From Eledone cirrhosa (Eukaryota), in contig CAXHJY010000158.1 of assembly GCA_964016885.1 (NCBI GenBank), positions 1-64,000 of the forward strand: a DNA stretch of 64,000 nt, written 5' to 3'. The notes below the pieces were generated by a model. It searched no databases, was not told the origin of the DNA, and saw nothing but the letters and a program-made list of their open reading frames with translations. Made by a program: the position numbers and the translations under genes. Numbering within the stretch: the first letter of the stretch is position 1; every line of letters starts with the position of its first letter. Shown in pieces: positions 1-64,000 of the stretch.

Positions 1-1282
1 CCTGTTGTGGGCAGTGTCTGGTCGGCTGACCATGCCTTGCTCATACAGGAACTGATCTGGCTTGATTTCTACAGCTGGATGCCCTTCCTAACACCAACCT
101 CATTTACAGTGAGTGCTGGGTGCTTTTTCGTGGCGCCTACACGTCCTCTTTACAGTGTGGGCTGGGTGCTTTTTTGCCGTGGCACCTCCACGACCACCTT
201 GCGGTGGGGGGGGGGGGGGCATATTGTTTATATGCTTCAGCATGTACCCATGGGAGGTCGGGTACCCTGTATTACTGCGTGACGCCAGAAGTCACGGTCG
301 TGTGTCATTGACTTTGAGAGGTGTAGTTGGGTAAGGTCGGCTTTTATCACCTCATCCCAAGTCATCTTGGGTCTCCCCACTCCGCGGTTTCCATCAACTT
401 CTAGTGCTCTGCACCTTTTTATGCAGCTGTCATCCTTCATACGCATCACATGTCCATACCAGCGTAACCGCCTCTCCTGCACGCAGCATTTGATTCCTCT
501 TATGCTCAGTCTCTCTCTCAATTCATTTATGCTTTGTCGTTCACGTATATTACTGTTACACATCCATCGGAGCATGCAGGCTTCGTTTCTCTCTAATCTA
601 CGTAAGTCTTCCACCTTCAGCGCCCAGGTCTCACTACCATGCAACATCGCTGTTCGGATACACGCATCATACAGTCTGCCTTTCATTCTGAGGGAGAAGC
701 CTTTTGCAGCTAGCAGTGGTAGTAGTTCCCTAAACTTCTTCCATCCCGTTCTTACCCTAGTTATTGTACTTTCTGAGCACCCACCTCCGTTGCTAATTCG
801 GTCACCTAGGTAGCAGAAGCTGTCTACTGTTTCTACAGGGCCCTCCCAGAGATTGGTGGTACTTGTTTCCTGTGGCTGTTTGCTTGCTGTTTCAGCACAG
901 CTGCTGCATGTGAATCCTACATTCTTAATTAAGCTTCCTGAGATCCCGCTACATCTCTTGTGTACCCATTGTTTGCATTTGGGGCAAAGAATGGAGTTCC
1001 TACCTACACCTTTCCTACATACTGAGCAAGGCCATTTCCCTGAGGGGATCTGGGTTCTGTTTTCTCGTCTACTTATAAGGACCTTAGTCTTTGTCATGTT
1101 GACTTTGAGGCCCTTTCTCTCTAGTCCCTGCTTCCAGGTTTGGAATTTATTCTCTAGTTCTACCATAGATTCAGCTATGAGTGCGAGGTCATCAGCATAC
1201 AGGAGTTCCCATGGGCATCCGGTCTTAAACTCCTCCGTTATTGCCTGCAGGACTATGATGAACAGGAGAGGGCTAAGAACAG
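1..1282 (-). mobile_element. RTE-clade LINE, family A, 5'-truncated; 3' end runs off the window
   Basis: ORF 237..1166 encodes the post-YADD RT region, C4HC3 finger and the MLHGSETW/RRLRWYGHV/GRPK tail; nearly identical to 34244-35528; truncates directly into (TA)n. Confidence 0.93.
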
Positions 1283-1324
1283 ATATAATATATATATATA
1301 AATATATATATAATATATATATAT

Positions 1325-1355
<31 letters not shown>

Positions 1356-1503
1356 ATATATATATATATATAATATATATATATATAATATATATATATA
1401 ATATATATATATAATATATATATAATATATATATATATATAATATATATATATATAATATATATATATATAATATATATATATATAATATATATATATAT
1501 AAT

Positions 1504-1532
<29 letters not shown>

Positions 1533-1534
<2 letters not shown>

Positions 1535-1669
1535 GTGAAGTAATTCCGTCGGAAAAGTCCAGGAAAAAAGAGTGCTCTATGTAGGTAACAGAGCTTAATA
1601 GTTATGTAATAAACAACATAAGCCAATGGTAAATGGAATAATTGCCTTATGTTGTTTATTACATAACTA
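1533..1669 (-). mobile_element. Penelope-like pLTR remnant with inverted repeat; same family as 57159-57384, hammerhead core missing
   Basis: Inverted arms atagttatgtaataaacaacataag / cttatgttgtttattacataactat; 1533-1622 is the reverse complement of 57297-57384. Confidence 0.7.
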
Positions 1670-1684
1670 TATATATATATATAT

Positions 1685-1754
<70 letters not shown>

Positions 1755-2041
1755 TATATATATATATATATAATATATATAATATATATATATAATATAT
1801 ATATCAATATATATATATAATATATATATATAATATATATATCAATATATATATATAATATATATATATATATATAATATATATATATAATATATATATA
1901 ATATATATATATACAAAATATAGATATATATAAAATATATATATATAATATATATATATATAAAATATATATATATATATATATATAATATATATATATA
2001 ATATATATATATATATATAAAATATATATATATAATATATA

Positions 2042-2081
<40 letters not shown>

Positions 2082-2454
2082 TATATACAAAATATATATA
2101 TATATATATAATATATAATATATATATATAATATATATATATAATATATAATATATATAATATATATAATAATATATAATATATAATATATATAATAATA
2201 TATAATATATAATATAATATATAATATATATAATATATAATATATAATATAATATATAATATATAATATATAATATATATAATAATATATAATATATAAT
2301 ATATATAATATATAATATATAATATATATAATATATATATATAATATATATATATAATATATATATATACAAAATATATATATATATATATAATATATAT
2401 AAAATATATATATATAATATATACATATATATATAAAATATATATATATAATAT

Positions 2455-2906
2455 ATACGATATTAAACAAATGGAAACTATATTTATAGAACCATATTTA
2501 TTTCATTATACATATTTCGGGGATACCATATTAAAAATATGGCATGCCTTCTTCAGATAAAATACAATATATAAACAGTTTTATAAATAATTTTGACGTA
2601 CCATAAATATTGAGCAACCGTTATGTAGGAAGCCGACCAAACCGGCTTCCTACATAACGGTTGCTCAATATTTATGGTACGTCAAAATTATTTATAAAAC
2701 TGTTTATATATTGTATTTTATCTGAAGGCATGCCATATTTTTAATATGGTATCCCCGAAATATGTATAATGAAATAAATATGGTTTTATAAATATAGTTT
2801 CCATTTGTTTAATATTGTATATCTACTCTAAAACTTGTCGAGTGCTTTATATCATTTATAAAATATTTACTAGTTGTAACCCAACAATTTTAAATAAAAC
2901 TTTTGC
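2455..2906. mobile_element. Near-perfect ~180-bp-arm palindrome, Penelope-like inverted pLTR
   Basis: Arms ~2455-2635 and ~2643-2820 around spacer accaaac; each arm carries a hammerhead-like motif. Confidence 0.75.
2499..2564 (-). ncRNA. Type I hammerhead ribozyme motif
   Basis: Minus strand: tattttat-CTGAAGA-aggcatgccata..tatggtatcccc-GAAA-tatgta-TA-atgaaata; stem I arms pair; the mirror copy at 2714-2776 has a 3-nt core deletion. Confidence 0.7.
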
Positions 2907-3061
2907 ATATATATTATATATATATATATAATATATATATAATATATAATATATAATTCATATATATATATAATATATATATAATTCATATATATATATA
3001 ATATATAATTTATATATATATATAATAAATAATTTATATATATATATAATTTATATATATA

Positions 3062-3105
<44 letters not shown>

Positions 3106-3279
3106 AATATATATTATATATATATATAATATATATATATATATATAATATATATATATAATATATATATATAATATATATATATAATATATATATATAT
3201 AATATATATATAATATATATATATAATATAATATATAATATATATATATATATATAAATATATAATATATATATATATA

Positions 3280-3480
3280 ATCATCATCATCATCATCGTT
3301 TAACGTCCATGTTCCACGCTTGCATGGGTTTGGACGGGAGTTTTCCCACTTGAGGCAAGAGTGGTTGTCATTGCTCCATAGGACTGTCTGGCGGGTTTTC
3401 TACAGCTGGATGCCCTTCCTAACACCAACCACAATTACAGTGTGGGGCTGGGAGGTTTTTACCGTGTTGCCTACACGGCA
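3280..3480 (-). mobile_element. RTE family B 3'-UTR fragment with (ATC)n tail
   Basis: Matches the 3' UTR of the full-length copy (about 61730-61929). Confidence 0.92.
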
Positions 3481-3543
3481 TAATAATATATATATATATA
3501 TATAATATATATATATAATATATATATATATATAATATATATA

Positions 3544-3581
<38 letters not shown>

Positions 3582-3958
3582 TATATATATATAATATACA
3601 TATATAATATATTATATATATATAATATATATATATAATATATAATATATATATATAATTTATATATATATAATATATAATATATATATATAATATATAA
3701 TTTATATATATATAATATATAATTTATATATATATAATATATAATTTATATATATATATAATATATAATTCATATATATATATAATATATAATTTATATA
3801 TATATATAATATATAATTTATATATATATATAATATATAATTTATATATATATATAATATATAAATATATATAATATATAATTTATATATATATATAATA
3901 TATAATTTATATATATAATATATAATATATAATTTATATATATATATAATATATAATT

Positions 3959-3994
<36 letters not shown>

Positions 3995-4048
3995 ATAATA
4001 TATTATATATAATATATATATATAATATATATATATATAATATATATA

Positions 4049-4250
4049 ATCATCATCATCATCATCGTTTAACGTCCATGTTCCACGCTTGCATGGGTTT
4101 GGACGGGAGTTTTCCCACTTGAGGCAAGAGTGGTTGTCATTGCTCGCATAGGACTGTCTGGCGGGTTTTCTACAGCTGGATGCCCTTCCTAACACCAACC
4201 ACATTTACAGTGTGGGGCTGGGAGGTTTTTACCGTGTTGCCTACACGGCA
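4049..4250 (-). mobile_element. RTE family B 3'-UTR fragment, local duplicate of 3280-3480
   Basis: Same truncation point (ctacacggca|taataata) and same extra base (gtcattgctc). Confidence 0.92.
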
Positions 4251-4305
4251 TAATAATATATATATATATATATATATAATATATATATATATATAATATA
4301 TATAT

Positions 4306-4348
<43 letters not shown>

Positions 4349-5692
4349 CTCCTGTGATTATATAATATATATAATATATATAGAGAGAGAATAATATATA
4401 CGGTAAGGAAAAAAATAAAAACGAAAGGAATTAAGCATTTTAGTGAACATGATAAAAAAAACTATAATTTTACTGTTCAGAATAAAAAAAAAAAAGAAAG
4501 AAAAGCAACAAGTACGATTAAGAGCCATTTCTTTTCTCTTTCCAAGCCAGATTCCGAACATCCCCACCAGCACCTCTACAAATAGCAGTCTTTCGAAGGA
4601 CGGAATATTTGAAATTTCAAAGAATTTTGACTACACATACACACAGCTGTGAGTGCATATTGCTGATGTGTGGAGTGAGGTGTATAAACCGGTAGAAAAG
4701 GTTGTGTTGATATACTGATACAAATTTATGTAACCTATTGATCATAGTGTGCTAGATTCTGAGAAACCAGTCACGAGTTCTGCTCCCCCTTCTCTCTCTT
4801 TCTCCCCGTTCAGTTATCTCTCAATTTAACAAAGCACAGTGCTTCACCTAGCTATATCATTACTCCCCATCTCTCCTCTCTCTCTTACGTTTATCCGACT
4901 GCTGCCTCCAACATTACTACAGCCTTCTAACCCTCATACATGCGGTTTCTATGTCAAGCCAAACTTCTGAAAAACCAAACTAGTCAGTCTGTTAAGAAAA
5001 TAATATATTAATATAAACGAAAACGGCTCGAAATGACAATTCGCAATTTTGTCAGTACAGTTATTTTCTCTTCAGAATATCTATTATTTCTTGCATGTAT
5101 CAACACGAGAGACAAAGAAATATAGACGAGCTGAGGAAGAGACTTAGTACAGAGGACGGATGAGAGACATATACATAGAGAGAGAATCATTTATTCAAGT
5201 TGATTTGTGCAAACTAAATGCTGAAACTTCATAAAAGAATACCAGACGATAGAATTATTATCTTTTTCTATGTAGCTTTGAAAATAAACCGCTTCTATTC
5301 TATTTCGGTTAACTTAATTCTTAATGACCATACTGAACAGATTTTAAACCTGGCGGATTCCATCCCTCTTCAGGACTCAACACAGCCAATGTCTGAGAGA
5401 GAGATCGAATCAAAAGGATGAAAAGAAAAGTTGGCCTCAGCGGTATTTGAATTCAGAGTGCAATGAGCCGGAACAAATCCGCCGTTTGTAGAAAAAATGA
5501 AAATACATTAAAATTATACAATGAAACATAAGTTGCTTTTACAGATTTTTGATTTATATATAATTAGTTTTTATTGTCTGTTTCATTTATTTATTTAAAC
5601 ATGCCATTTCGAGATCCCACTTTAATACAGCCTACTAAACTTTTAAAAACTTTTTCTCTCTCTCTCTCACACACACATATATATATATAATA

Positions 5693-5746
5693 TGTCGGAC
5701 TGACGGCTGCGGAAATTATCCCACAGCGAAACGCACGTATTCGTCA
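5693..5746 (+). ncRNA. Degenerate type I hammerhead motif (A9 missing)
   Basis: tgtcgga-CTGACG-gctgcgg..ccacagc-GAAA-cgcacg-TA-ttcgtca; island flanked by (TA)n. Confidence 0.55.
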
Positions 5747-5773
5747 GACGAAAATGTGATTTTAACCTAATTT

Positions 5774-5839
<66 letters not shown>

Positions 5840-5879
5840 TAATGTGTAAATATTTCTTTTTGTCGTCAAATTAATTTTA

Positions 5880-6142
5880 CATAGTCCTATAGTGTTCTAA
5901 TGGATCGAACAAGTAGTCGAGCATTCTACAGACGTGTACCCTTAACATCGTTCTCATGGAAATTCAAATTTGACTAAACTGGCCTTTTAAAAATCATGCG
6001 TACAACTCAGTTTTGCTAGCAGGGTGGACTGAAAGAAAGTGAAATTAGGTGATTGCTGAAGGATACAACGCGCCGCCAGGAATCGAACTCACAACCTTTG
6101 GATCGTGAGCCGAACACCCTAACCGCTAAACCACACGCATTC
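5880..6142 (-). mobile_element. Old tRNA-derived CORE-type SINE copy
   Basis: Antisense A/B-box head (ctaaccgctaaaccac; gaatcgaactcac) and degenerate CORE-like segment. Confidence 0.6.
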
Positions 6143-6679
6143 AGGTCTAGCATCGACACATCCGCCAACAACTTTTTGCTGAATTAACTCAGCTGTCAAC
6201 ACAGCCTCAACACTTTGATATGTAGCTGTTGTATCGTGTATTTGCTGGCACGTTGTTTCATTATTCAATATCGGATTGATTAGGTCAACACATACGCACA
6301 AAGTAAGTGATAGAAAGACTTTTAGGTAGGGCAGGGTTGCAACTGACTGCATTCTTAGATAAGTTTCTCCAGCTTGTTGTACTATTACTTTGGCTATATT
6401 GTGTTCGAAACTACACAGGGTAGGGGGGGGGGGAAATCTTTGCATGCATTCCAAACGCACTTCCCCCAAATTATTAGGTATATTGCGAAAAAACAACCGA
6501 GGTGAATGTTATTCAGTTGCCAGTTTATGAGCAATGAGTTCAAATTCGACGAGGGCCTCTCATTGTGTTTCTGAGTAGATATGTTTATTGTACACTGCAT
6601 GAATCCACTTAGTTATCACGAATAAAAACCAGTTTACTTAGGAATAACACTTGGTGTATGTGTGTATATATGATCGCTG

Positions 6680-6960
6680 TCAGGACGATGAGCGTCCAGT
6701 TGTTTAATCAATGGAACAGCCTGTCCGTGAAATTAACATGCAAATGAATGAGCATTCTATAGATATTCTTCAAAGATTCAACAGGACACAAAGTTGGCCT
6801 TTTGAATTACGGGTCCAACAAATTTTTTTTTCCAGCTGTGTGGATTGAAACATGAAAATGTGTCTTGCTAAAGAACACAATACGTCGTCTGACTCGGGAG
6901 TCGAGCTTATGACTTTATAGTCGTAGGACCAACCTAACCACTAAGCCACGCGCCTTCATG
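6680..6960 (-). mobile_element. Old tRNA-derived CORE-type SINE copy
   Basis: Head ctaaccactaagccacgcgcc, gtgtcttgctaaagaacac; body shared with 5880-6142 and 27230-27375. Confidence 0.65.
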
Positions 6961-7539
6961 TTACTTGCTATAGACTTGTGTTCTATCAAGTAGGGAATAA
7001 ACATTACCTGATATAGACGGGAGTATCTACCAAGCGGGGGAAATAAAAGACAAAGGACATCTTAACCCTGAAAATGAAACCTTGATATAAGATGTCGTTT
7101 TCGAAACTGTCACGCGTTCCAAACAGATGAAAACTGAAAGTTATTAAGAAAGAAGAAAAGAAAAAGTTATTACAGTGCTGCAAATCAAGTCTCATCGTTG
7201 TCACTTTGTTCGTGTATGCTGTACAGAATTTGTACCTCAGTTTGGTTTCCTGTCTACACTAAGGCAACTAGATTTCTATTATTAGGCGTTTTAGGGTGAC
7301 AGTACAATAGATCACTAGAATAAGTTTTACAATATTTAATTTCACTCCTCAGGTTCTGATTTGAGATTACACTGCAATCTGAACCGAAAGGAAAACGTAA
7401 ACTCAAACTGAGTGATCACACTGAACAGAGAAGAGATTTCCTTGAATTAAAAGGTCATTCTGGACCGAAATACTAGGTCACTCACCTATTGCTGAGACTA
7501 GGTCACTGAACAAATAGAGCACATCAAATAGAGGTTATC

Positions 7540-8340
7540 CTGGAGAGAGAGTATGGGTAGGGGTCAACTTGAACAGAGATAGATCAACTTTCAGTTCAAG
7601 TTGACTTGAACTGAGAGAGTGGGGTCAATGTAAACTGAGAGAGAGGGTCAACTTGAACAGAGAGATGGTGAACTTGAACTAATAAAGAGAAGGGGTCAAC
7701 TTGAACTGATAGAGGGGTCTTTAATTGAGAGATGGGCCAACTTGAACTGACAGAAGTCTCATTGAATTGATACAAAAGTCAACATGTATGGGAGCTCACC
7801 CTAAATTGAGAGAGGAGGCCATTATATTAAGAGATGTGATTACTCTGAACTGAAAGAAAGGCTGAACCATATAGGAGAGAAGGAAACTGAAATTATGAAA
7901 TTGAGACAGTAAAATCATGTTCAACTGCACAAAAGAAAGCATACTGAACTTGTGTGAAGGAGAAAGTCATCATGTTCAACTAAGAGTGACAATCGATAAC
8001 TCCAAACGAAAGAGACAGACAGAGAGAGGTCATCCCTTCAATTGTGAGGGAAGTTATATTCAATTTCTGAAAAAGAAGTTACGTTCATCTTGAAGGGCTG
8101 CTATGCTCAGCCAGAAAAGAAACTATGTTTACTTGGAAGAGAAGTTATGTTTCACTAGAAATGAAGTTATGTTTAATTGGAAGGAGAAGTTAGGTTTAAC
8201 TGGAAGGAGAATTTATGGTCAGCCAGAAGTGATGCTATGTTCAACTGGACAGGTCATTATGTTTAACCAAAGAAGTTATGTTCAGCTAAAAGAGAAGTGC
8301 TGTTGAGCTAGAAAATAAGTTACATTCAACTAAAAGAGAG
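7540..8340. repeat. Degenerate ~20-bp minisatellite (ggtcaacttgaac grading into aagttatgttcaac)
   Basis: Repeated ggtcaacttgaac at 7562-7745 and gaagttatgtt at 8050-8330. Confidence 0.7.
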
Positions 8341-9049
8341 GGCACAGAAATCATGGTGAATTAAGAACAGAGAGGAAAGGAGAAGAAACAAAAAAGAAAA
8401 AGTGAAACCAAGTGAGAGGAGGATAACATGAAAATTGGGAGGGATGTTAGGCTGAGAACTAAGAGATATAGATAGATGACAAGATTTTCAGAGATATCAG
8501 TCTGAATTGAGAGTAAAAAGACAGAGAAAATAATAGTGATTTGAAGGAGGAGGAGGATGAAGAAAAAGACAAACAAGAACAAGAAGAAAAAGAAGTTACT
8601 CCAAAGTAATTTCTTTACATATCCAAAACTATCGATTTAGTTGCTAATTTCACATGATGTCCTCTGACTACAATTTCACAACAAACCAACAGAACATTCA
8701 GTTTTAAGCAGAGAATTGAAGCAACATTATCAGTTGCAATCTTAGCAATGCCTAATAAATATTTATGTTCACACAGATAGACAGACAGACAGATACATTC
8801 AAGTATTCCCAGAATTATTTATGACCAGGTTCTGTTCCAATCAACATGAGCAAAACTTGAAGACCTACAAGTATGATCAGAGAGGGGAGGGGGGTATTTT
8901 ATATAGACTTATCATGTACTGTACTAAGTAACTAATACCTCCTGTTTTATCTTTTTAATGAATTATTATATGTGGATTTTCCTAGGCATGGTTTTTGCCT
9001 CTTTGCATATGATGTTTATTGGGGGGTATGATAGGTACACAATGTAAAA

Positions 9050-9590
9050 TAAAGGGCAGAAGACCAGCGAAGTTTGGAAAGAAATGAAGCATGCATGCTC
9101 TGATGGATGTGTAATAGTATAATACACGAACGACAAAGTGTAAATGAACTTAGAAAGACATTAGGAATAAGAAGGTTCAGATGCAGTATGCTAGAGAGAA
9201 GATTGCATTGGTATGATCGTGTGATGCATATGAAGTATGCCAGCTGTATAAAAAGGTCCAGGGAGATCAAAATTGATGGAAGCTTTGGTGTAGGAGGATC
9301 TGGGATGACGTAATAAAAGCTGATCTTGCGCAATTGCACCTCTCAAAGACAATGGACATAGGATCAAGATCTTTGGCGTTACAGAAGACATTTCTTCCCA
9401 TGTGCATGGACTCAAGCATACATCTAGTAGGCACATCTTAATAACTATACCCCCTTCCATACACCTCCAATGCCCCAACACCAACCTACTTCTATTAACA
9501 CCACTCTTACACTGTAAAGTTATCTTGGTATCACAACTAAAAAGCATCCAGCCAACACCAGGTGCTTGTCACAACAAAAAGCACTCAGCC
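9050..9590 (+). pseudogene. Old, degenerate RTE (A/B-like) 3' fragment
   Basis: Remnant translation LERNEACML*WMCNS..ERRLHWYDRVMHMK..IDGSFGVG; degenerate 3' UTR. Confidence 0.8.
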
Positions 9591-9943
9591 TGACATATAT
9601 ATACAAACATACATTCATATATATATATATATATATACAAACATACATTCATATATATATATATATATACAAACATACATTCATATATATATATATATAT
9701 ACAAACATACATTCATATATATATATATATATATACAAACATACATTCATATATATATATATATATACAAACATACATTCATATATATATATATATATAT
9801 ACAAACATACATTCATATATATATATATATATACAAACATACATTCATATATATATATATATATATACAAACATACATTCATATATATATATATATATAC
9901 AAACATACATTCATATATATATATATATATATACAAACATACA

Positions 9944-9983
<40 letters not shown>

Positions 9984-10308
9984 CAAACATACATTCATAT
10001 ATATATATATATATATATATACAAACATACATTCATATATACAAACATACATTTATATATATATATATATATATACAAACATACATTCATATATACAAAC
10101 ATACATTTATATATATATATATATATATATATACAAACATACATTCATATATACAAACATACATTTATATATATATATATATACAAACATACATTCATAT
10201 ATACAAACATACATTTATATATATATATATATATATATACAAACATACATTCATATATACAAACATACATTTATATATATATATATATATATATACAAAC
10301 ATACATTC

Positions 10309-10339
<31 letters not shown>

Positions 10340-10350
10340 AACATACATTC

Positions 10351-10381
<31 letters not shown>

Positions 10382-10441
10382 AACATACATTCATATATAT
10401 ACAAACATACATTCATATATAGATATATATATATATATTAT

Positions 10442-10525
<84 letters not shown>

Positions 10526-10526
<1 letters not shown>

Positions 10527-10685
10527 AGATCAAAAGATGGTTAAAAGAGTTCCATGTATTTTATTATGCGCATTTCAAAAACAAATATCATCATGCAATA
10601 ACATTTGTGTTTTCGTCAGATAAAATAGGGAGACATGATATGACAGTTAAAACACACTTGTGAAGAGTGCAGTTTTAAATCAACA
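10526..10685 (-). mobile_element. 160-bp hammerhead-bearing unit (copy 1)
   Basis: Same ends and near-identical sequence as 57424-57583; flanked by (TA)n. Confidence 0.8.
10557..10627 (-). ncRNA. Intact type I hammerhead ribozyme motif
   Basis: tattttat-CTGACGA-aaacacaaatgttat[tgcatg]atgatatttgttttt-GAAA-tgcgca-TA-ataaaata; perfect 8-bp stem I, palindromic stem III. Confidence 0.88.
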
Positions 10686-10716
10686 TATATATATATATAT
10701 TATAGACAAACATACA

Positions 10717-10776
<60 letters not shown>

Positions 10777-10787
10777 AACATACATTC

Positions 10788-10834
<47 letters not shown>

Positions 10835-10845
10835 AACATACATTC

Positions 10846-10882
<37 letters not shown>

Positions 10883-10939
10883 AACATACATTCATATATA
10901 TATATTATATATATATATATTATATACAAACATACATTC

Positions 10940-10975
<36 letters not shown>

Positions 10976-10982
10976 TCATATG

Positions 10983-11024
<42 letters not shown>

Positions 11025-11076
11025 AACATACATTCATATATATATTATATATATATATATTATATACAAACATACA

Positions 11077-11110
<34 letters not shown>

Positions 11111-11180
11111 AACATACATTCATATGTATATATATACAAACATACATTCATATATATATATATATTATATACAAACATAC

Positions 11181-11211
<31 letters not shown>

Positions 11212-11341
11212 CAAACATACATTTATATATATATATATATATATATTATATACAAACATACATTCATATATATATATATATATAAACATACATTCATATA
11301 TATATATATATACATACATTCATATATATATATATATATAT

Positions 11342-11530
11342 ACGTTATTCCGGGTTGAATCGGAGGTAACCACAGTAAGTAAGGTACTCAATACATTGCA
11401 GAGTATAAAAGTTTTAATATAGATGAGATTCCACAGGACTAGAACTGTTTCATTCTTTAGAAATCATCAGTGATGATTTCTAAAGAATGAAACAGTTCTA
11501 GTCCTGTGGAATCTCATCTATATTAAAACT
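11342..11530. mobile_element. Penelope-like pLTR remnant with perfect 60-bp-arm palindrome centred on a hammerhead core
   Basis: Arms 11410-11469 and 11471-11530; minus strand reads CTGATGA-tttctaaagaat-GAAA-cagttctag-TC-ctgtgg. Confidence 0.75.
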
Positions 11531-11596
11531 ATATATATATATAAACATACATTCATATATATATATACATATATATATATATACAAACATACATTC

Positions 11597-11627
<31 letters not shown>

Positions 11628-11640
11628 CAAACATACATTC

Positions 11641-11671
<31 letters not shown>

Positions 11672-11684
11672 CAAACATACATTC

Positions 11685-11715
<31 letters not shown>

Positions 11716-11725
11716 CAAACATACA

Positions 11726-11786
<61 letters not shown>

Positions 11787-11791
11787 ATACA

Positions 11792-11830
<39 letters not shown>

Positions 11831-11860
11831 ATACATTCATATATATATATACAAACATAC

Positions 11861-12206
11861 ATCATCATCATCATCATTTCATTTTACGTCCGCTTTTCCC
11901 TGCTTGCAAGGGTGGGACGGGAACTGATTCTGGCTTGATTTCTACAGCTGGATGCCCTTCCTAACACCAACCTCATTTACAGTGAGTGCTGGGTGCTTTT
12001 TTGCCGTGGCACCTACACGACCACTTTGCAGTGGAATGATAAGGACCTCAGTCCCTATCATCTCATTTCTACAGCTGAGTAAACTGGAGCAATTTGAAAT
12101 AAAGTGTCTTGCTCAAGGAAACAACACACCACCCGGTCTGAGAATTGAACTCACAACCTTTCGATTGCAAGGCCAATGCTCTAACCACTAAGCCATGTGC
12201 CTCCAT
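11861..12206 (-). mobile_element. Young tRNA/CORE-type SINE with RTE tail
   Basis: Reverse complement of 14114-14462; (ATC)n tail. Confidence 0.9.
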
Positions 12207-12255
12207 ACATATATATATACAAATATACATTCATATATATATATATATATATATA

Positions 12256-12847
12256 TGGTGGCTGCCAACTCGTTTTCGAGTACGGCCACTACTTTATATC
12301 CATGTAGGAGAACCCCTACCGATGCGCTGAACGAGTGACTTTTTAGTCTAGCCAGCGACTTGAAAACTCTGGTACAAACACTACACTTGTGACAATTATT
12401 GACACATAGTGCTGGGCCCATGGTACCATGTGACGACATGTTCAGAGAGATATCCAGATATAAAGCAATGCCTGTGCCGTGAAGCTTTTATAGTGAGCAA
12501 AGGCACTGCACAAAGCCAGTCCCACTCTCTTAACCAAGATGATATTTACCAAAAAGAAGAACAAGTCAAGAATTTTTTTTTTTTTCCCCCCTCGTGCAAT
12601 GGCCATACTCGATAACGAGGGGGCAGCCATCATGTATGTATGTATGTAAGGTTTCTTGGTGAGGAGCGTGACTTTGGACATCCTGCATGACTAAAATCAA
12701 AACCTGACAAAGGGCAAAGGAGCTCTTAAGAGTCAATGGCCATCCAAAATCACCGAGAGAGATGACCGCTTAGCCTTTGTTAAGGCAGAATTCTAGGAGA
12801 AGGGAAACTCTGATATAACACCTGCAACTCTGATGGTATCCAATGAT
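12256..12847 (-). mobile_element. Bipartite non-autonomous RTE derivative with 5' inversion
   Basis: 12256-12569 matches the 3' part of 22917-23484; 12648-12847 is the 5' part in opposite orientation. Confidence 0.8.
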
Positions 12848-12874
12848 ATATATATATATATATAAAAACATACA

Positions 12875-12912
<38 letters not shown>

Positions 12913-12918
12913 CATACA

Positions 12919-12956
<38 letters not shown>

Positions 12957-12962
12957 CATACA

Positions 12963-13004
<42 letters not shown>

Positions 13005-13121
13005 TATTTATATATATACAAACATACATTCATATATATATATATATACATATATATTTATATATATACAAACATACATTCATATATATATATATATATA
13101 TATATATACAAACATACATTC

Positions 13122-13152
<31 letters not shown>

Positions 13153-13156
13153 AATA

Positions 13157-13203
<47 letters not shown>

Positions 13204-13343
13204 TCATATATATATATATATATATATACAAACATACATTCATATATATATATATATATATTCATTCTCATCTCGGGAACAATTTTGAATAGCGCTAGTT
13301 CGTAATTTAAACTCGGGAATTTTATATTCTCCGAGTGAAAAGA

Positions 13344-26826: not shown

Positions 26827-27570
26827 TATATATATATACAAATATACGTATATATATATATATACAAACATATATATATATACAAAGATACATATATACA
26901 AACATACATATATATACAAACATACATATATATATATATATACATACAAACATACATATATATATATATATATACTGCAAAATGTTACCAAATAGAAATT
27001 GTGAGGAGTGATTACAAAAATTACACTTGTAGTCCAAGCAAAATGTAATAGGTGTGTGTGTGTGCTTGTACTTTGAAACCATAGTAGAAAATATCTGATT
27101 TACAACCACTTTGGGTTGGTGACATTTAACAGTTAGATGTTTAGTCAAATTGAGAATTCTTGTTACATACAGCATAATTCTTCCACTTCCTAGTCAACGA
27201 AAGATCTGGATGTTGGAATGAACTTCCGTCAGTTTCAATGATGATTTTTTCCAGTTGTTTGATTAATAGAACTGCTCATGAAATTAACATATGACTAAGC
27301 ATTAAATAGACACATGTACGTTTAATGCAATTCTCAGTGTGTGACATGATGGTCTTTTGAATTACAAGTACAGTCTATCCGATGGGCTTCCAAACAGTTT
27401 CTGTCAACCCAATTTCACTGAGACATCACAGGTTGACCAGAGGCTATCGTATATGACATTTGCCCAAGATGCCACACGGTGGGATTGAACCCAAGAACCA
27501 ATATCTGTGAAGTGTACTTCTAAGCCAGTCGACCAGATATATATATATATATAACAAAAAACAAAAAAAC

Positions 27571-30395
27571 AAGACAATCACTTGATCACCTACAGATCAG
27601 GGGAACATACCAGCCAGGTAGATTATATCCTTACCAGAAGACGTGACAGAGTGTCTGTTGTAAACACTAAATCCCTCCCCCATGAAGAATGCACCTCCCA
27701 ACATAGACTCATAATTAGCGACCTCATAGTCAGGACGAGACGTACTCGACAGCAGAAGAGGACTATCCTCAGGAGAAGAATATGGAAGCTAAAGGACCCC
27801 ACAGCCAGAAATAAATTTAAAAGCATATTACTTGATGCTTTCGACAGTAAGGAAGAGCATTTAGAGTCGTACAATATAGAGGAACAGTGGGAATTCCTGA
27901 AAGCAAACCTGCTGATGGCGGCAGACAAAGTCTGTGGCTGGAGCAGGCCTATAGGCAGGAGGAGAGTAACATGGTGGTGGAACAGTAAGGTGGAGGAGAC
28001 AATTAAGGCCAAAAAGCAGGCTTGGAAAGTATGGCAGGATGGGGGAAGTAGAGAAGACTATCAAGTGGCTAGGAGACAAGTGTACTTCGCAAGAAGAGAA
28101 GCAGAGGAAAGAAAGTTCAAGCATGTTCTACAACGCGAGGACCAAAAACGTGAGGTGTTCAGGATTGCTAGGCAATGTGTCAAGGAAAACCGTGATATTG
28201 TCGGGGAGAAGTGTGTCCTTAATGATGATGGTGTACTTGCCATCACTGATGCTGATAAGAAGGTAGCTTGGAAGTGTCACTACGAAAGGCTACTAAATGA
28301 GGAGAATAAATGGGAGACACTCCCCCACATCCACCCAATAGAGGGACCAGCAGTGTTAGTCGAAGGTAGTATAATAAGCAAGGCAATCAAAGATATGAAG
28401 ACGGGTAAGGTGGCTGGGCCTTCGGAAATAGTTGCTGAAATGCTGAAAGCTTCTGGAACGGTGGGACACATCATGGTCACCCGGATAGTAAACCAAGTCA
28501 TACAGAATGGGGTCGTTCCGAAGGACTGGCGTAGCAGCATCATCATTAACTGCTACAAGGGTAAAGGAGATGCCCAAGATAGGAGTAACTATAGAGGCAT
28601 TAAATTAATCGACCAGGTCATGAAGGTCACAGAAAAAGTAATAGCGCAACTAATCAGAGAGAGAATTGATCTAGATGAAATGCAGTTCGGGTTTGTGTCA
28701 GGTAAAAGTACCACAGATGCTCTTTTCATTGTACGACAACTACAGGAGAAGTACCTAGCTAAAAGTAAACCCCTATACTTAGCTTTTGTCGACTTGGAGA
28801 AAGCCTTCGACAGAGTCCCCCGTTCCATTATCTAGTGGTCTCTTAGAAAACTAGGTGTTGATGAATGGTTTGTGAGAGCTATACAAGCCATGTATAAAGA
28901 AATAGTTAGCAAGGTTAGAATTAACAATGAATATAGTGAAGAGTTTAGCGTAAAAGTTGGTGTTCATCAGGGCTCCGTTCTTAGCCCCCTACTATTTATT
29001 ATTGCCCTTCAGGCTATAACAGTGGAGTTCAAGACCGGCTGCCCATGGGAACTCCTATACGCAGATGATCTAACGCTCATAGCTGAATCAATGGCCGAAC
29101 TAGAGCAGAAATTCCAAACATGGAAGCACGGCCTAGAATCAAAAGGCCTTAAAATTAACCTGGCTAAGACTAAAGTTCTAGTTTGTAGGAAGGAAAATAG
29201 GGCGGCGGTCCCATCCGAGATATGGCCATGCTCAGTGTGTAGGAAAGGAGTAGGTAGAAACTCCATTTTATGTCACAAATGTAAAGTATGGGTGCATAAA
29301 AGATGTAGTGGGATCACAGGTAAGCTAACTAAAAACATAGATTTTACATGTGACCGGTGCTCTGGTGCAATAAGTAGCAGCAAGTGCCCACAGAATACTA
29401 GCTCTTTCAATTGCACAGAGGGTTCTATAGAAATAGTGAACAGCTTCCGTTACCTGGGTGACAAAATCAGCAGTGGGGGAGGGTGCTCTGAAAGTACAGT
29501 AGCTAGAGTCAGAACTGGATGGAAAAAGTTCAGAGAGCTTATACCACTATTAGTCGCTAAAGGGTTCTCCCTAAAAATGAAAGGCAGACTGTATGATGCC
29601 TGCATATGAACAGCAATGTTGCATGGCAGTGAGACCCGGGCATTGTGTGCGGAGGATATACGCAGACTAGAGAGGAACGAAGCTTGCATGCTCCGCTGGA
29701 TGTGTAATAGTAATATTCGTGAACGGCAAAGCATTAATGAACTAAGGGAAAAATTAGAAATAAGAGGGATCAGATGTTGTTTACTCGAGAGAAGGCTACG
29801 TTGGTATGGTCACGTGATGCGCATGAAAGACGACAGCTGTATAAAAAAGTGCAGAGCAATAAAAATAGACGGTAGCCACGGAGTAGGCAGACCCAGAAAA
29901 ACCTGGGACGACTTGATAAATTCCGACCTCACACACTTACACCTCTCCAAGACAATGTCACTGGACCGAGATCTTTGGCGGTACACAGTAATAGAGAAGA
30001 CCCGCCTTACCTAAATACAAAGTAAAACCTACTACAGTCAGTAGGCACCTCGAACAAAATACACCCCCGTCCCACTACCCCCACCCCATCCACACCGCCC
30101 CTTCCAATGTAAAGTTATGTTGATACCACAACATCCAGGCCGAAACAAATGAGGTCGTGTAGGTGTCACGACGAAAAAAAACACAGTCCACGCTGTAATG
30201 TGGCCGTGTAGGTAACACGGTAAAAACCTCCCAGTTCCACACTGTAAATGTGGTTGGTGTGGGGAAGGGCATCCAGCCGTAGAAAACCCGCCAGACAGTC
30301 CTATGCGAGCAAGACAACCACTCTTGCCTCAAGTGGGAAAATTCCCGTCCAAACCCATGCAAGCGTGGAATATGGACGTTAAACAATGATGATGA

Positions 30396-30398
<3 letters not shown>
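27571..30398 (+). mobile_element. RTE family B, 5'-truncated, two in-frame stops
   Basis: ORFs 27582..28835, 28872..29609 and 29616..30014 are collinear with the intact ORF; full 3' UTR and tail. Confidence 0.96.
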
Positions 30399-30435
<37 letters not shown>

Positions 30436-30437
<2 letters not shown>

Positions 30438-30720
30438 GATGGCTGCAACTAGAATTCGAGTAATGCCATCGCTTGATACTTAAGCATGAGCATCACGGAT
30501 GTGGCTTTTTAGACCTGCTAGGTACTTGCCTATGGCCAGCAATACCATGCATAGCAAAAAATGTCACATATCAAGTGATGCCTGCGCTTGAAGCCTTTTT
30601 AAGTGAGGAAAGGCTTTGAACTGGTCTACATCATTGGATGCAAACAATGTCGCAGGTATTATATCAGAGTGACCTTCTCCTAGAGAGATGTCTTAATGAA
30701 GACTAGGAGTCTCTTGTTCC
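30436..30720 (-). mobile_element. Old relative of the bipartite RTE derivative
   Basis: gatggctgcaact..., aagccttttt, ccttctcctag motifs collinear with 24206-24600. Confidence 0.55.
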
Positions 30721-31866
30721 ACAAAAAAAAAAAATATATATATATGTATATATATATATATAAAAGCTAGAAAAGCAATAAGAAATGAAAACTTATACAG
30801 CGTGTGGGGACAAACTTGAATTTTAGATGGTTGAGAAAAAGTTATTGGTGTTAAGGGCCCATGTCAAACCTATAATCAAAGGCAATCAAGTCATGACACT
30901 CCTCTCTTTCTAAGGGTATATAGGATCATATTATCTAATGTGTCCTTTGTCATATTTCAGATGCTAGAATGTGATTTGCAGGCTATGCGGCTGCTATTTC
31001 TAGCAAGACAGGTACAGTATCAGCAAAAAAAAAAAAAAAAAAAAAGGAGAATGTAAATGAATACTATTACACACACACACACGCAAGCAGCAGATGTAAA
31101 GAGAGAGGAGTAGTATGAGGTAGTAAAACTACTACTCTCTCTCTCTGTGTTGACAGAATTGCAAAAATTTATATATAGATAAAACATTTTTATGGGCTAC
31201 CTTACTTATGAGTACCTCTCTCTTTCACCCTCTTCTCGTGATTAGGAACAAAAAAATGTGACATTTTTATTAGTTGGTACCTGCTGTTACTGATGGTCAC
31301 TACAATCATGCAAGCATGTTCACATACACCATAACAAGATTCACCTTTAATATGGGTTCTCAGTTTGAAGTCATGTCATTTCAGCGTGGGAAATTAACAT
31401 ATTTTGGAAGTTTAAATATTTCCAAATATATCTTGGGTCACTTTATTTAGGAAGGGATGGTTGGGATTTTCAGTCATACTCTCAGAAACAGCTAAAAGCT
31501 TGATAGCCATTTAAAATTTTTGCATCTGTTGCACATCACCATCCTCTGACTTTCATTTATCTATCTACACATCATCATCATCGTTTAACATCCATTTTCC
31601 ACGAACTGATTTTGGCTTGGTTTCTATGGCTGGATGCCCTTCCTAACACCAACCACATTTATGCAGACATTCACACCCATATGTACACACCGAAAGATAT
31701 ATACACTCATATATGCACACACAACTTTAGTACAGATATTTTGATGAAAAGAAATTGACATTATATCAAGTGAATACTGGAATGTAAAGATTTTCAATTG
31801 TTCAAACCATCATTTTATTCACTAAGATGGATTTCAAAAACACTCCCATATATATATATATATATA

Positions 31867-32759
31867 CAGGGTGCGGACGACATCTGTTCGCAATTTTCAA
31901 CTGCTAATTTTATGCAAATTATTTTTACTTCCGTTGTCACTCTTGTCTTCATAAAAACAGTGACTATATTTCCATTATTTATTTTCAGAATAATTGATTA
32001 TGAATAATTTTGAACCTCCAAATTTGTGGAAGAGACACGGAGTTCTTCTTGGAATCCGCGCCGGGAGGACAAATAAGGAAATTGCAGACTTTCTCAGCGT
32101 CAGCAGAAGAATGGTGTCTCATCCAAAGACGTGCCCAGAGTCATGCAGACAAAGTTTCCTGCGACAACATTGGTCTTAGGTGTCGTCAGCAGTCAAGGTG
32201 ACGTTATGTCACCTCACTTCTTCCCTGAGAGTCTCAAGCTGAACACCGATGGCTACATCTGCGTTCTGAGCGAGGTAGTAAAGCCCTGGATCGACCAGGT
32301 AGCTGCAGATAGGCCGTACGTGTAGCAGCAAGTCTCAGCGCCCTGCCATACCAGCCGAAAGACCCAAGCCTGGCTGTCAGAGAACTTCATCGACCACACT
32401 TCACCTGACATCTGGCTTCCCAGCTCGCCTGACTGCAACCCCCTCGACTTCTTTGTGTGGGGTGTAGTGGAACGAGACACCAACAGATCTAGCTGCAATA
32501 TGAAAGACGATCTGAAGGCCAAGATCACAAGTGCCTTTAGGGGCCTAAGCCGGGGTACAGTGACGAAGGCCTGTAGCCGGTTCCAAGGCCGCCTTGAGGT
32601 CGTCATCAAAGCCAATCGCGGGTTTATCAAGTGAGATCGAAAGAACAAGTCATGAAGACAAACTGACTCAAGTTTGATAAATATATCTTAAAAAAATAAA
32701 ACTACTGTGTTATTTTTTCCTAGACAGTCATCTTGCGAACAAGTATCGTCTGCACCCTG
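31867..32759 (+). mobile_element. Internally deleted Tc1/mariner element, DD37D (maT) type
   Basis: 27-bp TIRs cagggtgcggacgacatctgttcgcaa / ttgcgaacaagtatcgtctgcaccctg; flanks TA and TG; remnant QQ(V)SAPCH...SPDCNPLDFFVWG with 37 residues between the last two catalytic positions. Confidence 0.9.
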
Positions 32760-32763
32760 TGTG

Positions 32764-32803
<40 letters not shown>

Positions 32804-33058
32804 AAAATGCAGTGAACTCATGAACTTTGCTGTGCTTCTAATTTCCCTTCTTCACTCTCCCCTTATATTTAGTTTTCAAGTATCACTCTCGCAAACCCCT
32901 CTTGCATGCATTTAATTTATTTGTTAACATGTGATATATACTAGGGATATATATAGCTTATGATATATAAAACATGTAATCCCTGTGATCAAGCCTGACT
33001 ATAGGGATTACATGTTTTAAATTAATATCTGGGTGCTGAAAAATGTGTTCAGCACACC

Positions 33059-33097
<39 letters not shown>

Positions 33098-33446
33098 AAT
33101 TATTGTGTAAAGTGCTCAGGTGCACTACAACTATAAGGTGGCGGGTGCTTAGGAAGGAATAGGGAGCATAATGAGTAAGACTGGTTGCTCTTACTCGGGT
33201 GTGCCTTGGACTTTGACAACCCTTCCAACCCTTGGCAAAGAGCAAAGGGGATGTAAAAATGAAGATCATTTACATTCTACTTACTTTAAAATATATAATA
33301 CTAAGTTGAATAACTGATTAGTCTCAATTAGTAACATCGTATCCATATATATATGAGTGCGTGTATGTTTATATCTATACGTATATGAAAGGGCTCTTGA
33401 TGGGAGTTGTAGGAGCGTATTTTAAACTATATATATATATATATAT

Positions 33447-33942
33447 ATCATCATCATCATCATCAACGTTTAACGTCCGTGTTCCACGCTTGCATGGGTT
33501 TGGACGGGGGTAGTCCCACTTGAGGCAAGAGTGATTGTCTTGCTCGCATAGGACTGTCTGGCAGGTTTTCTACAGTTGGATGCCCTTCCTAACACCAACC
33601 ACATTTACAGTGTGGGTCTGGGAGGTTTTTACCGTGTTGCCTACACGGCCACATTACAGCGTGGACTGTGTGTTTTTTTTGTCGTGACACCTACACGATC
33701 TCATTTGTTTCGGCCTCGATGGCGCGGCACCAACATAACTTTACATAGAACGGGGTGGTGTGGATGGGGTGGGGGTGGTGGTGGTGGGACGGGGTGTATT
33801 TTGTTAGAGATGCCTACTGGCTGGAGTAGGTTTTACTATATATTTAGGTAAGGCGGGTCTTCTCTGTTTCTGAGTACCGCCAAAGGTCTCGGTCCAGTGA
33901 CATTGTCTTGAAGAGGTGTAAGTGTGTGATGTCGGAGTTTGT
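33447..33942 (-). mobile_element. RTE family B 3' fragment
   Basis: ORF end [15 protein letters not shown] plus 3' UTR and tail. Confidence 0.92.
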
Positions 33943-33954
33943 CAGATATATATG

Positions 33955-33985
<31 letters not shown>

Positions 33986-33996
33986 GTATATATATG

Positions 33997-34053
<57 letters not shown>

Positions 34054-34096
34054 GTATATATATGTATATATATATATATATGTATATATATGTATA

Positions 34097-34137
<41 letters not shown>

Positions 34138-34138
34138 G

Positions 34139-34171
<33 letters not shown>

Positions 34172-34172
34172 G

Positions 34173-36517
34173 TCATTATCATCATCATCATCATCACCGT
34201 TTTACGTCCGTTCTTTCACGCTAGCATGGGTTAGACGGGTTGTCCTGTTGTGGGCAGTGTCTGGTCGGCTGACCATGCCTTGCTCATACAGGAACTGATC
34301 TGGCTTGATTTCTACAGCTGGATGCCCTTCCTAACACCAACCTCATTTACAGTGAGTGCTGGGTGCTTTTTCGTGGCGCCTACACGTCCACTTTACAGTG
34401 TGGGCTGGGTGCTTTTTTGCCGTGGCACCTCCACGACCACCTTGCGGTGGGGGGGGGGGGGGGGGCATATTGTTTATATGCTTCAGCATGTACCCATGGG
34501 AGGTCGGGTACCCTGTATTACTGCGTGACGCCAGAAGTCACGGTCGTGTGTCATTGACTTTGAGAGGTGTAGTTGGGTAAGGTCGGCTTTTATCACCTCA
34601 TCCCAAGTCATCTTGGGTCTCCCCACTCCGCGGTTTCCATCAACTTCTAGTGCTCTGCACCTTTTTATGCAGCTGTCATCCTTCATACGCATCACATGTC
34701 CATACCAGCATAACCGCCTCTCCTGCACGCAGCATTTGATTCCTCTTATGCTCAGTCTCTCTCTCAATTCATTTATGCTTTGTCGTTCACGTATATTACT
34801 GTTACACATCCATCGGAGCATGCAGGCTTCGTTTCTCTCTAATCTACGTAAGTCTTCCACCTTCAGCGCCAAGGTCTCACTACCATGCAACATCGCTGTT
34901 CGGATACACGCATCATACAGTCTGCCTTTCATTCTGAGGGAGAAGCCTTTTGCAGCTAGCAGTGGTAGTAGTTCCCTAAACTTCTTCCATCCCGTTCTTA
35001 CCCTAGTTATTGTACTTTCTGAGCACCCACCTCCGTTGCTAATTCGGTCACCTAGGTAGCAGAAGCTGTCTACTGTTTCTACAGGGCCCTCCCAGAGATT
35101 GGTGGTACTTGTTTCCTGTGGCTGTTTGCTTGCTGTTTCAGCACAGCTGCTGCATGTGAATCCTACATTCTTAATTAAGCTTCCTGAGATCCCGCTACAT
35201 CTCTTGTGTACCCATTGTTTGCATTTGGGGCAAAGAATGGAGTTCCTACCTACACCTTTCCTACATACTGAGCAAGGCCATTTCCCTGAGGGGATCTGGG
35301 TTCTGTTTTCTCGTCTACTTATAAGGACCTTAGTCTTTGTCATGTTGACTTTGAGGCCCTTCCTCTCTAGTCCCTGCTTCCAGGTTTGGAATTTATTCTC
35401 TAGTTCTACCATAGATTCAGCTATGAGTGCGAGGTCATCAGCATACAGGAGTTCCCATGGGCATCCGGTCTTAAACTCCTCCGTTATTGCCTGCAGGACT
35501 ATGATGAACAGGAGAGGGCTAAGAACAGAGCCCTGGTGGACCCCAACCTGTACGCTAAATTCCTCGCTATACTCATTGCCAATCCTAACTTTGCTGACTG
35601 CTCCCCTATACATGGCTTGTACCGCTTTCACAAGCCATTCATCTACTCCTAGTTTTCTAAGAGCCCACCAGATTACTGCACGTGGAACTCTGTCAAAGGC
35701 TTTCTCAAGGTCGACAAATGCCAAGTAGAGTGGCTTACTTTTAGCTAGGTACTTTTCCTGTAATTGCCTCACAAGGAAGAGCGCATCAGTGGTGCCTTTC
35801 CCTGGTACAAACCCAAATTGCATCTCGTCTATATTCACCCGGTCCCTAATCAGCTGTGCTATAACTCTTTCTGTTACTTTCATGACCTGGTCCATCAACT
35901 TTATACCTCTATAGTTTCCTCTATCTAGTGCATCGCCTTTACCTTTGTAGCAGTTGACAATGATGCTACTGCACCAATCTTTTGGTATGGCCCCCTCTAG
36001 TATTACCTGGTTAACGATACGTGTGGTTATAGTGTGACCTACAGACCCAGATGCCTTCAGCATCTCGGCAGCTATACCCGATGGACCGGTTGCCTTCCCT
36101 ATCTTCATATCTCTGATTGCCTTACTTACTACGCTGCCGCTGACTTGTACTGCTGGTCCCTCTATAGGGTCTACGTGGGGTAGGGTCTCTTCTTCCCATG
36201 CATTCTCCTCATTTAGTAATCTATCATAATGACTCTTCCATGCATCTTTCTTCTCAGCACTTGTGAGGGCAAGCTCACCTTTATCATTCCGGATACACTT
36301 CTCTCCAATGACATCACAACTATCTCTGACACACTGCCTCGCAATCTTGAATACCTCCTGTTTCTGGTCCTCACGTTGTAAAACATGCTTGAATTTTCTA
36401 TCCTCTGCTTCCCTCCTAGCTAAGTATACTTGTCGCCTAGCTTCCCTCTTGGTCTCTATGTAATGTACCCTGCTCCCCCCGTTCTTCCATTCTTTCCATG
36501 CCTGTCTCTTGGCCTTA
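34173..36517 (-). mobile_element. RTE family A, 5'-truncated, uninterrupted RT ORF
   Basis: ORF 34483..36555 (first ~12 aa are flank): NYRGIKL, FVDLEKAFD, QGSVLSP, YADD, C4HC3 finger; 3' UTR and tail. Confidence 0.96.
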
Positions 36518-37086
36518 AAAGGTAAACACAAATAACAACACAATCGGTACAGCATATGGAAGGTATATATTAGGTTAACGCTTGATATAGCAGGAAGAGG
36601 GTCTTAACGTTTTGGACACTAGTCATTCATCAGAAGAAAGAATGAGAAATAAAATAGATTGAGGGGACGGCCGGGAATTGGAAAAAATGTACTAGTGTGG
36701 GAGTGAAAAATAGACGGGTGAGAAGAAGGTGGTGTAAGAAGATTGTAGTAGAGGAAAAGTGGTAGAGAGTTGTGGAATATTTAAATGCAAGAAGCAAAGA
36801 AAATTTCAAAGATACGAAAGATTTCCTGGTGGAAGTTCAGGTGTACTCCGGGTTGGTATCCAGTTTCGAGGTGAAAGTCCAATCAGAAAATCCAATGAAT
36901 TTTGAGAGGTCCACATAAGCGTTGATATATATATATATGTATGTAAAAGGTAAACAGAAATAACAACACAATCGGTACAGTATATGGAAGGTACATACAT
37001 ATTAGGTTAACGTTTGAATAGCAGAAAAAGGGTCTTAATGTTTTGGACACTAGTCCTTCATCAGAAGAAAGAATGAGAAATAAAAT
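36517..37086 (-). mobile_element. Tandem ~430-bp pLTR-like repeat with two minimal hammerheads
   Basis: aaaaggtaaaca(c/g)aaataacaacacaatcgg at 36517 and 36945; minus strand tctt-CTGATGA-a(g/t)gactagtgtcc-AAAA-c(g/a)-TT-aaga at 36602-36637 and 37033-37068. Confidence 0.75.
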
Positions 37087-37807
37087 CATCATCATCAACG
37101 TTTAACGTCCGTGTTCCACGCTTGCATGAGTTTGGACGGGGGTTTTCCCACTTGAGGCAAGAGTGATTGTCTTGCTCGCATAGGACTGTCTGGCAGGTTT
37201 TCTACAGTTGGATGCCCTTCCTAACACCAACCACATTTACAGTGTGGGGCTGGGAGGTTTTTACCGTGTTGCCTACACGGCCACATTACAGCGTGGACTG
37301 TGTGTTTTTTTGTCGTGACACCTACACAATCTCATTTGTTTCGGCCTGGATGTTGTGGTATCAACATAACTTTACATAGAAAGGGGCGGTGTGGATGGGG
37401 TGGGGGTGGTGGGACGGGGGTGTATTTTGTTAGCGATGCCTACTGACTGTAGTAGGTTTTACTATGTATTTAGGTAAGGCGGGTCTTCTCTATTACTGAG
37501 TACCGCCAAAGGTCTCGGTCCAGTGACATTGTCTTGGAGAGGTGTAAGTGTGTGAGGTCGGAGTTTATCAGCTCGTCCCAGGTTTTTCTAGGTCTGCCTA
37601 TTCCGTGGCTACCGTCTATCTTTATTGCCCTGCACTTTGTTATACAGCTATCGACTTTCATGCGCATCACGTGTCCATACCAACGTAGCCTTCTCTCGAG
37701 TAAACAACATCTGATCCCTCTTATTTCTAATTTTTTCTTTAGTTCGTTTATGCTTTGCCGTTCGCGTATATTACTATTACACATCCAGCGGAGCATGCAA
37801 GCTTCGA
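37086..37807 (-). mobile_element. RTE family B 3' fragment
   Basis: ORF 37470..37796, 3' UTR and tail. Confidence 0.93.
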
Positions 37808-38479
37808 ATATATATATATAAAGAGAGAGAGGACATGAAGTTGGCAGAAGTGTTTTTTATAGACAGGTGGTTTTTTTTTAGTTACTCATCTGTGAAGTGT
37901 GAAATCTTACCTAGGCAGCCCATAGCTAAAGCCTCTCTCCATTGCCATCCCCAGTTTAGCAGAGCTAACTTATGTTGAGAAAATTACTACTGCTGCTACT
38001 ACTACTACATGGAACCAAGGAGAGAGAGCTTTAACGTGGTTGCTTGCTGTGCTGGAAATAGCAACCAAGTCCCTCAACTCACATCTACCACTATGAAAAA
38101 GACTATATACATATATTGTGAGTAAAGAATGGCTGAGGCTGCATGGGTTCTCTTTGGCTAGCCACATAAACCAAATGTTTGCGTGTACGTATATTTATGT
38201 ACAAATGTATATTTCATCCACCACTTTATCCTGCCAATCCAACCAACATTTTTATTAACCCCCTATACACTCACCTCCACATTCATCACCTGCCTCACAT
38301 TGGCCAGTTAATATTCTATAACGATATCCACTACCAACCTTTATTGCCTTTTTCTTTCACACAGACATATCTCCACCCCACCCTGAAATGTTAGTTCTTG
38401 TCTGATGACCCTGTGATTCCAGAGTAACAAGACTCGCTATTCACCCTTAATAAAATGAATATACATTTTCTCCAGTGGC

Positions 38480-38725
38480 AACCTGGTACTGAGGAGGGTA
38501 AACTTTCAAAATATCAGTCACTCTCTGACAGGTTTGTGGTTGAGCCCAAAGCAGTGGAGATCTGGTTTTCTTGGCCTTAGAACCACTTCCCTACTCACCA
38601 CCATTGGCACAGAGTTGGCTACCTGCAGGTGAGAGCCTCATGAGTTGGAATGGCTCTTCCAACGTATCTCCCTCACCATCCTCCAGGGAAATTCCTTCTC
38701 TATTCTGTCTGCTGGGATCGTGAGG
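38480..38725 (+). pseudogene. Degenerate C-terminus of a CRE-like (restriction-like endonuclease) non-LTR retrotransposon
   Basis: Manual translation with frameshifts: EEGKLSKYQSLSDRFVVEPKAVE...IG..LA...EPHELEWLFQRISLTILQGNSFSIL, resembling E..K..KY..L...F.P.AVET.G and FQRIS..I.RGN of CRE elements. Confidence 0.6.
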
Positions 38726-39195
38726 CCGCTGGTGTGTGGGCTCCCATTTGCATATAATAGTGAGAAATGGGAAAAGCGAGAGAGAGAACATCAACGCACA
38801 CATTTTCCAGTTTGAGTATTTTGGTTTATCAGTCATAAGGATACATACAGTTGTTGGTACAAACAAAGAAAAGAGCAATCAACATGAAATATAGAAGTTG
38901 AATATTTATATTTGACTGAACTTTATACTACCAATGCTGGTAGTGCAGAGTTAAGTCAAAATCAAACTGTTAATATATATAATGCTTTTGAATAAAAAGA
39001 TAACATTGTATTTGTTCTGCTGAGCTACAAAGAAACTCCCTTATGATTACCACGAATCAACTGCAGTGACAGTGAACGAGTGGCTTGTTGGAAACCTGTA
39101 ACCAACGTTATTGTTCACTCAATGTGATATAAAATAAAGAAATAATTATGGAATTTACAAATGGTTTAGCCACAACATTATATTTACTATATATA

Positions 39196-39396
39196 GGTAG
39201 GTGCCATGACAAAAAGCACCCAGCACACACTGTAAATGTGGTTGGTGTTAGGAAGGGCATCCAGCTGTAGAAACCTAGCCTGAAACAGTTCTGTACGAGC
39301 AAGATATGGTCACCTGACCCAACTTGCTTCAAATGGAACAACCCATCTAACCCATACTAGCATGGAAAGTGGATGTTAAATGACCATGATGATGAT
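39196..39396 (+). mobile_element. Older RTE/SINE shared-tail fragment
   Basis: aaaaagcacccagcacacactgtaaatgtggttggtgttaggaagggcatccagctgtagaaa...cccatactagcatggaaagtggatgttaaa(tga)n. Confidence 0.75.
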
Positions 39397-40217
39397 ATAT
39401 ACTCATGTAATAGGTCGACTCCCTACTTTCTGTCCAGAAAGTTAGATTTTTCTCTGTACCTCATGTTAAAATTAGCCCTTGTTCTTCACAGACAACAAAT
39501 CAATCAACATTTGTAAACCAAAATAATGTTATGATGAAGAAACTAATTTTTCTACACTATTAAGGTCTGATGTAGGCAAGTGGAAATATTTCTAAGAGTT
39601 GTGCAACCATAATTATGTGTTTTAATGTGTAGAAATATCGGTGTTATTACAGTTATTTATCATTTTTATTTAATTAGTCATTTAGAGTCCATTTGGATTC
39701 CTGCTTATTGATATGATATTTTGGATGTTAGTGTGAATTTTAACCCCTCAAAAGTAGTACCCATGTAATAATTATCATAAATTTACCCCCCCCCCCCCCC
39801 AAAAAAAATCAGACTTTTACATGAGTGTATACAATAGTTACTTTGCACCAAATTGATCTTTGGGGTTATGTAGTATTACTTATTATATCAGCAAATCAAT
39901 GACATAAGTGCCTTTGTATCAGCTGTATTTGCCATAGATACAAGTTCTTAAACTTTACCCAACCAAAACTGCCTCTAGTTCTATGAAATATATGGCCCAT
40001 TTAAAAGGGTTATCTAAATTAAAATTTTTCAACATTATCTGATATAAGAACTTTATATATACCATCTTAATGAAATAATTTTACAAAATCTTTCCAAATT
40101 CTTCATTAATTAAATTCAATTAGTATTTTTGATTTGAAATATGATAACAAAAGAGAGGTCTTTTTTCAATAAAGGATAAACATCAAACATCTGGTGGGGT
40201 TTTATTGTTGTTGTTGT

Positions 40218-42711
40218 TATTTAGCCTAAAGTTAGCTCTGATCAATCAGACCTTTCATCAAAGTATTCCAGCCATGAACATCCCACCTTATTTACGGACA
40301 ATGCACAGTAGTAGTAGCAGCAGGAGCAACAACATATGTTTGCTTTGTTAGGGGAAGTTTATATTGTTTAGTACCATCAGAAACTGACGGTGGGAACAGT
40401 GATGCTTTGTCTATGGATTACTTGACTAATGAGAACTGCCTAAATAAGGAAAGGCTTCACACTTCACAGATGAATGAATAAGAGTATGAAGGAAGATCAT
40501 CTGACTGTAAAAAAACCCACTTCAGTCAATTTCATTATTCTGTGTTTTTATTATTTTTTAACATGATAAGGTATGGTGGCAGGAGAATTTGGCTGCTATT
40601 TCTAGTAGAGGAAGCAACCCTTTACAGGCTATCCGGTTGGCTCATCACCAATCCTATTTCCAGCATATGTACAGTTGTTGACTCTCTCTTTCCCTGTGTG
40701 TGTGTTCGAGTAGGTGTGTCACTAATTATAGGATGTCTGTGTAGGTGTGTCACATATGTATGCATGTGTACATGGGATTGTATTGGAGGAGAATGGTGGT
40801 TGTAGGTGTAGTGTGTATGAGTTAGTATGATGATTAAGTGTTAGCATTGTTGCTTAGATCTGGTTGCTATTTCTAGCGGATCAAACAATCAGGTAGTAGA
40901 AGCGTAATGTGGTGGTGTGTGTTATCATCAGCTGTTTCACAAATGACTGGGTGGACAGGGTCTTATCTATGTGTTCATGTGGGTATATGCTTAGCAGTGA
41001 TTTTGTTTAGCGCCAAATCAACCTTAATTGAGCGGAACTATGATCAAAGGTGTTCCAGTCATGACCATCCCATCATATTTTCAGACACTAGGTGAATCTA
41101 TTACTTCTTAGGTGTCCTTCCCACTTTCTATGACAGTTGAGAATATGATTGGAATGTGGCTGCTATTTCCAGCAGCTCGAGCGATCACAGAGGTTCCCAC
41201 AATTATGGTAATCATTGTGCCAGACAACAATCCAATGACCATGTATTCTATGCGTATCTACTGAATAGAGATGTGGTAGGTATGTGTTCGTGTGTCAGCT
41301 GCCTTTCTTCAGCCCTAGTTCAGGTTTCATTGAGTGGACAATGTTCAAGGGTAATCTAGACATGACCATTCCATCTTTTTTTTTTTCAGACATATATATA
41401 TCTAGGACTATATTATTCTTTTTTTAGATGTATCTGACTATATTTTCCAAAGTATTATTTGCAGTGTGTCAAAACATGACCTTGTTTTATAGGCCCAAAC
41501 TAAAGCAATTAGGAGCCTCTACTACCTGCTTGCAAGAAGCTCAATGGAAATAAAAACTACATGAATGTAGGCTTACACATAGAACTATGCTGAGATTGAA
41601 GCCTTGGTCCAGGCTGGCCTCTAAAACAAAGGTGGCACCCAAGAAAAAAAAAAATCTAATAACAATTACAATATTCTAAAGTTTGACAAAAATGTGTTTT
41701 ATTGCTACACCTGGACAATGAAGCCCACTTATTCTATATGTAAAACCAATATTGTTGTCTAATGAATTGGTGTCATCACATTATATAGAGTAATAGTAAG
41801 TTTATATGTTGGAAAAAAAAAAAAAAGAGGATCAAATGTAGGTCATCTCGTGTATAAAGCCTGAATGTGGGTTAAAATCAGCACTGCAATGTGGGTCAAT
41901 GCATGGAAAGGAAGCTAGGCCAATGCCCTGAAAATAGGACATACTGAGTTTAAGACAATGTGCTGTTAGAAACTGACAGCAAATCAATGTGCAAGCTAGT
42001 GACTACTGCACTTTAACAAGCTGTGTGTGTGTGTACGTACACATATACATAAATAAAAGGAAAGGAGATGATCATCAGATTGGACCAATGGAACTATGTT
42101 CTCATTGGTCTTTCCACTGCTTACCATGACTACTTTTAATGATTTCCCAGGCAGGATTTGAAAGCAGAGCAGGAAGAGACACAACAAAGTATTCTGCCAA
42201 ATTCTTTAACAATTCAGCCAATTACATGCTCATAGATGGCTACTTTATTTATCGACCACAAAAGGATTAAAAACAAAAGTGACTTGGTAGGACTCGAACT
42301 TGGATTGTAGAGTTAGAATAAATATCCAGGCATTTAATCCGATGCCTGAACAACATACACAACTATATATACATACATACACATATATATATATATATTC
42401 AACATTACAAAAAAATCAAAGTTAACAACTTAAAAAAAATCTATACATATATATATATTTGCTAGCAGGGAAAGCAGATGTTAAAATGATGATGATGATA
42501 TATATAGACACATACACACACATATATATAATTGTTTCTACTTTTGGCACAAGGCCAGAAATTACCCAGTGTATTACTGGTACTTTATTTTATCGACCCC
42601 GTAAGGATGAAAGGCAAAGTTAACTTCGGCGGGATTTGAACTCAGATTGTGGCAGTGTCCCAGTAGAGCTCCAGCCAATCAGCTGGAAGAGGTAAAAGAG
42701 TATACATATAT

Positions 42712-42771
<60 letters not shown>

Positions 42772-44775
42772 AATATATATTTGTGAAATGGGTGGTGGTT
42801 GAAATTCAGTTGTGCACGGTTAAATGGTAGCAGACGTGGTCGGACGGACATGAACACCTATGTAAAAAGTGCCAAGGAAGCATATAGACGAGGTTTCAAA
42901 TCTCTAACTTGAAAAATGTGGTCCCTGGGGCCCCAAAACGGTCTATTTACTATCACGTTCGGTGAGTTATTTCCCCCTGTTCTAATACTTTTGTCTTATT
43001 TACAATTTCATACAAATAAAGCAGTAAATAAAGGATTAGGAGTTCATGCAATTGACTTATGTTTCGCCACTATATATATATATATATATATATATGAAAA
43101 CGCTTTAATAAAAAAAAATATCAACTGTAATGTATGTATGCATGTATTTATATGAACGTGTGATTCTAAACGTCAGCATGTATAAATAATGCAACATGTG
43201 ATGACAGTAAACATGTGGGAATACCACCAAATACTTCAACACCAGTTCACAGAAAATATAACCTTATGTATATTTACATGGTTGTTTAGTCCCAGATCAG
43301 CACTGATGGAACACCTATAGTAAAGGCATTCCAGCCATGACCATATCACCATTTCTTCTTCCTAACATAGTGTATTTAAGACTACATTATCCGATGTGTC
43401 ATTTGTTTTTTTGTTTTTTTGAGATAGGGTATTATAAGGCAGCGAATTGGCAGAGTCATTAGAACATCAAACAGAATGCTTTATGGTATTTGTTCCAGCT
43501 CTCTGCCCTCTGAGTTTAAATCCTGCTGAGGTCAACTTCTTCGCATTTCATATTTTCGAGGTCGATAAAAAAAGGTACCAGTCTAGTACTGGGGTCGATT
43601 CCTCCTCTATATCTCTTTCTCATTTCCTCACTCACACTTTCTTTCTCTGGAAGAAATCTGCTGTACTCAGGCATGGGCTTCACCAGGCTTAAAATACCCA
43701 AGAAACACTGTATGTCAATGTGGCACCCCCATGACTATCAGGAGTTACGGGAACATACATACATATCATAGAGAAAGATTTAATTCTTATTCATAGCAGG
43801 TCAAAACACCAAAAATGTTTCCTTTGTTAGCACATGATGTGTACACTAAGTTTAGTAATGATCCATGTGAGAATATAGCACACAAGTGTTGTGTTAGTGT
43901 GTACAATGACTACACATAGAGAGTAGGTAAATCAGCCCATCTCATGTAGCCCTCTTACCATATGTGTTCCAGCCATAACCATCTTGTCTTTTTGTATATC
44001 CAGAACTAGACTGTCCTATGTACCTACTTTATTTAAGACATTAAAGATGATATAAGGGAGAAAGACTTGGCTGATATTGCCAGCAGGTTGATCCATCACA
44101 TAGAGATTCCATTATTGGGTTGTAGTGAGGTAGGAGTATGCAAATAGATGTGATATCAGATTTTGTATCAGCTGACAGGTGACTGAGGTGGCCAATGTTT
44201 TATCTATTTACAGCTTAGTCAGATGTGGAAATATTTGCACCCATAGCTTTTGCAGTTTAAGGAAGTAATCTCAGACAAAATACCTGGTTAAGTGGACAGT
44301 TCCACTACAAGAATTCATGGGTCAGGTGGAGGTGCTAGACAGAGTGACAAATTGAGTCAAGTCTCTTCGCTCAAAGAACAGGTACAGTTTCTCTAAAGAG
44401 CTTTTACACAGTTGCCATCATCACAATTTTACTTAGAATACTTGAGACTATGGTAGGAAATGGTTACCCAAAATTTTGAGCAGGAGATAGTACCTAGAAC
44501 CATGTGATTGCCAAGTGAACTTCCTATTGATACTGATCAATACAATATATTAACACTGGCTTTTATGTAAAAAAAAATTATGCATATGGCAAAATCAACT
44601 AAGCCACCAGCCTCCATAGAGTATGTTTTAATGCCAGGTAAACCTAGGACAAAAACCGTTCCAAACATACCAAGTCTGTCTTCTAGTATATCTAGGACTA
44701 GATATCCCAATGTGTCCACCCTATTTTTAAAGAGGGTAGAATATGCTTTGAGGGAAATTTGGTCATTATTTTTGT
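40218..44775 (+). repeat. About seven degenerate, same-orientation copies of an unclassified interspersed repeat
   Basis: Recurring tttagcc...ttccagccatgaccatcc...ctaggactacattatcc...ttggctgctatttctagc near 40218, 40590, 41005, 41310, 43283, 43960 and 44625; also near 30850. Confidence 0.6.
42530..42650 (-). mobile_element. Meta-domain-type SINE fragment
   Basis: ctggtactttattttatcgaccccgtaaggatgaaaggcaaagt; related pieces at 42236-42350, 43437-43600 (+) and 51944-52060 (+). Confidence 0.55.
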
Positions 44776-44954
44776 TGTAGAATTTCATGAATACCATAAA
44801 ATTTCAATGTGTGTGCAAGAGTGTGTAGTTATGTTTTAAATGTCCTCACAATTAGTAGTGGCATATAAAAATTTCAATATCTCTATATACAATAACACCA
44901 GCACGCCCATATCATTCCATAGCAAGCATCAATCTAACTTACCCACCAACACCA

Positions 44955-47470
44955 TCATCAAGCAGATGTGCGAGGCTTTTCAAAAGCACTTTGCCGGATT
45001 GTTCGGAAGGGGCGGGGACCCGGTTGGGGATGTGGACTTCGGTCCATACCTCAACGGCCTGCTGCGTCTCTCGGACAGGGAGGTGAAGTCCTGCGAGGAG
45101 CCAATTTCAGCCACTGAGATAGAGGACATGCTGAGCCAATGCGGCAAACGCAAATCCTCAGGTCTCGATGGTCTTCCATATAAACTATATCTAGCTATGC
45201 CGGACTTGTTCCCCGATCTCCTCGAGGCGGTCTACTGCAACTGGCAACAGAACGGGAGAATTCCCTGTGCTGTGACCAAGGGCGTAGTCACGCTAGTGAG
45301 GAAGGACGAGAACAAGGGGGACAATATAAATAATTTAAGGCCCATAACTCTGCTAAATACAGAGTTACAGATTTTGGCCAAGAGGTTGGCGCTTGTCGTG
45401 GGTAACCTGGTGAGAGATGCGCAGACATGTGCTATCCTGTCCAGGTCCATCCACGACAACCTCCACCTCATGCGATACATCATAGAGAGGGTTGGGAACG
45501 AACCCGGCTTTGGTGGGGCCCTGATCAACTTGGATCAATCTAAGGTATTCGATAGGGTCGACCATGGTTACCTGGATGCGGTGCTAGCGGCGGCAGGCTT
45601 CGGACCCGTTTTCAGGGGCTGGATCAATGCCATGCACAGCAGCCGCATTTGCTCTAGGGTCAAGGTGAACGGCTACCTCTCGGAGCCGTTCGAAATCGCG
45701 CGGTCCATCCGACAGAGGTGCCCTCTCTCCTCCCTTCTGTATGTAGTGACTCTAGAGCCACTGCTGCGGAAGTTAGAGTTGTTGCAGGGCATCCCGTTGG
45801 AACCGGGATTGCGGAAAGCGGTGTCGGCCTACGCCGACGACATTACAATAATGGTGTCTACGGCCTTGGAAATCGGGGCGATTGGCACCTTACTGGAGGA
45901 GTACGAAAGGTTTACAGGGGCTAAGCTGAACCGGGACAAGTCGATCGGTCTGCAACTCGGTACGTGGAGGGGCAGATCGATGCCCTCCGATGGCGTCGTC
46001 GGGCGCTGGACGGAGGACCCGGTGAAGTTGCTTGGGGTCTGGTTCGGACCAGACCTCCAGGTGGAGAAGAACTGGGGTGAGGTAATGAACAGGGTGTTTG
46101 CATTGACCCAGAAGTGGGCCGAGTGCAAACTGTCCCTGAAAGGTCGGGCGGAGGTGGCAAACACTTATATAGCATCCGTCATCTACTACCGCCTGACCGT
46201 TGTGCCTTGCCCAAGGGAAACGCTCGCCAAAATGGAGCGCGCACTCTTCCAATTCCTTTGGAAGAAGCGGGCTCCTATGGTGAGGAGATCCATCTGCTGT
46301 CAACACCCTTCGAAAGGAGGGCTGGGAATGCCGTGGCAAATGATACATAAACACGCATTAAGGCTACAGCACCTCCAGGTATTCCTCTCCGGTCAACCGG
46401 TGTGGGCTCCGTTTGTGAGGCGAGTCCTTCCCAGACTCGTCTCACTCACCGAGCTGCAATCCTGGGTCAAGCAAAGACCGAGAAAACTGGGCGCCTGGCA
46501 CACCGAGTGTGCCCAGGCGCTTACGGCTCTCTGGCAGGCAGACCCGACTGTCAGTGGAGAATCCACCTCGTCATTCTATAGAGGGCTGGTGGTTAGCAGG
46601 TGCGACGACGCACTCGGAGAAGCCCTAGGCATGGAGGAAGACGAACTGGCCAACCTGTTCGGTAGGACATTCAGCCTGGGACCCATGGATAACTTCCAGA
46701 GGTCCCTGGCCTGGCAGTGCTACAGAAGGGCTCTGCCCGTTCGAGAAAGGCTCTACAGACACGGGCGCCCGGGTAGGGACCCCTCGAAAAAGATCCCAGA
46801 TGCGTCTGCGACGAGGAAACCGTTGCTCACGCATTGGTACACTGCTCGGGCATTGCTGATCTGTAGGGCTATGTCGAACAACTGCTGTCAAGGGTGGGAC
46901 CGATCCGGTTGACCACCGAGTCTATTGTAACGATCAAGCCGCCTCCCCTCTTCAAAAACGAAGGAGAGGCGGTGTTTCTGTGCGTAATAGCCATGGCGAA
47001 AGAGGTTGTATGGTGGACAAGTCTGAAAGGACTGAGGTCAGACACCTTTCTCTCTGGCCAACAACTGGTCCGTTTCTTCCGATATCATTTCGGAAGAAGG
47101 ATCGGGATGGAGAGAGAGGTGTTGCACCCCAGCCGTTTTTATGAAAGATGGGTGAAAGTGGCGAGAATGGCCCGTGTGAATGGGCCTTCACTCTACATAA
47201 GACTATAGGTGAGGAAGATGAAAGACCAAGGGAGCACCCCTTCTCTGTGCTCCTGAGGAAAAGGGTTGCACACTTTTTTCGGGGGTGTGTGCGACCCCCC
47301 CAAGGCGCCTCCTCTCTATTGAGGATTTTGTTATATATTTTATTCTGTTATATTTTATTTTATTCTTATATTTTGTTATTGCCTCCTCCTTATTGAGGAG
47401 GCCTTTTTGTGTAAACTCCCCCCATTGTACTTGTCCCACTTTTGATGCCCTGGTGGCAAATAAAAGAAAC
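44955..47470 (+). mobile_element. Tx1/L1-clade LINE, 5'-truncated
   Basis: ORF to 46912: RPITLLN, LDQSKVFDRVDH, YADD, LSLKGR, GGLG; frameshifted CCHC knuckle C..C..EETVAHALVHC near 46800; ends aataaaagaaac then (TA)n. Confidence 0.88.
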
Positions 47471-47485
47471 ATATATATATATATC

Positions 47486-47519
<34 letters not shown>

Positions 47520-47522
<3 letters not shown>

Positions 47523-49834
47523 AAGAACGGAGGGAGCAGGGTACATTACATAGAGACCAAGAGGGAAGCTAGGCGACAAGTACACTTAGCTAGGAGGGAA
47601 GCAGAGGATAGAAAATTCAAGCATGTTTTGCAACGTGAGGACCAGAAACAGGAGGTATTCAAGATTGCGAGGCAGTGTGTCAGAGATAGTTGTGATGTCA
47701 TTGGAGAGAAGTGTATCCGGAATGATAAAGGTGAGCTTGCCCTCACAAGTGCTGAGAAGAAAGATGCATGGAAGAGTCATTATGATAGATTACTAAATGA
47801 GGAGAATGCATGGGAAGAAGAGACCCTACCCCAAGTAGACCCTATAGAGGGGCCAGCAGTACAAGTCAGCAGCAACGTAGTAAGGCAATCAAAGATATGA
47901 AGATGGGGAAGGCAACCGGTCCATCGGGTATAGCTGCCGAGATGCTGAAGGCATCTGGGTCTGTAGGTCACACTATAACCACACGTATTGTTAACCAGGT
48001 AATACTAGAAGGTGTCATACCAAAAGATTGGTGCAGTAGCATCATTGTCAACTGCTACAAAGGTAAAGGCGATGCACTAGATAGAGGAAACTATAGAGGT
48101 ATAAAGTTGATGGACCAGGTCATGAAAGTAACAGAAAGAGTTATAGCACAGTTGATTAGGGACCGGGTGAAAATAGACGAGATGCAATTTGGGTTTGTAC
48201 CAGGAAGGGGCACCACTGATGCCCTCTTCCTTGTGAGGCAATTACAGGAAAAGTACCTAGCTAAAAGTAAGCCACTCTACTTGGCATTTGTCGACCTTGA
48301 GAAAGCCTTTGACAGAGTTCCACGTGCTGTAATCTGGTGGGCTCTTAGAAAACTAGGAGTAGATGAATGGCTTGTGAAAGCGGTACAAGCCATGTATAGG
48401 GGAGCAGTCAGCAAAGTTAGGATTAGCAATGAGTATAGCGAGGAATTTAGCGTACAGGTTGGGGTCCACCAGGGCTCTGTTCTTAGCCCCCTCCTGTTCA
48501 TCATAGTCCTGCAGGCAATAACGGAGGAGTTTAAGACCGGATGCTCATGGGAACTCCTGTATGCTGATGACCTCGCGCTTATAGCTGAATCTATGGTAGA
48601 ACTAGAGAATAAATTCCAAACTTGGAAGCTGGGACTAGAAAGAAAGGGTCTCAAAGTCAACATGACAAAGACTAAGGTCCTTGTAAGTAGACGAGAAAAC
48701 AGAACCCAGATCCCATCAGGGAAATGGCCTTGCTCAGTATGTAGGAAGGTGTAGGTAGGAACACCATTCTCTGCCCCAAATGAAAACAATGGGTACACAA
48801 GAGATGTAACGGGATCTCAGGAAGCTTAATTAAGAATGTAGGCTTCACATGCAGCAGCTGTGCTGAGACAGCAAGCAGCAAACAGCCACATGAAACAAGT
48901 ACCACCAATCTCTGGGAGGGCTCTGTAGAAACAGTAGACAGCTTCTGATACCTAGGTGACCGAATTAGCAGCGGCGGTGGGTGTTCAGAAAGTACAATAA
49001 CTAGGGTAAGAATAGGATGGAAGAAGTTTAGGGAACTACTACCACTGCTAGCTGCAAAAGGCTTCTCCCTCAGAATGAAAGGCAGACTGTATGATGCGTG
49101 TATCCGAACAGCAATGTTGCATGGTAGTGAGACCTGGGCGCTGAAGGTGGAATACTTACGTAGATTAGAGAGAAACGAAGCCTGCATGCTCCGATTGATG
49201 TGTAACAGTAATATACGTGAACGATAAAGCATAAATGAATTGAGAGAGAGACTGAGCATAAGAGGAATCAAATGCTGTGTGCAGGAGAGGCGGTTGCACT
49301 GGTATGGACATCTGATGTGTATGAAGGATGACAGCTGCATAAAAAGGTGCAGAGCAGTAGAAGTTGATGGAAACCGCGGTGTGGGGAGACCCAAGATGAA
49401 CTGGGATGAGGTGATAAAAGCCGACCTTACCCAATTACACCTCTCAAAGGCAATGACACACGACCGTGACTTCTGGCGTCACGCAGTAATACAGAGTACC
49501 GGACCTCCCATGGGTACAAGCTGAAGCATATAGACAATATGCCCCCACACCCCCCACCGGTAGGTGGTCGTGGAGGTGCCACAGCAAAAAATCACCCAGC
49601 CCACACTGTAAAGTGGACGTGTAGGCGCCACGAAAAACACCCAGCACTCACTGTAAATGAGGTTGGTGTTAGGAAGGGCATCCAGCTGTAGAAATCAAGC
49701 CAAATCAGTTCCTGTATGAGCAAGGCATGGTCAGCGAACAAGACACTGCCCACAACAGGAAAACCCGTCTAACCCATACTAGCGTGGAAGAACGGACGTA
49801 AAACGGTGATGATCATATTGATGATGATGATGAT
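47520..49834 (+). mobile_element. RTE family A, 5'-truncated and decayed
   Basis: ORF pieces 47520..47900, 47810..48754 and 49240..49524; 3' UTR and (GAT)n tail. Confidence 0.95.
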
Positions 49835-49852
49835 CTATATATATATATAAAT

Positions 49853-50174
49853 ATGGAGGCACATGGCTTAGTGGTTAGAGCATTGGCCTTGCAATCGAAA
49901 GGTTGTGAGTTCAATTCTCAGACAGGGTGATGTGTTGTTTCCTTGAGCAAAACACTTTATTTCACATTGCTCCAGTTTACTCAGCTGTAGAAATAAGATG
50001 ATAGGGAGTGGGGTCCATATCATTCCACTGCAAAGTGGTCGTGGAGGTGCCACGACAAAAAAGCCCCCAGCACTCACTGTAAATGAGGTTGGTGTTAGGA
50101 ATCAGCCAAAATCAGTTCCCGTCCCACCCTTGCAAGCAGGGAAAAAAGTGGACGTAAAATGAAATGATGATGAT
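49853..50174 (+). mobile_element. Young tRNA/CORE-type SINE
   Basis: Matches 14114-14462 with a short deletion. Confidence 0.9.
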
Positions 50175-50248
50175 ATTTATATATATATATATATCTAAAT
50201 ATATATATATATATATATATATCTAAATATATATATATATATCTGAAT

Positions 50249-50279
<31 letters not shown>

Positions 50280-50281
50280 AA

Positions 50282-50314
<33 letters not shown>

Positions 50315-50337
50315 AATATATATATATATATCTAAAT

Positions 50338-50369
<32 letters not shown>

Positions 50370-50451
50370 CTAAATATATATATATCTAAATATATATATA
50401 TAACTAAATATATATATATATATCTGAATATATATATATATATAAATATAA

Positions 50452-50487
<36 letters not shown>

Positions 50488-50489
50488 AA

Positions 50490-50521
<32 letters not shown>

Positions 50522-50612
50522 CTAAATACATATATATATCTAAATATATATATATCGAAATATATATATATATATATATATCAAAATATATATATATATA
50601 TATCGAAATATA

Positions 50613-51006
50613 CATCATCATCATCATCATTTCATTTTACGTCCGCTTTTCCCTGCTTGCAAGGGTGGGACGGGAACTGATTCTGGCTTGATTTCTACAG
50701 CTGGATGCCCTTCCTAACACCAACCTCATTTACAGTGAGTGCTGGGTGCTTTTTTGCCGTGGCACCTCCACGACCACTTTACAGTGTGGGCTGGGTGCTT
50801 TTTTGCCGTGGCACCTCCACGACACTTTGCAGTGGAATGATATGGACCCAGTCCCTATCATCTCATTTCTACAGCTGGGTAAACTGGAGCAATGTGAAAT
50901 AAAGTGACTTGCTCAAGGAAACAACACATCACCCGGTCTGAGAATTGAACTCACAACCTTTCGATTGCAAGGCCAATGCTCTAACCACTAAGCCATGTGC
51001 CCCCAT
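50613..51006 (-). mobile_element. Young tRNA/CORE-type SINE (two-unit variant)
   Basis: Reverse complement of the SINE with duplicated internal unit. Confidence 0.9.
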
Positions 51007-51066
51007 ATCGAAATATATATATATATATCGAAATATACATATATATCGAAATATATATATATCAAA

Positions 51067-51103
<37 letters not shown>

Positions 51104-51943
51104 ATCATCATCATCGTTTAACGTCCATGTTCCACGCTTGCATGGGTTTGGACGGGAGTTTTCCCACTTGAGGCAAGAGTGGTTGTCTTGCTCGCATAGG
51201 ACTGTCTGGCGGGTTTTCTACAGCTGGATGCTCTACCTAACACCAACCACATTTACAGTGTGGGACTGGGAGGTTTTTACGTGTTGCCTACACGCCCACA
51301 TTACAGCGTGGACTGTGTGTTTTTTTGTCGTGACACCTACACGATCTCATTTGTTTCGGCCTGGATGTTGTGGCACCAACATAACTTTACATTGAAAGGG
51401 GTGGTAAGGCGGGTCTTCTCTATTACTGAGAACCGCCAAAGATCTCGGTCCAGTGACATTGTCTTGGGGAGGTGTAAGTGTGTGAGGTCGGAATTTATCA
51501 GGTCGTCCCAGGTTTTTCTGGGCCTGCTTACTCCGTGGCTACCGTCTATCTTTATTGCCCTGCACTTTGTTATACAGCTGTCGTCTTTCATGCGCATCAC
51601 GTGACCATACCAACGTAGCCTTCTCTCGAGTAAACAACATCTGATACCTCTTATTTCTAATTTTTTCCTTAGTTCGTTTATGCTTTGCCGTTCACGTATA
51701 TTACTATTACACATCCAGCGGAGCATGCAAGCTTCGTTCCTCTCTAGTCTGCGTATATCCTCTGCACACAATGCCCAGGTCTCACTGCCATGCAACATTG
51801 CTGTTCGCATGCAGGCATCATACAACCTGCCTTTCATTTTTAGGGAGAACCCTTTAGCGGCTAATAGTGGTATAAGCTCTGAACTTTTTCCATCCAGTTC
51901 TGACTCTAGCTACTGTACTTTCAGAGCACACTCCCCCACTGCT
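51104..51943 (-). mobile_element. RTE family B 3' fragment with deletion across the stop and G-tract
   Basis: ORF 51337..51837 reads through into the UTR. Confidence 0.92.
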
Positions 51944-52058
51944 GGTCAACTTTGCCTTTCATCTTGCCAGGGTCGATAAAATAAGTACAAATCAAGTACA
52001 GGGGGCGATATGATCGATTTTTCCCTTCCTCCCCAAATTGCCGTCCTTTTGCCTAAAT

Positions 52059-52100
<42 letters not shown>

Positions 52101-52155
52101 TATATAGTAATAATAATATATTTGAAAACTAAAATCCAAAGAGGGCTCGATAAGG

Positions 52156-52217
<62 letters not shown>

Positions 52218-52222
52218 ATATA

Positions 52223-52889
52223 ATCATCATCAACGTATAACGTCCGTGTTCCACGCTTGCATGGGTTTGGACGGGGGTTTTCCCACTTGAGGCAAGAGTG
52301 ATTGTCTTGCTCGCATAGGACTGTCTGGCGGGTTTTCTACAGCTGGATGCCCTTCCTAACACCAACCACATTTACAGTGTGGGGCTGGGAGGTTTTTACC
52401 GTGTTGCCTACACGGCCACATTACAGCGTGGACTGTGTGTTTTTTTGTCGTGACACCTACACGATCTCATTTGTTTCGGCCTGGATGTTGTGGCACCAAC
52501 ATAACTTTACATTGAATGGGGCGGTGTGGATGGGGTGGGGGTGGTGGGACGGAGGTGTATTTTGTTAGAGATGCCTACTGACTGTAGTAGGTTTTACTTT
52601 GTATTTAGGTAAGGCGGGTCTTCTCTATTACTGAGTACCGCCAAAGGTCTCGGTCCAGTGACATTGTCTTGGAGAGGTGTAAGTGTGTGAGGTCGGAATT
52701 TATCAGCTCGGGTTTTTCTGGGTCTGCCTACTCCGTGGCTACCGTCTATCTTTATTGCCCTGCACTTTGTTATACAGCTATCGTCTTTCATACGCATCAC
52801 GTGACCATACCAACGTAGCCTTCTCTCGAGTAAACAACATCTGATCCCTCTTATTTCTAATTTTTTCCTTAGTTCATTTATGCTTTGCA
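52223..52889 (-). mobile_element. RTE family B 3' fragment
   Basis: ORF 52594..52890, UTR and tail. Confidence 0.92.
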
Positions 52890-52892
52890 TAT

Positions 52893-53670
52893 ATCATCAT
52901 CAACGTTTAACGTCCTTGTTCCACGCTTGCATGGGTTTGGACGGGAGTTTTCCCACTTGAGGCAAGAGTGATTGTCTTGCTCGCATAGGACTGTCTGGCA
53001 GGTTTTCTACAGTTGGATGCCCTTCCTAACACCAACCACATTTACAGTGTGGGTCTGGGAGGTTTTTACCGTGTTGCCTACACAGCCACATTACAGCGTG
53101 GACTGTTTGTTTTTTTGTCATGACACCTACACGATCTCATTTGTTTCGGCCTGGATGGTGTGGCACCAACATAACTTTACATAGAAGGGGGCGGTGTGGA
53201 TGGGGTGGGAGTGGTGGGACGGGGGTGTATTTTGTTAGAGATGCCTACTGACTGTAGTAGGTTTTACTATTACTATGTATTTAGGTAAGGCGGGTCTTCT
53301 CTATTACTGAGTACTGCCAAAGGTCTCGGTCCAGTGACATTGTCTTAGAGAGTTGTAAGTCTGTGAGGTCGGAGTTTATCAGCTCGTCCCAGGTTTTTCT
53401 AGGTCTGCCTATTCCGTAGCTACCGTCTATCTTTATTGCCCTGCACTTTGTTATACAGCTATCGACTTTCATGCGTATCACGTGTCCATACCAACGTAGC
53501 CTTCTCTCGAGTAAACAACATCTGATCCCTCTTATTTCTAATTTTTTCCTTAGTTCGTTTATGCTTTGCCGTTCACGTATATTACTATTACACATCCAGC
53601 GGAGCATGAAGCTTCGTTCCTCTCTAGTCTGCGTATATCCTCTGCACACAATGCCAAGGTCTCACTGCCA
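52893..53670 (-). mobile_element. RTE family B 3' fragment, head-to-tail with the previous copy
   Basis: ORF 53281..53649, UTR and tail; only a few nt of TA between the copies. Confidence 0.92.
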
Positions 53671-53789
53671 TATATATAAATATATTTATATATATAAATA
53701 TATATATTTATATATTTATATATAAATATATTTATATATATAAATATATGTATATATAAATATATATATATAAATATATATATATAAAT

Positions 53790-54810
53790 ATTTTCTACCA
53801 CCTTTATTTTTTTACCACCTTTATTTTTAATCGTAATATTGCCAGAATTAATAACAGAACACACTCACTGTTTAAAAATAAAGGTGGTAGAAAAGCCAGG
53901 AACCACCATAAAATCCCTGATCAGCAAAACCTACCCTTTTAAGAAAACCCACTGTACCAATAGGAAATGTATCATATGTAAGGTGAACCCCCGGATAAAC
54001 TGTAAAACTAGAAACGTAGTCTATAGCATAAGATGTACAGAGGGTACTTGCAGAAACATGACAACAACATACATAGGTGAGACAGCTTGTAGCATAGGTG
54101 AAAGGATAGACCAACACTGGGGGGAACTAAAAGGACGAAAAAACGGGTCAGTACTATACGAACATGCTAGACAACAACATGACGGTAACATAGACAACAT
54201 AGAAATTAGAATAATATCTAAACATAGGAATGACCCAGCAGATAGGCAAATCAGAGAGGCCAGTGAAATAGAAATTAGAAAGAATGAGTGGAACAACAAC
54301 AAACAACACTGACCTAAGAGAAGTATAGATAAGTAAATAAAATAAAATAAAATAAGATAAATAAATACATACACAAGCACATAAACACACACTAGTCACC
54401 CAGCAGACACAACACTATAAACACTAGTCACACATCACACATAACACTATACACACACGCAAACGCATGCGCAAAGAAGACAAAATAAAATAAGATAAAC
54501 AAACAAGCAAATAAATAAATAAATATATAGACAGACTGAACAAAAAAATGGCGTAGACATACAACACAACAGGAGGAACAATGAATATAACACCACTGAC
54601 GAAAGATTTATGTAAATTATGTAAACTATATATATGTGTTTGTGTCTATATTGTATCTGTATTATTTTTGACCGCCGGTCAGTCAATGGCAACATTGAGG
54701 ACCGAGTAAGTTAGATCGCAGATATAAAAGACAGCGAGAAGCGAAAACCAACCAAACAGTGAGTGTGTTCTGTTATTAATTCTGGCAATATTACGCAAAT
54801 ATGACCCTCC

Positions 54811-54812
<2 letters not shown>
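53790..54812 (+). mobile_element. Penelope-like element 3' fragment (GIY-YIG endonuclease and pLTR region)
   Basis: ORF 53839..54312: CIIC, NVVYSIRC, YIGET, ERIDQH, LYEH, IREA; 53832-53873 is repeated inverted at 54754-54795; degenerate CTGACGA motif at 54596. Confidence 0.85.

Positions 54813-54840
<28 letters not shown>

Positions 54841-54841
<1 letters not shown>

Positions 54842-64000: not shown

Follow-up and report, generated by a model that had tools for sequence, protein, structure and literature searches.

A candidate solo pseudo-LTR family with a predicted hammerhead ribozyme, inserted in (TA)n and abundant in public reads

A 160-bp unit occurs twice in the window (i.e., the whole 64-kb stretch of DNA analysed here), which is animal DNA dense in (TA)n and LINE fragments. 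The reading that we favor, with moderate confidence, is that this unit belongs to an abundant (TA)n-inserted family with a predicted hammerhead, and that its copies are solo pseudo-LTRs written by a Penelope-like reverse transcriptase (RT)/endonuclease from a longer source RNA. The element is likely of a known kind, with the family as a new and abundant member, and a stand-alone 160-nt replicon is not required by the data. Earlier inspection of the letters alone (the sequence-only reading) had proposed a fixed-length, non-autonomous ribozyme retroelement; retro-copying, insertion into (TA)n, high abundance and preferred ends were supported for the family, but the unit as a mobile element in itself was not, given a conserved tail and inverted arms that lie beyond it.

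Two copies in (TA)n and their hammerhead motif

Both copies (A and B; Table 1) aligned without gaps (96.9% identity, 5 differences, E 6e-74) and were the sole full matches of the unit in the 64-kb window, according to window self-comparison and nhmmer. They start at the identical first base, preceded in each case by 19 nt of pure TA, and both continue at the other side into the 9-letter stretch ATATATTAT, so that the 3' boundary is ambiguous within 57583–57592. Since the tail-less arm of a diverged sibling element (see below) also continues into ATATATTAT, this patch may be target rather than element. Neither insertion into (TA)n left a readable target duplication, and the short TA run in front of B itself lies behind a different hammerhead element. 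The sequence-only reading of two copies with the same two ends, both within (TA)n, was thus borne out. Segmental duplication, for which homologous flanks were sought, was rejected because the flanks of A and B are unrelated. The unit is non-coding, with low GC and stop codons in all three frames; a reading frame that opens within stem II, a feature of the Anolis element, was rejected, as only a 17-codon stretch ending at 57566–57568 was found.

Table 1. Features of the unit, its insertion sites and related elements (positions in the window)
Feature	Position	Strand	Basis or remark
Copy B of the 160-bp unit (solo pseudo-LTR-like repeat)	57424..57583	+	sequence comparison
Copy A of the 160-bp unit, 155/160 identical to B	10526..10685	-	sequence comparison
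Type I hammerhead of B (predicted)	57482..57552	+	descriptor search
Hammerhead of A, predicted cut between 10565 and 10564	10557..10627	-	descriptor and alignment
Imperfect 5' hairpin, 12-bp inner stem 57431-57462	57427..57468; equivalent in A 10641-10682	+ in B; - in A	folding
TA-like junction patch ATATATTAT, contains the 3' end	57584..57592 in B; 10517-10525 in A	+ in B; - in A	tail-bearing copies depart at 57584-57597
(TA)n target upstream of B	57388..57423	.	sequence
Degenerate (AT)n array hosting A	9595..11342	.	sequence
Diverged sibling element	2453..2906	.	head-to-head arms 2453-2635 and 2643-2822
Different hammerhead element directly upstream of B	57158..57386	+	inverted arm and tail

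The unit contains the complete layout of a type I hammerhead, i.e., a CUGANGA / GAAA / UH core and three helices, open at helix I. In B, stem I (57482–57489/57545–57552) pairs at all 8 of its 8 positions, the core consists of CUGACGA (57490–57496) and GAAA (57533–57536), and stem II (57497–57532) is paired at 15 of 16 positions, with a C.U mismatch at position 4 (57500/57529) for which no variant was found among those listed in the reads. Stem III is the 8-nt palindrome AUGCGCAU (57536–57543), which would form 2 pairs in a monomer versus 8 in a dimer (computed self-duplex energy of -10.5 kcal/mol). The core-adjacent G10.1-C11.1 pair is absent, with A-U in both A and B, and the sole stem II difference between the copies is A-U in A vs. 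G-U in B. The full core, perfect 8-bp stem I, palindromic stem III and pair-preserving stem II difference claimed from the letters were all recovered by the descriptor and the pairing. The 16-bp length of stem II, the 5' hairpin described below and the A-U in place of G-C beside the core had gone unmentioned in that reading. The predicted cut in B falls after 57544, i.e., 121 nt behind the unit's 5' end and 39–48 nt before its 3' end. Because both ends differ from the cut site, the template was either uncut or rejoined.

The descriptor matched 4 times in the window when stem I was at least 7 bp and 6 times when it was at least 5 bp, whereas 100 block-wise dinucleotide shuffles gave 0.01 matches on average and never more than 1, confirming that the motif occurs far above chance. 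A match at 25346, located within an RT reading frame, failed a stricter descriptor and was treated as a chance hit. The hammerhead model search suggested along with the sequence-only reading came out negative, in that the Rfam models gave no hammerhead match on the unit, either at the gathering threshold or at E ≤ 10. Fold stability was likewise unremarkable against shuffles (z of -0.69 for the unit, and -0.63 and -0.97 for the cores).

At the 5' end, the unit is predicted to form an imperfect hairpin (-9.2 and -10.2 kcal/mol; z of -2.2 and -2.5; equalled by 5 and 3 of 200 shuffles). A second ribozyme or a tRNA head at this end was rejected for want of Rfam support, and the Rfam search of the unit yielded no match to a Pol III RNA-derived head (i.e., a SINE head of tRNA, 5S or 7SL type). 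When a paired-hairpin start signal was examined, the hairpins near the ends of the unit and of the sibling folded no better than shuffles.

The family in public reads

Among the public runs listed, 11 of 15 contained the stretch or part of it, and 4 contained at least half of its words; the run richest in them may derive from the source sample. Six runs were aligned to the stretch; runs X6–X11 contained fewer than 5 words each, and of these only X8 was used. The first read alignment targeted the bare 160-base unit, and the second a flanked version that skipped the TA flank and the unit's first letters. Matches to the bare unit were found in 2418 contigs of X1, 42 of X4 and 5 of X8, and in 3286 reads of X13. 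The family is present in runs labelled as other species, too. Summed contig depth in X1 was 0.35–2.0 million, versus about 9–39 per single listed contig; the resulting ratio of 9,000–217,000 gives an order of magnitude only, as depth sums are no copy number. We infer a family size in the order of 10^4–10^5 copies, which fits its two occurrences within 64 kb.

Among the variants listed, 15 of the 71 hammerhead positions varied and none of the 12 catalytic core positions did (p of 0.04), while 9 of 12 stem variants preserved pairing. The three pair-breaking variants each reached at most 1.2% of X1 depth, as compared to up to 59% for pair-keeping ones, and one of the three is likely the partner of the G at 57497 (26% of X1 depth has G at 57497, and 1.2% has C at 57532). 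Against a transitions-only null, pairing was preserved in 9 of 10 (p about 0.04), which is a modest signal; many of the pair-keeping changes are A>G, so that tolerated G.U wobbles or RNA editing could also yield them. The invariant core and the pair-keeping stem variants together argue, modestly, for selection on the fold. The reads further contain several co-varying subfamilies. At 57514–57525, unaligned read ends reveal sister subfamilies with a different 5' strand of stem II, and one of these haplotypes turns most wobbles into Watson-Crick pairs while retaining the C at the mismatch.

Regarding the 5' end, X13 depth was 676 in the first bin vs. 826 at 57448–57453, which indicates that most copies reach the unit's start. 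Junctions at 57425–57426 were seen as a loose end of 130 reads (mixed, with an agreement of 0.72), in one X1 contig and in one joint. It is very improbable that the copies are a segmental duplicate, or ordinary 5'-truncated Penelope 3' ends whose 5' ends coincide by chance: A and B have unrelated flanks, two or more additional junctions in the reads show this 5' end again, and depth does not fall steadily toward the 5' end. Some truncated copies do exist (i.e., a 1066-nt X1 contig that aligned only from 57451, and loose ends before 57517 in 139–158 reads), the 3' part of the unit has about twice the X1 depth of its 5' part, and most hammerheads in PMC4209133 are single and ascribed there to truncated elements, all of which would fit such debris. 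The sequence-only view that the unit is no random truncation debris nevertheless held, as ends are preferred across the family even though some copies are 5'-truncated.

The 3' side was more diverse. Some copies continue in TA, 37 X1 contigs belong to a subfamily with a different last stretch behind 57577, and 27 X1 contigs depart behind 57597 with one and the same sequence (agreement 0.97), i.e., a conserved 3' tail. Two distinct tail variants were found in the RAD runs, the larger in 1212, 1640 and 1449 reads behind 57587 (X13, X14 and X15) and the second in 92 and 121 reads behind 57584 (X13 and X14). The larger variant continues for at least 97 nt, and since its reads share a single fixed end and a stem III change of their own (57538), its signal probably stems from one locus. 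The tail motif and the motif of the 5' loose end were both absent from the window when up to 3 mismatches were allowed (0 and 0), and searches for unit or tail motifs in sequence collections gave 0 and 0 hits for metagenomes, 0 and 0 for viruses and 0 for prokaryote genomes.

One joint connected 57425 to 57545 with a change of strand (3 reads that begin at 2 different starts; not among the joints listed for the second alignment). The inverted arm in this joint begins immediately past the predicted cut (57545), and no such arm is present in A or B. Head-to-tail (tandem) joints were absent among the joints listed (2 and 0), within a reach of spacers that fit 150-nt reads; reads fitting two places on the unit numbered 0 in each RAD run and 1 in X1, and A and B are each single in the window. 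In the sequence-only reading, such motifs were said to act often as dimers: the stem III is indeed of the dimer type found in Penelope pseudo-LTRs, but no tandem copy was seen and there is no visible partner in cis. A short circle closing the tail to the 5' end, suggested by a 4-letter overlap of two loose ends, was set aside, as no such joint was listed.

The same data bear on whether the unit represents one constant segment of a longer, non-coding retrozyme monomer, present elsewhere as a tandem array or RNA circle, with RT starting at the TA-like patch and stalling or self-priming at the 5' hairpin. Copies that span the cut site would be expected of circle-templated cDNA, one RAD locus runs on for 97 nt or more, and another family in the window forms a 486-nt two-hammerhead tandem (13260–14104). 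Moreover, solo monomers of retrozyme families are reported as common and as derived from pseudo-LTRs (bioRxiv 10.64898/2026.07.22.740005). However, with no head-to-tail joint among those listed (for spacers within 150-nt reads) and both window copies single, we hold this origin to be quite unlikely.

A diverged sibling and the proposed copying route

The sibling element (Table 1) is collinear with the unit, a score equalled by 2 of 1000 shuffles. Its hammerhead at 2556 (-) has the same 5' strand of stem I as the unit, with a C.C mismatch at position 4 of stem II. A tail (about 2823–2906) is found on the right arm only, and this tailed arm is without 3 nt of the catalytic core. In a targeted test, the start of the sibling tail matched a read tail at the same offset (0.12% of 5000 shuffles reached its score); window-wide the match was not significant (score of 24 vs. 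a shuffled-motif mean of 24.6), and the other two of the three tails tested gave no match. By its arrangement, the sibling shows the full Penelope layout, i.e., head-to-head arms with a one-sided tail.

The hammerhead element directly upstream of B carries an arm (57158–57198) that is the reverse complement of 57281–57321 (41 nt) and ends within 2 nt of this element's predicted cut (after 57282), which it overshoots by 2 nt. Its 65-nt tail (57322–57386) folds into two hairpins (z of -2.8). Kinship of the unit with this element, or with the one at 13260, was rejected in the absence of similarity outside the core.

A biochemical precedent for the favored reading, i.e., solo pseudo-LTRs from a longer source, is the Anolis element (PMC11167929), whose protein nicks AT-rich DNA and whose cDNA starts at two internal sites bounding the tail. 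In vitro, RNA beyond the start sites was required, product length tracked the template's 5' end, and uncut RNA was the main template; the study further reports no RNA reads ending at the hammerhead cut, and cutting was dispensable for insertion in vitro. In Penelope, the transcript starts inside the upstream pseudo-LTR (PMC2377424).

By analogy, transcription of a source locus, be it a Penelope-like element with an ORF or a non-coding derivative, would begin at the pseudo-LTR 5' end and proceed across the hammerhead and the TA-like patch into and along the tail. On the model of PMC11167929, the enzyme would then nick a TA run and begin cDNA synthesis within the RNA, at either of two fixed positions: a start at the TA-like patch would give tail-less copies such as A and B, and a start behind the tail would give tailed copies. 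Copying across the uncut hammerhead to the RNA 5' end would produce two fixed ends about 160–168 bp apart. An RT start within the RNA thus likely determines the unit's 3' boundary, and the template's 5' terminus its 5' boundary. This route, with an RT start at the patch and run-off at the RNA 5' end, calls for a longer source and does not require the unit to be a replicon itself. Most solo copies that lack a tail are probably dead ends.

A cut hammerhead, in turn, might present a template that begins at 57545 and give rise to an arm of ~40 nt, inverted before a full arm. A bolder proposal, which strikes us as rather doubtful, combines two claims: that the family records two 5' ends of its template RNA, the transcript start (57424) in its full arms and the hammerhead cut (57545) in its short inverted ones, as would be genomic evidence of cutting in vivo and of reverse transcription of the cut RNA, and that the tail-less 160–168-nt unit is a self-propagating ribozyme parasite with tens of thousands of copies. 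If, across the genome, inverted arms do accumulate at the cut site, in vivo cutting would be answered from DNA alone.

Self-propagation taken by itself, i.e., a 160–168-nt SINE-like parasite of the Penelope enzyme, seems unlikely. Transcription would set out from the adjacent TA run or from a promoter inside the unit and read through into the downstream (TA)n, with the transcript serving as template for new copies. Consistent with it are two dispersed copies with the same two ends and 5 differences, 5' junctions at 57425–57426 in further loci, the large share of copies that reach the 5' end (676 vs. 826 in X13), the several co-varying subfamilies, and the internal promoter shown for Drosophila virilis Penelope (PMC2377424). 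The conserved tail and inverted arms nevertheless lie beyond the unit, and RT needs RNA beyond the start sites in the sole system examined in vitro (PMC11167929), whereas tail-less copies are without it. Moreover, the 2-bp stem III of a lone copy would find nothing in cis to pair with, so that a longer or tandem source accounts more readily for the conserved core. If it is true that solo copies beget copies, the family would amount to a minimal SINE analogue that depends on Penelope; in any case, a very large family with fixed ends offers material for mapping where Penelope cDNAs start and stop.

Judged on the features examined, the unit likely works like a Penelope pseudo-LTR, having a palindromic helix III near the 3' end, an optional tail and insertion into (TA)n (PMC4209133, PMC3846280, PMC8557442, PMC6765202). 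With the hammerheads of Penelope-like pseudo-LTRs (Cervera and de la Pena 2014, PMC4209133) it shares the type I core, a long helix II, a short palindromic helix III suited to dimers, and mostly single motifs dispersed in sequence families. It differs from the examples described there by a helix II of 16 bp with a fixed C.U mismatch (vs. 7–8 bp), by A-U instead of G10.1-C11.1 in A and B, and by a helix I of 8 bp in both copies.

Penelope elements are described with an optional tail, an inverted pseudo-LTR, a 5' palindrome and solo pseudo-LTRs of about 190–220 bp (PMC3846280). The pseudo-LTRs of Adineta Penelope elements (PMC3846280) and of Poseidon_Ac (PMC11167929) resemble the unit in their size class and AT-rich target, in a palindrome-like hairpin at the 5' end, in a tail on one side and in a 3' end downstream of an uncut hammerhead; a head-to-head arm, absent from A and B, may be shared, given the 3 joint reads and its clear presence in the sibling. 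Unlike the unit, which has no ORF start and whose solo copies are very numerous with preferred ends, the solo copies reported there are few and ascribed to recombination or deletion. Targeting of (TA)n is known for Hydra and Naiad elements, and a microsatellite bias for Neptune (Craig et al. 2021, PMC8557442). Hydra-clade elements combine (TA)n insertion with canonical hammerheads as well; the hammerhead of Hydra-1_oBim in the supplement, however, has a different sequence, and none of four 12-nt unit motifs was found in the supplement text among the entries shown.

Metazoan non-LTR retrozymes (PMC7229834; bioRxiv 10.64898/2026.07.22.740005) are also non-coding and AT-rich, of the 150–450 bp class, equipped with a type I hammerhead and probably moved by Penelope enzymes, and solo monomers occur among them. 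In contrast to these, no tandem form was found at A, at B or among the listed joints, and the unit's ends are not the cut site; for lack of a tandem form, the unit was not classed as a retrozyme. The literature consulted yielded no description of the family, although Repbase or Dfam may contain it as an unclassified SINE or Penelope entry, and the word 'ribozyme' is absent from the excerpted main text of an octopus repeat annotation (PMC13282606).

Other elements in the window

A 5'-truncated Penelope-type fragment in (TA)n was found at 53788–54812 (+), with a C-terminal GIY-YIG frame (53788–54312) that shares 40% identity with an RT-EN protein across 149 aa and gave no match in Pfam. In the window comparison, this GIY-YIG fragment did not match the unit. 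The 3' UTR contains CTGACGA at about 54597, with no canonical hammerhead by the descriptor, and a 42-bp perfect inverted copy of the fragment's near-3' end lies at 53832–53873, together with short inverted duplications. Its C-x4-C-x2-C linker suggests the Neptune type according to the motifs given in PMC8557442, with no tie to the unit family.

The other hammerhead-bearing tandem (13260–14104, +) consists of two 359-bp direct repeats, 96% identical and 486 bp apart, between TA runs. Each repeat has a type I hammerhead by the descriptor (cores at 13349 and 13835, with a 55-nt stem II region), and by this arrangement the locus is a retrozyme- or pseudo-LTR-like partial tandem of a different family.

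Finally, a tRNA-like head (Rfam tRNA, 29.4 bits) at 55015–55072 (-) belongs to a repeat with further copies, e.g., near 14115, and this repeat is probably a tRNA-derived SINE. A short frame at 32326–32634 (+) resembles the end of a Tc1/mariner transposase by motif. An open LINE frame of 1066 codons at 58333–61533 (+) encodes an endonuclease and RT, with a PHD-finger match after the RT and many related fragments in the window, and two more RT-coding frames, at 44840–46912 (+) and 24643–25944 (+), are of other LINE types.
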